The notes under the pieces: generated by a model
Seen by the model: the letters and a program-made list of their open reading frames with translations, nothing else
What the model was told of the DNA's origin: nothing
The model's database searches: none
Source of the DNA: Pseudomonadota bacterium
GTDB lineage: Bacteria; Desulfobacterota; Binatia; Binatales; Binataceae
Direction of reading: 5' to 3'
DNA length: 64,000 nt
Assembly (NCBI GenBank): GCA_021324455.1
Contig: JAJPJA010000039.1
Span: 35,594-99,593, forward strand
Program-made: the position numbers and the translations under genes
Part shown: one piece after another, positions 1-64,000 of the stretch
How positions within the stretch are numbered: position 1 is the first letter of the stretch
Layout: the number at the start of each line of letters is the position of its first letter

Positions 1-54
1 CGGGGGTAATTCGAGGCCGGCGGAATTCTGGAAGCGGCGGGGGTTGAATACGTC

Positions 55-600
55 ATGACCGCAAAGCGTCTAAATCAGGGAATTGAGGTGGTGGAGGACT
101 CGAGTCAGCCCGTGAGAGGCCACAAGGAAGTGACAATGCAAGAGAAAGAAACGCTTGATGAGAGGCTGCCGAGCCTGTTCGAACCGGACACGCTCCTGCC
201 TGTTCAATATTTCGAGGCGATGCGCCGCAAGCATCTGCTCGAGGGTGAGAAACGGCTGATCCTGAGCGTACTGGAGGACGGGATCGAGTGTTTCATGAAG
301 TATGTCGACGCGCCGACCGGCAAGGGTCAGCGGCTGTTTCGCGACGCCGAGGAATGGATCAATCTGCACGACAAGCAGTGGATTTTCTCCTTCGACAACG
401 TCTGTGACATGCTCGACATCAATCCCGACTACATGCGGCGGGGACTGCACGAATGGAAGCAGAAGCGGCTGGCCAAACTTAATCACCAGAGCGAAGATGC
501 GGCCGAGACCAAGGCCCATCACAGCGACAGGCCCGGCCAGCGCAAACCCGAAACCGCCCAGCGCAAACGGCATTTGCATCTGCATAAAGTGCACGCCTGA
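55..600 (+). CDS. hypothetical protein (181 aa), no recognisable domain
   Basis: Complete ORF with diverse, non-repetitive amino-acid composition, unlike the Arg/Ala-rich shadow ORFs that overlap it. First gene of a co-directional run that ends at the terminator at 1811-1845. Confidence 0.45.
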   Translation: MTAKRLNQGIEVVEDSSQPVRGHKEVTMQEKETLDERLPSLFEPDTLLPVQYFEAMRRKHLLEGEKRLILSVLEDGIECFMKYVDAPTGKGQRLFRDAEEWINLHDKQWIFSFDNVCDMLDINPDYMRRGLHEWKQKRLAKLNHQSEDAAETKAHHSDRPGQRKPETAQRKRHLHLHKVHA

Positions 601-748
601 GCGCGGCGCGGAAAACCTTTTTAGATTAGCCAGGCGGTCTGATGATTCAGGCCGCCTGTTTAATTTTCGCCCTAACGCTTGTTTCGTCGCCCACAGAACC
701 CCCTGCCGATAAACCGAAACCGCCGGCCTCCGTCGGCTGCGGGAAAGA

Positions 749-1087
749 GTGTCATGGCCGGCGCGATCGCGTACTCTGGAGGCCGAGGTTGTTGTCCGCT
801 CCGTGCCGCTCAAGACTAAAATCGAATGCCCTTCCTGCCATCAGGACCTGACCATTAAGCGGGGCGGCAAATGCCCCAACTGCGGGATAGCGATCTCGGC
901 GCATGTCGCCCGGATGCGCGCCCGCGAGCGCAGAATCGAGCAGACGGTTGCGATAATCGGCTCGATTCTGGTGCTGGCGCTGTTTTTGACCACCACCGGC
1001 GTGAGCCTGGGATTGATTGAGGGCGCCGCGGTTTACGCCGCGGTCGGCGCCGTGATGTTTTTCGTGGCGCGCAAAACCTTCAGCTGA
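749..1087 (+). CDS. small membrane-anchored zinc-ribbon protein
   Basis: GTG start directly preceded by GGGAAAGAG. Contains a CPSC-x16-CPNC zinc-ribbon motif, followed by one or two hydrophobic helices (IIGSILVLALFLTTTGVSLGLI ... AAVYAAVGAVMFFVA). The true start may lie further downstream. Confidence 0.4.
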   Translation: MSWPARSRTLEAEVVVRSVPLKTKIECPSCHQDLTIKRGGKCPNCGIAISAHVARMRARERRIEQTVAIIGSILVLALFLTTTGVSLGLIEGAAVYAAVGAVMFFVARKTFS

Positions 1088-1170
1088 AATTACGCGTGTA
1101 AACGATTCTCCGTCCGCCGGCGTCGAAGAATCGACGGGATTGAAAACCTCGGAAGGAGAAAACACCGGCG

Positions 1171-1794
1171 ATGAAAGCGACGACTTACGGATTCCTGGCG
1201 GCGGTGGTTGCTTTGGTCTTGTTCGCCACGCCGCTTAAGGTATTGGCGCATGATTTCGGCGGATGGCATCACGACCATGGCCATCATTGGGGATGGTACA
1301 AGCATCACGGCGGCGAAGGCTGGGGCGGTTACGGTCCGGGATACGGTTGGCATCACCATGATTGTGATGATGACGATTGGGGCGAGCATGGCGGCTACGG
1401 CGGTTATGGTCCGTATGGCGGTTACGGCGCGGGCTATGGCGGTTACGGTCCGGGCTACGGCGTGACTCCGCCCATCAGCATTCCGTGGAACGCGGGCGGC
1501 TACCAGGGATATTACGGATCAGGATACGCGCCCAACGGTAAGCTGATGCGCATGCAGCAGCGTTACAACGCCAACCAGGCATTGTACCAGGCCGCGATGG
1601 CGCAGGGCAACTACCCGCTGGCCAACAAGGCCGCCGCGCACATGCAGAAACAGTCGATGCGGCTGAACGCGGCCAATTCGATGCTGGGCGGAATGGGAAT
1701 TCCGTACGGCGCTCCCGGCTATGGTGCCAACCCCTACTACGGGCAGGGGGGCTATTCTCCGCTGAGTTCAATAATGCAGATGTTCGTTCCGTAA
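1171..1794 (+). CDS. secreted low-complexity protein: His/Gly/Tyr/Trp-rich N-terminal half with GYG repeats, Met/Gln/Asn/Ala-rich C-terminal half
   Basis: Signal peptide MKATTYGFLAAVVALVLFATPLKVLA. Repeats of the form GYGGYGPYGGYGAGYGGYGPGYG, visible as DNA-level ggctacggcggttatggt repeats. His-rich block HHDHGHHWGWYKHHGG and a DCDDDD run. The C-terminal half contains 10 Met. A RBS-like GGAAGGAG lies 8 nt upstream of the ATG. Confidence 0.6.
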   Translation: MKATTYGFLAAVVALVLFATPLKVLAHDFGGWHHDHGHHWGWYKHHGGEGWGGYGPGYGWHHHDCDDDDWGEHGGYGGYGPYGGYGAGYGGYGPGYGVTPPISIPWNAGGYQGYYGSGYAPNGKLMRMQQRYNANQALYQAAMAQGNYPLANKAAAHMQKQSMRLNAANSMLGGMGIPYGAPGYGANPYYGQGGYSPLSSIMQMFVP

Positions 1795-1810
1795 GGACGC
1801 TTTCCTTGAA

Positions 1811-1845
1811 AAAAAGCCGGACCGGCAGGTCCGGCTTTTTTTTGG
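1811..1845 (+). terminator. rho-independent terminator
   Basis: AAAAAAGCCGGACCGGCAGGTCCGGCTTTTTTTTGG: a perfect 8-bp GC stem (GCCGGACC/GGTCCGGC) with loop GGCA and a T8 tract, immediately after the stop at 1794. Confidence 0.85.
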
Positions 1846-1950
1846 ATTTACTCCTCCCGCATGGCGGCACTGCCGCTTGTGGGTTGTCGTTCAGGCGCGG
1901 GCAGTGGGTCGGACTGGCACGGCGGGACAAAATCCGCCATTGATTCCCGC

Positions 1951-2679
1951 ATGAACCGAAGCATCCGTCTCTTCGCCGCAATCCTCCTCTGGCATTGGTT
2001 GGCGGCGGCTTTTGCGCAGACTGCCGCAACCGCGGCCGCGGGACTGACCTGCAAACCAGCCAATCTTGGTCTGTACAAAATCGAACTCACCCGCTACGTC
2101 GAATCCGGGCAGTACGCGCGTGACTTCGCCGCCGCCGTGGCCCCCGCCGCGGCTTATTTGGCAGCGCAGGCAAACCGTAAAGGCAAGCTTGCCATCGTTC
2201 TGGATATCGACGAGACCTCGCTTTCGAACTGGCCGGTGATTAAGGCCGACGATTTCGGCTTCATCCGTCGCGGCCCCTGCGATCTGTCGCGCAGCGACAT
2301 GCCGCAGGGCGCATGCGGCTGGATCGAATGGATCAACCAGGCGCGCGATCAACCGCTGATGCCGACGCTGCAGCTCTATCGTCAGGCGCGAAAAGAGGGC
2401 GCGGCGGTGTTCTTCATCACCGGGCGCCCGGGCTCGCTGCGCGCAGCGACCGAGCGCAATCTGCGCGCGGCCGGATACCACGGCTGGAGCGCGCTGATCA
2501 TGAAAACCGGCGGCTACCGCACTGAATCGGTGATTGCCTACAAGTCCTCGGCGCGGCGCTCCATCGTTAAACGGGGATACACCATTGTGCTGGATATGGG
2601 CGACCAGGAAAGCGATTTGGCCGGCGGCTTCGCCGAGCGCACCTTCAAGGTGCCCAATCCTTTTTATTACATTCCCTGA
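1951..2679 (+). CDS. HAD superfamily subfamily IIIB acid phosphatase (class B / e(P4)-like), secreted
   Basis: Signal peptide MNRSIRLFAAILLWHWLAAAFAQ and a DxDET motif (VLDIDETSLSN) typical of HAD-IIIB acid phosphatases. The ORF-track start at 1861 is probably an N-terminal over-extension; the ATG at 1951 gives a clean signal peptide. Confidence 0.7.
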   Translation: MNRSIRLFAAILLWHWLAAAFAQTAATAAAGLTCKPANLGLYKIELTRYVESGQYARDFAAAVAPAAAYLAAQANRKGKLAIVLDIDETSLSNWPVIKADDFGFIRRGPCDLSRSDMPQGACGWIEWINQARDQPLMPTLQLYRQARKEGAAVFFITGRPGSLRAATERNLRAAGYHGWSALIMKTGGYRTESVIAYKSSARRSIVKRGYTIVLDMGDQESDLAGGFAERTFKVPNPFYYIP

Positions 2680-2700
2680 GCTTTATTACATTGCCTGAGC
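2663..2700. repeat. 19-bp tandem direct repeat (TTTATTACATTCCCTGAGC / TTTATTACATTGCCTGAGC) at a convergent gene junction
   Basis: Two adjacent copies at 2663-2681 and 2682-2700 with one mismatch. Copy 1 carries the last codons and TGA of the + strand phosphatase gene; copy 2 carries the stop (TTA = TAA on the minus strand) and last codons of the minus-strand oxidase gene. Confidence 0.7.
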
Positions 2701-5556
2701 CAGGCCGAGGTTGAGCACTTCCGCCAGATGCATCGCGCGGCGGCCGGGACAAAAATGCGCGATTTGGGTGCGGCATGAAAAGCCGTCGCTGATGATGATT
2801 GTGTCGGAAGCGGCGGCGCGGATTGCCGCCAGCAGCACGCGCTCGCCGATGGCGCGCGACAATTCATAGTGAGCGGTCTGGTAGCCGAACGCCCCCGCCA
2901 TCCCGCAGCATCCCGAATCCGGCGTCAGCAGCTCAAGGCCGTCGATCCGTTTCAGAATCGCAACTTCGTGCTCCAGACCGGCGATTGCTTTCTGATGGCA
3001 ATGCCCATGCAGCAGCGCCGTGCGTCCCGCCAGAGCGGGCAGGGCGAGTTGCGGAGCTTCACGCGCCAGAAATTCGTCGAGCATCAAGGCCGACCGCGCC
3101 ATCGCCGCCGCGCGGTTATCGGCGGGAAACAGCGCCGGCAACTCGTCGCGGAAGGTGAGTACACAACTGGGCTCCAGCCCGACGATCGTTTTGCCCTGAT
3201 CGAGCAGCGGCGCCATCGCGTCCATCACCCGGGTCAGCCATCGCCGCGCGGTATCGAGCAGGCCGTGGTCGAACAGCGGCCGTCCGCAGCATAGATCGAC
3301 GGCTGGGATTTCCACCGCGAAGCCGGCGCGTTCCAATACTTCCACCGCCGCGCGCGCGATCCCGGGTTCGAAAAAATTGGTGAAGGTGTCAGGAAACAGG
3401 ACGACGCCGCGCCGGGCGCCGGCCCGTCCGCGGCGTCGAAACCAGGCGCGGAAGGACTCCGCCGCGAATGCCGGCAGTGTGCGATCGGGATGGATGCCGC
3501 ACAGCGCACGCAGGACCGATTTCGATATCGGCAGACGCGCCAGGCGATTGATTGCGCGCGGGGCGAATTGCGCGAATGCGGCGCCGTAATGAATTCTGCC
3601 AAACAGATGCGCCGACAGCGGCCGCCGATGGCGCTGATAGTAATGCGACAGGAACTCCGCCTTATAAGCCGCCATATCGACGCCGGCCGGGCATTCGCGC
3701 TTGCATCCCTTGCACGCCAGGCACAGGTCCAGCGCTTCGTGAATAGCGCTGTCCGCGCTATCGCCGCCCAGAAAATCTCCGGTCAGCGCCTCGTACAGCA
3801 GATGGGCGCGGCCGCGCGTGGAATGCATCTCCTCGCGCGTTGCCATGTACGAGGGGCACATCATGCCGCCTTCGAGGCGGCGGCATTTGCCAATCCCGAC
3901 GCATCGCGAGGCCGCGCCGGCAAAACCGTGGTCGGCGCTGAAATCGAAGTGGGTGTCAAGCGGGCGTCCCGCGGAGGTCGCGCGCAGATGGTCGTCCAGC
4001 GCGTCGGGGTTGACGATCACGCCCGGATTCATCCGATTGCCCGGATCGAAGATGCGTTTGAATTCAGCGAACGCCGCGATCAAATCCGTCCCGAACATCT
4101 TGGGCAGCAGTTCCGAGCGGGCGCGTCCGTCGCCATGCTCGCCCGACAGCGAACCGCCGAACTCGCCCACCAGATCGCCGATTTCGAGCATCGCCGAGCG
4201 GAACTGACGCACGCCTTCGGGCGTGGAAAAATCGAAATTGATCCGGCCGTGGACGCATCCGTCGCCGAAATGCCCATAAAAGGTTGCGGCCTCAAGCTGG
4301 CGCCGCGCCAGCAAGGCCTGCAGGCGGCGCAGAAAGCCGCCCAGCTTTTCCGGCGCAACCGCGGTATCCTCTGCGCCGGGCCAGGTGCGCGGGCGTCCGG
4401 CAATGACGGCGCTGGCGCCCAGACCCGACTCGCGCAATTCCCACACCGCCTTCTGCTCGCGCTCGTCGCTGAACAGTTTGCAGTCCGCGCGGACGGCGGC
4501 GTTGCCGGCGCGGCGGGCCAGTTCCGCCGCCCGCCCGCGTGCGTCGTCCGCGGTATCCGCGCCGAACTCCACCATCAGGAAGCCGCCGCCGCGCGGCAGC
4601 CTGCGCTCGACTTCGGCCGCGCCCGCCCTGGTCCGGCAGAACTCGATCAGCCGGTTGTCGAAACCCTCCAGCGCCTGCGGGCGATGCTCCAGGATCCACG
4701 GCACCTGGTCGGCGGCCTGGAACATGTCCTCAAATCCCATCATCAGCAGGGCGCGGCGGCGCGGACGCGGCACAAGGCGGACGGTGGCTGACAAGGTCAG
4801 CGCCAGCGTGCCTTCGGAGCCGACCAGCGCGCGCGCCAAATTGAAGCCGTTCTCCGGCAGGAGCTGGTCGAGATTGTAGCCGGATACGCGCCGCGGAATC
4901 CGGGGAAAGCCGCCGCGAATCGAAGCGGCGTAGCGGTCGCGCAGCGCGATCAATTTCGCGTAGGTCTCGCCTCCGCGGGGGCTATCGCCGATTCGCGCCA
5001 GTTGTTCCTCGGCGCTGCCGCCCAGGCGCATCCGGGTGCCGTCATAGAGCAGGGCGTCGAGTTCGATCAGGTTGTCCACGGTCTTGCCGTATTGGACGGA
5101 ATGCGATCCGCAGGAGTTGTTGCCGATCATCCCGCCCAGGCAGCATCGATCCTTGGTGGTCGGGTCTGGGGCGAATTGAAGATCGAGTTGGGCGGCCTGG
5201 TTGTTGAGCGTGCTGAGAACCACGCCGGGTTCGACCACGGCCACGGCGCGGTCCGCGTCGATAAGTTTGATTGAATTCAGGTACTTGGAAAAATCCAGCA
5301 CCAGGGCGCGATTGCAGGTCTGGCCGGCCAGCGACGTGCCGCCGCCGCGGGGCACGATGGCCACGTCGTTCTCATGCGCAAGAGCGAGGGCGGCGATAAC
5401 GTCGCCTTCATGGCGGGGAACGACGACGCCGAAGGGAATGAGCCGGTAGTTGGAAGCGTCGGTGGAGTAGAGCGCCCGGCTCCCCGCATCGAACCGTACT
5501 TCGCCCTCAAGGCGGCGCCGCAGTTCGGCTTGCAGGACCGGGAGCGAGATTTTCAT
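2686..5556 (-). CDS. FAD-linked oxidase fused to a Fe-S cluster-binding domain (GlcD-GlcF fusion type, YdiJ / D-2-hydroxyglutarate dehydrogenase-like), 956 aa
   Basis: The N-terminal FAD-binding PCMH domain shows VAIVPRGGGTSLAGQ. The C-terminal region has ferredoxin-like CxxCxxCxxxCP motifs (CLACKGCKRECP, and CCGRPLF for a second cluster). The size matches the YdiJ family. Confidence 0.85.
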   Translation of the reverse strand: MKISLPVLQAELRRRLEGEVRFDAGSRALYSTDASNYRLIPFGVVVPRHEGDVIAALALAHENDVAIVPRGGGTSLAGQTCNRALVLDFSKYLNSIKLIDADRAVAVVEPGVVLSTLNNQAAQLDLQFAPDPTTKDRCCLGGMIGNNSCGSHSVQYGKTVDNLIELDALLYDGTRMRLGGSAEEQLARIGDSPRGGETYAKLIALRDRYAASIRGGFPRIPRRVSGYNLDQLLPENGFNLARALVGSEGTLALTLSATVRLVPRPRRRALLMMGFEDMFQAADQVPWILEHRPQALEGFDNRLIEFCRTRAGAAEVERRLPRGGGFLMVEFGADTADDARGRAAELARRAGNAAVRADCKLFSDEREQKAVWELRESGLGASAVIAGRPRTWPGAEDTAVAPEKLGGFLRRLQALLARRQLEAATFYGHFGDGCVHGRINFDFSTPEGVRQFRSAMLEIGDLVGEFGGSLSGEHGDGRARSELLPKMFGTDLIAAFAEFKRIFDPGNRMNPGVIVNPDALDDHLRATSAGRPLDTHFDFSADHGFAGAASRCVGIGKCRRLEGGMMCPSYMATREEMHSTRGRAHLLYEALTGDFLGGDSADSAIHEALDLCLACKGCKRECPAGVDMAAYKAEFLSHYYQRHRRPLSAHLFGRIHYGAAFAQFAPRAINRLARLPISKSVLRALCGIHPDRTLPAFAAESFRAWFRRRGRAGARRGVVLFPDTFTNFFEPGIARAAVEVLERAGFAVEIPAVDLCCGRPLFDHGLLDTARRWLTRVMDAMAPLLDQGKTIVGLEPSCVLTFRDELPALFPADNRAAAMARSALMLDEFLAREAPQLALPALAGRTALLHGHCHQKAIAGLEHEVAILKRIDGLELLTPDSGCCGMAGAFGYQTAHYELSRAIGERVLLAAIRAAASDTIIISDGFSCRTQIAHFCPGRRAMHLAEVLNLGLAQAM

Positions 5557-5586
5557 GGCGGTTTATTATCCCCCTGTCAGGGGGAG

Positions 5587-5609
5587 ATGGGCGCCGCTGC
5601 GGCGCCCAT
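5587..5609 (-). terminator. GC-rich stem-loop between two minus-strand genes (possible weak terminator or 5' UTR structure)
   Basis: ATGGGCGCCG-CTG-CGGCGCCCAT is a perfect 10-bp stem. It is not followed by a canonical U-tract on either strand, and it sits 31 nt upstream of the oxidase start codon. Confidence 0.3.
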
Positions 5610-5651
5610 CTTTAGCTATCCGAGCCGCCACCCATTTTCCTGCTGCGTTGA

Positions 5652-6692
5652 TCAGGCCGGGTTGATGGCAATCTTCCCCATCACCTCGTTGCGTTCCATG
5701 ATCTCCTGCGCGCGGCCGAGTTCCTTAAGCGGCAGTACTTTGCCGACCACGGGCTTAATCTGGCCCGACTCGATAAAGCGCATCGCGTCGACCAGTTCGG
5801 CTTTGTTGCCCAGATGCGATCCCAGGTAGTTCTGCTGCTTGTTCCAGAGCAGACGGATGTCCATATGCGCGTCGAAACCAGAGGTTGCGCCGCAGACCAC
5901 GATGGTGCCGCCCCACTTCAGGCATTGCATTGAGATGGGCCAGGTATCGGCGCCGGTATGCTCGAACACGATGTCGGCGCGTTTGCCGTTGGTAAACTTG
6001 CGGACCTCTTTGAAAACGTCCTGTTTGGAGCGATTGATGACGAATTCGGCGCCGAGTTCCTGGCACATCTTAAGTTTGTCGTCGCCCGAGGCGACCGCGA
6101 TGGCGCGCGCGTTGAACAGCTTGGCGACCTGGATGGCCATGATGCCGAGGCCGCCGGCGGCGCCCCAGATCAGGACGAAATCGCCGGCGCGGATTTTGGC
6201 CCGCGTCACCAGCATCCGCCATACGGTTACCAGCACCAGCGAGATCGACGCGGCCTCTTCATGGCTGAGATTTTTGGGCTTGGGCAGCACATTGACGGCG
6301 GGGAGTTTGCAGTACTCGGCGTGGCCGCCGTCGAGCGGTCCGGTCTGGAAGCCCCAGATTTTGAAGTCTTTGCAGAAAAACTCGTTGCCGGCGGTGCAGG
6401 CTTCGCATTCGCGGCAGGACAGTCCGCAATGGACGATGACCTCGTCGCCGACTTTGACGTTATGCACGCCGGGACCGATTTCGGCCACCACGCCGGAAAC
6501 GTCGGAACCCGAAATGTGGGGCAGGATGATCTCCATGCCGGGCAATCCGCGCCGCGCCCAGATGTCGTTGTAGTTGCAGGCCGAGGCTTTGACCTGGATC
6601 ACGACTTCGTTGTGGCCGGCTTTCGGCTGCGGGGTTTCCTTGTACTGAAGCACCTCGGGGCCGCCGTTTTGCTCGAATATGACTGCCTTCAT
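5652..6692 (-). CDS. medium-chain dehydrogenase/reductase (zinc-dependent alcohol dehydrogenase family)
   Basis: Structural-zinc Cys4 motif CGLSCRECEACTAGNEFFC, a GxGxxG-like cofactor loop LIWGAAGGLGIMAIQ, and a 346-aa length. Confidence 0.8.
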   Translation of the reverse strand: MKAVIFEQNGGPEVLQYKETPQPKAGHNEVVIQVKASACNYNDIWARRGLPGMEIILPHISGSDVSGVVAEIGPGVHNVKVGDEVIVHCGLSCRECEACTAGNEFFCKDFKIWGFQTGPLDGGHAEYCKLPAVNVLPKPKNLSHEEAASISLVLVTVWRMLVTRAKIRAGDFVLIWGAAGGLGIMAIQVAKLFNARAIAVASGDDKLKMCQELGAEFVINRSKQDVFKEVRKFTNGKRADIVFEHTGADTWPISMQCLKWGGTIVVCGATSGFDAHMDIRLLWNKQQNYLGSHLGNKAELVDAMRFIESGQIKPVVGKVLPLKELGRAQEIMERNEVMGKIAINPA

Positions 6693-6960
6693 AGTTTAAC
6701 GCTCCGCGAAATGTTCTGGATATTCAACCAAAAACTCAACATAGGTAGCGTTTCGGCGCATCCGAGACAACAGCCCGCGCAACCGCGTCCGGTACACCGC
6801 CAGTTCCCGGCACGGAGCCGGCGCTGGTTGATTGATCCAACGGAATTCCATAGAAATCAACGGGCATTCGGCGCCCCTGGGTCTTTTCTGACTCCGGTTG
6901 CCGGGCCAACCTCGCCAGGTATCGCAGGGTCGAAGCGGCGCGCCGGTACAATGGTATAAA

Positions 6961-7437
6961 ATGGCAGTCAGAAAAATCGAGCGGGGACACTACTTCGAGG
7001 ACTTCGAGGTCGGCCAGGTCTTCAGGCATCACTGGGGCCGCACCATCAACGAGGGCGACAACTCGCTGTTCACCAGCGTGACGATGAACTTCAACCCCAT
7101 CTACTTCAACCGCGAGTACGCACGCAGCCTGGGCTACAACGACCTTATCGTCAATCATATGCTGGTGCTCAACGTGGTCTTCGGACTGTCGGTCGAGGAC
7201 CTCAGCGAGCGCGCCATCGCCCATCTCGGATATGAAAAGGTGAAATTTCTCGGCACCGTCTATGCCGGCGATACGCTGACCTCGCAGTCCGAAGTGCTGT
7301 CCAAGCGCGAAGCGTCGCGTCCGGACCGCGGGGTGGTCAAGTTCCGCACCACCGGCTTCAACCAGCGCGGCGAGAAGGTGCTGGAATACGAACGCCCCGT
7401 GCTGATCCGCAAACGCAACCCCGGTTCCAAGGAGTGA
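6961..7437 (+). CDS. MaoC-like (R)-specific enoyl-CoA hydratase/dehydratase, hot-dog fold
   Basis: Single MaoC domain (FEDFEVGQVFRHHWGRTINEGDNSLFTSVTMNFNPIYFN). The start was moved from the track's 6898 to the ATG at 6961, which gives the typical MaoC N-terminus. Confidence 0.75.
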   Translation: MAVRKIERGHYFEDFEVGQVFRHHWGRTINEGDNSLFTSVTMNFNPIYFNREYARSLGYNDLIVNHMLVLNVVFGLSVEDLSERAIAHLGYEKVKFLGTVYAGDTLTSQSEVLSKREASRPDRGVVKFRTTGFNQRGEKVLEYERPVLIRKRNPGSKE

Positions 7438-7443
7438 ATCACG

Positions 7444-8607
7444 ATGCCCGCCGTAACACCGGAACACGAAGAAATCCGCCGCTCGGTTCGGGAGTTCGTC
7501 GAGCATGAAGTGGTGCCGATCGCCAACGACCTCGACCGCCAGGAAGCGCAGATCCCCGAGCCCATCATCCAGAAGATGGCCGAACTGGGCTATTTCGGCA
7601 TCATCTTTCCCCCCGAAGAGGGCGGAATGGGTCTGGATTACGTCGCCATGGCGATCGTGACCGAGGAACTTTCCCGCGGATGGCTTTCGGTGGGATCGGT
7701 GATGACCCGCAACCTCATCACCGGCAGCCTCATCCACAACAACGGCACGCCCGAGCAGAAGAAAAATTTCATGCCGCGAATTGCGCGCGGCGAGGTGATG
7801 ACGGCGGCGGCCTTCACCGAGCCCGATACCGGTTCCGATACCGCCTCGCTCAAGCTGCGCGCGGTCAAGCATGGCGACGGCTACCTGCTCAAAGGCTCCA
7901 AGATGTGGTGCACGTTCGCCAACCGCGCCAACATCCTGACCGTGATGACGCGCACCGACCCCGATGTCTCGAAAAAGCATCGCGGGCTGTCGCTGATGCT
8001 GTTGGAGAAGACGCCGGGCGACGATTTCGCGCCGCCGCATCTGACCGGATCGCGGATTCCGACTATCGGCTATCACGGCATGAACAGCTTCGCGCTGTCG
8101 TTCGACGACGCGTTCGTGCCGGCCGCCAACCTGATCGGCGGCAAGGAAGGTCAGGGCTTTTACCAGCTCATGAACACCTACGAGGCGGCGCGCATCCAGA
8201 CCGCGGCGCGCGGCGTCGGCGTGGCGCAGGCGGCGTACGAATGCGCGGTGAAATACGCCAAAGAGCGGACCCAGTTCGGCGTGCCGATCGGCAACCATCA
8301 GGTGATCCGCCACAAGCTGGCGCACATGGCGGTGGAGATCGAAGCGGCGCGCCAGCTCGCGTATTTCGCGGCGTCGCAGAAAGACACCGGCAAGCGATGC
8401 GATTACGAGGCCGGGTTGGCCAAGGTGTTTGCGGCCGAGATGGCCGAGCGGGTCACGCGCGAGGCGATGCAGATCCACGGCGGCTACGGCTATTCGATGG
8501 AGTTCAACGCGCAGCGCTTCTGGCGCGACGCGCGCGTGCTGTCGATTTTCGAGGGCACCAGCGAAATCCAGCTCGAAGTAATCGGGCGCCGGATCATGGA
8601 GCAGTAA
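7444..8607 (+). CDS. acyl-CoA dehydrogenase
   Basis: Full-length ACAD fold (387 aa). The C-terminal signature YGYSMEFNAQRFWRDARVLSIFEGTSEIQ is present. An AGGAG RBS lies 11 nt upstream, and the gene starts 7 nt after the upstream stop. Confidence 0.9.
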   Translation: MPAVTPEHEEIRRSVREFVEHEVVPIANDLDRQEAQIPEPIIQKMAELGYFGIIFPPEEGGMGLDYVAMAIVTEELSRGWLSVGSVMTRNLITGSLIHNNGTPEQKKNFMPRIARGEVMTAAAFTEPDTGSDTASLKLRAVKHGDGYLLKGSKMWCTFANRANILTVMTRTDPDVSKKHRGLSLMLLEKTPGDDFAPPHLTGSRIPTIGYHGMNSFALSFDDAFVPAANLIGGKEGQGFYQLMNTYEAARIQTAARGVGVAQAAYECAVKYAKERTQFGVPIGNHQVIRHKLAHMAVEIEAARQLAYFAASQKDTGKRCDYEAGLAKVFAAEMAERVTREAMQIHGGYGYSMEFNAQRFWRDARVLSIFEGTSEIQLEVIGRRIMEQ

Positions 8608-8611
8608 GCCG

Positions 8612-9097
8612 ATGAGCATCACCTCCGACGGCAGCTACTTCGAGGATTTCACCGTGGGCGATACGCTGGTACATCAGCGCGGCCGCACCATCACGGAAAC
8701 AGACAATCACATGTTCACCTCGCTGGTGATGAACACCGCGCAGCTGCATTTCAACCAGCACCTGGTGGACCGCGAGCCGGATACCTATTTCAGCGGGCGG
8801 CGCGTGGTTTACGGCGGCGTGGTGCTGGCGTTCGTGGTGGGTTTGGCGTCGGAGGATACCAGCGAGAACGCGATCGCCGAGCTGGAGATGGACAACGGGC
8901 GGCATACCAATCCGGTGTTTCACGGCGACACCATTTACGCCGAATCCACCGTGCTGGAAAAACGCGATTCGCATCGGCCCGACGCCGGCATCGTCAAGTT
9001 CAAGCTGATTGGCAAAAGGCCCGACGGCACCGTGGTGGTGGAAATCGAGCGCTCCGTGCTGATCAAGCGCAAATCCTACTTTCTCAAAAATTCCTGA
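8612..9097 (+). CDS. MaoC-like dehydratase, second hot-dog protein
   Basis: Paralogous single MaoC domain (FEDFTVGDTLVHQRGRTITETDNHMFTSLVMNTAQLHFN). It starts 5 nt after the ACAD stop. Confidence 0.8.
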   Translation: MSITSDGSYFEDFTVGDTLVHQRGRTITETDNHMFTSLVMNTAQLHFNQHLVDREPDTYFSGRRVVYGGVVLAFVVGLASEDTSENAIAELEMDNGRHTNPVFHGDTIYAESTVLEKRDSHRPDAGIVKFKLIGKRPDGTVVVEIERSVLIKRKSYFLKNS

Positions 9098-9109
9098 GAG
9101 GTTGCAGAC

Positions 9110-10147
9110 ATGTTCGTCCTCGACGGCGGCAAGCGCTTTGTGATTCCACGCACCGAGATGACCTATCCCGGGCATAACCTCAAGCTGCATCAGAACGCGG
9201 CCGACCCGGTCAAGGCGCCGGTCGATCACGTGATGGCGGATTTCGAGGACGCCTGCCCCTACGAATTCAAGGGCGAGAAGAGCCGCAAGGTGATGGTCGA
9301 GGCGCTCAACACGCTGGACTTCGGCAAGAAGGTGGTGACCATCCGGCCCAACAACATTCACTCCAGCTTCTTCAAGGGCGATATGGAAGCGGTGATGCTG
9401 GGGGCGCCCAACCGCTTTCACGGCATCATCCTGCCCAAGACGCGCGGCCCCGAGGAGATTGTCGCGGTATCAAAGCTGCTCGACGATCTCGAGAAGCGCG
9501 GCGGATGGCAGTACAAGGTCCAGATCGAGTCGCTGATCGAAACCCCGCACGCGTTGATCCGCGCGTATGACATCGCCAGCGCGTCGGATCGGATGGCGGG
9601 GCTGATTTTTGGAATCGCGGATTTCGCCGCCAACCTCGGTATCCGCGAGATCGTCGAGGACCAGAACCGCAACTTCCACTACGCCAAGCAAGCCGTGGTG
9701 ATCGCGGCCAAGGCGGCGGGACTGCATGCGATCGACAACGTCTATCTGCGCCTGATGCGCAAGGACGATCCGCCCGAACGCGTGGCGGAGATCGAGCGCG
9801 GTCTGCGCGAAAAGAACACCGGCGCCGCCAATCTGGGTATGGACGGCACCTGGGTTATCCATCCGCAGCAGGCGGAAATCGCCAACGCCTGCTTCTCACC
9901 GACGCCCGAGCAGGTGGACGAAGCGCGCCGCGTGGTCAAGCTCTACCACGAGAAGGGCGGCGGCTCGATGGCGGACCCCAAGACCGGCGACATGATCGAC
10001 GAAGCCACGATCAAGATTGCCCTGATGGATCTGGCCAAAGGCGTGCAGATGGATTTGGTGTCGCCCGAAGAGCTGGCCGATTGGTCCGCGCGCAGCCGCG
10101 AAATCACCGGCTACGACATCCTCCAACTGATGCGCCGTGTGCAATAA
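9110..10147 (+). CDS. HpcH/HpaI aldolase / citrate lyase beta subunit (CitE)-like CoA-ester lyase (malyl-CoA, citramalyl-CoA or HMG-CoA lyase type)
   Basis: 345 aa with the CitE/Mcl-like N-terminus VMADFEDACPYEFKGEK. Co-oriented with, and 13 nt downstream of, the second MaoC gene. Confidence 0.8.
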   Translation: MFVLDGGKRFVIPRTEMTYPGHNLKLHQNAADPVKAPVDHVMADFEDACPYEFKGEKSRKVMVEALNTLDFGKKVVTIRPNNIHSSFFKGDMEAVMLGAPNRFHGIILPKTRGPEEIVAVSKLLDDLEKRGGWQYKVQIESLIETPHALIRAYDIASASDRMAGLIFGIADFAANLGIREIVEDQNRNFHYAKQAVVIAAKAAGLHAIDNVYLRLMRKDDPPERVAEIERGLREKNTGAANLGMDGTWVIHPQQAEIANACFSPTPEQVDEARRVVKLYHEKGGGSMADPKTGDMIDEATIKIALMDLAKGVQMDLVSPEELADWSARSREITGYDILQLMRRVQ

Positions 10148-10425
10148 AATCGCGGCTCGCCGCTTAACCTATACCGTGACTCTCATCCATTGAGTGACCA
10201 TGAGATCGCGGCGGCTTGGAGCGAATTGTTGAAAGTAGTGTTTTCGCGGCGGAAAACGAGCAGCAGGTATTTGTCGCCATGGCCGCACTCAGGGATGGAT
10301 TCGGTGCGTTCGCAGATGCCCTCAGCGGGGCGCTCAGCCAACCGGCCGGAGGCTCGGTTGCGATGACCTTCGACTGCGACAACGCCTGCCTGAAAAGTTT
10401 CGAACTGCTGTTATAGCATTGGATC

Positions 10426-12213
10426 TCACCGCTTGCGGCGGGCGAGGATCATTTCGCCGCTGCCGTCGAGGTAGGTGGGGCCGCTGCGCAGCACCGGAAT
10501 GTAGTTGCTCATCTCGCGTTTGGCCAATACCTGGTAGGTGTCTTCACCGAGGATCAGGTAATCGGGCCAGTCCTTTGGATCGATTGCGACCACGGGGAAG
10601 ACCTTGTCGCCGCTGTAGAAAGCGATGTCGTAGTTGAGGCCGAACAGGTACGCCGCCTTATCCTTGCCGACGGTCCGGGCGAGCTGTTGGGCGAAGTCTT
10701 TCAGCGCGATGGTGTTGGCGGTCGCCGGCAGGACATAGAGATTGGCGACCATCGACAGGCATGCGACGCCCACCGCCGTGCCGCAGACCAGTTTCGCCGC
10801 GGTTGGCGGGGTTCGCAGCAACAGGTAAGCGACCGCGCCCGCAACCGCGGCAATCGCCATCACCGCGATCCAATGCGCGCCGATTGCGGCCGACAGTTCA
10901 GGAACGAAGCGCGGCGCCTTGATGTCGAACGCGGCCAGCGCCGCGCGCGCAGTCGGCGGCCATATCCTGATCAGCCCCGCGGCGATCAGGCCGCCCATGC
11001 TTATTGCACCGAAGAAGATTCCCATTGCGAGCGACCAAAATCGCGTCCACGACGACACTCGCGGCGCCCCCAGCTCATCGGCCAGATAGAGTCCCAACAA
11101 CACCGCCAGCGCCGGATACAGCGCCAGCAGGTAGACGCCGCGTTTGGCGGCGGCGACGTTGTAGAACAGCAGGACCACGCCGAACCAGATCAGGACATAG
11201 AGTGCGCGCGGTTCGAGCAGTTTGCGTTTGTCGGCGAAATACAGGGCGGCGGGGGGAAGCAGCAGCGACCACGGCAGAAACCCCGCCAGCAAAACCAGTT
11301 CGACGTAGTAAAAGCGATGGCCGTGGCCGGGGCTCATGCCGTGATGATGCAGAAACGTGAAGACGTTTTCGGCCAAAATCTGCTTGTCGAAAAAGGCTCG
11401 GCCGCCGACCATAATCGCCGCCAGGTACCATCCGCCGGCCAGGATTCCCACGATCAGCGCGCCCCTGGCCAGTTCCAGATCCGCCAGCAGATTCCATCGC
11501 CCCTGCGCCGCGACAAAGACCAAAGCCACAGCCGCGGGCAGCACCAGACCCACCGGTCCCTTGGCCAGCACCGCCAGCGCAACAGCAAGGTAAAGCGGCG
11601 TCCGCCGCGGCGTCAGACCTTCAGCGATCATCAGGAATTCGAAAAAGGCAATCTCCATGAAGAAGGTCAGCGTCATGTCGACGCGTGCGCCGCCGGCCGC
11701 CTGCAGGAACTGGAAATTGGCGGCCAGTATCAGGGCCGAGAACAGCCCGGCGGACGCGTTGAACAAGCGGCGCACATAGAGATAGCAGCAGAGCACCGCC
11801 AAAGTGGCCATAATCGCGGAGGGCAGGCGCACGGTCCATTCGCCGACGCCGCCGGTCAGCATTGACGTCGCCGCGATCAGCCAATGCATCAGCAGCGGCT
11901 TGGAAGGAAGCTCGACCCCCGCCCGCATCGGCAGGAGGAACGAGCCGATGCTGTGGCCGCGAAACATGTCGAGCACGGTGACGGCTTCGCGCGGCTCACC
12001 CTTGGTATAAAGCGGGTAGCCGCCGAGGTTGACGAAAAACGCGGCCAGGCACACCAGCGTCAGCAGGGGAAGGGCGAATTGCGGCGCCGCCCAGCGCTGG
12101 AATTGCGCATCAAGCGGCGCTGCGGGTGCTTCCCGCCGAGCTTGCGTCAGGGGCTCCTGTGCGGGTTCAGTTGCTGGAGATTGTGCTGGCGTGGCTTGCG
12201 CTTCCATCATCAC
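10426..12213 (-). CDS. glycosyltransferase family 39 (ArnT/PMT-like) polytopic membrane protein
   Basis: 595 aa with about 11 or more predicted TM helices. The N-terminal region resembles undecaprenyl-phosphate sugar transferases of the ArnT type (YTKGEPREA ... RLPSAIMATL). The C-terminal part is a soluble domain. Confidence 0.8.
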   Translation of the reverse strand: MMMEAQATPAQSPATEPAQEPLTQARREAPAAPLDAQFQRWAAPQFALPLLTLVCLAAFFVNLGGYPLYTKGEPREAVTVLDMFRGHSIGSFLLPMRAGVELPSKPLLMHWLIAATSMLTGGVGEWTVRLPSAIMATLAVLCCYLYVRRLFNASAGLFSALILAANFQFLQAAGGARVDMTLTFFMEIAFFEFLMIAEGLTPRRTPLYLAVALAVLAKGPVGLVLPAAVALVFVAAQGRWNLLADLELARGALIVGILAGGWYLAAIMVGGRAFFDKQILAENVFTFLHHHGMSPGHGHRFYYVELVLLAGFLPWSLLLPPAALYFADKRKLLEPRALYVLIWFGVVLLFYNVAAAKRGVYLLALYPALAVLLGLYLADELGAPRVSSWTRFWSLAMGIFFGAISMGGLIAAGLIRIWPPTARAALAAFDIKAPRFVPELSAAIGAHWIAVMAIAAVAGAVAYLLLRTPPTAAKLVCGTAVGVACLSMVANLYVLPATANTIALKDFAQQLARTVGKDKAAYLFGLNYDIAFYSGDKVFPVVAIDPKDWPDYLILGEDTYQVLAKREMSNYIPVLRSGPTYLDGSGEMILARRKR

Positions 12214-12430
12214 ACCGCGACTTAAACATACGCCGTGATGCCAAAAAAGGTGGCCGACGCTGAATCAGGCTACGGCCAGCTCGACAACCTGGCCTGCGCG
12301 CGCATCAGCCCGCTCCACTCCGGCCTTCTTTCCGACCGGCGGCCAGGCGAGAGCGCAAGCGAAGAGGAGAGTTCCAAGCGGGAGCGATGAGGAAGCGATC
12401 ATGCGCGAGCGAAATTTTGCTCGCGCCGCT

Positions 12431-12688
12431 TCAATTCTTCTTCATCGCCGGATCGTCGGAGGACACGCATTTCGCCCAAACGCTGCCGGCCGGAGCATTC
12501 GAACCGACACCGGTTGCAATCGCGACGATTTGTTTGCGCGTGGCTTCGCAATCGTCCGCACTCTCGTACGGACCCGACTGCTTCCATTGATTGAGCGGGA
12601 CGTTGACCTCAATCTTGCCGTTGGTTTTCGGCGCGACCATCAGGTACCAGGCGGCCAGAGCGAGCGCGGCGGTATGCCATCGTTTCAT
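12431..12688 (-). CDS. small secreted protein (85 aa)
   Basis: Clean signal peptide MKRWHTAALALAAWYLMVAP followed by a mature region with 2 Cys. Local GC content is lower than the surroundings. It overlaps only the implausible N-terminal extension of the + strand hydrolase ORF. Confidence 0.4.
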   Translation of the reverse strand: MKRWHTAALALAAWYLMVAPKTNGKIEVNVPLNQWKQSGPYESADDCEATRKQIVAIATGVGSNAPAGSVWAKCVSSDDPAMKKN

Positions 12689-12743
12689 GCCGGTCTTTGT
12701 ATATCAGCGCTGCAAAAACTGAAAGCCTGTTCAATGCAACGTC

Positions 12744-12872
12744 TCACCCGAGCATCAGCGTCAATATCAGGCCAAAGGTGCCGATTTTTAAAACGATCCA
12801 CACCACGTAATCGCCGATCGCGCCCGAGAGTACCCGATGCGCCGCGACAGCTCCGTGGAAAGCCGGCCGCAT
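12744..12872 (-). CDS. possible 42-aa single-TM peptide (below the ORF-track size cutoff)
   Basis: Reverse-strand ATG...TGA ORF encoding MRPAFHGAVAAHRVLSGAIGDYVVWIVLKIGTFGLILTLMLG with a hydrophobic C-terminal helix. It lies in a lower-GC gap and is speculative. Confidence 0.2.
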   Translation of the reverse strand: MRPAFHGAVAAHRVLSGAIGDYVVWIVLKIGTFGLILTLMLG

Positions 12873-12985
12873 GCCTGGGGGCAGGTTGCGTTTCCAAAGC
12901 GGCGCCGGCGCTCAGCATTGTCGCCCGTGCGGTTCAGGGCGGGCGCTTGAATGGCGCGCTGCTATCCGGTAGCGCAAATCTACGT

Positions 12986-13804
12986 ATGGAAAAGCTCGAC
13001 CTGCCCGGCGCCGGTGTGCGCCTGAACTGCCTCGACTACGGCGGCAAGGGTGAGCCGCCGATTCTTTTGATTCACGGCGGCGCCGCTCATGCGCATTGGT
13101 GGGACTTCGTGGGAGAGCGCCTCAAAGATACGCATCACTCGCTTTCCATCGACCTGCGCGGCCATGGCGACAGCGAGCGTGCGGCCGACGGCGATTACAC
13201 TATCGAGGCGCACATTGCGGACCTGTCCGCAGCGATCGGCAACTGGGGTTTTGGCAAGCCGGTGATCGCGGCGCATTCCGGCGGATGCTTCGCCGCGCTG
13301 CCCTACGCCGCGGCTCATCCTGAGGCTATCGCGGGAATGGCGATCGTGGAGCCGCGGGTCTATTGGCCGCCCGAACTGCTGGAAATGGCCAGCCGCCGCA
13401 TCGAACGGCCCCATCGCCGCTTTGCCACTCTGGAAGAGGCCTGCGCGTCGTATCGCTTTATTTTTCCCCCGATTGGTGCGGAACCTGAGGTGCTGGAGCA
13501 TGTTGCCCGGCACAGTTTCCGCCAGGAGTCCGACGGGATGTGGGTCAACAAGACCGAGCGCATGTCGATGGCCGGGATCTTCAACATTTCGGTGATGGAT
13601 TATGCGGCGCGGCTGCGATGCCCCGCGATGGTGATTCGCGGCGACCGCAGCGTGCATCTGTCGGAGGAGGACGCGGTCAGGCTGACGGCGTTGGCCAAGG
13701 CCGGTCCCGCGGTGGTAATCAGCAACGCCCAGCACAACGTGATGCTGGACAATCCGGCGGAGGTCGCGGCCGCGATACGGAGTTTCGCGGCCGCTTTGAA
13801 ATAG
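12986..13804 (+). CDS. alpha/beta-fold hydrolase
   Basis: Motifs HGGAAHAHWWDF and the nucleophile elbow AAHSGG (GxSxG variant). Start placed at the ATG at 12986 (MEKLDLPGAGV...); the track ORF beginning at 12401 is over-extended upstream. Confidence 0.75.
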   Translation: MEKLDLPGAGVRLNCLDYGGKGEPPILLIHGGAAHAHWWDFVGERLKDTHHSLSIDLRGHGDSERAADGDYTIEAHIADLSAAIGNWGFGKPVIAAHSGGCFAALPYAAAHPEAIAGMAIVEPRVYWPPELLEMASRRIERPHRRFATLEEACASYRFIFPPIGAEPEVLEHVARHSFRQESDGMWVNKTERMSMAGIFNISVMDYAARLRCPAMVIRGDRSVHLSEEDAVRLTALAKAGPAVVISNAQHNVMLDNPAEVAAAIRSFAAALK

Positions 13805-13874
13805 CGCGCGCCTACCAGCAGGCGCCGCCGATGTGGTAGCGTGCCGCCAGCATCCGGAAAAGGAGGACGCGACC

Positions 13875-14873
13875 ATGGAATATCGTCCATTCGGCCAGAC
13901 CGGCATCCAGATTTCCGCCATCGGTTTCGGCTGCTGGGAGATCGGCGGCGGCTACGGCAGTATCGAGGAAACCGATTTCATCAAGGCAGTCAATCGCGCG
14001 CTCGATGCCGGCATCAACTGTTTCGACACCGCCGAAGCCTACGGCATGGGTGCGTCGGAGAAATCGCTGGCCAAGGCGCTGGGCGGGCGGCGCAAAGAGG
14101 CGGTAATCACCACCAAGTTCGGTATCGGCTATCCGGGCTTTCCCAACTACCGCGACGCCAGCCGCGCCCGGGTGATGTCCTCGATCGAAAAGGCGCTCAA
14201 GAATCTCAATACCGACTATGTTGACGTGTTCATGGTGCACTGGCCCGACCGCAACGTCCCGTTCGAGGAAACCATGAAAGCGCTGGACGACGTGGTCAAA
14301 CAGGGCAAAGCGCGCGCCGTCGCCGTTTCCAACTTCAAACTGGAGGAGATCGAGCGCTGCATGAAGACGCGGCGCGTCGATGTGGTGCAGTACTGCTGGA
14401 ACATGCTGGACCGCCGGATGCAGAAGGGGATTTACCCGTACTGCCAGAAAAACGGAATCGGGGTGATGGCGTACGGTTCGCTGGCGTACGGGATGCTCAC
14501 CGGCACGTTCAGCGTCGAGATGAATTTCGACTCCGACGACTGGCGCTCGCGGCGCGGCAAACTGGGCAACGTCAACCTGTTCCAGCATCTGTTCGGCCCC
14601 GAACAGTTCGTCAAAAACATCCGCGCCGTCGAAGAGCTCAAGGAAATCGCCAGGCGCTACGGCAAGACGCTGCCGCAGCTCGCGCTGCGCTGGACCACCA
14701 GCAATCCGGTAATCAGCACGGCGCTGGTCGGATGCCGCAACGAGAAGGAAGTCAACGACAATATCGGCGCGCTGGGCTGGACCATCTCTGACGCCGACAT
14801 GAAGGAAATCGACGCGATTTTCGCGCGCAACGGCGTTATCACCGAGCCCGACCTGTGGCTGGAGGAAGTCTGA
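13875..14873 (+). CDS. aldo/keto reductase
   Basis: AKR fold (GFGCWEIGGGYG ... NCFDTAEAYG). An AGGAGGA RBS lies 7 nt upstream of the ATG at 13875. Confidence 0.85.
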   Translation: MEYRPFGQTGIQISAIGFGCWEIGGGYGSIEETDFIKAVNRALDAGINCFDTAEAYGMGASEKSLAKALGGRRKEAVITTKFGIGYPGFPNYRDASRARVMSSIEKALKNLNTDYVDVFMVHWPDRNVPFEETMKALDDVVKQGKARAVAVSNFKLEEIERCMKTRRVDVVQYCWNMLDRRMQKGIYPYCQKNGIGVMAYGSLAYGMLTGTFSVEMNFDSDDWRSRRGKLGNVNLFQHLFGPEQFVKNIRAVEELKEIARRYGKTLPQLALRWTTSNPVISTALVGCRNEKEVNDNIGALGWTISDADMKEIDAIFARNGVITEPDLWLEEV

Positions 14874-14904
14874 CCCCATCGGCTAAGGCGGGAGGAGGAC
14901 GGCC

Positions 14905-15345
14905 ATGAACGATGTCGACAAACTCATCGCGGTCGAAGAAATCAAACAACTGAAGGCCCGCTACTATCGCTGCATGGACACCAAGCAGTGGTCCGGATGG
15001 GAAGAGGTGTTCACCGCCGACGCCACCATGGACGTGAGCGAGGAGCGGCCGCCCGGCCACAACGATCCCGTGCCCGTAATCCAGGGCCGCGCCAAAATCA
15101 TTCCGTACGTCAGCAAGGTGCTCGAAGGCGTGGTCACCGTCCATCACGGGCATATGCCTGAAATCGAGATCACGTCGGACACCACCGCGCGCGGGATCTG
15201 GTCGATGGAGGACAAGCTGCGATGGCCCGACGGCAAGACCACCCTGCACGGGTACGGCCATTACCACGAGACCTACGAAAAAGTGGACGGCAAGTGGCGC
15301 ATCAAGACGCTGAAGCTGACGCGCCTGCGGATCGACCGGACCTGA
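14905..15345 (+). CDS. NTF2-like (SnoaL/BaiE-like) small protein
   Basis: 146 aa. The KARYYRCMDTKQW pattern is typical of the SnoaL_4 / DUF4440 family. A GGAGGAGG RBS is present. Confidence 0.65.
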   Translation: MNDVDKLIAVEEIKQLKARYYRCMDTKQWSGWEEVFTADATMDVSEERPPGHNDPVPVIQGRAKIIPYVSKVLEGVVTVHHGHMPEIEITSDTTARGIWSMEDKLRWPDGKTTLHGYGHYHETYEKVDGKWRIKTLKLTRLRIDRT

Positions 15346-15380
15346 ACTGAGGCCGCGGGTCTCGCCAACGGAGGACTACG

Positions 15381-16172
15381 ATGGATCAAAAAGGAAAGGT
15401 AGCCATCATCACCGGCGCCAGCCGCGGGATGGGCAAGCAGATGGCGCTGCGGCTGGCCAAACGCGGCGTCAACGTGGTGCTGGCGGCGCGCACCGTGGGG
15501 GCGAAAGAAAGCGAATGGCCGGGGTCGCTGACCGAGACCGCCAACGAAATCCGCGGTTTCGGCGTTGACGCGGTGCCGGTCAAATGCGATCTGACGGTGC
15601 GCAAAGACGTCGAAAACCTCTGTCATGCGGCGCTGGAGAAGTACGGACGCGTCGATTTTCTGCTCAACAACGCGCGCTATGTCGGCGAGGGACATTTCGA
15701 TCCTTTCCTGGATATCCCGTTCGAGCTGTGGGACAAGTATCTCGCCGCCAACGTGATGGCGCCGATCGTCGCCACGAAGATCTGCCTGCCGGTGATGGCA
15801 AAGCAGAAAAGCGGGGTCATCATCAATACCACTTCCGCGGCGGCTTATTCCGATTCCGGTCTGCCCGGCGGGCGGGGCGGCACCGGGCCGCATTACCCGC
15901 TGACCAAGGCGGCGCTCGACCGGTTTACCAAAGCCGTATCGCTGGAGACCGAATCGATGGGCATCCCGCTCATCGGACTCGATCCCGGCGCGACGCTGAC
16001 CGAGCGTGTGCAGATCCAGACCGCCAAGTACGGCTTCGACATGAGCATCTTCCATTCGATGGATATTCCGGCGGCCGCCGCGGAATACCTGTGCACGTGT
16101 CCTTATCCGATGCGCTACAACGGCCAGGTCGTGGTCGCGGCCGTGCTGTGCAAACAGTTCAACCTGTCATAA
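15381..16172 (+). CDS. SDR family oxidoreductase
   Basis: Rossmann motif TGASRGMGK and the catalytic Tyr...Lys motif YPLTK. Confidence 0.85.
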   Translation: MDQKGKVAIITGASRGMGKQMALRLAKRGVNVVLAARTVGAKESEWPGSLTETANEIRGFGVDAVPVKCDLTVRKDVENLCHAALEKYGRVDFLLNNARYVGEGHFDPFLDIPFELWDKYLAANVMAPIVATKICLPVMAKQKSGVIINTTSAAAYSDSGLPGGRGGTGPHYPLTKAALDRFTKAVSLETESMGIPLIGLDPGATLTERVQIQTAKYGFDMSIFHSMDIPAAAAEYLCTCPYPMRYNGQVVVAAVLCKQFNLS

Positions 16173-16240
16173 GCACGAGGCCGCGGCTTCCCCGGCGCGC
16201 CGGGCAATAGCGCCGAATCGCGCCGCGAGAGGCATAGAAT

Positions 16241-16284
16241 AAAAAAGGGCAGGGGAGCCAGACTCCCCCGCCCTTGGCCTTTTC
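16241..16284. terminator. bidirectional intrinsic terminator between convergent genes
   Basis: AAAAAA-GGGCAGGGGAG-CCAGA-CTCCCCCGCCC-TTGGCCTTTT: an 11-bp stem with one mismatch, flanked by an A-run on one side and a T-rich tract on the other. It lies between the SDR (+) stop at 16172 and the DUF1329 (-) stop at 16300. Confidence 0.6.
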
Positions 16285-16299
16285 GGGCAAGCTCCCGCG

Positions 16300-17634
16300 C
16301 TATTGCATGATCTGCGCGAGCCCCGAGGGGAACGCCAGGGTCTGCGCGTTCCAGTATTTCTGCGGCGCGAACTTGTTCGCCGTGAGTTCAGCGTAGATCT
16401 CGCTGGTGCTCATGTGCGCATTCTGCAGATCGATCATCACTTCGTTGAAGCTGCCCGGCACCACCGCCTTCTCATGATCGTTGATCGGAATGGGGGCGAT
16501 CAGGGCATAGTCGGTCTTCCACAGATGATTCTGCACGTCGTAGATGTCGACGTTGAAGGGCTGCCAGGTCTCCTTATCCACGTAGAAGACCTTTTCCTGG
16601 TAGCAGTAGCCCTTCAGTTCCGAGAGCGGGGTCAACACGATCACTTCGGTGTCGCGCAGTTCCCAGTTGCCCTCAACCGGCTTGGGCCACGACGGCATCG
16701 ACGACGCCGCCAGATGATACGAATCGTCGCGGAAGCGGGCGACCGGGTCCATGTGCATCATCGCCAGGATCTTGTGCTCGCCCAGGTACTGCACCCTGAA
16801 GTTGGGCCATTGCAGGTTGAAGCCAAGGCCATTATCGTCCTGCACCCAGTCGGTGCCCAGGATCGGCGAGCAGCGCGCCGCCGACGACAACCGCAGCGAA
16901 CGTCTGAGCGAGGGCAGGAAGACGTAGATTTCCTGCACGCGCTGCGGGTCGCTGAACACCTGCGCCAATTGCGTCGTGTACTTTACCTGCTCGGGCTGGA
17001 AGTCGAAGAAGCGCGACACGATCTGCACGCCGTTGGCGTAGGGCAGGGTCTTGGGCATGTCGGGCTCGCTCAGGTTCGACAGCCGCCAGGTATTGATGTC
17101 GCCCTTGGTCAGCGAAACGCTGTGGAACCGGTCGATGGTATGCGAGTTGGTCAGGTAGTGGATGAGAAAAGGATGGTAGCGCTCCCTGACGTTGTAGCCG
17201 ACCTTGGTGCCTTTTTCCGGATCCGACGGATCGGGGAAAGGCACGCCCGCGGTGTAGCCGTCGATGGTGTAGCCGCCGCTCTCGAGCTTGCGCAGTTTGA
17301 CCTGCCCCGAATACTGTTCGGTGTCCTTGCGGTATTGATCGGGCAGCGGAATAGGAATGGCCGGCGCGACCGTGATGGCGTAGTCCGGCTCGGATCCGAT
17401 TTTCCAGAAATACTGGCCGCTGTAGAGCGCCTGCAGCCCGATCGGCAGAAAGCGCCGATATTGCTGCCAGTTCTGCGTGGTGATTTTGGTCCCCGGCGGG
17501 ATGCTTTCGTTGACCCCGGCCAGCGACCGGTAGGCCTGGTCGCTGTAGTTGAACTGAGCGGCGGCTGCCCCGCACAAGCCGGCCATCAGCATAACCCCGG
17601 CCGCGGCCGCCGCTGCTGAACGCCAAAATCTCAT
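16300..17634 (-). CDS. DUF1329 family secreted protein (LolA-like fold)
   Basis: 444 aa with signal peptide MRFWRSAAAAAAGVMLMAGLCGAAAAQ. The composition and length are typical of DUF1329 outer-membrane-associated proteins. No DUF1302 partner is adjacent. Confidence 0.65.
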   Translation of the reverse strand: MRFWRSAAAAAAGVMLMAGLCGAAAAQFNYSDQAYRSLAGVNESIPPGTKITTQNWQQYRRFLPIGLQALYSGQYFWKIGSEPDYAITVAPAIPIPLPDQYRKDTEQYSGQVKLRKLESGGYTIDGYTAGVPFPDPSDPEKGTKVGYNVRERYHPFLIHYLTNSHTIDRFHSVSLTKGDINTWRLSNLSEPDMPKTLPYANGVQIVSRFFDFQPEQVKYTTQLAQVFSDPQRVQEIYVFLPSLRRSLRLSSAARCSPILGTDWVQDDNGLGFNLQWPNFRVQYLGEHKILAMMHMDPVARFRDDSYHLAASSMPSWPKPVEGNWELRDTEVIVLTPLSELKGYCYQEKVFYVDKETWQPFNVDIYDVQNHLWKTDYALIAPIPINDHEKAVVPGSFNEVMIDLQNAHMSTSEIYAELTANKFAPQKYWNAQTLAFPSGLAQIMQ

Positions 17635-17936
17635 CCCTCTTTGACTCCCTTCACGTTGTGTTGAATAGGAACGAAACGATTCCCGAATATGATACGCGAG
17701 GGCTTAAGTTGATGAAAACCTGGGCAAATGCGCCGAGCGTCGGCGGCACACCGCCGAAAATTTATTCGCCGCAGTCTTGACGGGCTGTGCCTTCAGCGGC
17801 CCAGCGGGCTAAAAGCCGTGCCGCCGCTTTGCTCGGCGCCAAAAAAGAGCGGGCGCCTCCACCACTGGCGGGGACGCCTGTGGCGCTGTCCTGAACCTGA
17901 ATTGATGCTGACAGATGCGGCGGGCAGGATGCCCCG

Positions 17937-19640
17937 CTAGGCGAACAGCATCTCGGACATCGAACCGCCCGGCGGAATCATCGGCATCACCGCTTCTTCT
18001 TTCGGGATCACCACGTCGATCAGCACCGGCCCCGGGGTCTCGAAAGCCTGCTTCATCGTCGGCGCCAGTTCCGACGCCTTTTCGATCCTGAAGCCATTCG
18101 CGTTGTACGCCCTGGCGAGCATCACGAAATCCGGCACCGACATCTCGGAGTAGGAATAGCGCTCCTGGTAGAACTTCTCCTGCCATTGACGCACCATCCC
18201 GAGGAACCGGTTGTTCATGATCACGACTTTGATGTCGATGTTGTACTGGACGGCGGTGGCCAGCTCCTGGATGTTCATCTGGATCGACCCGTCGCCCGAG
18301 ACCACCACCACGCGGCGGTCGGGCGCGGCGAACTTGGCGCCGATTCCGGCGGGCAACCCGTAGCCCATTGTGCCCAGCCCGCCCGAGGTCAGCAGCGAGC
18401 GCGGCCGCTCGAACGGAAAGAGCTGCGCCACCCACATCTGATGCTGTCCCACGTCGGTGGCCACGATACAATCGCCCCTGGTCAGGTTATGCAGCTCTTC
18501 GATCACTCCCACCGCTGAAACACGATTGTCGCCGTTGCCGTTGCGGCGCTCGTACAGCGGTTTCTCTTTCTGCCACTGCAGGATTTCCTGATGCCACTTG
18601 GACCATACCGGGCGCCGCTTGCCCAGACTTTCGCGCGTGCGCACCACTTCGGGCATGTCGCCCAGCACGGCCTTGATGTCGCCCACGATCGGAACGTCGA
18701 CCTTGACGTTCTTGGAGATCGAAGACGGGTCGATATCGAGATGGATGATCGATTTGGCTTTGGGTGCGAAGTCCGAGATGCGGCCGGTGACGCGGTCGTC
18801 GAAGCGCGCGCCCACCGCGATCAGGCAATCGGTGTTGCAGACCGCCGTGTTGGTGGCGTACGACCCGTGCATTCCAAGCATCCCGAGGCACAGCGAATCG
18901 GAGGCCGGGAACGATCCCAGTCCCATCAGGGTTTCGCAGATTGGGATTCCCAGTCCGCGCACCAGTTGAATCAGTTCGGCCGACGCGCCCGACCATTGCA
19001 CGCCGCCGCCCACGTAAAACAACGGCTTGTCGGCCTGTTCGATAGCGTCGACCGCGCGTTCAATCTGGCGCGGATTGCCCTTGATGGTCGGCTTGTAGCC
19101 GCGGATATCGACGCGGTCGGGGTATTTGAAGGTGTGCTGCGCCTGCTGCACGTCCTTGGGCAGGTCGATCAGCACCGGACCCGGCCGGCCATTGGCGGCG
19201 ATAAAAAACGCCTCCTTGATGATGCGGGCGAGGTCCTTGATGTCCTTGACCAGGTAGTTGTGCTTGGTGCAGGGGCGGGTGATGCCGACCACGTCCGCTT
19301 CCTGAAAAGCGTCGTTGCCGATCATGGTGGTGGAAACCTGTCCCGTGATTACCACCATCGGAATCGAATCCATGTAAGCGTCGGCCAGACCGGTGACGGT
19401 ATTGGTGGCGCCGGGTCCGGAGGTTACCAGCACCACGCCCGGGCGTCCGCTGACGCGGGCATAGCCTTCCGCCATATGGGTGGCGCCTTGCTCATGGCGG
19501 ACCAGTACGTGGCGGATTTTGGAATCCAAAAGGGCATCGTAGGTGGGCAGTATGGCGCCGCCCGGATACCCGAAAATGGTGTCGACCCCCTCGGCGATCA
19601 GACTTTCGATTACAATTTGCGCTCCGGTGAGTTTTTTCAT
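17937..19640 (-). CDS. ilvB: acetolactate synthase (acetohydroxy-acid synthase) large catalytic subunit
   Basis: Thiamine-diphosphate enzyme with the canonical N-terminus (GAQIVIESLIAEGVDTIFGYPGGAILPTYDAL), TPP motif GDGSIQMNIQEL, 567 aa. Confidence 0.9.
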   Translation of the reverse strand: MKKLTGAQIVIESLIAEGVDTIFGYPGGAILPTYDALLDSKIRHVLVRHEQGATHMAEGYARVSGRPGVVLVTSGPGATNTVTGLADAYMDSIPMVVITGQVSTTMIGNDAFQEADVVGITRPCTKHNYLVKDIKDLARIIKEAFFIAANGRPGPVLIDLPKDVQQAQHTFKYPDRVDIRGYKPTIKGNPRQIERAVDAIEQADKPLFYVGGGVQWSGASAELIQLVRGLGIPICETLMGLGSFPASDSLCLGMLGMHGSYATNTAVCNTDCLIAVGARFDDRVTGRISDFAPKAKSIIHLDIDPSSISKNVKVDVPIVGDIKAVLGDMPEVVRTRESLGKRRPVWSKWHQEILQWQKEKPLYERRNGNGDNRVSAVGVIEELHNLTRGDCIVATDVGQHQMWVAQLFPFERPRSLLTSGGLGTMGYGLPAGIGAKFAAPDRRVVVVSGDGSIQMNIQELATAVQYNIDIKVVIMNNRFLGMVRQWQEKFYQERYSYSEMSVPDFVMLARAYNANGFRIEKASELAPTMKQAFETPGPVLIDVVIPKEEAVMPMIPPGGSMSEMLFA

Positions 19641-19680
19641 CTGGCCTTTTGCAATGATGGCTGAGCCCGGCGAGGTTTAA

Positions 19681-19696
19681 CCCACGACATCGTGGG
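19681..19696 (-). promoter_or_regulatory. perfect hairpin in the ilvB 5' leader
   Basis: CCCACGA-CA-TCGTGGG at 19681-19696, about 40 nt upstream of the ilvB start. A second GC hairpin (GCGCGGCCGCGCCCCGGCGCG) lies about 60 nt further upstream. Confidence 0.3.
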
Positions 19697-19805
19697 GGCG
19701 CACAAGCTGAGATATCTAGTCAAGCAAAATTGTCCAGCTAAAGAAAGCGCGGCCGCGCCCCGGCGCGATTATCCCGTACCGCGACAGCCGCCGGGCGCGG
19801 ACGCT

Positions 19806-21434
19806 CTACGCCCGGAAGATGAAGCTGACCTCGCCCAGGCGGACTTCGCTGCCGGGCGCCAGCGGCACCGACCCGTGAACCGGCTGGTCATTGAGAAAGG
19901 TGCCGTTGGTCGAGTTGAGGTCGACCAGCTGATAGGCTCCGTTGCGCCGCTGGATCCGGGCATGCGTGCGCGAAACGCTGGCGTGCGGTACCACGAGGTC
20001 GTTTTCGGTGCCGCGGCCCAATGAGATTTCGTCCTTCAAAAGGCTGTACTCCGAGGGCAGCGGCGCCACCGGATTGACCGTGATCAGCTTGGGCTGGCCG
20101 CCCGGCGCCGTCGCGGCCGCCGCCGGCGTCCTTGAAGGCGGCGGGGCGGGGCGCGCTGCCGTGCTCTGCTGCTGGCGGAATATCGGTGCGCGCGGCGCGG
20201 GCTGATTGTACGCCTCGAGGATCGCCTTGACTTCTTCCGCCGGGGGACCGAGACCCGCGCGCGACAATGCCAACAGCGCCAGAATCGCAATCAGCGGAAT
20301 CGCCGCGTTCCACCATTGAAAGGAAAGCTGGCTCAACCCGGTGCCCGATTGGTTCGCGGTTGCGGCTTCGCCCTCTTCGGGAACATTGATGCGCGCGCCG
20401 CTGATGCCGCGCACCTCGTAGCCCGTTTCGGCGTCGGCGGTCTGCCCCTCGTAATCGATCTTCAACTCGACCTTGCGCGAAGTGCCGTCTTCGATCGGCC
20501 GCGGTGTGCGATAGGTCAGCGAATATTGCGTCGCGATCGAATGGCCGATCTCGCGCACCAACTCGGAGAAGCGTCCTTCCTCGGTGACGATATTGTAGGA
20601 ACGGCCGTGAGTCGCGCTGACCAGCAGCGCGTAGTCGGGCGCGATAAACGGCGGCGGCACGACCGCGTACAGAGTCAGGCCGTTTTTCTTGAACATTGCC
20701 GCCACCTGGTCCGCCGTCAGATCGGTGACGTCCTTGTCCTTGTCCGGATGATGGTCCCAGAACGCCTGGTCGTGCTGTGTATGCGCCGAACCGTCGCCCG
20801 CATGATGATCGGGCGCGTCGCTGACCAGGATTACGATGCCCTGCGCTTCGGGACGGAATGGAAAGGTCGAGGCGTAAGCCAGCGCGTCAAGCTGATCTTC
20901 AGGGATATCGCCCCCGCCGCCGGCATGCAGCGAGCCGACCCATTGGGTGAATTCCTGCACGTTGGAAGTCATTTTCTTGTGGTAGGGGCAATTGCAGTCG
21001 GACGCCGCGGAAACGACGTAATCCTCGAAGGTGACCAGTCCCAGCCGATAGTCGCGGTTGTTGCGCGCCAGGTCCTCGGCGAAGCTGATGACGTTCTGCT
21101 TGACCGCGTCGATATAGGGCTGCATCGATTCGGTGACGTCAAGCACGAAGACGATATCCACCGGACGTCCCTGGCCCTGGCCGCGGAAGTCGAGGATCCT
21201 GGCGGGCTTGCCGTCCTCGTAGACCTTTACGTTATCGACGCGCAGATTGCCCACCGGGGCGCCGTTCTGGTCGGTCAGACCGAAATCGATCTGGACGCCG
21301 CCGTCGGTATCGAAATGCTCGAGGCTGGGATTGCCCACCGAAAGTTGCATCGCGGCGCCGGCGGGGCGGGCGGCAAGCGCCGCCAACAACGCCAGCAGGC
21401 CTGCGAGCACAACCGTGCGGCTGCATGAATTCAT
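19806..21434 (-). CDS. signal-peptide / von Willebrand factor A domain / TM helix / Pro-rich linker / FHA domain protein
   Basis: Signal peptide. vWA MIDAS motif VFVLDVTESM. TM segment WWNAAIPLIAILALLALS. The C-terminal FHA shows LGRGTENDLVVPHASVSRTHARIQ ... NSTNGTFLN. Confidence 0.8.
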   Translation of the reverse strand: MNSCSRTVVLAGLLALLAALAARPAGAAMQLSVGNPSLEHFDTDGGVQIDFGLTDQNGAPVGNLRVDNVKVYEDGKPARILDFRGQGQGRPVDIVFVLDVTESMQPYIDAVKQNVISFAEDLARNNRDYRLGLVTFEDYVVSAASDCNCPYHKKMTSNVQEFTQWVGSLHAGGGGDIPEDQLDALAYASTFPFRPEAQGIVILVSDAPDHHAGDGSAHTQHDQAFWDHHPDKDKDVTDLTADQVAAMFKKNGLTLYAVVPPPFIAPDYALLVSATHGRSYNIVTEEGRFSELVREIGHSIATQYSLTYRTPRPIEDGTSRKVELKIDYEGQTADAETGYEVRGISGARINVPEEGEAATANQSGTGLSQLSFQWWNAAIPLIAILALLALSRAGLGPPAEEVKAILEAYNQPAPRAPIFRQQQSTAARPAPPPSRTPAAAATAPGGQPKLITVNPVAPLPSEYSLLKDEISLGRGTENDLVVPHASVSRTHARIQRRNGAYQLVDLNSTNGTFLNDQPVHGSVPLAPGSEVRLGEVSFIFRA

Positions 21435-21589
21435 CGTGCTTTTGATTGTGAAAGCCCAGCTACCACCTAGTCAATATCCTGGCAGCCCGCGGTGGATGCG
21501 CGCGGGCGCGTTTCCCGCCGCCTGCTTGCCTTCGCTCCTGCGGTAAGTTATCCAAGGACCAACCTCAATTTTGCACTTATGGTCGCCGA

Positions 21590-23521
21590 GTGAAACGAAT
21601 ACCTGCACCCTACAGCGTTCTTGTACTGCTTGGTCCGTTATTGACTATCGCCGCCCTGATCGCGGGACCCTTTGGATGCGGCGGCGGGGGCGGGGGCCCC
21701 ACCCCGGTCCCGACCACCGGATCGGTCGAAGTGGGCTTTATCGACAGTCCCAGCCAGCCCTTTCAGTCCATCGCCTTGAACGTCGTTTCGGTGCGGCTCA
21801 ATCCTTCCACCGACGCCAGCATACCCGACACCGATCCAAACTGGGTGGCGGTAACCGCTCCGCCGAGCGCCGGCCCGGGCGAGTTGTCCGTCAACCTGCT
21901 CGATCTGCAGAACAACGGCGTGATTTTCAACACCGGACAGATTGCCGCCCAGACCTATCATCAGATTGAAGTCGTGATCGACGCCAGTATCCCGGGGACG
22001 GTGATTCCCTCGTGTTTGTCCTCGACCACGCCGACGCTGGAAGGATGCATCACGGCCAACGTGTCCTTTACCGGTAGCACCAATCTGCGGTTCAACGACA
22101 TTGCCGGCTTGAGCATCGCGCCCGGAGCCCTGACGCCGCTGTTGATCGATATCAACCCCGGCACCATCGTGTCGCCGGCGTCCTCGGGCGGCAATTATAC
22201 GATGGCGCCGACCATTTCCCTGGCTCCGCCCGCGTCGTTTCTGGTGCCCGTCACGGGTACCGTCAGCGGGCATTCGATCACCAGCGGCACCACGGTAACA
22301 GCGGAATTGTCGGGCACCAACTCGGTAATCGCCACCGCACCGGTTCAGAGCGACAATAGCTACACTATCCAGCTCCCCGCGCCGCCAGTGGGCAGCGCCA
22401 GCTATGACCTGTTCGTTTCCGTCGGCTCAACCATTGCCGTCGCCTCTAACATCGCGGTAACGCGCGGCGGCAGCTCGCCGGTGGTGAATTTCACCGTCGC
22501 CCCGGCCAGCGGCACCGGAACCATCAGCGGTCAGGTAATCGATCAGCGCACCACCAATGGCCTGGTGGGCGCGACGGTTAACCTGCTGCTGCCTGAGACC
22601 AGCGGGGATAACTGCGCCACCAGCCTGGCGGGATGCGTGGTCGTCGCCACCACTACGTCGGATAACACGGCAACCTACACGTTTTCCTCAATACCGCCCA
22701 CCACGCTGCCTTATTATGTGCAGGCCAGCACGACCGGGACCGATACGGCGATTCAGCAGGTAACCGCCTTTGGCACCACCAGTTCCTGCTCGAGCAGCCC
22801 CAATCCCAGCAACTGCAGCTTTAAGCTCAACAATGTGCTGCTGTCCGGACAGATAACGGTCGATCCGATGCCGGCCGCGAGTACCAATATCGTGGTGACA
22901 GTGATGGCGGAGATTACCGGCACCGGCACTTTGGTCGGTTTGACCCAGGTGACAGTCGGACCGTCGGGCAGCGCCAGCTTCTCGATGGAAGTTCCGACCA
23001 CGGCCGGGAACGTGGACCTGATTGCGTCGGCCAACGATAGCTATCAGGGCGTCGGCACGCAGTTCTCGGGGCATCAGTTGGCGGTCGCGTCAAACGTCAA
23101 TCCGGCCGCGACTTCCGGCACTCCCGTAGCGCTGACGGTTACCTGCATGGGGCATGGGACGATTGCCGGCACAGCCCCCAGCTCGGACGCCAACACCCAC
23201 GTCCGGTTGTTTGAGAGCAACGTGCAGTTGATGGACACGACGGTCGGCAGCAGCGTGGTGACGGTGCCGTCGGGAACCGCGACTCCCGCGTTCCCTAATC
23301 AATACTCATTCTGTGTGCCGCCCAACAACACCTACACCATTCAGCGTTTCGAAGTGACCGGCGGTGTTGCCAGCCCGGTGGGTACGCCGACGATGATCGT
23401 GGTCCCGACTCCGATGGCGACGGCGACCGCGACCTGTCCATTATGTACCGCGCCGGCTTCGGCGGGCGGCGGATGTCCGGGCAACTGCAGTGCCACCGCG
23501 GCGAGCCCGTTAAATCCATGA
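21590..23521 (+). CDS. large secreted Thr/Ser/Gly-rich protein (possible lipoprotein) with an N-terminal DUF4382-like domain and CarboxypepD_reg-like repeats
   Basis: GTG start. Signal peptide MKRIPAPYSVLVLLGPLLTIAALIAGPFGCGGGG. DUF4382-like pattern (ELSVNLLDLQNNG ... AAQTYHQIEVVI). CarboxypepD_reg-like segment ISGQVIDQRTTNGLVGATVNLL. 643 aa with very high Thr/Ser content. Confidence 0.7.
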   Translation: MKRIPAPYSVLVLLGPLLTIAALIAGPFGCGGGGGGPTPVPTTGSVEVGFIDSPSQPFQSIALNVVSVRLNPSTDASIPDTDPNWVAVTAPPSAGPGELSVNLLDLQNNGVIFNTGQIAAQTYHQIEVVIDASIPGTVIPSCLSSTTPTLEGCITANVSFTGSTNLRFNDIAGLSIAPGALTPLLIDINPGTIVSPASSGGNYTMAPTISLAPPASFLVPVTGTVSGHSITSGTTVTAELSGTNSVIATAPVQSDNSYTIQLPAPPVGSASYDLFVSVGSTIAVASNIAVTRGGSSPVVNFTVAPASGTGTISGQVIDQRTTNGLVGATVNLLLPETSGDNCATSLAGCVVVATTTSDNTATYTFSSIPPTTLPYYVQASTTGTDTAIQQVTAFGTTSSCSSSPNPSNCSFKLNNVLLSGQITVDPMPAASTNIVVTVMAEITGTGTLVGLTQVTVGPSGSASFSMEVPTTAGNVDLIASANDSYQGVGTQFSGHQLAVASNVNPAATSGTPVALTVTCMGHGTIAGTAPSSDANTHVRLFESNVQLMDTTVGSSVVTVPSGTATPAFPNQYSFCVPPNNTYTIQRFEVTGGVASPVGTPTMIVVPTPMATATATCPLCTAPASAGGGCPGNCSATAASPLNP

Positions 23522-24237
23522 AAACGGCATATTCAGCGAAACCGCGGGCGGGCTGGCTTGCTCTGGCGATACTGTGCGCCTGGGCTCTGGCTCAATCCGG
23601 ATGCGGCAGTACGTTTGGATGCGGCGGTCTGACCGGAATCGGCAATGGTCCGTTTACCGGATGCGGCGGCGGCCAGAACATCCCGCCGCAAAGCTCGGTC
23701 AATTTTCTCGGCACCAACGGCACCGTATTTATCGCGACGGTATCGGACACGGTGGCGTCCTACACCTTTAAGGGCACAGTTCCGCTCAAGCTGATCTTTG
23801 TCAACAACAAACTGCCGGTGCGGATTATCGCCACCAACCTGAGCCCGACTCCGGCCCTTTTGAGCGTGCAGGCGCTGTCGGTGTTTACCACCACGCAAAT
23901 AGCGTCGACAACTACGCCGGGAGGCACGGTTTCGGTTAACGTCGGCGGGGTGCTCCCGGCCATTTCGGGGCCGGCCGCCTGCGACGTCAGGTTTATCGTC
24001 ACCGGACCTATCAACCAGAACTACGAGGCGCTGCTCGAGCAAAACAACAACGCCTACGAGAACCTCACCACGGCGCCCACCTACTATCTGGTGGGAGGAG
24101 CGTCGGGCAACGTCGACGGCGTCTTTACCGAGGTCGGCGGCTTCTTTGGTGCGATTAAGGTTGAACTGGTGATCAACGGAAAGGTGGCGGATTTCGACTC
24201 CGGCAACAGTTTTACGGTGAAGTCGGGATGTCCCTGA
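23518..24237 (+). CDS. secreted protein (possible lipoprotein), translationally coupled to the upstream gene
   Basis: The ATG at 23518 overlaps the upstream TGA (ATGA). Signal peptide MKTAYSAKPRAGWLALAILCAWALAQSGCGS. Like its upstream neighbour, it has a Gly/Cys-rich N-terminus (GCGGLTG...GCGGG) after the signal peptide. Confidence 0.6.
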   Translation: MKTAYSAKPRAGWLALAILCAWALAQSGCGSTFGCGGLTGIGNGPFTGCGGGQNIPPQSSVNFLGTNGTVFIATVSDTVASYTFKGTVPLKLIFVNNKLPVRIIATNLSPTPALLSVQALSVFTTTQIASTTTPGGTVSVNVGGVLPAISGPAACDVRFIVTGPINQNYEALLEQNNNAYENLTTAPTYYLVGGASGNVDGVFTEVGGFFGAIKVELVINGKVADFDSGNSFTVKSGCP

Positions 24238-24378
24238 GGCTGCCGGCGGGCGTGTGAGCAAGCGCCGCAGTCGCGGCCCCCCTATCGCCTCGTCGTGTAT
24301 TTTGCTGCATAGTTCAGGGTTGGGAACTGAGTTGAACGTTGGTTATGTATGCGGTAAAAGGGGCCGTCGGAATTCTGG

Positions 24379-25479
24379 ATGAATCGGTTTTTTCGTAGAC
24401 GCTATATTGTGGCGGTCCTGGTGCTGATCGCGCTGGCATTCGCCGCAAAGCCAGCCCTGCGCTACTACCGCTTCATGACCACCCACGTCAGTACCGACGA
24501 CGCCTACGTCGACGGTACCGTGGACCTGATCTCCTCGCGCGTGACCGGAACCGTCAGCCAGGTTTACGTCCAGGACAACTGGATCGTTAAGGCCGGCGAT
24601 CTGCTCGTCAGCCTCGATCCGACCGATTTCGAGGTGCGGGTGGAACGCGCCCGCGCCAACCTCAATCGCGCCCGCAGCATGGTCGACCAGGAATACGCCC
24701 AGATGACCGAGGCCGAAGCCGGACAGCATCTGGCGGAAGCTCAACTGACCCAGGCTGAAACCGACTACAAGCGCGCGCGCACGCTGCGCAAGGTCGGCGT
24801 CGTTTCGCAGGAATTCTACGACCAGTCGGAGACCGCGTACCGCGCTTCCGAAGCCAATCTTGCCCTGGCCAAGCAGGAAGTGGCGCGCTCCCGCGCGGCC
24901 TTGGGCGGCGCCGACAGCGTCGATCACGATCGCTACGACCAGGCGATTGTCAGGCAGGCCGAGGCCGAGCTCAAAACCGCCGAACTGGACCTGGGCTACA
25001 CCAGTATCAAGGCTCCGGTCAGCGGCGTGGTCACGCGCAAGACGGTCCACGTGGGCCATCGCGTCCAGGCGGGCGAACCGCTGATGACCATCGTGCCGCT
25101 GGACAGCCTTTACGTGACGGCCAATTTCAAGGAAACCCAGCTCACCGATGTGCGCGTGGGCCAGAAAGCGGAAATCATCGCCGACATCTACCCCGATTAC
25201 GTCTTCAAGGGGCATGTGGATTCAATCAGCCTCGGCACTGGGGCCGCCTTCTCGCTGCTGCCGCCGGAAAACGCGACCGGCAACTGGGTCAAGGTGGTTC
25301 AGCGGGTGCCGGTCAAAATCGTCTTCGACGAGGCTATCCCGCCCAACCGGCAATTGCGGCTGGGACTTTCGGTCGACGCCTCGATCGATGTCAGCAACAC
25401 GCGCGGACCGCTGATCTCCTCCCTGCTGCAACGGGAGTTCCGCCGGCTTCACAGCAGCCAGAAGACGATTCGACCCTGA
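24379..25479 (+). CDS. HlyD/EmrA-family membrane fusion (periplasmic adaptor) protein
   Basis: N-terminal TM anchor and a biotinyl-lipoyl-like motif (VSTDDAYVDGTVDLISSRVTGTVSQVYVQDNWIVKAGDLL). The long coiled-coil region and C-terminal beta-barrel segment are typical of EmrA. Confidence 0.8.
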   Translation: MNRFFRRRYIVAVLVLIALAFAAKPALRYYRFMTTHVSTDDAYVDGTVDLISSRVTGTVSQVYVQDNWIVKAGDLLVSLDPTDFEVRVERARANLNRARSMVDQEYAQMTEAEAGQHLAEAQLTQAETDYKRARTLRKVGVVSQEFYDQSETAYRASEANLALAKQEVARSRAALGGADSVDHDRYDQAIVRQAEAELKTAELDLGYTSIKAPVSGVVTRKTVHVGHRVQAGEPLMTIVPLDSLYVTANFKETQLTDVRVGQKAEIIADIYPDYVFKGHVDSISLGTGAAFSLLPPENATGNWVKVVQRVPVKIVFDEAIPPNRQLRLGLSVDASIDVSNTRGPLISSLLQREFRRLHSSQKTIRP

Positions 25480-25531
25480 CCGCGCCTGCCGGACTTTCAG
25501 GTCCTGCCGCTCTGACGGGGAGAGATGCCGG

Positions 25532-25909
25532 TCAGGAACGGCTTGGCGGATGCGGCCGCCGACGGTTGTGGGCGGTGCTCAGGCGGGCGACATTGGTCCG
25601 CACCGTCCGCGCGGCGCGCCGGCGCCTTACCATCAGAATAACCAGCGGAGCGCATCCCGGGAGGATTACCCAGAACGGCGCCACCACCGCGCCGACGTAG
25701 TTACCGCGCTGCACAAACTCCACGACTATCCACAAACCAAAGGTCGTGGCGGCGGCGGCGATAATCAATGCCACCGCCAGGGCGACAACGCTGGTGGATG
25801 GGGGATGGGGCTTGTCGGGGCCGGCAGGCTGACGGCGCCGCCGGCGTGCGCTATCAATAGCTACTACCGAATTCTTCTTGCTCGGATTATTCGGGAGGGC
25901 ACCCATCAC
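25532..25909 (-). CDS. possible small two-TM membrane protein
   Basis: Two hydrophobic helices flanked by Arg-rich tracts. It is the only candidate ORF in a 520-bp gap, but it is in high-GC sequence and could be spurious. Confidence 0.25.
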   Translation of the reverse strand: MMGALPNNPSKKNSVVAIDSARRRRRQPAGPDKPHPPSTSVVALAVALIIAAAATTFGLWIVVEFVQRGNYVGAVVAPFWVILPGCAPLVILMVRRRRAARTVRTNVARLSTAHNRRRPHPPSRS

Positions 25910-26076
25910 ACTGCCCCCTGTGGGACTATACTTAGCTTAGCGCCGCGCGGTTTTAAGAGCCAGCGGGAAATTGCGATCGCCGCTTTTTTTGGGGCCAATT
26001 GGCTGTTTTTGCCGGCCGCCAACCCGGATGCACTCATTGCAACCGTCCTGCCCGCACCCTAAGCTGGCCGACTGCG

Positions 26077-27147
26077 ATGGCTGTAGCAAACCAGGTAGAG
26101 GCGCGCCTGAGTAAGTATCTCGGCGCTCAACTCGATCGCTTCCGTGTGCTGGCCAGCGGATGGGAAACCACGGTATTCGAATTTGCCCTTCGCTCCCCCG
26201 CCGGAATCGAATTGCCGCAGCGCCGCCCGCTGGTCCTGCGCTTTTATCACGGACCCGAGGCGGCGTCCAAAGGGCGCCGCGAGCACCGCGTGCTTCAGTC
26301 GCTGCGCGCGGCGAAATTTCCGGTCCCCTGTCCTTACCTGTACGAGCCCGACGCCGCCGCCGTGGGCGCTCCCTTTCTGATCATGGAGCGGCTTGCCGGC
26401 GCACCGCTGCTGCGGCTGGGCGGCTTCGCCGGCGCGGTCCGGACCTTCACCGTGGCCTTTCTTCCCTTCGTCCGCCTCCACGCCCGGCTGCATCGGATGG
26501 ATCCGGGCGCGGCGGGCATCACCGAGCTGGATCCGGCGTTGGGGCGCGGCGAGAACGCGGCAGTCCGCCCTGCGCTGCTCGATCGGACGCTGGCGACGAT
26601 TGCGGCGCGCGTCGAGCAGGGACCGCTGGCCTGGCTCGGTCCGGCGCTGCAATGGGCGCGCACGGAATCGGTCAGGTTCAGCAACTCGGCCAGTTCGGTG
26701 CTGCATATGGACTACCATCCGCTGAACGTGCTGGTGGCGGGCGCGCGCATCAGCGGCATTATCGACTGGGTCAACGCCGAGGGCGGCGATCGGCATTTGG
26801 ACGTGGCAACCACGTCGGCGATTCTGTCATGCCACGCGATGGAGAATCCGCGATGGCTGCGCGACAATCCGGCGGGCAATTCGCTGCGCCGCTTTTACAA
26901 CGGCCTGTACGTGGCGCTGTATCACGCGACCATGCCGCTGGAGTTCGCGCGGCTGCGCTACTACCAGGCGCTGGCGTCGATTTTCCGGCTGTCGACTTTG
27001 GGGATGATGCTGACGCGCGGCGCCGAATCGGTGGGCTACCGCAGCGAGGCGGCCGCCGACGTCACGCGCCCGGTGCTGCAATTGCTGGCGCGCTATGCGG
27101 CGCGCAAATCCCGCATTCCGATCCCCGTCCCGCTGCCGAAAAAATGA
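26077..27147 (+). CDS. phosphotransferase enzyme family (APH/choline-kinase-like) protein
   Basis: Brenner-type catalytic motif LHMDYHPLNVLV and a Gly-rich N-lobe. Start taken at the ATG at 26077 (MAVANQVEARL...). Confidence 0.7.
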   Translation: MAVANQVEARLSKYLGAQLDRFRVLASGWETTVFEFALRSPAGIELPQRRPLVLRFYHGPEAASKGRREHRVLQSLRAAKFPVPCPYLYEPDAAAVGAPFLIMERLAGAPLLRLGGFAGAVRTFTVAFLPFVRLHARLHRMDPGAAGITELDPALGRGENAAVRPALLDRTLATIAARVEQGPLAWLGPALQWARTESVRFSNSASSVLHMDYHPLNVLVAGARISGIIDWVNAEGGDRHLDVATTSAILSCHAMENPRWLRDNPAGNSLRRFYNGLYVALYHATMPLEFARLRYYQALASIFRLSTLGMMLTRGAESVGYRSEAAADVTRPVLQLLARYAARKSRIPIPVPLPKK

Positions 27148-27229
27148 TTCTGCACAAGACGCAGATGCGCCTCCGATCGCGCCGCACCGCGCGCGCCCAA
27201 GCCCCGGCGGCGCCTCCGACCGCAACCGG

Positions 27230-29995
<2,766 letters not shown>

Positions 29996-30188
29996 TGTCC
30001 TGCTCTCGTTCCCGGGATTTTCGATTCCGGCGCGCCTGTGCGCCGGATGGAGGTCTGTCCGGAGTCAGAATAGCGCGGATCGAGCCGCCAAAAAAACGCC
30101 GGCACGGCGGATGAATCGCCGCATTGGACGAGGCGGCCCGCCGGGCGCAGGCTCCAGCCTGTCCCCGACGGGCGCCATCGGGGAGAGG

Positions 30189-31304
30189 TCAGCTCAGGTT
30201 CATGTTGAACAATCGATCGCAGTTATGGCTGATGATCTTGTTCTTAATCGGCTCGGGCACGTCGCTGAAGATGTCGGCGATCACTTCGCGCGACTTGGGC
30301 CAGGTGGTCGCGCTATGCGGATAATCGGACGCCCACATGTAGTTGTCCTCGCCGAAAAATCGCGTGACCCGCGGTCCGATCGGATCGATCTCGAAGGTAA
30401 AGAACACCTGCCGCCGCATGTACTCCGACGGCAGATGCGCCAGCTTGTTGTCCGCCATCGGAGCGAACTTCTTGAACCGCCGGTCGAGCTGCCAGACAAA
30501 ATACGGCACCCATCCCGCGCCCAATTCGACCGAAACCACCTTCAAATTGGGATAACGCTCGAGCACGCCGCCGAACACCAGGCTGCACAGCGTTTCCTGG
30601 ATCTCGTGGACGAAATGCAGACTGGCAAAGGTGAGGAATTCGGGACTGCCGTCGATTTTGGCCGCGCGCTTTTTGTCCTTGGCGGTGATCTCATGCATCG
30701 TGATCACCATCCCATGGTCCTGGGCGGCGGCGAAGAAGGGATCATAGATGCGGCTGTGGTAGGGACGATCGGCGGGCGGACCCGACCAGACCATCGCGCC
30801 TTTCAGCCCCAATTTGGCTGCGCGCTCGACTTCCTTGACCCCCTCGGCGACATTTTCCAGTGAGATCAGTGCGACCGGAAACAGGCGCTTGGGCGCATGC
30901 GAGGCGAACTCCGCCATCCAATCGTTGTAGATGCGGAAGCAGGCCAGCTGCAGTTCGGCGTCATCCAAACCGAAGAGCGAAAAGCCCAGCGACGGGTAGA
31001 GCACTTCGGCGGCGACGCCGTCGGTCTCCATGTCCCTGACCCGCGCCTGGGGGTCCCAGGCGCCGGGCCGCGCCGCCTCATACCCCTTGCTCATCATCTC
31101 CTTCAGTTCCTTGCCCTCGGCGCCCAGGGCATAAAAGGCCGCCACCTGCATCGGGGGAACGCCCGGAGCTTCGAACATCGGTCCCGCGCCGGGCTTGTCG
31201 ACCACGCGCGGCGCGCGGTCGCGAAAGCGCTTATCCAGACGTTCTTCCCAAAGCCTGGGAGGCTCGACGATATGACCGTCAGAGGAAATGATTGGCACGC
31301 TCAT
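30189..31304 (-). CDS. amidohydrolase-2 (PF04909, ACMSD/LigW-like) family protein
   Basis: N-terminal ISSDGHIVEP and a C-terminal WASDYPH metal-binding motif. 371 aa. Confidence 0.8.
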   Translation of the reverse strand: MSVPIISSDGHIVEPPRLWEERLDKRFRDRAPRVVDKPGAGPMFEAPGVPPMQVAAFYALGAEGKELKEMMSKGYEAARPGAWDPQARVRDMETDGVAAEVLYPSLGFSLFGLDDAELQLACFRIYNDWMAEFASHAPKRLFPVALISLENVAEGVKEVERAAKLGLKGAMVWSGPPADRPYHSRIYDPFFAAAQDHGMVITMHEITAKDKKRAAKIDGSPEFLTFASLHFVHEIQETLCSLVFGGVLERYPNLKVVSVELGAGWVPYFVWQLDRRFKKFAPMADNKLAHLPSEYMRRQVFFTFEIDPIGPRVTRFFGEDNYMWASDYPHSATTWPKSREVIADIFSDVPEPIKNKIISHNCDRLFNMNLS

Positions 31305-31491
31305 CGTGGTGTTCGTCCTTCAATAAAATTTGCCGCCGGTGTCCGGCCGCGGATTGTCAGGGTGCTGCGCCTCAATTAGCGTTAGATCGTAAAGCGGCCA
31401 TTGTAAAGTCCGCAGTCTCTCCATTCGGAACTTTGTATTGCGGCGCGCAGCCGCTTGCCCATCGGCACCCGAATGGAGCACAAGTAAAGCC

Positions 31492-32751
31492 ATGGCACGG
31501 ATTGAAGATTACTACGATCCCTGGAGCCCCGATTTTGTCCGCGATCCGCTCAGCCGCTACCGTCCGCTGCTGTCGCGGCCCCCGATACTGGTCGAAGGCG
31601 GCAGGCTGCCGCCCTCGCTCAGCCAGGGCGCCTTGCCGGGCAAGCCGATCGTGCTGATCGCGCGCTACGACGACGTGCTGACCGTGATGCGCGACGCCGC
31701 GCGGTTTTCCAATCATCGGCCGCCGCGGCCGGGCGAGCAAAAGGCCGGCGAGGGCGGGCTTAAGTTTTACGGCGCCGCCAACCTGCTCTTCAGCGATCCG
31801 CCGGTGCATACGCGGATGCGCCGGCTGGTTACCCGTGCGTTCAGTCCGCGGCGCATCCGCGACATGACCCCGTCGATCAAATCGCTGGTGATAAAAATGA
31901 TCGATGCCGTTGCGGAAAAAGGCAGCTTCGAAGTGATGAAGGATTTGGCGTGGCCGCTGCCGATGGCGGTGATTGCGGACATGCTCGGAGTGACGCGCGA
32001 ATTTTACCACGACTTCCATCGCTGGGCCGTGCTCATCATCACCGCCGACAGCCTCAGCGCCAACGGTTCCTATTCCAAGGAGACCCGCGAAGCGGTCGGC
32101 AAGCTGCGCAATTACGTCAGCGGAGAAATTGAAAAGCGCCGCAATTCAAAGGCCGAGGATGTAATCAGCGTTTTGGTCCGCGCCCAGGAGGAAGGCGACG
32201 CCTTGACCAGCGGTGAAGTGCTGGCCTTCGTGTTGCTGCTGCTGCTGGCCGGCAGCGAGACCACCACCAGTTTGATCGGCAATACGATGCAGCTGCTGGC
32301 GGAGCATCCGGAAGAATTCGAGCAGGTGCGCAGGAACCCGCAGTTGTGGACGCGCGCCATCGAGGAAATCCTGCGCTTCGAACCCCCGGTGCACGCCGTC
32401 GACCGCTTCGCCACGCGCGATACCGAGGTGGGCGGCACGGAAATTCCGCAGGGTTCGCTGCTGCACGTGCTGCTGGGTGCGGCCAACTTCGACCCGGCCA
32501 AATTTCCCGATCCGGAACGCTTCGACCTTACCCGCGACCCCAACGACCACGTGTCGTTCGGCGAGGGGATACATTTCTGTTTGGGCGCCGGACTGTCGCG
32601 GCTGGAAGGAGAAATCCTGTTCCCGTACCTGTTCGAGCGTTTCCCGCGCCTGCGTCCCGCCGTGCCCGGCTGCGATGGACGGCTGTACAACGGCGAGACG
32701 TCGTACTTCATGCCGCGGCGGGTCGGGTCGCTGCCGATGCTGATCGATTGA
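31492..32751 (+). CDS. cytochrome P450
   Basis: Heme-binding loop FGEGIHFCLGAGLS, I-helix LLLAGSETTTS, and ExxR (EEILRFEPP). Start at the ATG at 31492. Confidence 0.88.
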   Translation: MARIEDYYDPWSPDFVRDPLSRYRPLLSRPPILVEGGRLPPSLSQGALPGKPIVLIARYDDVLTVMRDAARFSNHRPPRPGEQKAGEGGLKFYGAANLLFSDPPVHTRMRRLVTRAFSPRRIRDMTPSIKSLVIKMIDAVAEKGSFEVMKDLAWPLPMAVIADMLGVTREFYHDFHRWAVLIITADSLSANGSYSKETREAVGKLRNYVSGEIEKRRNSKAEDVISVLVRAQEEGDALTSGEVLAFVLLLLLAGSETTTSLIGNTMQLLAEHPEEFEQVRRNPQLWTRAIEEILRFEPPVHAVDRFATRDTEVGGTEIPQGSLLHVLLGAANFDPAKFPDPERFDLTRDPNDHVSFGEGIHFCLGAGLSRLEGEILFPYLFERFPRLRPAVPGCDGRLYNGETSYFMPRRVGSLPMLID

Positions 32752-32792
32752 TTCGGCGGCGCAGCTTGCGCGGATCGCAGAATAGCGCCGAG

Positions 32793-33218
32793 CTAACGCA
32801 TCATCTGAAAGAACTCGACCGGAACTCCGTCCGGATCCTCGACATAGAAGCTGCGGAACCTGGGCACCACTTCCTCGATGTCGGAAATGATCTTCGCCCA
32901 CGGCATCGATTGCACTTCGCGGAATTTCGCCTCGACATCTTCAACCGCGAACGACATGTGCGGGCTGCCGGCATTGTTGTGATGAATATGCTGAGGCGCG
33001 CCGCCGCCGGCGGTGTATTCGAGCAACTGCAGCTTGAACCCACCCGCGCGCACGTAAGCTCCCTTGATGGCGGCGGGCGGGTTTCTGGTCAGCCGGGCAA
33101 ACCCGCCGTTTTGCAGTTCGAACGTGGCTTCCACCGTCATCCCCACCACTTCGCGATAAAATCTGAGCGAGGCATCCAGGTTGGTGACGGTCAGACCGAC
33201 ATGATCGAGCGCAGCCAT
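32793..33218 (-). CDS. VOC family (glyoxalase / bleomycin-resistance / dioxygenase fold) protein
   Basis: LDHVGLTVTNLDASLRFYREVVGM is the classic VOC N-terminus. The ATG at 33218 is preceded by AGGAGG. The ORF-track N-terminal extension was rejected. Confidence 0.75.
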   Translation of the reverse strand: MAALDHVGLTVTNLDASLRFYREVVGMTVEATFELQNGGFARLTRNPPAAIKGAYVRAGGFKLQLLEYTAGGGAPQHIHHNNAGSPHMSFAVEDVEAKFREVQSMPWAKIISDIEEVVPRFRSFYVEDPDGVPVEFFQMMR

Positions 33219-33325
33219 TTTCAACCTCCTGCCGGGGTGCGTTTCGGGCCACCCTAGCCGCAGAGCGCAAAGAAGAAAACGTCCGGCGTGGACTGTCGGC
33301 GCGCCATCGCTTAACTTGCTCATCC

Positions 33326-34135
33326 GTGGACGCAATCGAAAAGGCCGCCAGGCGCGCGGCGCGGGCCGCCGGCGCCGTTCATATCGCTCGATTCGGCAAG
33401 ACCACATTCAAGGGCAAAAGCAGCTTTTTGGACCTGGTGACCGAGGCCGACCAGGAAGCGGAGGCGGCGGTGGTCGGGATTCTGCATCGCGCCTTCCCCG
33501 ATCACGCGATTCTCTCCGAGGAAGGCGGCGGTATCGACCAGCCCAGTCAACATCGATGGATCATCGATCCGCTCGACGGCACCACCAATTTCGCCCACGC
33601 CTATCCCCATTGCTGCGTCTCCATCGGCTATGAACGGCGCGGACGGCTGGAATTGGGCGTCATTTTGGACGCGCTGCGCGGTGAGCTGTTCCTCGCGCGC
33701 CGGGGCCGGGGCGCCACGCTCAACGGCAAGCCAATCGCCGTCAGCCGTGCCGCCACGCTCGACACCGCTTTGCTGTGCACCGGCTTTCCCTACGATCGCT
33801 CCGCGCGCCGGCGCTTTTACCTGACCTTCTGGGAGGCGATGATGACCCGCGTGCACGGCGTGCGCCGCACCGGCAGCGCCGCGCTGGATCTGGCCTGGGT
33901 GGCGTGCGGCAGGATGGACGGGTTCTGGGAGTTCGGGCTCAAGCCGTGGGACGTCGCGGCGGGCACGCTGATAGTGCAGGAGGCCGGCGGCAGAGTCACC
34001 AATATGGACGGAACCAGATTGAGCCTGACCGCGGGACGAATAGCGGCGACCAATCGCCGCCTGCACAAGCAGTTGCTGGACGTCATCGCGGAAAACTTCG
34101 CGGAGGCCGAACGCCGCGAAGCTTCCGGGATGTAG
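33326..34135 (+). CDS. inositol monophosphatase family protein (SuhB/CysQ/HisN-like)
   Basis: Motifs DPLDGTTNFAH and WDVAAG, GTG start. Confidence 0.85.
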   Translation: MDAIEKAARRAARAAGAVHIARFGKTTFKGKSSFLDLVTEADQEAEAAVVGILHRAFPDHAILSEEGGGIDQPSQHRWIIDPLDGTTNFAHAYPHCCVSIGYERRGRLELGVILDALRGELFLARRGRGATLNGKPIAVSRAATLDTALLCTGFPYDRSARRRFYLTFWEAMMTRVHGVRRTGSAALDLAWVACGRMDGFWEFGLKPWDVAAGTLIVQEAGGRVTNMDGTRLSLTAGRIAATNRRLHKQLLDVIAENFAEAERREASGM

Positions 34136-34209
34136 CGGCCCCCGCCAGCGTTTCTGCCCGCAAAGCGGCGGGGGAAACTCAAGCGGCAATCGATCCGGCG
34201 GCCGCTCAG

Positions 34210-35679
34210 TCAGCGCGGCTGGCTGTGCGCCAAAACCGATCGCGCCGCCGCCTCCACCGCGGTGCCTTTGAAAAAATCCGGATTCGCTTCAGCCTTGGCG
34301 CGCACCGGGTTGATTAGGACGAAATCGCGGAAATCCTCCTCGCTGATGCATCCGCGCTCCACCATCTCCCACGCCTCCGACGCGGCCAGGCGCATGTCGG
34401 GCAGATCGAAATGGCCGAGATCGGAGCCGTAAATCGCGCCCAGCCGCGCTGCGAAAGGATTTTTGCGCGGGTCGAAGGCAACCGCGGTCATGCGGTCGTC
34501 GCCTTCGCATCCGAAAAAGAAATTCGGCACGAAACGGTCGCGGATGTCTTCGCGCGTGCGCACCGCGCAGCGCGCGAACTCGTCGAGGTCGGCGGGATCC
34601 TGCACCACGCCCCACAAAAGCTGCGAGCGGTCGTCCTGGCGCGCCGCGATTTCGGCGCGGTAATCGCTTCCGTACTCCCTGAACAGACGGCGCATCAGAT
34701 CCTCGTCCAGAGCGCGGGGGTCGTAGTTTGACACCATTGCGGCGTTATGTTTTTCCCAATGACCGGCGAGATCGCACAGCAGGCCCGCAGCCCAGGCCGC
34801 GCCGCCTTCGAGAAAAGCGAAACGGATTTGAGGAAAGCGGCGCGTCACTCCGCCCAAAAACAGCGACTTGCAAATCGCCTCAGCCGACGCGGCGAAGTGT
34901 CCGATATGGTTGTAGACGAAATTGGAGATGGAGTTGCGCATCCCCAGGCCCATCGTGCCGCTATGGAAGGTCGGCGCCACCTTCAGCTCAACGCATCTGG
35001 CCCACACCGGATCGTAGTCGTATTCACTGTCCAGCGCGTAGGTGTCGAACCAATGCGCATAGCGGGCGGCGTCGGGACTTTTCCTGGCCGCGGCGGGAAT
35101 CGTTCGCACCACGAAAGCCGGCATCAGCACGACCTTCAATCCGAGCACGCGGACCGCGTAATCCAGTTCCTCCAGAGCTTCGGCCGGCGTATGCATCGGA
35201 ATCACCGCGGCCGGAGTCAGACGGTCGGCGTACGCGCGGAAAATGTCGGCATGCAGCCTGTTCAGCGCGCGGCATGAGGCACGGCGCAACTCCTCATCGC
35301 CCAGGCTGGGCAGCACGATGCCGAAACTCGGATAGATGATACTGAAGTCGATACCCATTTCGGGCAGCCGCTGATGCAGCAGCCGGGGCAGCGAACTGGT
35401 CGCCCGGTCCAGCGTGTTGCGCGTCGGATGCGCCGCCCACAGCGGACGCGCCAGCCGGGCGTCGCGGCGCTCCTGCGGAGTCATCCGGTACCATCGAAAC
35501 GCGATCGGGCTGTTGGGCATCGACTTGAGCCGATCCAGCATCCGGCTGCCGCCCACTTCGCGCAGGTAATCGAACAAAGCCGGTTCGAATTCAGCGGTAT
35601 GGCCGTCGGAATCGATTATCGGATGATTGAGACGGGCGCGAATCGCGGCTGATTTGGAAATCGTTGCTGAGGTCGGCAT
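34210..35679 (-). CDS. amidohydrolase-2-like protein, long form (489 aa), paralog A
   Basis: N-terminal IIDSDGHTAEFEP, internal HSGTMGLG, C-terminal GSDLGHFD. Start placed at the ATG at 35679 (MPTSATISKSAAIRARL). Confidence 0.7.
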   Translation of the reverse strand: MPTSATISKSAAIRARLNHPIIDSDGHTAEFEPALFDYLREVGGSRMLDRLKSMPNSPIAFRWYRMTPQERRDARLARPLWAAHPTRNTLDRATSSLPRLLHQRLPEMGIDFSIIYPSFGIVLPSLGDEELRRASCRALNRLHADIFRAYADRLTPAAVIPMHTPAEALEELDYAVRVLGLKVVLMPAFVVRTIPAAARKSPDAARYAHWFDTYALDSEYDYDPVWARCVELKVAPTFHSGTMGLGMRNSISNFVYNHIGHFAASAEAICKSLFLGGVTRRFPQIRFAFLEGGAAWAAGLLCDLAGHWEKHNAAMVSNYDPRALDEDLMRRLFREYGSDYRAEIAARQDDRSQLLWGVVQDPADLDEFARCAVRTREDIRDRFVPNFFFGCEGDDRMTAVAFDPRKNPFAARLGAIYGSDLGHFDLPDMRLAASEAWEMVERGCISEEDFRDFVLINPVRAKAEANPDFFKGTAVEAAARSVLAHSQPR

Positions 35680-35753
35680 CGCAATCTCACCTGCGGTTTG
35701 TGCACGGTACAAAGCATCACGGGCCGGCGCCGGCCGTACCCGCGCAAGCAGCG

Positions 35754-36158
35754 TCAATGGCCGCGGAATTTTCTCACCTGCAGCAGGATGTCCATAGTTC
35801 GAGTGCCGCCCGATTGCGACAGGCGCGGGTCGGAATCGGAGATGCATTGGATGAAGACATTGGGACTGGTGAAGCCGAACCGGGACCATCCGCCGCGCGC
35901 AATGACGCTGTGCTTGAGCCAGTCCTGAACCATCCCGGTGCGATCCGATTCGCATTCGGAGCGGCTGGCGAAGTCACCGCGCGCGGTGAAGCGGACCGGC
36001 CCCGCCATCGAGCCTTTGACCATGCTGCTGGCGGCTTTGGGCTGGCTGATGACGTTGACGTCCGCCGCCATCAGGTACCAGCTCGCGGCGTGGCTGTTTT
36101 GCGCAAGGACAAGCAGCGCCGCGAGCGCGAATTGGATATGGAGGAGGTTGTTCTTCAC
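35754..36158 (-). CDS. small secreted protein (134 aa)
   Basis: GTG start with a GGAGGTGGAG RBS. Signal peptide MKNNLLHIQFALAALLVLAQNSHAA. It sits co-directionally between the two long amidohydrolase paralogs. Confidence 0.45.
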   Translation of the reverse strand: MKNNLLHIQFALAALLVLAQNSHAASWYLMAADVNVISQPKAASSMVKGSMAGPVRFTARGDFASRSECESDRTGMVQDWLKHSVIARGGWSRFGFTSPNVFIQCISDSDPRLSQSGGTRTMDILLQVRKFRGH

Positions 36159-36364
36159 TTGAAATTTTTCTCCACCTCCGGCAGAGAAACTCTCGATTCC
36201 GGGGCTGAGACGGCATCCGCCCGGTGAGGCCGGCGTCCATGACGGTCGTCAACCCGGGCCGCGGCGGGAGAAGGCCGGCCGAATCGCCCGCTCCACTGCC
36301 GGAAGGCTTTGCGGTTGAGAAAACCGCCCTCCCGGGCGAATCGGCCAAATCACAATCCTCCGGC

Positions 36365-37789
36365 TCAACCGCCGGCCATCAGGTCGCTCGCCTGTTTCTC
36401 CACTACGGTGCCATTGAAGAAATCCGGATTCATCCCGGCGAACAGCCTGACCGGGTTGGTGAAAGTCAGGTCGCACAGCTGCTCTTCGGTGAGCACGCCG
36501 TGTTCGACCAGTTCCCAGGATTCCTCCAGCACTTCGGTCATGTCCTTGACGTCGAAATGTCCGATGTCGGAGCCCAGGATCGCGTTGAGCCGGGCTCCGA
36601 ACGGATTGACGCGGCTGTTGAACGCCGCCGCATTCATCGGGTCCTCGGCTTCGCATCCGAAATAGAAGTTGGGCACGAACAGGTCGCGGATATCCTCGGC
36701 GCGATTGATTGCGCAGCGCCAGAAGTCGTCCAGCTGCGGCGGCGGCTCGACATGCTTGCTGATAACCGGGTTGTGCCGCACGGTTTGCCTGATCAATTCG
36801 TCGCCGTAGCGCTCGGCCAGATTGCGAAACAGATTTTCGTCCAGATTGGCCGGATCGACCCGATCCAGCACGTTGATGTTGCGCGTGTTCCAATGCCGGA
36901 TCAGGTCGCTGTACAGGCTGCAGGCCCATCCGGCGCCGCCTTCCAGGAAGGCGAATTTCAGCCTGGGAAAGCGCCGCGTCACGCCGCCCAGAAACAGCGC
37001 CTTGCACAGGGTGTCGCCGGCGGTCGCGAAGTGGCCGATATGGTTGTACACCCAGTTCGACGTCGATGCGCGAAAGCCCAGGCCCTGCGTTGAGTTGTGG
37101 AAGGTGGGAATCAGCCCCAGCTCAATGCATTTGGCCCATACCGGATCGTAATCGTAGTCGCTGTCCAACCCCAGCGGATCGCGCCAGATGCGGTCCGCTT
37201 TTCCCTCGCCCGCCGGAACATGGCGGTTGACCAGCCCGGCCAGCATCACCACCTTCAGCCCCAATGACTTGACGTGCTCGAGCTCCTCGATCGCCTCCTG
37301 CGGCGTATGCACCGGAACTCCGGCAACCGGCGTCAATCGATCGGAATAATCGCGGAACAACTCGGCGGCATATTCGTTGAGCGCGCGCGTGCCGCCGCGG
37401 CGCAGCTCCTCGTCGCGCATGAACGGCACCATCGTCATCACCGAGGTCGGAAACAGCACGCAGAAATCCAGTCCCATCTCGGGCAGCCGCTCATACAGCA
37501 GTTTGGGCAGCATCGCGGTGGCCCGGTCCAGCGTGTTTTTGGTAGGAAACGGCCACCATGCCGGCTGGGCGAGCTTGTTTTTCTGGCGCTGTTCGAAACT
37601 ACTGCCGGCGTTGGGGAGGGTGACCCGCGTGATGCGCTCGTAGCGCGCCGCGGACTGATCTCCCACCACGCGCCGCACGTATTCCATCACGGCGGGTTCG
37701 TACTCGATCCAATGCCCGTCCGAGTCGATCACGGGATGGCTCAAACGGGCATGAATAGCGGCAGACTTGCTGGTTGCGGTGGCGGCCAT
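36365..37789 (-). CDS. amidohydrolase-2-like protein, long form (474 aa), paralog B
   Basis: Collinear with paralog A along its whole length (MAATATSKSAAIHARLSHPVIDSDGHWIEYEP ... GSDIGHFD). Confidence 0.75.
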   Translation of the reverse strand: MAATATSKSAAIHARLSHPVIDSDGHWIEYEPAVMEYVRRVVGDQSAARYERITRVTLPNAGSSFEQRQKNKLAQPAWWPFPTKNTLDRATAMLPKLLYERLPEMGLDFCVLFPTSVMTMVPFMRDEELRRGGTRALNEYAAELFRDYSDRLTPVAGVPVHTPQEAIEELEHVKSLGLKVVMLAGLVNRHVPAGEGKADRIWRDPLGLDSDYDYDPVWAKCIELGLIPTFHNSTQGLGFRASTSNWVYNHIGHFATAGDTLCKALFLGGVTRRFPRLKFAFLEGGAGWACSLYSDLIRHWNTRNINVLDRVDPANLDENLFRNLAERYGDELIRQTVRHNPVISKHVEPPPQLDDFWRCAINRAEDIRDLFVPNFYFGCEAEDPMNAAAFNSRVNPFGARLNAILGSDIGHFDVKDMTEVLEESWELVEHGVLTEEQLCDLTFTNPVRLFAGMNPDFFNGTVVEKQASDLMAGG

Positions 37790-37836
37790 TTTGCTCTCTC
37801 TCCTCTCAGCCCGGCCTTCTACAATCTGTAAGGATT

Positions 37837-40253
37837 TTATTGCGTGCCGGCGTAAACCCGGGCCGCGCCCTGCGCCTGCCGGCGCATCGCGGCCGCGCCC
37901 TTGTCATTCTTCAATACGAACACAACCTTATCCACAACGCCGTTAAAACGGAAAGGACACCGGTAGCTTTCGTCAACCGGCGTTCCGGTGTCGATTCCGA
38001 CGTCGAATGTATCATGATCGGAAAAGACGAACGGCACGGTGCGATCGATCGCGCCTTCGCCGGTCTTGTGGCCGTTGATGAAGACCGCGCCGCGTCCTGT
38101 GTTGTCGCCGGTTCTGGTGAACTCGAACCGCAGCGTCGATTTGCCCGGGCGCAGCCGCTCGCGCGAGGCGACCCTGTAGCGCTCATCGCCCAGGAAATTG
38201 TAAACGAAGGTGGGACGACCGCCGCGGACGAAAAACGCGTAGCCGCCAAAGCGCCCGCCGTCGGTCACGATCATCCCGTCGCCGCCGCCGGGCGGGACCT
38301 CCACCTCGGCGGTGATGCTGTAGGAGCGGTTCTTTACGTCGGGTGCGAGGATTTCCGGCACCCGGAAAGTCCCGGCGGTGTAGGTGTACTCGGCGCGCGG
38401 CGCCGGCAGCCACGGCTTGGCCGGCGCGATGCGGCCCAGCCGATCGTCGAGCGGCAGGACGTTGTTGCGCTGCGCCTCCTTCAGCCACAGCGCCTCCAGT
38501 TCCTTCACCTTGTCCGGATATTGCGCCGACAGGTCATGGATCTCGGCGAAGTCGTCATCGACGTGATACAGCTCCCAATGGTCGTTATCGAACGGCACCG
38601 AACCGGCGGAATCCCACGGCGGACGTCCGTGAAAAACGACCGCTTTCCAGCCGTCGCGCCAGATGCCGCGATTGCCCACCATTTCATAATACTGCATATG
38701 GCGCGCGGCGGGCGCCGACGGATCGCCTAAAGTTCGGGCAAAGCTGATACCGTCCAGCGGCCGCTGCGGCACACCGCCGATTACGGAGGGCGGTTTGATG
38801 CCGGCGACCTCCAGAATCGTCGGCGCAATATCGGTAACGTGGCAGAACTGATGGCGGATCGCCCCCGCATCCTTTATCAATCTGGGATAGTAAACGATCA
38901 ACGGATCGCGCACGCCGCCGTAGTGCACGGTCTGCTTGTAATACTTCAGCGGCGTGTTGCTGGCTGGGCCCATCCCACCGGATAATGGTTGTAGGTCAGG
39001 GGAGAGCCGAATTCGCCGATCCTTGCCACGTCGCGCTCAAGCGGCTCGGGCACGCGGTTGAAGATGCGGAATTCGTTGCTGGTGCCGATCAGACCCCCTT
39101 CCGCGCTGGCGCCGTTGTCCGACATCACGATTATCAGCGTGTTGTCCATCTGGCCCATCGCGGAGAGCGCCGCCACGATGCGCCCGAACTGGTAGTCGGC
39201 ATGCTCCAGGTAGCCGGCGTACACCTCCATCTCGCGCGCGAACAGCCGCCGCTCGGACGGCGTCAGCGCCGCCCACGGCTTGACGCCCGGCGCCAGCGGG
39301 GCAAGCTCGGTGTTGGCCGGTACGATGCCTATTTCCTTCTGGCGGGTGAGTATCTCCTTGCGGATCTGATCCCAGCCTTTGTCGAAACGTCCCTTGTAAT
39401 GATCGATGAACTCGCGGGGCGCCTGATGCGGCGCGTGGCAGGCGGCGGGGGCGAAATAGAGCAGGAAGGGCCGCGCGGGTTCGATCGCTTTAAGCCGCCG
39501 CATCTGCTCGATCGCCTGGTCCGCGAGGATCGCGGTCAGATGATCCTGCGCCCGATTCCATTGCGCCGGCCAATCGCGCAGTATCGCGCTGGTATTTTCG
39601 AACAGCTCCGGATTCCACTGGCTGGCCTCGCCGCCCTGAAAGCCGAAGAAATAGTCGAAACCCCAGATGCCGGTGGGCCAGTACTTGAACGGTCCCGCCG
39701 CCGAAGTGAACTCGAGCGGCGTGTTGTGCCATTTGCCGATCGCGTAGGTCGCGTAGCCGTTCAGCTTCAGGATCGTGGGCAGCGTGCCGGCGTCGTCGGG
39801 CAGCAGGCCGTCGTAGCCCGGATAGCCGGTGGCGGCCTCGATGATGGTGCCGAAGCCGACCGCGTGATGGTTGCGGCCGGTGAGCAGCGCCGCGCGCGTG
39901 GGCGAGCATAGCGCCGTGGTGGTGAAATTGTTGTAACGCAAGCCCCGCGCCGCAATCCGATCGATATTGGGAGTGTGAATCGGACCGCCATAGCTGCCCA
40001 GATTGGCGAAGCCCACGTCATCGAGCAGAAAAATCACGACATTGGGGGCGCCCGGGCGGGCTGTGGGCAGCGCCGGCCACGCGGGTTGCGACTGCTTGTA
40101 GGTGAAGCCGATAACGCCGTTAAATTTGCCGTCGCTGTAGGTTCTGACGGCAACAATCGCCGCTGCCGCAACCGGCACCATCAGCCCGGCCATCGCCAGC
40201 CACAATACCAGGTGCAGTCGCGGATTGGGCCGGAAAGAATCGGGAGCTTTCAT
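37837..40253 (-). pseudogene. arylsulfatase (large AtsA-type), interrupted by a frameshift
   Basis: The N-terminal ORF at 38946-40253 has a signal peptide and the sulfatase signature CSPTRAALLTGRNHH. The C-terminal ORF at 37837-38973 continues the sulfatase fold in another frame. The two ORFs overlap by 28 nt. The expected junction VGWAxxSNTPLKYYKQ is broken as VGWAQPATRR* versus MGPASNTPLKYYKQ, which is consistent with a 1-nt loss near 38958-38963. Confidence 0.7.
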
Positions 40254-40388
40254 CGATTACCTCCCATTATTACGCGGCTATTGCTGCTTATAGGTGTCCT
40301 CCCCTCTATCACGGCGCGCTTGAGAATTGCGAACCGCGGCGGGCGGATTGAGCCCGCCGCCAGCGCCGCGCATCCGGCGGCGCGCGCT

Positions 40389-42059
40389 TCAGGTCGGACG
40401 CAGAACGCGGCCGGGCAGAACTCCACGCGGCTGACCGTGATCGTACAGCACCTGGCCGTTGACCACGGTGTAATGCACGCCGGTCGCCGCCACCGTCAGG
40501 CGCATCCCGCCGCCCGGCAGGTCGAAGGCGGTTCGCGGACCTTTCTCGCCCACCGTGTCGTAGTCGAAAATAGCGATATCCGCGGCCATGCCCGGCGCCA
40601 GCCGTCCGCGGTCGCCGAGCCCGAAAAAGTCCGCCGGCTCCGATGTCATGCGCTTGACCGCGCGCTCCAGCGAGAACAGCTTTTCCTCGCGCACCCAATG
40701 CCCCACCATGTAGGTGCAGTAGGCGGCGCCGCAGAACATATCGACGTGCGCGCCGCCGTCGCCCAAACCGACCAACGTGCGATCGTCGGCCAGCAGCCCG
40801 CTCAGGTAGCGCTCGAAATCCTCGAAGATGCAGAACCTGGTCTGCAGCTTGTCCGCGATGGCGAGGTCCAAAAACGCGTCCACCGGCGCCTTGCCCGTTT
40901 CGCCCGCCACCTGGAGAATGCCTTTGCCCTCGAAATGGCGCAGCGCGGGATCGCTGACCTCGGCCACCGACATCGCCTTCCAGTTGCCGGAAAAGAAAAC
41001 TTCGGGTTTCTCGAGCCCCTGGGCAAAGGCCGCGCGGAACGCCGGATCGGACAGGATTTCGATCTGCTTCTCCAGCGGCTGATGGAATACCTGTTTCCAT
41101 TCGGCGCGCGGCGCGAACACGAACGGGTCGCGCAGCGCGAACAGGATCTTGTTGCCTTTGCTGACGATCTGGGGAATGCCTCCGCGCCGGATCAGCGGTT
41201 CGGCTTTCTTCAGCGTCGCCTCATGCGCCGTCAGATCGGTGATGCGCGGCAACAGCGCCGTCCAGGTCACCGGGCGTCCGCTATGCTCCAGCAGCAGGTC
41301 GACCAGTTCGTATTCCTGATCCGACAGCAGCCCCAAATCCTGCGTCAGCGCGATTTCGACCACGCCCCTGCCGCTGTGCTTCAGCACGTTAGCGTAGGCG
41401 GCGAGTTCGTCGCGGTCGGCCAGGCGGCAGGCGAGCGGGCGGCCCTTGTAGCCCAGATGCTGGCGGAAGACGGTGGTGGAAAAACCCAATGCGCCGGCGC
41501 CGATCGCTTCGCGCAGCAGCCCCGCGATGCGCTCGCGCTCATCGGGACGCGCCGCGCGCTGGCTCGATTCCTCGCCCAGCACGTAATGGCGCAGCGGCGT
41601 GAGCGGCACCAGAAAGCCGACGTTGATGCCCAGGCCGCGGTTTTGCGCCGCCTGCATGTACTGCGGAAAGCTTTCCCAATCCCAGGTGATACCGCGGGTC
41701 AGGACGTCAAACGGGATGCCTTCGACCGTGACCAGATCGCGCGTGACCATCTCATGCGCCTGCGCGCGGCAGGGCGCGATCCCCACGCCGCAGTTGCCGA
41801 TCACGACGCTGGTCACGCCATGCTCCGATGAGCAGGTGAGCAGGGGATCCCAGCAGATTTGCGCGTCGTAATGCGTATGCGGGTCGATAAAGCCGGGCGC
41901 CGCGATCAGGCCGGCGGCGTCGATCTCCTCGCGCGCTTTGCCCCCGAGGTTGCCGAGCGCGGCAATCCTGCCGCCGGCGACGCCGATATCGCCCTTAAAA
42001 CCGGGCGCTCCGGTGCCGTCAACGATCGTGGCTTTCCTGATGATCAGGTCGTAGTCCAT
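40389..42059 (-). CDS. N-acyl-D-amino-acid deacylase (D-aminoacylase) family amidohydrolase
   Basis: MDYDLIIRKATIVDGTGAPGFKGDIGVAGGRIAALG ... FIDPHTHYD is the typical D-aminoacylase N-terminus. 556 aa from the ATG at 42059; the upstream track extension was rejected. Confidence 0.8.
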   Translation of the reverse strand: MDYDLIIRKATIVDGTGAPGFKGDIGVAGGRIAALGNLGGKAREEIDAAGLIAAPGFIDPHTHYDAQICWDPLLTCSSEHGVTSVVIGNCGVGIAPCRAQAHEMVTRDLVTVEGIPFDVLTRGITWDWESFPQYMQAAQNRGLGINVGFLVPLTPLRHYVLGEESSQRAARPDERERIAGLLREAIGAGALGFSTTVFRQHLGYKGRPLACRLADRDELAAYANVLKHSGRGVVEIALTQDLGLLSDQEYELVDLLLEHSGRPVTWTALLPRITDLTAHEATLKKAEPLIRRGGIPQIVSKGNKILFALRDPFVFAPRAEWKQVFHQPLEKQIEILSDPAFRAAFAQGLEKPEVFFSGNWKAMSVAEVSDPALRHFEGKGILQVAGETGKAPVDAFLDLAIADKLQTRFCIFEDFERYLSGLLADDRTLVGLGDGGAHVDMFCGAAYCTYMVGHWVREEKLFSLERAVKRMTSEPADFFGLGDRGRLAPGMAADIAIFDYDTVGEKGPRTAFDLPGGGMRLTVAATGVHYTVVNGQVLYDHGQPRGVLPGRVLRPT

Positions 42060-42088
42060 GGTCCTTCCTTTTCGCCCGCCCTTTCCGC

Positions 42089-43198
42089 TTACGGCCGGTA
42101 AAAGGCCAGCGCGCTTTCCGCCATCACGATGCGGCGCATATCGGGTCGCAGCCGCTGTGCAATCTGTTGCGGCGCGCCGGGAAAGAAGCCGTCGGGATGG
42201 GGATAATCGGTGGCCCACAGGATATGCTCGGGTCCCAGGAAATCCGCCGCGAACTGCACCGACGCCTCCACCGGCTCGAATGACACCCAGCATTGACGGC
42301 GGAAGTAGTCGGAGGGCTTCATCCTGATTTCCGGATAGAACAGATGGCTGTCGGAGAAATGGCGGTCCATCCGATCCAGCCACGCCGGCATCCATCCGCC
42401 GCCCGCCTCCAGAAAGCCGAAGCGCAGTTTGGGAAAGCGCTCGCACACGCCGCCCCAGATTACGCACAGCGACGCCAGCATCATTTCCATCGTATGCGAG
42501 ACGATATGCTTGGCGCCGCGATTGGCGAAGCGGTCGGCGCCGATCGCCGGATTGCCGCCCAGTCCCTCATGGATTCCGATCGCGAAATCAAGCTCCTGCG
42601 CCGCGGCCCACAACGGGTCGTAGGCGCGGTCATCCAACTGCCGGTTGTTGTAGCGGTTGGGACGCACGAATCCCGATCGCATCCCCAACTCCTTGCGCGC
42701 AAAGCGCATCTCCTCGATCGCGTATTCCACCGACTGCATCGGCAGCATCGCCACCCCGAACAGCCGGTCCGGGTAGGGACTGCAATAGTCGGCCAGCCAT
42801 CGGTTGTAGGCGCGAAAGCAGGCAGCGGCGAATTTGGGATCTTCCACCGCGCCCATCCACAGGCCCATCGTGGGGTAGAGGAACACCGCGTCGATACCGT
42901 CGAGGTCGAGATCGGCGATGCGCGCGTGCGGATCGAACCCGCCCTTGCGCCCCTCGGCGTACTTCATGTCCTTGACCGTGTCGGCCCCCCCGCGCACCGC
43001 GTCGATCGCGCCCGCGGAGCCGATTCCGTCAAAGCCGGGAAAGGCGCGGCCGATAAACCACATCATCTCCTTGCCGCGCTCATCGATGAAGTATCTCGGC
43101 GCCTGATCGCGGTAAGCGGGATCGATATATCGCTGCCACAGATCGACCGGTTCGAGCACGTGGCCGTCGGAATCGATGACGTTGTAAGTGCGGCCCAT
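42089..43198 (-). CDS. amidohydrolase-2 family protein
   Basis: N-terminal IDSDGHVLEP and C-terminal WATDYPHPD, 369 aa. Paralogous to the gene at 30189-31304. Confidence 0.8.
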   Translation of the reverse strand: MGRTYNVIDSDGHVLEPVDLWQRYIDPAYRDQAPRYFIDERGKEMMWFIGRAFPGFDGIGSAGAIDAVRGGADTVKDMKYAEGRKGGFDPHARIADLDLDGIDAVFLYPTMGLWMGAVEDPKFAAACFRAYNRWLADYCSPYPDRLFGVAMLPMQSVEYAIEEMRFARKELGMRSGFVRPNRYNNRQLDDRAYDPLWAAAQELDFAIGIHEGLGGNPAIGADRFANRGAKHIVSHTMEMMLASLCVIWGGVCERFPKLRFGFLEAGGGWMPAWLDRMDRHFSDSHLFYPEIRMKPSDYFRRQCWVSFEPVEASVQFAADFLGPEHILWATDYPHPDGFFPGAPQQIAQRLRPDMRRIVMAESALAFYRP

Positions 43199-43638
43199 CG
43201 CAGCGCAACCTCCGCATAAACCCAGGCTTATCCGCGGCGATCGCCGCGGCTTCTCCGTAGCAAGCGTGTAACATGGGATCGCGGGCTTATCAATCGCGGG
43301 CGCGGGAACTCCGCAGCCGCTCGGTGCGGCGGGATTTCCGGACTATCCCGCGCGGGCGGCAGGCGGAAATCAACCGCGCAGGGTCAGCGCAGCCGCCAAT
43401 GCGGCCGAATGGTCTCATTTGACCAGATCCGCGAATAAAAATGAAGCGTTCGGGCCCTGCCCGGGTTTGAATCCTTGCGCGCCGCGCCGCGGGCCGGTTA
43501 TCGTTTGGGCCGTATGGATATCGTGCTGACTGTGCCGCGGCGTTCCCGCCTCGCCGCCCATTAGCGAGTCCATTACGTTTCACTCACCGCTTAGAGCGGG
43601 AAAACTTCAGGTCCGCACCATTAATCCGGATTGGAGCC

Positions 43639-44451
43639 ATGCTGGATCGTACGGAAGAGTTGCCGGCATATAATTACCTTGCCAGAACGATTATCGACTC
43701 GATCGAACGTTTGGCCGCCGCGCTTCATCGAAAGCGTATATACACGCCTGCGGCGCAGGCGGCGGACCCGGTCAAGGTGAATCTCGGCAGCGGGCTGCGG
43801 GTCGCGCCGGGATGGATCAACGTGGACGGCAGCCTCAAGACGCTGCTGGCCGGAAAGCCCGATTTCGTCATCGGTCTGGCGCATAACTTTCTCACCGACC
43901 GCAGCATTGCGCGGGAACAGTTCCGCGAGATTCTTTCCAATAATACTTTCGTCCATCACGACCTGAAATACGGCGTGCCGATGCCAGATTCGTCGGTGGA
44001 CTTCATCTATACTTCGCATACGCTGCATCATCTCTATCGGGATCAAGCCCAAAAACTTTTGAATGACTGCTGCAGGGCATTGAAACCGGGCGGAGTAATC
44101 AGAATAGCGGTGCCGGATCTCGAGTATATTTTCGCTCTATATGGAAAAGGCGAACGGGAGCGCGCGCTCGAATTTTTCTTCTACTCATCCACGCCGCGCC
44201 ATAGTCTGAGCTCGCGCCGCTATCAATATGATTTCGAAATGCTGCGGATGATGCTGCAGGCGGCGGGTTATGACAATATCCGCCGCTGCCGCTTCGGTGT
44301 GGGCCGCACGCCAGACCTCGACCGCCTCGACAATCGTCCGGACCAGACCCTTTTCGTCGAGGCCGAAAAGCCCCGCCAGACGGCGGATGAGGCCGCGGCC
44401 GGGCAGGCGCGGACGGATAACGGAATCAGCGGGAGGAACGGGCAAGCCTGA
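43639..44451 (+). CDS. class I SAM-dependent methyltransferase
   Basis: Methyltransferase fold motifs VNLGSG (motif I) and LKPGGVIRIAVPD (post I/II). A GGAG RBS is present. Confidence 0.7.
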   Translation: MLDRTEELPAYNYLARTIIDSIERLAAALHRKRIYTPAAQAADPVKVNLGSGLRVAPGWINVDGSLKTLLAGKPDFVIGLAHNFLTDRSIAREQFREILSNNTFVHHDLKYGVPMPDSSVDFIYTSHTLHHLYRDQAQKLLNDCCRALKPGGVIRIAVPDLEYIFALYGKGERERALEFFFYSSTPRHSLSSRRYQYDFEMLRMMLQAAGYDNIRRCRFGVGRTPDLDRLDNRPDQTLFVEAEKPRQTADEAAAGQARTDNGISGRNGQA

Positions 44452-45025
44452 GTGCCCGCGCGTAATCCTGCGGTGTGTTCACATTGAGGAAGCTGGTCAG
44501 TTCCGGATCGTAAGGACGCAGTTCGTCTTCGCTAACCATCCGCGCGTTTATCAGCCCCACGATCTCCCGCAAGCGGTGCTCGCCGCGCGCGATCATCGCA
44601 TCCAGCGCCGGCATGCAGCCTTTGGCGTAAACCGCGGCGAGCACCTGCGGCTGATTGCCCACCACCGGTATAGCGGCGTCATACCCAAACGCCATCGCAT
44701 ACAAAGCCAGTGCGACTTCCGCCTTCAACAGGGGCAAGTCGCAGGCGCAGACGAAGGCAAATGGGGCATGGACGGCGTCCAGTCCGCGGCGCAGAGCCGG
44801 AACCGGTCCCCGAAACGGCTCCGCGTCGCGGATTACGGCGGCCGCAAGGTGCGGGACGCCATGAGTTCCCGTTATGACCACCAAATCGGCGAAGCCGCGG
44901 GCCAATTCCGCGGCGATGGCCTCAACAATCGTAGCGCCGCCCCAGGCCAGGCTGGCTTTATCGGTGCCCATCCGGGCGCTGCGGCCGCCAGCCAGAATGA
45001 CTGCGCTTTTATCTTGCGGCGCCAT
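44426..45025 (-). CDS. mobA: molybdenum cofactor guanylyltransferase
   Basis: AVILAGGRSARMGTDKA is the MobA N-terminal nucleotide-binding motif. 199 aa. Its 3' end overlaps the 3' end of the convergent methyltransferase by 26 nt. Confidence 0.8.
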   Translation of the reverse strand: MAPQDKSAVILAGGRSARMGTDKASLAWGGATIVEAIAAELARGFADLVVITGTHGVPHLAAAVIRDAEPFRGPVPALRRGLDAVHAPFAFVCACDLPLLKAEVALALYAMAFGYDAAIPVVGNQPQVLAAVYAKGCMPALDAMIARGEHRLREIVGLINARMVSEDELRPYDPELTSFLNVNTPQDYARALRLARSSR

Positions 45026-45138
45026 CGGTTATGCCTGAGTTGGTCAGCTAAAGCGCGGCGCTGGCGAGCACGGCCACAAACGGCATCAGAGCGGCGGCAC
45101 ATTTTTCTACTTCAGCGCTAAAAATAGTTCCTTGCATA

Positions 45139-45193
45139 TTAAGCTTACGAAGGTGTGCCCTTTTTACACACCTACTCCTGTGCTAGCTTAAGA
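45139..45193. promoter_or_regulatory. cluster of palindromes and a hairpin in a relatively AT-rich divergent promoter region
   Basis: TAAGCTTA at 45140-45147. A 7-bp inverted repeat AGGTGTG-N9-CACACCT at 45151-45173. Overlapping GCTAGC and CTTAAG palindromes at 45182-45191. All lie between mobA (-) and the ImmA-like gene (+). Confidence 0.35.
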
Positions 45194-45196
45194 TTA

Positions 45197-46036
45197 ATGG
45201 CTGCCGCCGTTATAGCGAACAGGTCCATCCCTCCGGTGCCGGACGCGATTGAAGTCCGCAGTGCTGACGCCCTCATCGCCAGGCTACTCGAAGAACTCCA
45301 GATTTCGCTGGCTTCGGTCAACCAGCAATTGCTGGTGAAACTGGCCGACCTTAAAAAGGTTCTGGCCGCCGATTATCGCATGGTGCCGGGGATGCCGCCG
45401 GCGCCCATGATCGGAGAGCTCTCGCGCATCATCGAACGCGACATCCGCAGCCGCTTCGCCGGACTTTCCTCTGGCTGGAACAAGGACGACCTGTTGCGTC
45501 ATCTGGCCCGGGTATTCGGTCCGCGGGAGATTGAGGTCCGGGCGGAGCCCTATCGCCGCGGCGCGGGACTGGCGCTGCGGGGATTTTTTTGCCGCGCGGA
45601 AGTCAGTAAAAGAGCCAAGTTCGTGATTTTTCTCAACAGCGCCCATCCGCCGGCAGTCGTCGCCGCCACTTTCGGCCATGAGTTGGGTCATTACCTGTAC
45701 GGCTCGATGGTCACGGAAACCTCGGCTTTCAATGCTTTCATCGAGGGCAGCTTCACCCGCCATCTTAGCGACGAAAGCGAACTGTTCGCCGATTGCCTGG
45801 TGGCCCTTGCCGCCTACGATCGGCCGACGCTGAACCGGATCGTGGCGCGCGAAACCGGCTCGCCCGCGGATCGATGGATCACGCTGTTCAAGGAAATCCA
45901 TCGTTTGATCGATTCGCGCTATCAATTGAATCTCGCTCCGGGGCGGTTGGCCAACCTCAGCCGTATCGGCTATTTGACCGCGATGATCCATTTCTTCAAG
46001 CTGCGCCGGGCCCTGTTCCAACTCAACGGCCTTTGA
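45197..46036 (+). CDS. ImmA/IrrE-family (COG2856, DUF955) HEXXH metallopeptidase-like protein
   Basis: ATFGHELGHYLYG is the HEXXH zinc-binding motif in its usual context. The start is ambiguous: ATG at 45197, or the track's GTG at 45155, which would overlap the hairpin. Confidence 0.6.
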   Translation: MAAAVIANRSIPPVPDAIEVRSADALIARLLEELQISLASVNQQLLVKLADLKKVLAADYRMVPGMPPAPMIGELSRIIERDIRSRFAGLSSGWNKDDLLRHLARVFGPREIEVRAEPYRRGAGLALRGFFCRAEVSKRAKFVIFLNSAHPPAVVAATFGHELGHYLYGSMVTETSAFNAFIEGSFTRHLSDESELFADCLVALAAYDRPTLNRIVARETGSPADRWITLFKEIHRLIDSRYQLNLAPGRLANLSRIGYLTAMIHFFKLRRALFQLNGL

Positions 46037-46091
46037 ATCGGCCTGAGCGGGGCTGTCGCCCTGAGCGGGCGGAAGCGCGCATCGGCCACTT

Positions 46092-48710
46092 TTGCGCTGG
46101 GGCGCGGGCGCGGATATCTTAGCCGCCAACGTGGCTGTAAAAACCACAGGCCTGATTGCCCAATACCTGAGCATCAAGCAAAAGGTCCCCGATGCGATTC
46201 TCTTCTTCCGCCTGGGTGACTTCTACGAGATGTTCTTTGAGGACGCCGAACTCGCCTCGCGCATCCTGGACATACAACTGACCGCGCGTTCGCGCGAAGG
46301 CGCGCCCCTGTGCGGCGTGCCGTACCATTCCGCGGAGCCTTATATCGCCAAGCTGCTCAAAGCCGGCCACAAGGTCGCTATCTGCGAGCAGACCCCTGCG
46401 GCGGGCGCGCGCGGTCTGATGCCGCGTCAGATCGTGCGCGTGGTCACGCCGGGCACCGTCAACGACGAACTGGTCCTGAGCGCGGATGAAAAGAATTTTC
46501 TCAGTGCCGTGGCACCCGCGGCCAACGGCTTTGCGCTGGCTTCGGTCGACGTTTCCACCGGTGAGTTCCGCGTCACACAGCTTGCCAATCCGGCCAGCCT
46601 GCTCGAAGAGATCCGAAGAGTCGGCCCGCGCGAGATACTGGCGTCGCCCGAGCTGGGTGCGATGGCGGACCGGCTGGACGGGCTGCCGCTCAGCCGAACG
46701 CAGGATTCCTTTTGGGATCCGGCGCGCGCCGCCCAGGCGGTCGCGGGACGTTTCGGCGGATGCGAAGGATTGCCGCCTGCAATCATCGTCGCCGCCGGCG
46801 CCGCCCTGCTCTATCTCGAACAGACCTTTGGCGGCGAGCTGGCCCATCTGCGGCCCCCCGAACTCTACCAGGCCAGCCAGTATCTGCAGATCGACGAGGT
46901 CAGCCGGGCCCATCTGGAACTGGTCGTCTCCAGCGACGGCACGCGCAAAGGTTCGCTGCTGTCGGTCCTCGACCAAACCCGCACTGCGGCGGGCGCGCGG
47001 ACCCTGTCGTCATGGCTGCTCTATCCCCTGCTCGACATCGAAGCGATCCATCGGCGGCAGGACGCGATCGAGGAGCTGTACGACGCCGATTTGGGCGGCG
47101 ACGTCGCCCACGCCCTGGGGCGGATTGGCGATTTGGAGCGGCTGGTCGGACGCGCGGCCAGCCTGAAGGCGGGCCCGCGCGATTGCCTTAAGCTGGCAAT
47201 GGCGCTGCAGGCGGTCGCGGATTTGAAGCTGGCGTTCGCCAAGTTCCGCAGCGATGAGCTGCGCCGATGCGCCGGCGAGCTGGACCCGCTGCCCGAGGTT
47301 GGCGCGGAGATCATGGCCGCGCTCAGCGACGAACCGCCCGCCGCCGCGCGCGAGGGCAACGTGATTCGTATCGGCTATGACCCGAAGGTCGACGAACTGC
47401 GCGCGCTCAGTCTGGACGCCCGATCGGTTATCGCGCGGCTTGAGGCCCGCGAACGCCAACGCACCGCAATCCCCTCGCTGAAGGTCCGCTACAACCAGGT
47501 CTTCGGCTATTACCTCGAAGTCACCAAGGCGCATCTGGAACGCGTTCCGCCCGATTACGAGCGCAAGCAGACCCTGGTCGGAGCGGAACGCTTCACCACG
47601 GCGGAACTGAAAGAGCTGGAGCGCAAGATCCTGAGCGCCGAATCGGGTTTGAGGGAACTGGAAGCGGAGCTGTTCGTAAAGCTGCTGCGCTCGATCTCCG
47701 GCCGCGCCGACACTCTGGCCCGCACGGCGCGGGCGGTCGGCGAGCTGGACTGCCTGGTCTCGCTGGCCGAAGTCGCCCGCCGCCGCGGCTACGTGCGGCC
47801 GATCATCAATCACGCCACCGCGTTGAGCATCGCCGACGGACGCCATCCGGTGCTGGAGGCCGACCTCAAACGCGGCGAATTCGTTCCCAACGATCTGGAG
47901 GTCGATACCGAAGAACGCCAACTCCTTTTAATCACCGGTCCCAACATGGCGGGCAAATCGACCTATCTGCGCCAGGTTGCGCTGATCGTGATCATGGCGC
48001 AGGCGGGGAGCTTTGTTCCCGCCACCCAGGCGACCCTGGGACTGGTGGACCGGGTGTTCACGCGTATCGGCGCGCGCGATGATCTGCGGCGGGGCGAATC
48101 CACCTTCATGGTCGAGATGCGCGAGACGGCGCGGCTGCTGTCGGGGCTGGGCGAGCGCAGCCTGCTGCTGCTGGACGAAGTGGGCCGCGGCACCAGCACC
48201 TTTGACGGCCTCGCCATCGCCTGGTCGCTGGCCGAATATCTGCACGACCGCACCCGCGCTCGGATTCTTTTCGCCACTCATTTTCACGAACTGACCGACC
48301 TTGCGCGCGAGCGGCCGCGAGTCAAAAATCTGTGCATGGCGGTGCGGGAGTGGGGCGGCGACGTGATCTTTCTGCGCCGCGTGATCGAAGGCGCGGCCAG
48401 CCGCAGTTACGGTATCGAGGTGGCCAAACTGGCCGGTCTGCCGCAGACCCTCATCCTGCGCGCGCGCGAAATCCTCAACAACCTCGAGCAGGGCGAGCTC
48501 GACGCCAACGGGATGCCGCGGCTGGCGCGCGGACGTCAACGCGGCGCCGCGCAGGCCCGTCAGATGGATCTGTTCACACCGGCGGAGCGGCGCGCGTTGG
48601 ATGAACTCAAGCTGATCGACCCCGACCGCCTGACCCCCATCCAGGCGCTCAACACGCTGAGCCGGCTGACCGCGATGATCGAGAAACGGGACCAGTCCGA
48701 GGACCAATGA
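46092..48710 (+). CDS. mutS: DNA mismatch repair protein MutS
   Basis: Mismatch-binding N-terminus QYLSIKQKVPDAILFFRLGDFYEMFFEDA and Walker A GPNMAGKSTYLRQ. The start is TTG at 46092, or alternatively GTG at 46131. Confidence 0.92.
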   Translation: MRWGAGADILAANVAVKTTGLIAQYLSIKQKVPDAILFFRLGDFYEMFFEDAELASRILDIQLTARSREGAPLCGVPYHSAEPYIAKLLKAGHKVAICEQTPAAGARGLMPRQIVRVVTPGTVNDELVLSADEKNFLSAVAPAANGFALASVDVSTGEFRVTQLANPASLLEEIRRVGPREILASPELGAMADRLDGLPLSRTQDSFWDPARAAQAVAGRFGGCEGLPPAIIVAAGAALLYLEQTFGGELAHLRPPELYQASQYLQIDEVSRAHLELVVSSDGTRKGSLLSVLDQTRTAAGARTLSSWLLYPLLDIEAIHRRQDAIEELYDADLGGDVAHALGRIGDLERLVGRAASLKAGPRDCLKLAMALQAVADLKLAFAKFRSDELRRCAGELDPLPEVGAEIMAALSDEPPAAAREGNVIRIGYDPKVDELRALSLDARSVIARLEARERQRTAIPSLKVRYNQVFGYYLEVTKAHLERVPPDYERKQTLVGAERFTTAELKELERKILSAESGLRELEAELFVKLLRSISGRADTLARTARAVGELDCLVSLAEVARRRGYVRPIINHATALSIADGRHPVLEADLKRGEFVPNDLEVDTEERQLLLITGPNMAGKSTYLRQVALIVIMAQAGSFVPATQATLGLVDRVFTRIGARDDLRRGESTFMVEMRETARLLSGLGERSLLLLDEVGRGTSTFDGLAIAWSLAEYLHDRTRARILFATHFHELTDLARERPRVKNLCMAVREWGGDVIFLRRVIEGAASRSYGIEVAKLAGLPQTLILRAREILNNLEQGELDANGMPRLARGRQRGAAQARQMDLFTPAERRALDELKLIDPDRLTPIQALNTLSRLTAMIEKRDQSEDQ

Positions 48711-49951
48711 GAGCCGGGAGGCCACGCTCGGTTCCGCCGCCCGCATACCTGCTTTTCACATGGGTGTTGGTGGCTGCCGCAGCCGGCGCCGCGCCTCGCA
48801 GCGGCGCCGCCAACGTGCTGCGGCGGGCGTGGATCGAACATCGCGGGGCTATCTTCACGGTCCATATCCGCCTGAGCGGACGCCCGCGATGGACGCTCAG
48901 CCAGCAGGCGAGCCGATTGCAAATCGATCTGCCCGATACGCTTCCGAACTGGCCGCCCGATCAGTTTCTGCATGCGCCGGTCGGGTCTCTGGGTTCGGTC
49001 CGCATCGTGGGCGCGGGCGGCTCGATTCGGATCGAGATCGACGCGGCCGGCAGCGACTACGTGGTGGGCCGCCAGCATGACGACCTGATCATAGGGCTGG
49101 CGCCGCGCGGGGCTGGACCGCGAATTGCCGCCGTATTTTCCAGTCGGCGCAACGCCGCGCCGTCCCCTCGAATCGAACCGCGACAAACCGCTCGCGCCGA
49201 TCACGCCCCGGCTCCTTTGCTGGCGCCGGCCGTGGACGCCGATGGTTATGTCCGGGGACGTTCCGTGGTGGTCGTCGATCCCGGCCATGGCGGGCATGAC
49301 CCCGGCACCCGATCGGCCGGCGGGGTGCTGGAGAAAGATTTGGCCCTGCAGATCGGACGCCGCCTGGCCGCGGCGCTGGCCAATCGCGGGGTGAAGGCGT
49401 TGATGACCCGCGAGCGCGACGTCTATCTGACCCTGGCGCAGCGCACGGCAATCGCGAATCAGACCGGAGCGGACCTGTTCGTTTCGGTCCATCTGAACTG
49501 GAGCCCCAATCCGGGCACCACCGGAATGGAGGTTTACTACCTGAATAACACCACCGATCGCGCTACAATCAGGCTGGCGCGGATGGAAAACGCGGCCGAG
49601 CGCGGCGCAGCCCCGCTCGATCCCAACCTGAACTACATCTTGAGCGATCTCCAGCAACAGTATAAAGCCACCGAATCAGCCCTGCTGGCGCAAGCGATGG
49701 AACAGCAGACGGTGAGCGCGTTGGCGGGCGGCTTTGGCAATGACATCCGCGGCCTTGGAGCCAAACGCGGTCCCTTCTATGTTCTGGTCGGACCGCGGAG
49801 CCCGGCGGTGCTGGTCGAATGCGGTTTTCTGTCCAACCGGGCGGAAACGCAGCGCCTGTCCGATCCCGCCTATCAGCAGGCGATGGCGGACGCGCTGGCC
49901 GACAGCGTGGTGCATTACCTCAATCAGGACGTGAGCGCGGGGACATTGTGA
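48707..49951 (+). CDS. amiC: N-acetylmuramoyl-L-alanine amidase (Amidase_3, AmiC-type with N-terminal AMIN-like domain)
   Basis: The ATG overlaps the mutS TGA (ATGA). Catalytic region VVVDPGHGGHDPG ... DLFVSVHLNW ... GMEVYYLNN. Confidence 0.85.
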   Translation: MRAGRPRSVPPPAYLLFTWVLVAAAAGAAPRSGAANVLRRAWIEHRGAIFTVHIRLSGRPRWTLSQQASRLQIDLPDTLPNWPPDQFLHAPVGSLGSVRIVGAGGSIRIEIDAAGSDYVVGRQHDDLIIGLAPRGAGPRIAAVFSSRRNAAPSPRIEPRQTARADHAPAPLLAPAVDADGYVRGRSVVVVDPGHGGHDPGTRSAGGVLEKDLALQIGRRLAAALANRGVKALMTRERDVYLTLAQRTAIANQTGADLFVSVHLNWSPNPGTTGMEVYYLNNTTDRATIRLARMENAAERGAAPLDPNLNYILSDLQQQYKATESALLAQAMEQQTVSALAGGFGNDIRGLGAKRGPFYVLVGPRSPAVLVECGFLSNRAETQRLSDPAYQQAMADALADSVVHYLNQDVSAGTL

Positions 49952-52704
49952 GCACGATTTCCGGTTCAGACTCCAACGATGCCGCCGCCTCCGCGCTCGC
50001 ACCGGCCGAAGCTCAACTGCTCAAGCAATTGCGCCAGACGCGCAAGCCGGGTCAGGTTGCCAGAACCTACCTGGACGGCCGGCGCGAACAGTTGAAGACG
50101 CGGCATTTCGCCGGCGCCAGCGGGGCGGAGATCGTGCGCGAACTGACCGCGTCGGTGGACCAGGTCGTGCGGGCGCTGTTTGTCTATGCCGCGGCTGAGC
50201 ACAATCGGCGCTTCTCCAAGCTCAATCAGCATCTGGCGGTGCTGGCGCGCGGCGGTTACGGGCGCGCCGAGCTTAATCCGTATTCCGATATCGACCTGCT
50301 CTTCCTGCACGACTGGAAACCCGGTCCGTACCTCGAAATCGTGGCCGAGATCATCCTGCATGCGTTATGGGACGCGGGGCTGATCGTGGGCCACGCGGTG
50401 CGCAACATCCGCGAATGCGTGCGGATGGCGGACGGCGATCTGAAGGAAAAAACCGCCATCCTCGACAGCCGCTTTCTGGCCGGGGAGGCCGAGCTGTGGG
50501 CCCAGTTGGAAAAGTCCCTGCTGAGCGACGTGCTCAATCGCAACCAGGTCAGATTCTTCAAGGCCAAGATGGAGGAGAGCCGCAAACGCCACGCCGCCTA
50601 CGGCGATTCCATCTACCTGCTGGAACCGCAGATCAAGGAGGGCGAGGGCGGACTGCGCGACCTGCACACCGCGCTGTGGGTGGCCAAGGTCAAGTACAAG
50701 GTTCGCTCGCTCGAAGAACTGGTGCACAAGGCGGTCATCACCCAGGCCGAGATGGACGAGGTGGCGCGCGCGCGCGATTTTTTGTGGCGCGTGCGCAACT
50801 CGCTGCACTTTCTCTCCAGGCGGCATTTCGACCAGCTTACCTTCGAATACCAGGAAGAACTGGCTCCGCTGCTGGGCTTCAGTGCGGTCAACGGACAGAG
50901 CGCCAGCTCCGCCCTGATGCGCGCCTATTATCAGCAGGCCAGCACCATCAAGATGTTCGCCGACGGACTGATCGCGCGCATCACCGAGGAACCCGAGGGC
51001 GGGCGTTTGCGGCGCTTTGGCTTCGGCCGTCAAATCCGCCCCGGCGTGCTGATTCAGCGCAAGCTGCTGGCCGCCGCCGATCCCGACCTGTTCAAACGCG
51101 ATCCGCTCAACCTGGTCACCATCTTCGCCGACTGCCAGGCTCATGGCGTGCAGTTGTCAGGATCGACCTATCAGCTCGTGCGCGACAATTTGAGCCTGAT
51201 CGACGACGCCGCGCGATCCGATCCGCGCTACGGCGCCGCTTTGATGCGTATTCTGGCGGGGCCGCAGCGGGTGTCGGAAACGCTGGAAGCGATGCATCTG
51301 TCGGGGGTGCTGGGCGCGCTCATCCCGGAGTTCGGCAATCTCTACGCGCGCGTGCTGCACGACCTGTATCACATCTATACCGTGGACCGGCATTCGCTGG
51401 TGGCGGTGCGCGAACTGGAACGGCTGCGGGCGGGCGAATTCAAATCGACGCTGCCGCTGCTGACCGAAGTGTCGCGCGAAGCCGACACGCTGCCGCTGGT
51501 GTTTTTGGCCCTGGTCCTGCACGACATCGGCAAAGGCCACGGCCATCACCATCATGAACGCGGCGCGGCGCTGGCGCAGGAAGTGGCGCGGCGGCTGGGA
51601 CTGGATTCGGAGCAGACCGACGCGGTGGTGTTCCTGGTGCGCAATCACCTGATGATGTCGGAGATCGCTCAGAAGCGCGACATCGAGGACGACCATCTGG
51701 TCAAGGAATTCGCGCGCGCCACCGGATCGATCGAGCGCCTCAAGGAACTTTACCTGATGACCTTCGCCGACATGCGCGCGGTCGCGCCCAAGGTTTACAA
51801 CAACTGGCGCGACATGCTGCTGAGCGACCTCTACATGAAGGCGCTCAGGATCCTTGAACAGGGCGATCGCGAAGCGGTCGATCCGGACCGGCTGCTGGCG
51901 CTGACCAAGACCGAATTGCGCAGCCAGCTGGGCGGCGCCGACGCCGAGCGCAGCCGCGCGCTGGAGCAATTTTTGGAGCAGATGCCGGATCGGTACTTTC
52001 TGATCACTCCGCGCCAGGATATTCCGTATCATTTCGACCTGATGCGCCGGCTGGACGGCAACGCCCTGGTCTGCCAGCATCGCCATTTCCCCGACCGCGA
52101 GTTCAGCGAATTCATCGTCGCCACGCGCGACCAGCATGGACTGTTCTCCAAGATCGCCGGCGTCCTGACCGCCAATAACCTCAACATTCTCTCCGCCCGC
52201 ATCACCACCCGGTCCGACGGCGTCGTGCTCGACAGCTTCCGGATCTCGCACATGGCGCAGGCAGCCGCTATTGCGATGGACGAGGTGCGCTGGGAGCGGG
52301 TGGAGCGCGACCTGATGGCGGTGCTGAGCGGGGGGCAGAATATCGTCGAGCTGGTGGCGCGGGCGCAGCCCTCGGCGGTGGCGGCGCGCCGCTACGTGTC
52401 GCGCGTGGCCACCGAAGTTACGGTCGATAACCGCACTTCGGAGCGCTTCACCGTGATCGACGTATTCACCCAGGACCGGCTGGGCTTGCTGTTCGCGGTC
52501 ACCCATGCGCTGTCGGAGATGGGACTTGAGATTCACCTGGCGCGCATCTCGACCAACGCCGACCAGGCGCTGGACGTGTTTTACGTCAGCGACGCGCAGG
52601 GGCGTAAAATCGAAGACCCCAGGACGGTCAGACGGATCGAGTCCACGCTGCTGGAGCGGCTGGACGAAAAACCCGCGCAGCGCGCGCCGCAGGAAGCCAA
52701 TTGA
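49948..52704 (+). CDS. glnD: bifunctional [protein-PII] uridylyltransferase / uridylyl-removing enzyme
   Basis: NTase motif GGYGRAELNPYSDIDLLFL and HD domain LVLHDIGKGHG, with two C-terminal ACT-like regions. The GTG at 49948 overlaps the amidase stop; the track start at 49819 would overlap amiC by 130 nt. Confidence 0.85.
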   Translation: MSTISGSDSNDAAASALAPAEAQLLKQLRQTRKPGQVARTYLDGRREQLKTRHFAGASGAEIVRELTASVDQVVRALFVYAAAEHNRRFSKLNQHLAVLARGGYGRAELNPYSDIDLLFLHDWKPGPYLEIVAEIILHALWDAGLIVGHAVRNIRECVRMADGDLKEKTAILDSRFLAGEAELWAQLEKSLLSDVLNRNQVRFFKAKMEESRKRHAAYGDSIYLLEPQIKEGEGGLRDLHTALWVAKVKYKVRSLEELVHKAVITQAEMDEVARARDFLWRVRNSLHFLSRRHFDQLTFEYQEELAPLLGFSAVNGQSASSALMRAYYQQASTIKMFADGLIARITEEPEGGRLRRFGFGRQIRPGVLIQRKLLAAADPDLFKRDPLNLVTIFADCQAHGVQLSGSTYQLVRDNLSLIDDAARSDPRYGAALMRILAGPQRVSETLEAMHLSGVLGALIPEFGNLYARVLHDLYHIYTVDRHSLVAVRELERLRAGEFKSTLPLLTEVSREADTLPLVFLALVLHDIGKGHGHHHHERGAALAQEVARRLGLDSEQTDAVVFLVRNHLMMSEIAQKRDIEDDHLVKEFARATGSIERLKELYLMTFADMRAVAPKVYNNWRDMLLSDLYMKALRILEQGDREAVDPDRLLALTKTELRSQLGGADAERSRALEQFLEQMPDRYFLITPRQDIPYHFDLMRRLDGNALVCQHRHFPDREFSEFIVATRDQHGLFSKIAGVLTANNLNILSARITTRSDGVVLDSFRISHMAQAAAIAMDEVRWERVERDLMAVLSGGQNIVELVARAQPSAVAARRYVSRVATEVTVDNRTSERFTVIDVFTQDRLGLLFAVTHALSEMGLEIHLARISTNADQALDVFYVSDAQGRKIEDPRTVRRIESTLLERLDEKPAQRAPQEAN

Positions 52705-53621
52705 GCGATCTGGGCTGGGACACCGCGGTTGAGGTTTACCTGGCCCGGCTCGCCACCGAGCGCGGCCTGGCGCCCAACTCGCTGGATTCCTACAGCCGCG
52801 ACCTCGCCGGCTTCAGCCGCTTCTGCATCGAACGCGATATCCCGCCGCGCGCGCTCGACGCTCCCGCGCTGCTCGATTACCTGGAGCGCCTGGCCGAGCG
52901 CGGACTGAGTCCCAGCAGCCAGCGGCGGCATCTGGCCAGCGTCCGCGGACTGGTGCGCGAGCTGCTCGAGCGCAAGGTGCTGGAACAGGATCCGACCGCC
53001 GCCATCAAGCTGCGTCCGCCCTCGCGGCCTCTGCCGCATACCCTGGGGGTCAAACAGATCGAGGCGCTGATCGAGGCGATCGACGGCTCCAGTGCGCGCG
53101 GACTGCGCGACCGTGCGATGCTGGAGCTGGCGTACGGCAGCGGGCTGCGGGTATCGGAACTGGTCAACCTGAGGCTGAGCGCGCTTAATCTGGAAGCCGG
53201 GCTGCTGGTGGTATTCGGCAAGGGCAGCAAGGAGCGGCTGGTGCCGTTCGGCGATCGAGCGCGGCGCGCGCTGGAGGCGTATCTGGAACGGGGGCGTCCG
53301 CAACTGCTCAAACGCCGTCAGAGCAACGTTCTGTTCGTGGCGCGGGCGGGGCGCGCGATGACGCGGCAGGCGTTTTTCAAGAACCTCAAAAACCGGGCGA
53401 TCGGGGTGCCGGGGCTCGACCAGGTGCATCCGCATGCGCTGCGGCATTCCTTTGCGACGCATCTGCTGCTGGGCGGCGCCGACTTGCGCTCGGTGCAGGA
53501 GATGCTGGGTCATAGCGACATTTCGACCACGCAGATCTACACCCATCTGACGCGCACGCATCTGCGCCGCGTGCATCGCACCTTTCATCCGCGCGCCACG
53601 CTCGATAAGCTGCGTGATTAG
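52701..53621 (+). CDS. xerD: tyrosine recombinase XerD (XerC/XerD family)
   Basis: C-terminal catalytic motifs HALRHSFATHLL and LGHSDISTTQIYTH. The TTG start overlaps the glnD TGA. Linked to scpAB, as commonly seen for xerD. Confidence 0.85.
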   Translation: MSDLGWDTAVEVYLARLATERGLAPNSLDSYSRDLAGFSRFCIERDIPPRALDAPALLDYLERLAERGLSPSSQRRHLASVRGLVRELLERKVLEQDPTAAIKLRPPSRPLPHTLGVKQIEALIEAIDGSSARGLRDRAMLELAYGSGLRVSELVNLRLSALNLEAGLLVVFGKGSKERLVPFGDRARRALEAYLERGRPQLLKRRQSNVLFVARAGRAMTRQAFFKNLKNRAIGVPGLDQVHPHALRHSFATHLLLGGADLRSVQEMLGHSDISTTQIYTHLTRTHLRRVHRTFHPRATLDKLRD

Positions 53622-53623
53622 GG

Positions 53624-54277
53624 ATGGTTTCAACCAGCGTTTCAAATTTTATCGTGGAGCTGTCGATCTGGGCGGTTCCGACGATCTTTTCGATCGTGGC
53701 GCATGAGGTGATGCATGGCGAGGTCGCGCGCCATCTGGGCGACGACACCGCGCAACGCGCCGGCCGCCTCACGCTCAATCCAATCTCCCACGTCGATCCC
53801 TTGGGCACCGTCATCCTGCCGGCGATCCTGCTGTACTTCAATATGCCGGTCTTCGGATGGGCCAAGCCGGTGCCGGTGGATTTTCGCCGGCTGCGAAACG
53901 GACGCGTGGGGATGGTGATGGTTGCGGCGGCGGGCCCGCTGACCAATCTCACGCTCGCCATCGCCAGCGCGTTTGTGGCCCATGAATTGCCCCGGGTAAT
54001 CGACCCCGAGGCGTGGCGTGCCGTGGTGATTCCGATTATCTACATGCTGCGGGCGGCGGTGATCATCAACGTGGTGCTGGCCATCTTCAATCTCATTCCG
54101 CTGCTGCCGCTGGACGGGGGACGGGTGCTGGCGGGATTGCTGCCGCTCCCGATTGCGGTCAAATTCGCCCGCATGGAGCCCTACGGCATCCTGATCCTGT
54201 TCTTCCTGCTGTACTCGGATTTTTTTGAGCGTATAGTCGGTCCGATTATCAATACCGTTACCCGGATGCTGCTGTGA
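53624..54277 (+). CDS. site-2 protease family (peptidase M50) small membrane zinc metalloprotease
   Basis: HEVMHG HExxH motif within the first TM region, plus a downstream LDGG motif. Four or five TM helices. Confidence 0.75.
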   Translation: MVSTSVSNFIVELSIWAVPTIFSIVAHEVMHGEVARHLGDDTAQRAGRLTLNPISHVDPLGTVILPAILLYFNMPVFGWAKPVPVDFRRLRNGRVGMVMVAAAGPLTNLTLAIASAFVAHELPRVIDPEAWRAVVIPIIYMLRAAVIINVVLAIFNLIPLLPLDGGRVLAGLLPLPIAVKFARMEPYGILILFFLLYSDFFERIVGPIINTVTRMLL

Positions 54278-55041
54278 ACGATTGGACCACGAATCCTGCC
54301 AAAACGCCGGCCGAGCCTGGCCGATGGTTCAGGCTGCCGGTGTTCGAGGGTCCGCTCGACCTGCTGCTGCATCTGATCAAGAAGAACGAACTCGATCCGC
54401 AGGAAGTAACTACCAGCATCGTCACCGAACAGTACCTCGAGTACCTGGAACTGCTCGACTCGCTCAATCTCGACGTCGCCGGCGAATATTTGGTGATGGC
54501 GGCCACGCTGCTGCTGATCAAGTCGTTCTCGCTGCTGCCCTACCAGGGGCCGGCGGATGAAGAGGAGGCGGAAGAACTCAAACGCGACCTGATCGCGCGC
54601 CTGCTGGAGTATCAACGCTATCGCGAGGCGGCCTTCAAGCTGGCCGAACGGCCGCTGCTGGGACGCGACGTGTTCGTGGCGCCGGGCGAGAAACTGGAAG
54701 CCGCGGCCGAGGAAGTACCGGTCTACGACGTCTCGATCTTCGACCTGGTCGAGGCGCTGCGCGGCGTGCTGGAGCGGCTTTCCCGGGAGACGCCGCGCGA
54801 ACTGACGCTCAGAGATATCCCGGTCGCGCGCTGTATCCCGGTAATCCTGGAGCGGCTGCAGCAAAACGATCGCATCGAGTTCGCCGCGTTGTTCGATGAG
54901 GTGAATGATCGGCCGACGGTGGTGGCGTTTTTTCTCGGACTGCTCGAACTGATCAGGCGCGGGCAGGTGCGCGCGTTTCAGCAGGCCGCCTTCGGCCCGA
55001 TCTGGCTGTCGCGCCGCACGGATGCATCCGGCGCGCAGTAA
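54274..55041 (+). CDS. scpA: segregation and condensation protein A
   Basis: The GTG start overlaps the upstream TGA. N-terminus FEGPLDLLLHLIKKNELD is typical of ScpA. Confidence 0.85.
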   Translation: MNDWTTNPAKTPAEPGRWFRLPVFEGPLDLLLHLIKKNELDPQEVTTSIVTEQYLEYLELLDSLNLDVAGEYLVMAATLLLIKSFSLLPYQGPADEEEAEELKRDLIARLLEYQRYREAAFKLAERPLLGRDVFVAPGEKLEAAAEEVPVYDVSIFDLVEALRGVLERLSRETPRELTLRDIPVARCIPVILERLQQNDRIEFAALFDEVNDRPTVVAFFLGLLELIRRGQVRAFQQAAFGPIWLSRRTDASGAQ

Positions 55042-55067
55042 ACCATTGGTGCGGGAGTGATGCAGAG

Positions 55068-55799
55068 GTGGATGAGGAGCGACTCAAGGCGGTACTGGAA
55101 AGCCTGCTGTTTGCGTCGGGCGAGCCGGTCTCGCTGGCGCGCCTGGCCGCTGTGCTGGAGCCGGCGGCCAAAGAGGCGATTCGCAAGGCGCTGGCCGAGC
55201 TTAAGGCCGATTTCCATCGCCAGGGACGCGGCGTGATGCTCGAAGAGGTCGCCGGCGGCTACCAGCTACGCACACCCAGAGAGCATGCGCTGTATGTGCG
55301 CAAGCTGCTGTCGGCGCGTCCGCCGCGGCTGTCGCGTCCGATGATGGAGACGCTGGCCATTATCGCCTATCGCCAGCCGATCACGCGGCCGGAAATCGAG
55401 CAGCTGCGCGGCGTCGATAGCGGCGCGGTGCTGGAAACCCTCGGCGAGCGCCGCCTGATCAAAATCGCCGGCCGCAAGGAAGCGCCCGGACGGCCGATCA
55501 TGTACGCCACCACGGCGGAATTTCTCCAGACCTTCGGCCTGAGGGATCTCGACAGCCTGCCCGATCTCAGCGAACTGCGCGAAGTCGAACAGAAGATCGA
55601 AGCGGCCGAGCAGGAACGCCTGGCGCAGGACAAGCACGAAGAGGCTGCGCCCGCGCAGATGGATCTGATTGCGCAAGGCGAACCGTCTGAGCAGCCTGGT
55701 GCGGCGCAGCCCAACCCGGATTCGGCCGGCGAAGAGCCATTCGCGCAACAGCAATCCGCCCCGCCGGGTCCGCCGCGCGACGACGAAAGCCTGTCCTGA
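55068..55799 (+). CDS. scpB: segregation and condensation protein B
   Basis: LESLLFASGEPVSLARLA is the N-terminus of the ScpB winged helix. Acidic and Pro-rich C-terminal tail. Confidence 0.85.
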   Translation: MDEERLKAVLESLLFASGEPVSLARLAAVLEPAAKEAIRKALAELKADFHRQGRGVMLEEVAGGYQLRTPREHALYVRKLLSARPPRLSRPMMETLAIIAYRQPITRPEIEQLRGVDSGAVLETLGERRLIKIAGRKEAPGRPIMYATTAEFLQTFGLRDLDSLPDLSELREVEQKIEAAEQERLAQDKHEEAAPAQMDLIAQGEPSEQPGAAQPNPDSAGEEPFAQQQSAPPGPPRDDESLS

Positions 55800-55866
55800 T
55801 GCTGCCTTGTGTTCCCGATCCGTTTCACTTCAACCAGGCTGGTTAACCATCCAACAGACCCGTTCT

Positions 55867-58095
55867 ATGCTCCACAAACGATCCCACGCTTTTACGTTCA
55901 TCTGGTGCGCGCTTGTTGTGTCGGCTTTGTTGGGAGTGACTGCCGGCGCGGACAGCTCACCGCTGCTGCGGCCGCGGCAGTGGACTTTTTTCGGCCCCGC
56001 TCCCATCTTCGACGGTGTGACACGGTTCTCCGGCCGCATCGACGTCGCCGTGCCTGACCCGCTCGACCCCAACGTGATGTACGCCGGGGCGGGCGACGGC
56101 GGAGGCACCGGGGGCGGCGGAGTATGGAAAACCACTAACTGGCTCAGCGGCAATCCCATTTGGCAGCCGCTGACCGATAATCTCCCGAGCCTTTCGATTT
56201 TCAGCAAGAGCCTCGCCCTGTTCCCGGGCCCTCACGGCGGTATTCTGTACGCGGCCGCGCAGGGACCCAACGGCGGTATCCTGCGCTCGAGCGACGGCGG
56301 CAGGCATTGGAAATATTTGGCGCAGGATCTGTTCAACAACGCTCTGTTCGGCGCCGTCGCGGTGAGCCCGGCCGATTCCAAAACGGTCTATGCCGCGGTG
56401 GGCGGCAACTTCGTCCACGGTCTGTACCGGTCCGATGACGGCGGCAAGAACTGGTCGAACATCACCGATCCGGGCATCGGGCTGGGCGCGGCGTCCGACG
56501 TTGTCGTCGATCCGGACAACCCGTCGATTCTGTACACCGCGATCGTAAACGGCACGCTGGCCGGCGCCGACCACGGGGGGATTTACAAGAGCGTCGACGG
56601 CGGCAAGAGCTGGACGCCGATGGTCCTGCCGCTGCCGATGAATTTTTCGATCGGCAGTTTTATCGCGCTGCGCATGGCGCCGAGCGATCCGAACTACGTT
56701 TACGCCACGGTCTTCGGCAGCCGGAACAGCTCCAGGAATCCGCAGCTGCAGCGCTTCCGCACCACCGACGGCGGCGCGACCTGGACTTTGCTGACGCTGC
56801 CCGACGCGCGCCCGCATAACGTCTGCAAGGACGACACGCCGGGCAACATGCTGCAGGATTTCCGCTTCTGGCACGTGGTTTTGGGAGTCGATCCCCATAA
56901 TCCCGACGTGGTTTACGCCAACGCCTGCGAGCCGACCTTCGTGGTAAGCGAGGACGGCGGGAGCAGCTGGCGCGAGATGCCCACGGTGGACGACGTGGTC
57001 AACGTGTTCTTCGACGATTCGGACAACCTGATTCTGACCGGCGACCGCGGGATCCATCTGAGCTCCAATCCGCTGGATCCCAATCCGGCGTTTATTTCGA
57101 TGCAGGGAAATCTGGGCAACTTCCTGATCCATACCCTGGCTTTGGATCCGCTGAACTCCTCGCTAATCGACGCCGTATCGCAGGATCAGCTCTCCGGCAT
57201 CCAGTACAGCGGCAGCTTGACCTGGAATTATCTGACCGCCGGCTCGGAGGTGGGCCGGTTTCTGATCAATCCCCAAAACGACAAGCTGGTTTACACCTGG
57301 GGCTTTCAGAACGATATCTTTCTGCAGCGTTCGGAAGACGGGGGGCAGACCTGGGAGCCGCAGATGAACGGACTGCTCACCAGCGACTTTGCGAGTGAGG
57401 ACCAGCAGTTCCCGTACAACGCGTTCGCGCTGGACCCGGACAATTCCACCCGCCTGCTGCTGGGCGGACAGCATGTATGGGAAGCGATCGATCAGGGTCC
57501 CTCGCAGCCCTTGAGCTGGACGATGCTCAATGCGGCGCCGTCGCCGGGCAACCAGATCAGCGCGGTGGCGGCCGCGCCGGGAACTGATGCTCAGACCATT
57601 TATGCCGGCACCGCCGGCAATCGGTTCTTCGTCACCACCGATGGCGGAACGAGCTGGACCGACATAACGCCGCAACCGGGGATCACGGGAGCCATCACCA
57701 CCGCGATCGCGATCGATCCGCACGATTCGGCGCGGGTGTTCATCAACGCCGCAACTGCGGCCGCGTCCACCTGGAGTATCGGTCCGCTCCCGCCGCCTGC
57801 CGGACGGGTGTGGATGACCACCGACGGCGGGACTTTATGGACCAATCTGGACGGCGACCTGCCGGTTAACTTCAGCGTTCATACTTTGGCCGTTAATTTC
57901 AGCTCAGCCAGGCCGACGCTGTTTGCCGGCACCGATCGCGGCGTGTTCTGGTCGCGCGATCTGGGCAAGCATTGGACGGTTCTGAAACAGGGTCTGCCCA
58001 ACGTATTGATCGACGACCTGGAATTGCTGGCGCAAACCGGAGTTTTGGCGGCGGGCACATTTGGCCGCGGCGTGTGGCAGATTGCGCTTCCGTGA
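55867..58095 (+). CDS. secreted BNR/Asp-box repeat beta-propeller protein (GH74 / sortilin-like)
   Basis: The signal peptide follows the ATG at 55867. At least 9 S/T-x-D-x-G-x-T/S-W Asp-boxes: SDGGRHWKY, SDDGGKNWSN, SVDGGKSWTP, TTDGGATWTL, SEDGGSSWRE, SEDGGQTWEP, TTDGGTSWTD, TTDGGTLWTN, SRDLGKHWTV. 742 aa. The track's 5' extension overlapping scpB was rejected. Confidence 0.75.
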   Translation: MLHKRSHAFTFIWCALVVSALLGVTAGADSSPLLRPRQWTFFGPAPIFDGVTRFSGRIDVAVPDPLDPNVMYAGAGDGGGTGGGGVWKTTNWLSGNPIWQPLTDNLPSLSIFSKSLALFPGPHGGILYAAAQGPNGGILRSSDGGRHWKYLAQDLFNNALFGAVAVSPADSKTVYAAVGGNFVHGLYRSDDGGKNWSNITDPGIGLGAASDVVVDPDNPSILYTAIVNGTLAGADHGGIYKSVDGGKSWTPMVLPLPMNFSIGSFIALRMAPSDPNYVYATVFGSRNSSRNPQLQRFRTTDGGATWTLLTLPDARPHNVCKDDTPGNMLQDFRFWHVVLGVDPHNPDVVYANACEPTFVVSEDGGSSWREMPTVDDVVNVFFDDSDNLILTGDRGIHLSSNPLDPNPAFISMQGNLGNFLIHTLALDPLNSSLIDAVSQDQLSGIQYSGSLTWNYLTAGSEVGRFLINPQNDKLVYTWGFQNDIFLQRSEDGGQTWEPQMNGLLTSDFASEDQQFPYNAFALDPDNSTRLLLGGQHVWEAIDQGPSQPLSWTMLNAAPSPGNQISAVAAAPGTDAQTIYAGTAGNRFFVTTDGGTSWTDITPQPGITGAITTAIAIDPHDSARVFINAATAAASTWSIGPLPPPAGRVWMTTDGGTLWTNLDGDLPVNFSVHTLAVNFSSARPTLFAGTDRGVFWSRDLGKHWTVLKQGLPNVLIDDLELLAQTGVLAAGTFGRGVWQIALP

Positions 58096-58170
58096 TCTGT
58101 GCCGCGGCGGGCATTTGCGTCCGCGCCGTAGTATAGACCTACCGACCACAAGCTCACGGAGGATCGGAAC

Positions 58171-58971
58171 ATGAGCAGGCTTGCAGGCAAAGTCGCGATA
58201 GTCGCGGGAGCCGCATTCGGTATCGGCCGCGCCACCGCCGCGATCATGGCGCGCGAAGGAGCCCGTGTAATCGTCGGCGATTACGACGCCGACGCGGCCG
58301 GCGCGGCCGCCGAAGCCATCCGCAGCAGCGGCGGCGACGCGCACTCGATCCATTTCGACGCCACCCACGAGGATTCCGTGCGCGAACTGATCGCGAAAGC
58401 CAAAGAGCGCTACGGCCGCGTCGATATAATGCATAACAACGTGGGCGGCACCGAGCCCGGCAAAGACACCGACGTGGTCAATCTCGATACCGCGGCATGG
58501 GAGCGAATCCTCAGACTGACGCTGCACAGTGCGATGTACGGATGCCGCCACGTGATTCCGGTGATGCTGCAGGGGGGCGGCGGTGCAATCGTCAACACCG
58601 CGTCGATGGCGGGCGAGGTCGGCGACATGGGGCTGACCGCTTACGGCGCGGCGAAAGCCGGCGTCATCAACCTGACCCGCTACGTCGCGACGCAGTACGG
58701 GCGGCAGAACATCCGCTGCAACGCGGTTGCGCCGGGGTTGATCGGCACCGAACGGGCCAACGAAGTGGTGTTGCCGCCGGTGCGGAAGATCTTCGAGGAG
58801 CACAATTTGGTGCCGCGCAACGGCCGCCCCGAAGACATCGGCCACGTGGTCGCCTTCCTGGCCTCCGACGAAGCCGCGTTCATCACCGGCCAGACCATCG
58901 TCGTGGACGGCGGCGCCTTCATCCACGGCCCGACACTGGTGGATATGCGCAAGCTGGGTTTGAAGATTTAA
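58171..58971 (+). CDS. SDR family oxidoreductase
   Basis: VAGAAFGIGRAT and YGAAK motifs. Confidence 0.85.
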   Translation: MSRLAGKVAIVAGAAFGIGRATAAIMAREGARVIVGDYDADAAGAAAEAIRSSGGDAHSIHFDATHEDSVRELIAKAKERYGRVDIMHNNVGGTEPGKDTDVVNLDTAAWERILRLTLHSAMYGCRHVIPVMLQGGGGAIVNTASMAGEVGDMGLTAYGAAKAGVINLTRYVATQYGRQNIRCNAVAPGLIGTERANEVVLPPVRKIFEEHNLVPRNGRPEDIGHVVAFLASDEAAFITGQTIVVDGGAFIHGPTLVDMRKLGLKI

Positions 58972-59174
58972 GTCCGCTTGCCAGGCATCGGGTCTCAAAG
59001 CGCGCCGCCCGCCTGGAGCGTTGTCCGATCGGCGGCGAGCCGGGCATACGCGCTTGACAGTTTTCCAACCGCCGCCGTAGCATCCCGCATACTTCGAAAT
59101 CAGCCGGCACCAGGACCGGCCGCCGCGGTCGCGAAGCATACCTGCCTTTTGCGATCGTAACAGGAGAAACGCAG

Positions 59175-59933
59175 ATGAGCGGAGAAAACAAGGTCGCTAT
59201 TGTGACCGGCGCCGGGCGGCGCTGGGGGATGGGATGGCAGATCGCTTCGGGTCTGGCCAGAAAAGGACTCGACATCGCCGTGGCCGATATTCGCGAGGAC
59301 TGGGGCAGGGAATCGGCGGAATCAATCAGGGCGGAAACCGGCAGACGGACCCTGTTCGTCAAAACCGACGTCTCCAATCGTGCCAGCGTCGGGGCGATGG
59401 TCGCGGCGGTGGCCAAAGAGTTCGGCCGTATCGACGCCCTGGTCAACGACGCCGCGATTTCCCCCCGCGTGATGGTCGACGATATTACCGACGAGCATTA
59501 CGACCAGGTGATGAACATCAACTTCCGCGGCACGGTGCTGACCTGTCAGGCGGTGCTGCCGCAGATGCGCAAGCAGGGCGGGGGACGAATCGTGAATATC
59601 TCCTCGGGCGGCGCGCTGCAGCCGATCCGCGGGCTTTCGATCTATTCCGCCAGCAAAGCGGCGGTCATCAGTTTCAGCAAGATCCTGGCCCAGGAAGCGG
59701 CGCGCGACAACATCGTGGTGACGGTGGTGGCGCCCGGCGTGATGCATACCGCGATGGGCTCGGAGAGCGCTCCCTCGCAGGAGGAATTCGAACGCCAGGG
59801 CAAGCATCAGCTCTTCCGCCGTCCGCTCTACCCGGCCGAGGTGGCGGAGGTGGTAATCTACGCCGCCACCCATCCGACGCACGTCCTTACCGGACAGACG
59901 CTGCACGCCAACGGCGGCGGCTACATGGTGTGA
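59175..59933 (+). CDS. SDR family oxidoreductase
   Basis: VTGAGRRWGMG and YSASK motifs. Confidence 0.85.
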   Translation: MSGENKVAIVTGAGRRWGMGWQIASGLARKGLDIAVADIREDWGRESAESIRAETGRRTLFVKTDVSNRASVGAMVAAVAKEFGRIDALVNDAAISPRVMVDDITDEHYDQVMNINFRGTVLTCQAVLPQMRKQGGGRIVNISSGGALQPIRGLSIYSASKAAVISFSKILAQEAARDNIVVTVVAPGVMHTAMGSESAPSQEEFERQGKHQLFRRPLYPAEVAEVVIYAATHPTHVLTGQTLHANGGGYMV

Positions 59934-59939
59934 CGGGGC

Positions 59940-59976
59940 GCGGCGGCGGGAGCATCCTTTCCGCCGCCGCTTTATG
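59940..59976 (+). terminator. putative intrinsic terminator
   Basis: GCGGCGGCGGGA-GCATCCT-TTCCGCCGCCGC (11 of 12 bp paired) followed by TTTAT. Confidence 0.4.
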
Positions 59977-60026
59977 CAGCGGTTTCAGCCCGTGATTGGG
60001 CTGCCGCAAATCAAAGCGCCGCTCTC

Positions 60027-60386
60027 ATGCCCTTAACCATCGAAGAACTGTTTCAGCAGGGCATCGAACTGTTCAACTCGGAGCGTTTCTTTGAATGCCA
60101 TGAGGCGTGGGAAGCGGCGTGGCTGCGCAGCAACGCTGAAGAAAAGCTCTTCTACCAGGGAATGATCCAGGCGGCGGCCGCCGTCCTGCACGCGCAGCGC
60201 GGCAATCCGGCCGGCAGCCGCGGTTTATGGGGCAAGGCACTCGAAAAGCTGGCGCCGTTGCCGGCTCAGTTCAGGTCGATTGCGCTGGAAGAATTGCGCC
60301 GCGACTTGACGCAATACTTCGCTCAGCTGCTCGAGCGCGGCAGCGCCCCGGATCATCCGCCGAAGATTCGCCGCCTGGATTCGTGA
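60027..60386 (+). CDS. DUF309 domain protein
   Basis: FNSERFFECHEAWEAAWL is the DUF309 signature. Confidence 0.6.
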   Translation: MPLTIEELFQQGIELFNSERFFECHEAWEAAWLRSNAEEKLFYQGMIQAAAAVLHAQRGNPAGSRGLWGKALEKLAPLPAQFRSIALEELRRDLTQYFAQLLERGSAPDHPPKIRRLDS

Positions 60387-60607
60387 ACCTTCACGGACAA
60401 TGACCTCCCCCGCGCTGGTCCGCGGCGCCGGAAAAGTGGAGCGCCGCTGCCGGCTAATCGTACCCGGCATCCTCGGCTCTGCTCTAACCGTGTCAGCCGC
60501 GCTCACCCGGTCCCCTTCCACACAAGGATGCGGGAGAGGGGCCGGGCTATTGTGGGAAAGAAAACCCAGCCGGGAACCGGCGATCGCGGGAGAGGAGCGG
60601 GATAAGA

Positions 60608-62389
60608 TTACGCCTCCGCTTCCGAACCGATGTAGCCTTCGCGTTCCAGATGCAGAATTATCTGCTGCGCGGCTTCGTCGGGGCTCACCTCGGTGGTGTC
60701 GATGACGATTTCGGCGTCCTGCGGCGATTCGTACGGATCGGAAATTCCGGTGAACTCCTTGACGATGCCGGCGCGCGCCTTGGCATACAGACCCTTGCGG
60801 TCGCGGCCCTCGCAAATCTCCAGCGGCGTGGCGACATGCACCAGCACGAATCCTCCGCCCTGCTCGACCATCGCGCGCACTTCCTTGCGCACGCTGTCGT
60901 AGGGCGCAATCGGGGCGCAAATCGCGATACCGCCATTCTTGCTGATTTCCGAGGCGACGAATCCGATGCGCCGGATGTTGATATCGCGATGCTCCTTGGA
61001 GAAGCCCAGCTCGGAGGACAGATGCTTGCGCACCAAATCGCCGTCGAGCAGCGTGACCGGGCGGCCGCCGATTTCCAAAAACTTGACCAGCAGCGCGTTG
61101 GCGATGGTTGACTTGCCCGACCCGGACAAGCCGGTGAAGAACACCGTGAAGCCCTGCTTATGCCGCGGCGGATAGCTTCGCTTCAGTTCCCTGGCCACTT
61201 CGGGGAAGGTGAACCAATGCGGGATCTCGCGCCCTTCGTTCAATCGCCGCCGAAGTTCCGTGCCCGAAATGTTCAGTTCGCGCATTCCCTTGGGAATTTC
61301 GTCTTCGGGCACGAACGTGTCCAGCTCCTCGATGTACACCATCATGCGGAAGGGAACGACGCCGACGCCGATTTCTTCCTGATGCTTGAGCAGCAGTTCC
61401 TGCGCATCATAAGGGCCATAGAACGGCCGGCCGCTGGAATCGCTGCCGGGACCGGCGTGGTCGCGCCCGATGATGAAGTCGGTGCAGCCGTAATTCTTGC
61501 GGATCAGAGCATGCCACACCGCCTCGCGCGGCCCGCCCATCCGCATCGCCAGCGGCAGCAGCGCCAGCTTCACCGTGCCGTGCGGATAATGCGGCAGCAG
61601 CGCCTGGTAGCATCTGACCCTGGTGTAGTGATCCACGTCACCCGGTTTGGTCATGCCGACCACCGGCTGGATGAGCAGATTGGCCTCGACGCTTTTGGCC
61701 GCGCGCAGGGTGAGTTCCTGGTGCGCGCGATGCATCGGGTTGCGGGTCTGGAAGGCGACAATCCGCCGCCATCCCAGACGCAGAAACTCGGCGCGCAGCT
61801 CGGCAGGCGTCAGCCGCAGCGCTTTGTAGTCGTAGTGGATCGGCAGTTCCAGAACTTCGAGCCGCCCGCCGATGTAGCATGGATGGCTGCGCTGCAGCAG
61901 ATGCGCCACGCCAGGATGCTCGACGTTGGTGGTGCGAAACACCGCCTGCGCTTCGGCCGCCAAATCCGGCTTCCAGATGTCTTCGACGTGAAGCACCGCG
62001 ACCATTACGCCCTCGGGATCGCGCAGCGCCAGCACGCTGCCGCGGCTGAGTCTGGCGGCCAGCTCTTGCGCAACGTCCAGATTTATCGGCATCGGCCACA
62101 ATGTGCCGTCCGCCAGACGCATCTGCGAGCAGACCGAATCGTAGTCGGCGCGGCCCAGAAATCCGCGCAGGGGCGAGAAGCCCCCGTTGGCCAGCAGTTC
62201 CAGGTCGCACAGCTGTCTGGGGGTCAAATCCCACGAAGGCCAATCCTTCGAAGCTGCTTTCAATTCGGCGGCCCGATCGGGCCCGACGATAAGACTGACC
62301 AGGCTGCCGCCATGCGGGGCGATTAACGTATGCGCCATGAATTTCCTCTGCGGTCGTGATTCATCGGGGATCCGCAGCCGCGGATACAC
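60608..62389 (-). CDS. sat: bifunctional sulfate adenylyltransferase (ATP sulfurylase) / adenylylsulfate kinase
   Basis: N-terminal PUA-like and ATP-sulfurylase domains (QTRNPMHRAHQELT, GRDHAGPG). C-terminal APS kinase with P-loop GLSGSGKSTIANAL. Confidence 0.88.
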   Translation of the reverse strand: MYPRLRIPDESRPQRKFMAHTLIAPHGGSLVSLIVGPDRAAELKAASKDWPSWDLTPRQLCDLELLANGGFSPLRGFLGRADYDSVCSQMRLADGTLWPMPINLDVAQELAARLSRGSVLALRDPEGVMVAVLHVEDIWKPDLAAEAQAVFRTTNVEHPGVAHLLQRSHPCYIGGRLEVLELPIHYDYKALRLTPAELRAEFLRLGWRRIVAFQTRNPMHRAHQELTLRAAKSVEANLLIQPVVGMTKPGDVDHYTRVRCYQALLPHYPHGTVKLALLPLAMRMGGPREAVWHALIRKNYGCTDFIIGRDHAGPGSDSSGRPFYGPYDAQELLLKHQEEIGVGVVPFRMMVYIEELDTFVPEDEIPKGMRELNISGTELRRRLNEGREIPHWFTFPEVARELKRSYPPRHKQGFTVFFTGLSGSGKSTIANALLVKFLEIGGRPVTLLDGDLVRKHLSSELGFSKEHRDINIRRIGFVASEISKNGGIAICAPIAPYDSVRKEVRAMVEQGGGFVLVHVATPLEICEGRDRKGLYAKARAGIVKEFTGISDPYESPQDAEIVIDTTEVSPDEAAQQIILHLEREGYIGSEAEA

Positions 62390-62469
62390 CTGAAGCTGGC
62401 GCGATTTTACCCTTAATCGCTACCCCAAACGAGACGCGCGCCCGCTCTCCAGCGCCTGCTCCCTGCCCC

Positions 62470-63474
62470 TCACGACCACGGATCGAGCATCACCTTGGAC
62501 TGGATGCCCGGCTGGCGCATCGACTCGAACGTGGCGGGAAATTCATCAAAGCCGACGGTCTGCGTAATCATTGCCGGCAGCGGGCTTTCGCCCAGCGTCT
62601 GTGCGGCGAGCGCATAGTCGCGGACGTCATACACCATTGAGAACTGGATGCGTACTTCCTTGAACAAACCAACCGCCGGGACCATCCCTTCGTCGGGCAG
62701 CGTGCAGAAGCCCAGCGATACGATCGTGCCGCGTTTGGCGACGCAGTTGAGCGCGGTCCCCAGGATGCCCTGTTTGCCGACCGCTTCGAAGACGATTTCC
62801 GGCGCCTGACCCAGCGCGTCGGCGCATTCGGCGGCCAGATTGGGACCGGCGGTCATAAAAGCGGTCGCGCCCATTTTCATCGCGAGGTCGGCATGCCGCG
62901 TGGAGCTGGCCGCGACCGCGATCGGACCCGCGCCCAGCCGCCGCGCCCAGAAAATCGCGCCCAGCGCGATTGGACCGGCGCCGATCACCAGCACGCGCGC
63001 GTCCGGCCTCATCCCGGCCAGCCGCACGCCATGCAGGCCCACCGCGACCGGCTCGATCAGCGCGGCGTCATTCAACGAGACGTTCTCCGGCAGCCTGACC
63101 GTGGCCAGATGGCCGCCCTTGCCGTACTGGGCAAAGCCGCCCGATCCGCCGAGCCATCCGGCACACCACATGGGCTCGCCCTTGAGGCAATCGGGACAGG
63201 CGCCGCAGGGCACGAACGACATCGGCGCGACGAGGTCGCCCGGTTTGAAATTGGTCACGGCGGATCCGATCGCGACGACTTCACCGGACATCTCATGGCC
63301 GAGCACGGAGCCCGGCGGCCATTGATCGCCCACCCCGCTGCTCATCGCGAGATCGGTCGCGCACACGCCGCATCGCGCCACCTTCAGCACGATCTCGGTC
63401 GGACCGGGAGTGGGATCGGGCACTGTTTGGATCGAGAGCGGTTGTCCCGCCGCTGTGAATACCGCCGCCTTCAT
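62470..63474 (-). CDS. zinc-dependent alcohol dehydrogenase family oxidoreductase
   Basis: Catalytic-zinc context CGVCATDL ... GHEMSGEV, structural zinc CGACPDCLKGEPMWC, and Rossmann loop LVIGAGPIALGAI. Confidence 0.85.
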   Translation of the reverse strand: MKAAVFTAAGQPLSIQTVPDPTPGPTEIVLKVARCGVCATDLAMSSGVGDQWPPGSVLGHEMSGEVVAIGSAVTNFKPGDLVAPMSFVPCGACPDCLKGEPMWCAGWLGGSGGFAQYGKGGHLATVRLPENVSLNDAALIEPVAVGLHGVRLAGMRPDARVLVIGAGPIALGAIFWARRLGAGPIAVAASSTRHADLAMKMGATAFMTAGPNLAAECADALGQAPEIVFEAVGKQGILGTALNCVAKRGTIVSLGFCTLPDEGMVPAVGLFKEVRIQFSMVYDVRDYALAAQTLGESPLPAMITQTVGFDEFPATFESMRQPGIQSKVMLDPWS

Positions 63475-63686
63475 CGTTATCGCTCCTGAACCGGACAGTG
63501 GTTTGCCTACCGCGTTGCGGCGCGGAAAACAATACGGTGGTCTGGTGCGTTGCGGGCGGGCTAATATCTGCCGCTATGTCCGAGGCAGGCGCGCCGCAAT
63601 CATGCAGAGCGGACCGCAGTTCAGCGGGCGCGCCGGCGCGATCCGACGCGGCGTTGCGCGGCGTGGATTCCGCCCATGGATGGATC

Positions 63687-64000
63687 ATGGCGGCGGCGGC
63701 GTTCTTCGCCTGCTTCGTCGTTTACGGAGTGCAGTACAGCTTCGGCGCGTTCTTCAAATCGATTGCCGCCGATTTGGGGGCAGGGCGCGCCGACACAGCC
63801 GGCATTTTTTCCGTCAACATGTTTGTCGGCAACCTGTTCGGCGCCGCCGCCGGATACCTGGCCGATCGCTTCGGCCCCCGGCCCCTGCTGGCGCTGGCCT
63901 CGATCGCGGCCGGCGCCGGCCTGGTGCTGACCGCGCGCATCGACCGGCTCTGGATGGGCTATCTGACCTACGGCGTCTGCATCGGGATTGCCGCCGGCAG
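63687..64000 (+). CDS. MFS transporter, 5' part (runs off the window end; start uncertain)
   Basis: Read manually in frame 3: MAAAAFFACFVVYGVQYSFGAFFKSIAADLGAGRADTAGIFSVNMFVGNLFGAAAGYLADRFGPRPLLALASIAAGAGLVLTARIDRLWMGYLTYGVCIGIAAG. This is the typical MFS TM1-TM4 pattern, including a GxLaDRxGxR-like motif. Alternative in-frame starts are GTG at 63663 and TTG at 63654. Absent from the ORF track because no stop is reached. Confidence 0.5.
   Translation, partial: MAAAAFFACFVVYGVQYSFGAFFKSIAADLGAGRADTAGIFSVNMFVGNLFGAAAGYLADRFGPRPLLALASIAAGAGLVLTARIDRLWMGYLTYGVCIGIAAG

Follow-up and report, generated by a model that had tools for sequence, protein, structure and literature searches.

Two long-form PF04909 enzymes with an ARO-like candidate metal-ligand pattern border a conserved gene for a predicted exported protein at the probable junction of two gene blocks

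Amidohydrolase-related dinuclear oxygenases (AROs) are defined by an N-terminal D-x-H motif and a C-terminal D-x-P-H-x-[D/E] motif, the latter preceded by at least 200 residues, and a census by this motif counted roughly 17,000 sequences (Liu et al., JACS 2026, PMC13154177); a D-x-G-H-x-D variant is not mentioned in that paper. The ligands of SfbO are three carboxylates and three histidines, and the characterised enzymes of PF04909 are mostly non-redox (JACS 2024, PMC10811679). Our literature search returned no papers on the amidohydrolases of Binatia.

Here we describe a locus in a 64,000-nt stretch of Binataceae DNA (the whole of which we call the window) in which two long-form PF04909 genes, longA and longB, lie on either side of a gene for a small protein with a predicted signal peptide. 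The genes needed for the comparison are as follows.
36365..37789, minus strand: longA, a 474-aa long-form PF04909 protein; fourth gene of a conserved cluster
35754..36158, minus strand: the small gene, 134 aa, GTG start; predicted signal peptide at about residues 1–24 (nt 36087–36158)
34210..35679, minus strand: longB, a 489-aa long-form PF04909 protein with its ATG at 35679; part of the adjoining inositol monophosphatase/glyoxalase block
30189–31304: a short PF04909 protein of 371 aa
We consider it likely that two gene blocks meet here, that longA and longB are ARO-like two-metal enzymes, and that the small protein is exported and has an extracytoplasmic role.

Both long-form proteins score above the gathering threshold of the PF04909 (Amidohydro_2) HMM and have the TIM-barrel fold. 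A start for longB at 35955, which would give the longest possible ORF, was rejected as an unsupported 5′ extension. The first-pass annotation of this DNA had described the two as collinear paralogs with shared N-termini, about 110 aa longer than the short forms, and it was correct on each count: a full-length alignment of longA and longB has 51% identity (E = 2e-176), the quoted N-termini are right, and the excess over the two short PF04909 proteins of the window is about 105–120 aa. A search with longB gave 7,021 matches at E ≤ 1e-20, and the best 120 of these 7,021 are 62–85% identical to it; orthologs of longB at 81–85% identity lie in other gene contexts. On sequence comparison, longA and longB are thus paralogs of long standing within a very large family, one with over 7,000 proteins. 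Recent tandem duplication is excluded by their mutual identity of 51%, against 62–85% for the relatives of longB, and pseudogene decay by the intact frames and close orthologs of both. A signal or Tat peptide is impossible in either protein because the first barrel strand, which carries the D-x-H motif, starts at residue 21; the earlier impression of an intact, cytoplasmic-type enzyme pair with no export motif therefore stands.

Both long-form proteins have the N-terminal D-x-H of the ARO definition, within IDSDGH at residues 21–26, inside a strand that AlphaFold places at residues 21–27, and 117 of 120 long forms share DSDGH. The published C-terminal motif is absent from both proteins, which have Gly for Pro at this point (D-I-G-H-F-D at residues 408–413 in longA, D-L-G-H-F-D in longB); the corresponding pattern D-[LIMFA]-G-H-x-D is found in 118 of the 120. 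The candidate metal ligands of longA are D24, H26, H231, E283, D408 and H411, plus D413, and all seven are invariant across 41 family members. A greedy hhalign run set the long-form IDSDGH opposite the DSDGH of the short ARO, and H231 and E283 align with its H210 and E264; the LEGG segment of the long forms aligns with SEGG of DitZ, where ACMSD has HGG. MAFFT, BLASTP and hhalign all failed to align the C-terminal motif of the long forms with that of the short ones, and D408-x-G-H411-x-D413 was equated with the short-form DYPHPD from AlphaFold strand positions. A forced hhalign alignment instead placed DYPHPD opposite residues 340–356, a poorly conserved loop, at near-zero confidence; we rejected it because AlphaFold puts strands 7 and 8 at residues 375–380 and 402–406.

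The long forms share with the AROs PtmU3, DitZ, SfbO and AibH2 an invariant D-x-H on strand 1. A His after strand 5 and a Glu, within LEGG, after strand 6 are candidate counterparts of further ARO ligands, and a D-x-x-H-x-D loop after strand 8 would bring the set to three carboxylates and three histidines, as in SfbO. Unlike AROs they have D-x-G-H-x-D, and the published motif filter would hence pass them over. They are also longer than AROs by about 105–120 aa, the extra parts being an N-terminal helix, a hairpin after strand 4, a helical insert of about 50 residues before strand 7 and a C-terminal extension, and in sequence they resemble solved AROs only weakly (DitZ, E = 3e-7). From the non-redox members of PF04909 (ACMSD, LigW, the gamma-resorcylate, 2,3-dihydroxybenzoate and salicylate decarboxylases, and LigI/LigJ) they differ in having D-x-H as the N-terminal motif and an additional His and Asp after strand 8, and from ACMSD in having Glu for the His of the HGG segment. 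Neither hallmark of ACMSD/LigW-type decarboxylases, their own N-terminal metal motif or the His of HGG after strand 6, was seen in the long forms.

We infer from this pattern that longA and longB retain three carboxylates and three histidines at the two-metal (Fe/Mn) positions of AROs, with Gly replacing the signature Pro, and that they are probably cytoplasmic two-metal enzymes and not hydrolases. They would probably be O2-dependent and most likely have hydrophobic or aromatic catabolites as substrates. A less probable alternative, which nevertheless deserves serious weight, is that the long forms are conventional non-redox hydrolases, hydratases or decarboxylases with one metal or none, and that their likeness to AROs is coincidental. 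The lack of the published D-x-P-H-x-[D/E] motif and the mostly non-redox record of characterised relatives (PMC10811679) speak for this, as does the finding that no Rieske ferredoxin or other reductase partner is encoded among the neighbours scanned; however, high-potential AROs such as PtmU3 and DitZ usually lack an adjoining Rieske ferredoxin as well. The D-x-H motif, the Glu in place of His at the xGG position after strand 6 and the invariance of the whole D, H, H, E, D, H, D set argue for the ARO-like assignment.

On this assignment, thousands of soil-bacterial proteins annotated as ‘amidohydrolases’ have ARO-like candidate ligands for two metals and escape a search with the published motif. 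If the long forms are AROs, the superfamily lies substantially above its present count, and if they are oxygenases, the capacity to oxidise hydrocarbons, terpenoids and aromatics would have to be predicted anew for Binatia and related uncultured bacteria of soil.

The longA gene and the small gene belong to a set of minus-strand genes (Block 1, from 43198 down to 35754), the upstream members of which are listed here.
42089..43198, minus strand: first gene, a PF04909 protein of 369 aa that carries the complete ARO signature
40389..42059, minus strand: second gene, a 556-aa PF07969 (Amidohydro_3) enzyme
37837..40253, minus strand: optional third gene, a sulfatase (Pfam) with a CSPTR formylglycine motif
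The 369-aa enzyme has both ARO motifs (DSDGH at residues 9–13, DYPHPD at residue 331), matches PtmU3 (E = 1.1e-49) and DitZ (E = 3.7e-31), and has orthologs at 90–92% identity in six related loci (L009, L010, L011, L014, L017 and L018). The PF07969 enzyme resembles D-aminoacylase (E = 1.5e-42) and N-acyl-D-glutamate deacylase, and its gene is found in every Block 1 locus long enough to show it. The sulfatase has an N-terminal hydrophobic anchor; in the window a 1-nt deletion near 38963/38964 (blastn) breaks it in two, its orthologs in L001 and L011 are intact at 806 aa, and it is absent from L010, L014 and the P0007 contig. In about eight related loci of soil Binataceae-type bacteria the cluster ends with the small gene. 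This gene comes next after longA in the window, L001/L009/L017, L011/L018, L010/L014-16, L004 and the P0003 contig, and in the P0007 contig and L019 its immediate 5′ neighbour is the PF07969 gene; on its 3′ side the related loci have a tRNA-Leu, an unrelated ORF or a 304-aa ORF. Block 1 may therefore be read as a conserved catabolic cluster of Binataceae-type bacteria from soil, in the order PtmU3-like ARO-type PF04909 gene, D-aminoacylase-like PF07969 gene, sulfatase (optional), longA (usual) and small gene (always last). All Block 1 loci come from close relatives, with neighbouring genes 83–92% identical, so that too little time since divergence could account for the common gene order.

The longB gene has different company, and the features on its side of the junction, with the two spacers, are the following.
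33326..34135, plus strand: inositol monophosphatase family gene (Pfam), convergent with longB and in the same block
32793..33218, minus strand: glyoxalase/VOC family gene (Pfam), about 141 aa from an internal ATG, in the longB block
36159..36364, minus strand: longA–small spacer, 206 nt, with a terminator-like hairpin (36339–36324) followed by TTTTCTC; carries the GGAGGTGGAG ribosome-binding site
35680..35753, minus strand: small–longB spacer, 74 nt; boundary of the two synteny blocks
In L006, the closest stand-alone relative, the orthologs of longB (83% identity), the inositol monophosphatase (89%, at the same position) and the glyoxalase (84%, a 141-aa gene) form the same neighbourhood. Genes on the opposite strand flank the longB orthologs of L006 and L008, and the ortholog in L007 lies 342 nt after a DUF1329 gene; a small gene upstream of longB was found in none of these three loci. 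Within the 74-nt spacer, an alignment shows TTGACGC...GCAGGTGAGA-GCGATG to be common to the window and L006, and this upstream similarity ends at about the stop codon of the small gene. Block 2 would thus start about 75 nt upstream of longB, a stand-alone gene in relatives, and the longA–small–longB region would be a junction of two independently conserved minus-strand blocks with no three-gene module.

This bears on the first-pass annotation, which took the enzyme pair bracketing a secreted-protein gene for one operon of odd composition and proposed conservation of the three-gene order as a check. The order did not recur: a longB-type gene follows the small gene in none of the about eight related loci, and the three longB orthologs stand alone. 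A single functional operon of these three genes, with the secreted protein acting for both paralogous enzymes, is in our view very unlikely. The genes are collinear with short gaps (206 and 74 nt), and no strong terminator was found between the small gene and longB; against this, of all loci examined the window alone has the order, longB shares its upstream region with a locus in which the small gene is missing, and the predictions put the enzymes and the small protein in different cell compartments. The order seen in the window could be functional in this single lineage. A mixture of cytoplasmic and exported products is not odd in itself, as the same cluster already encodes the anchored sulfatase, and if the odd-looking operon is a meeting of two blocks, no special mechanism is needed.

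The hairpin of the small–longB spacer is no more stable than shuffled sequence (fold z-score +0.8), and the absence of a convincing terminator there makes read-through into longB possible. The longA–small spacer has a fold z-score of only −1.8, which gives no evidence for structured RNA, and in relatives the spacer before the small gene measures 57–183 nt and contains different hairpins. Rfam had no match in 33500–38500, a sigma-70 promoter scan found no site inside the longA–small–longB region, and a terminator scan counted no more terminator-like sites than in shuffled sequence.

The small gene itself, proposed at first pass as a 134-aa same-strand ORF with a signal peptide and ribosome-binding site, is well supported. 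Its Shine-Dalgarno-like GGAGGTGGAG ends 11 nt 5′ of the GTG, which is slightly long, and long spurious ORFs are frequent in GC-rich genomes; a chance open frame in GC-rich DNA is nonetheless scarcely credible because of the conservation data. The gene has homologs at 50–67% identity, 45 homolog clusters exist, dN/dS is 0.20–0.45 with dS of 0.5–1.2, and the GC3 of 0.81 matches that of real genes nearby. The GTG-AAG-AA start is conserved among relatives, the two cysteines (Cys69 and Cys105) are conserved, all or almost all family members have Ala at both −3 and −1 relative to the cleavage site, and the AlphaFold model is confident (pLDDT 87.7). The outcome that would have told against the first-pass annotation, a non-conserved small ORF between decaying paralogs, is the reverse of what is found.

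The N-terminus (MKNN-LLHIQFALAALLVLAQN-SHA, followed by AS) starts K-rich, continues with a hydrophobic core and closes with a cleavage-type S-H-A site, and on inspection agrees with export by Sec and signal peptidase I (basic N-region, hydrophobic core, small residues at −3 and −1), with no lipobox Cys and no twin-arginine motif. The mature protein (110 aa, 12.1 kDa, pI 9.9) begins near W-Y-L-M-A-A-D and has a DPRL motif and a basic tail. Its model is an alpha/beta fold with one long helix against an antiparallel sheet, for which fold comparison found no match and none hinting at ligand binding, the weakest of resemblances being to ClpS-like or ferredoxin-like alpha/beta sandwiches. The protein matched no family in Pfam or NCBIfam and nothing in a PDB sequence-profile search, and Pfam gave no match at E ≤ 1 for any of the 44 family members. 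Apparently, then, this is a conserved, Sec-exported, uncharacterised family, judging from its sequences. Its member here would be a basic 12-kDa alpha/beta protein, probably disulfide-stabilised, that acts outside the cytoplasm; as such it cannot be a subunit of longA or longB. If it has any part in Block 1, this would lie outside the cytoplasm, for example in capturing or handling substrate together with the exported sulfatase. The substrate-binding or chaperone role suggested at first pass is a possible, putative one. A sulfatase-specific chaperone role is excluded, as the small gene is present where the sulfatase is absent.

Whether the small protein is a dedicated accessory of Block 1, capturing, escorting or presenting a substrate outside the cytoplasm or aiding the sulfatase, with its terminal position under selection, is doubtful. 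The gene adjoins the cluster in about eight loci, it stays directly after the PF07969 gene in the two loci that lack both sulfatase and longA, and the cluster does encode an exported enzyme. On the other side, L010, L014 and the P0007 contig have the small gene without the sulfatase, the spacers 5′ of this gene hold hairpins or a terminator-like site, and no fold match points to ligand binding. Homologs also occur in unrelated contexts: one about 50% identical in L013, in a mobile-element-like region without amidohydrolases, one 28% identical in L012, and a second paralog in the window at 12431–12688.

More tentatively, the long-form PF04909 family, which has over 7,000 sequences and is frequent in soil bacteria of the Binataceae type, may be an unrecognised D-x-G-H-x-D branch of the dinuclear AROs. 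The exported WYLM proteins with two cysteines may, separately, be a family of small proteins with a new fold, one branch of which would have been taken up by an ARO-containing catabolic cluster as its component outside the cytoplasm. The small protein resembles other small Sec-exported two-cysteine proteins without a curated family (mature alpha/beta proteins of about 110 aa with a signal peptide and a Cys pair), and it defines an exported family with a confidently predicted fold and no structural relatives that is tractable for work on structure and localisation.

The first-pass annotation described two amidohydrolase paralogs bracketing a secreted small protein, and the ORF limits and the paralog alignment confirm three collinear minus-strand ORFs that lie exactly inside 34210-37789 of the window (GC content of around 63%):

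36365-37789, minus strand: longA, long-form PF04909 paralog, 474 aa
35754-36158, minus strand: small ORF, 134 aa, GTG start
34210-35679, minus strand: longB, long-form PF04909 paralog, 489 aa, ATG at 35679

The longB start is backed by homolog lengths of 484-495 aa; the maximal ORF, extending up to 35955 and overlapping the small ORF, was rejected as spurious. PF04909 is the sole Pfam match of each long form, and the window carries four PF04909 genes, the other two being short (369 and 371 aa). LongA and longB can be aligned over their full lengths (51% identity, E = 2e-176), whereas longA orthologs are 83-85% identical to longA, and longB has 7,021 matches at E ≤ 1e-20, the best 120 of which are 62-85% identical. 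As each is closer to its own relatives than to the other, these comparisons identify longA and longB as old paralogs of a large family. Their mutual identity rules out a recent tandem duplication, and the same comparison with orthologs rules out decaying copies, disposing of the earlier concern that the pair might be diverging pseudogenes.

Related loci were gathered through exact-protein look-ups and pattern scans and were mapped by tblastn; they derive from soil metagenomes and from metagenome-assembled genomes of Candidatus Binataceae. The relatives share one recurring cluster, often with a divergent methyltransferase gene upstream, and the small gene is always its end.

Gene order at related loci and contigs
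L001/L009/L017 and L011/L018: PF04909 (369 aa), PF07969 (556 aa), sulfatase (806 aa), longA, small gene
L010, L014-16: PF04909 (369 aa), PF07969, longA, small gene (sulfatase absent)
P0007 contig, L019: PF07969, small gene (sulfatase and longA absent)
P0003 contig: sulfatase, 231-aa ORF, longA, small gene
L004: longA (83% identical), small gene

The 3′ neighbour of the small gene is a tRNA-Leu gene, an unrelated ORF or a 304-aa ORF, and never a longB-type gene among the related loci mapped; the three-gene arrangement is thus not conserved. Genes for tRNAs are frequent sites of rearrangement or integration, which may be why this neighbour varies; in one Binataceae relative (L001), tRNA-Leu(TAA) at 8558-8643 directly follows the small gene and closes the cluster. 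Orthologs of longB (81-85% identical; L006, L007 and L008) occur in other contexts, flanked on both sides by opposite-strand genes in L006 and L008 and 342 nt past a DUF1329 gene in L007. A DUF1329/LolA-like gene also occurs in the window (16300-17634, minus strand), perhaps by coincidence. In L006, genes for an inositol monophosphatase (89% identical to that of the window) and a glyoxalase (84%) directly follow longB; around 75 nt upstream of the longB ATG are common to the window and L006, and the similarity stops at about the stop codon of the small gene. Because longB orthologs lie in other contexts and cluster relatives always end at the small gene, sequence comparison places two abutting synteny blocks in the window, and the bracketing operon becomes an accident of gene order where they meet. 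The cluster sulfatase of the window (37837-40253, minus strand) is split near 38963/38964 into two overlapping ORFs of 435 and 378 aa by a 1-nt deletion (G missing in GCxCAG-GCCAGC) when compared with L009 and L011, whose 806-aa orthologs are intact; the split marks either a genuine pseudogene or a fault in the assembly.

The small ORF is, judging by its conservation, a real gene, as the annotation had proposed. Its product begins MKNNLLHIQFALAALLVLAQNSHA|ASWYLMAAD (the bar marks the predicted cleavage site), the 3′ end of GGAGGTGGAG lies 11 nt before the GTG, and its GC3 of 0.81 is usual for genes of the window. Seven homologs are 51-67% identical, and five orthologous coding sequences share a GTG-AAG-AA start and give dN/dS values of 0.20-0.45 at dS 0.5-1.2. 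Across the family (34 representatives at 50% clustering; 45 clusters at 90%), Ala at -3 and -1 of the cleavage site, a W-Y-L-M mature start, C69, C105, R73, W80, G95 and a D-P-x-L motif past the second cysteine are conserved. The mature protein has 110 aa (12.1 kDa, pI 9.9), and a confident AlphaFold2 model (44 sequences; pLDDT 87.7, pTM 0.73) packs an antiparallel sheet (strands 27-32, 51-63, 103-107, 114-116 and 119-127) against a long helix (66-82). No match came from sequence searches against Pfam, NCBIfam or the PDB, no family member collected has a Pfam domain, and all relatives with a source name are labelled 'hypothetical protein'. Computationally, this appears to be an orphan exported two-cysteine family with a confidently predicted yet unmatched fold.

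A link between the small protein and the cluster is favoured by their adjacency in around eight loci, two of them without the middle genes, and by the N-terminal hydrophobic anchor and formylglycine motif of the cluster sulfatase. However, these loci all belong to close relatives, the small gene is retained in loci that lack the sulfatase, and the spacers ahead of it are long or hairpin-rich. That of the window has 206 nt and a terminator-like hairpin (36339-36324); those of L004 (about 930-1100), L010 and L014 carry two REP-like hairpins, CTCTCCCAC...GTGGGAGAGGGTTAGGGTGAGGGTGA and CCCCTCTCCCATTCCTCTATGGGAGAGGGCCAGGGAGAGGGTGA, an element absent from the window's longA-small spacer. A 28%-identical homolog lies in an unrelated setting (L012), and one of around 50% identity (L013, 8001-8426) lies amid resolvase, DUF3854/VapE-like primase and integrase (rve) genes, a setting that suggests that some family members may travel on mobile elements. 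The window also holds a distant, shorter paralog of 85 aa (12431-12688, minus strand; hhalign probability 97%, E = 1.2e-10), MKRWHTAALALAAWYLMVAP...DDCEATRK...AKCVSSDDPAMKKN, between a PMT_2 glycosyltransferase gene and another ORF, with no amidohydrolase nearby; no Shine-Dalgarno sequence is obvious ahead of it, and its stop codon is followed by a hairpin. As an apparently exported product, the small protein cannot pair stoichiometrically with enzymes inside the cytoplasm, so that any role in the cluster would be extracytoplasmic.

Among solved proteins, DitZ (E = 3e-7) and PtmU3, both amidohydrolase-related dinuclear oxygenases (AROs), are closest to the long forms in sequence; the 369-aa first enzyme of the cluster matches PtmU3 at E = 1e-49 and DitZ at E = 4e-31. 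Two motifs define AROs (PMC13154177): D-x-H in strand 1, towards the N terminus, and a D-x-P-H-x-[D/E] loop towards the C terminus. In the ARO SfbO three carboxylates and three histidines hold two metals (PMC10811679). Both motifs are present in the 369-aa enzyme (DSDGH and DYPHPD). DSDGH is kept in 117 of 120 long-form homologs, and the C-terminal loop reads D-[LIMFA]-G-H-x-D in 118 of 120 (D408-I-G-H411-F-D413 in longA, D-L-G-H-F-D in longB). D24, H26, H231, E283, D408, H411 and D413 show no variation across 41 sequences, and the long-form LEGG segment aligns to SEGG of DitZ, where ACMSD has HGG. The AlphaFold2 model of longA (pLDDT 83.6, pTM 0.86) has eight barrel strands, with D408 immediately past strand 8 (402-406). 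No alignment tool matched the long- and short-form C-terminal loops, the proposed equivalence of which draws on this model and on residue invariance. We infer two-metal binding of the ARO kind in the long forms, with Gly replacing the signature Pro, and computation points to a large family of long-form PF04909 proteins whose ligand set resembles that of AROs. The Gly variant is not mentioned in the ARO study (PMC13154177), and the published motif filter would overlook such proteins. Relative to the short forms, the long forms have 105-120 additional residues in four parts: an N-terminal helix, a hairpin past strand 4, a helical insert of around 50 residues ahead of strand 7 and a C-terminal extension. 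No reductase partner gene was found among the neighbour genes scanned; AROs of the PtmU3/DitZ type also usually lack a neighbouring one (PMC13154177).

Surrounding genes include housekeeping (aconitase, MutS and cell-wall amidase) and catabolic functions (P450, SDR, aldo-keto reductase and ThDP enzyme). A longB relative, P0078 (487 aa, 64% identical), is encoded in a 5.1-Mb circular genome beside glyoxalase, HpaB-like, FAA-hydrolase and BphC-like genes, neighbours that fit a role in the catabolism of aromatic or hydrophobic compounds. In a single long-read assembly, three contigs (L021-L023), one being the 5.1-Mb circle, carry the P0078 gene in a near-identical 17-kb neighbourhood that also includes MetE-like, metallo-beta-lactamase, acyl-CoA dehydrogenase and short PF04909 genes. 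The 371-aa PF04909 gene of the window (30189-31304, minus strand) encodes SSDGH and DYPHSA, with Ala for the last acidic ARO residue, and is divergent from the adjoining cytochrome P450 gene (31438-32751, plus strand).
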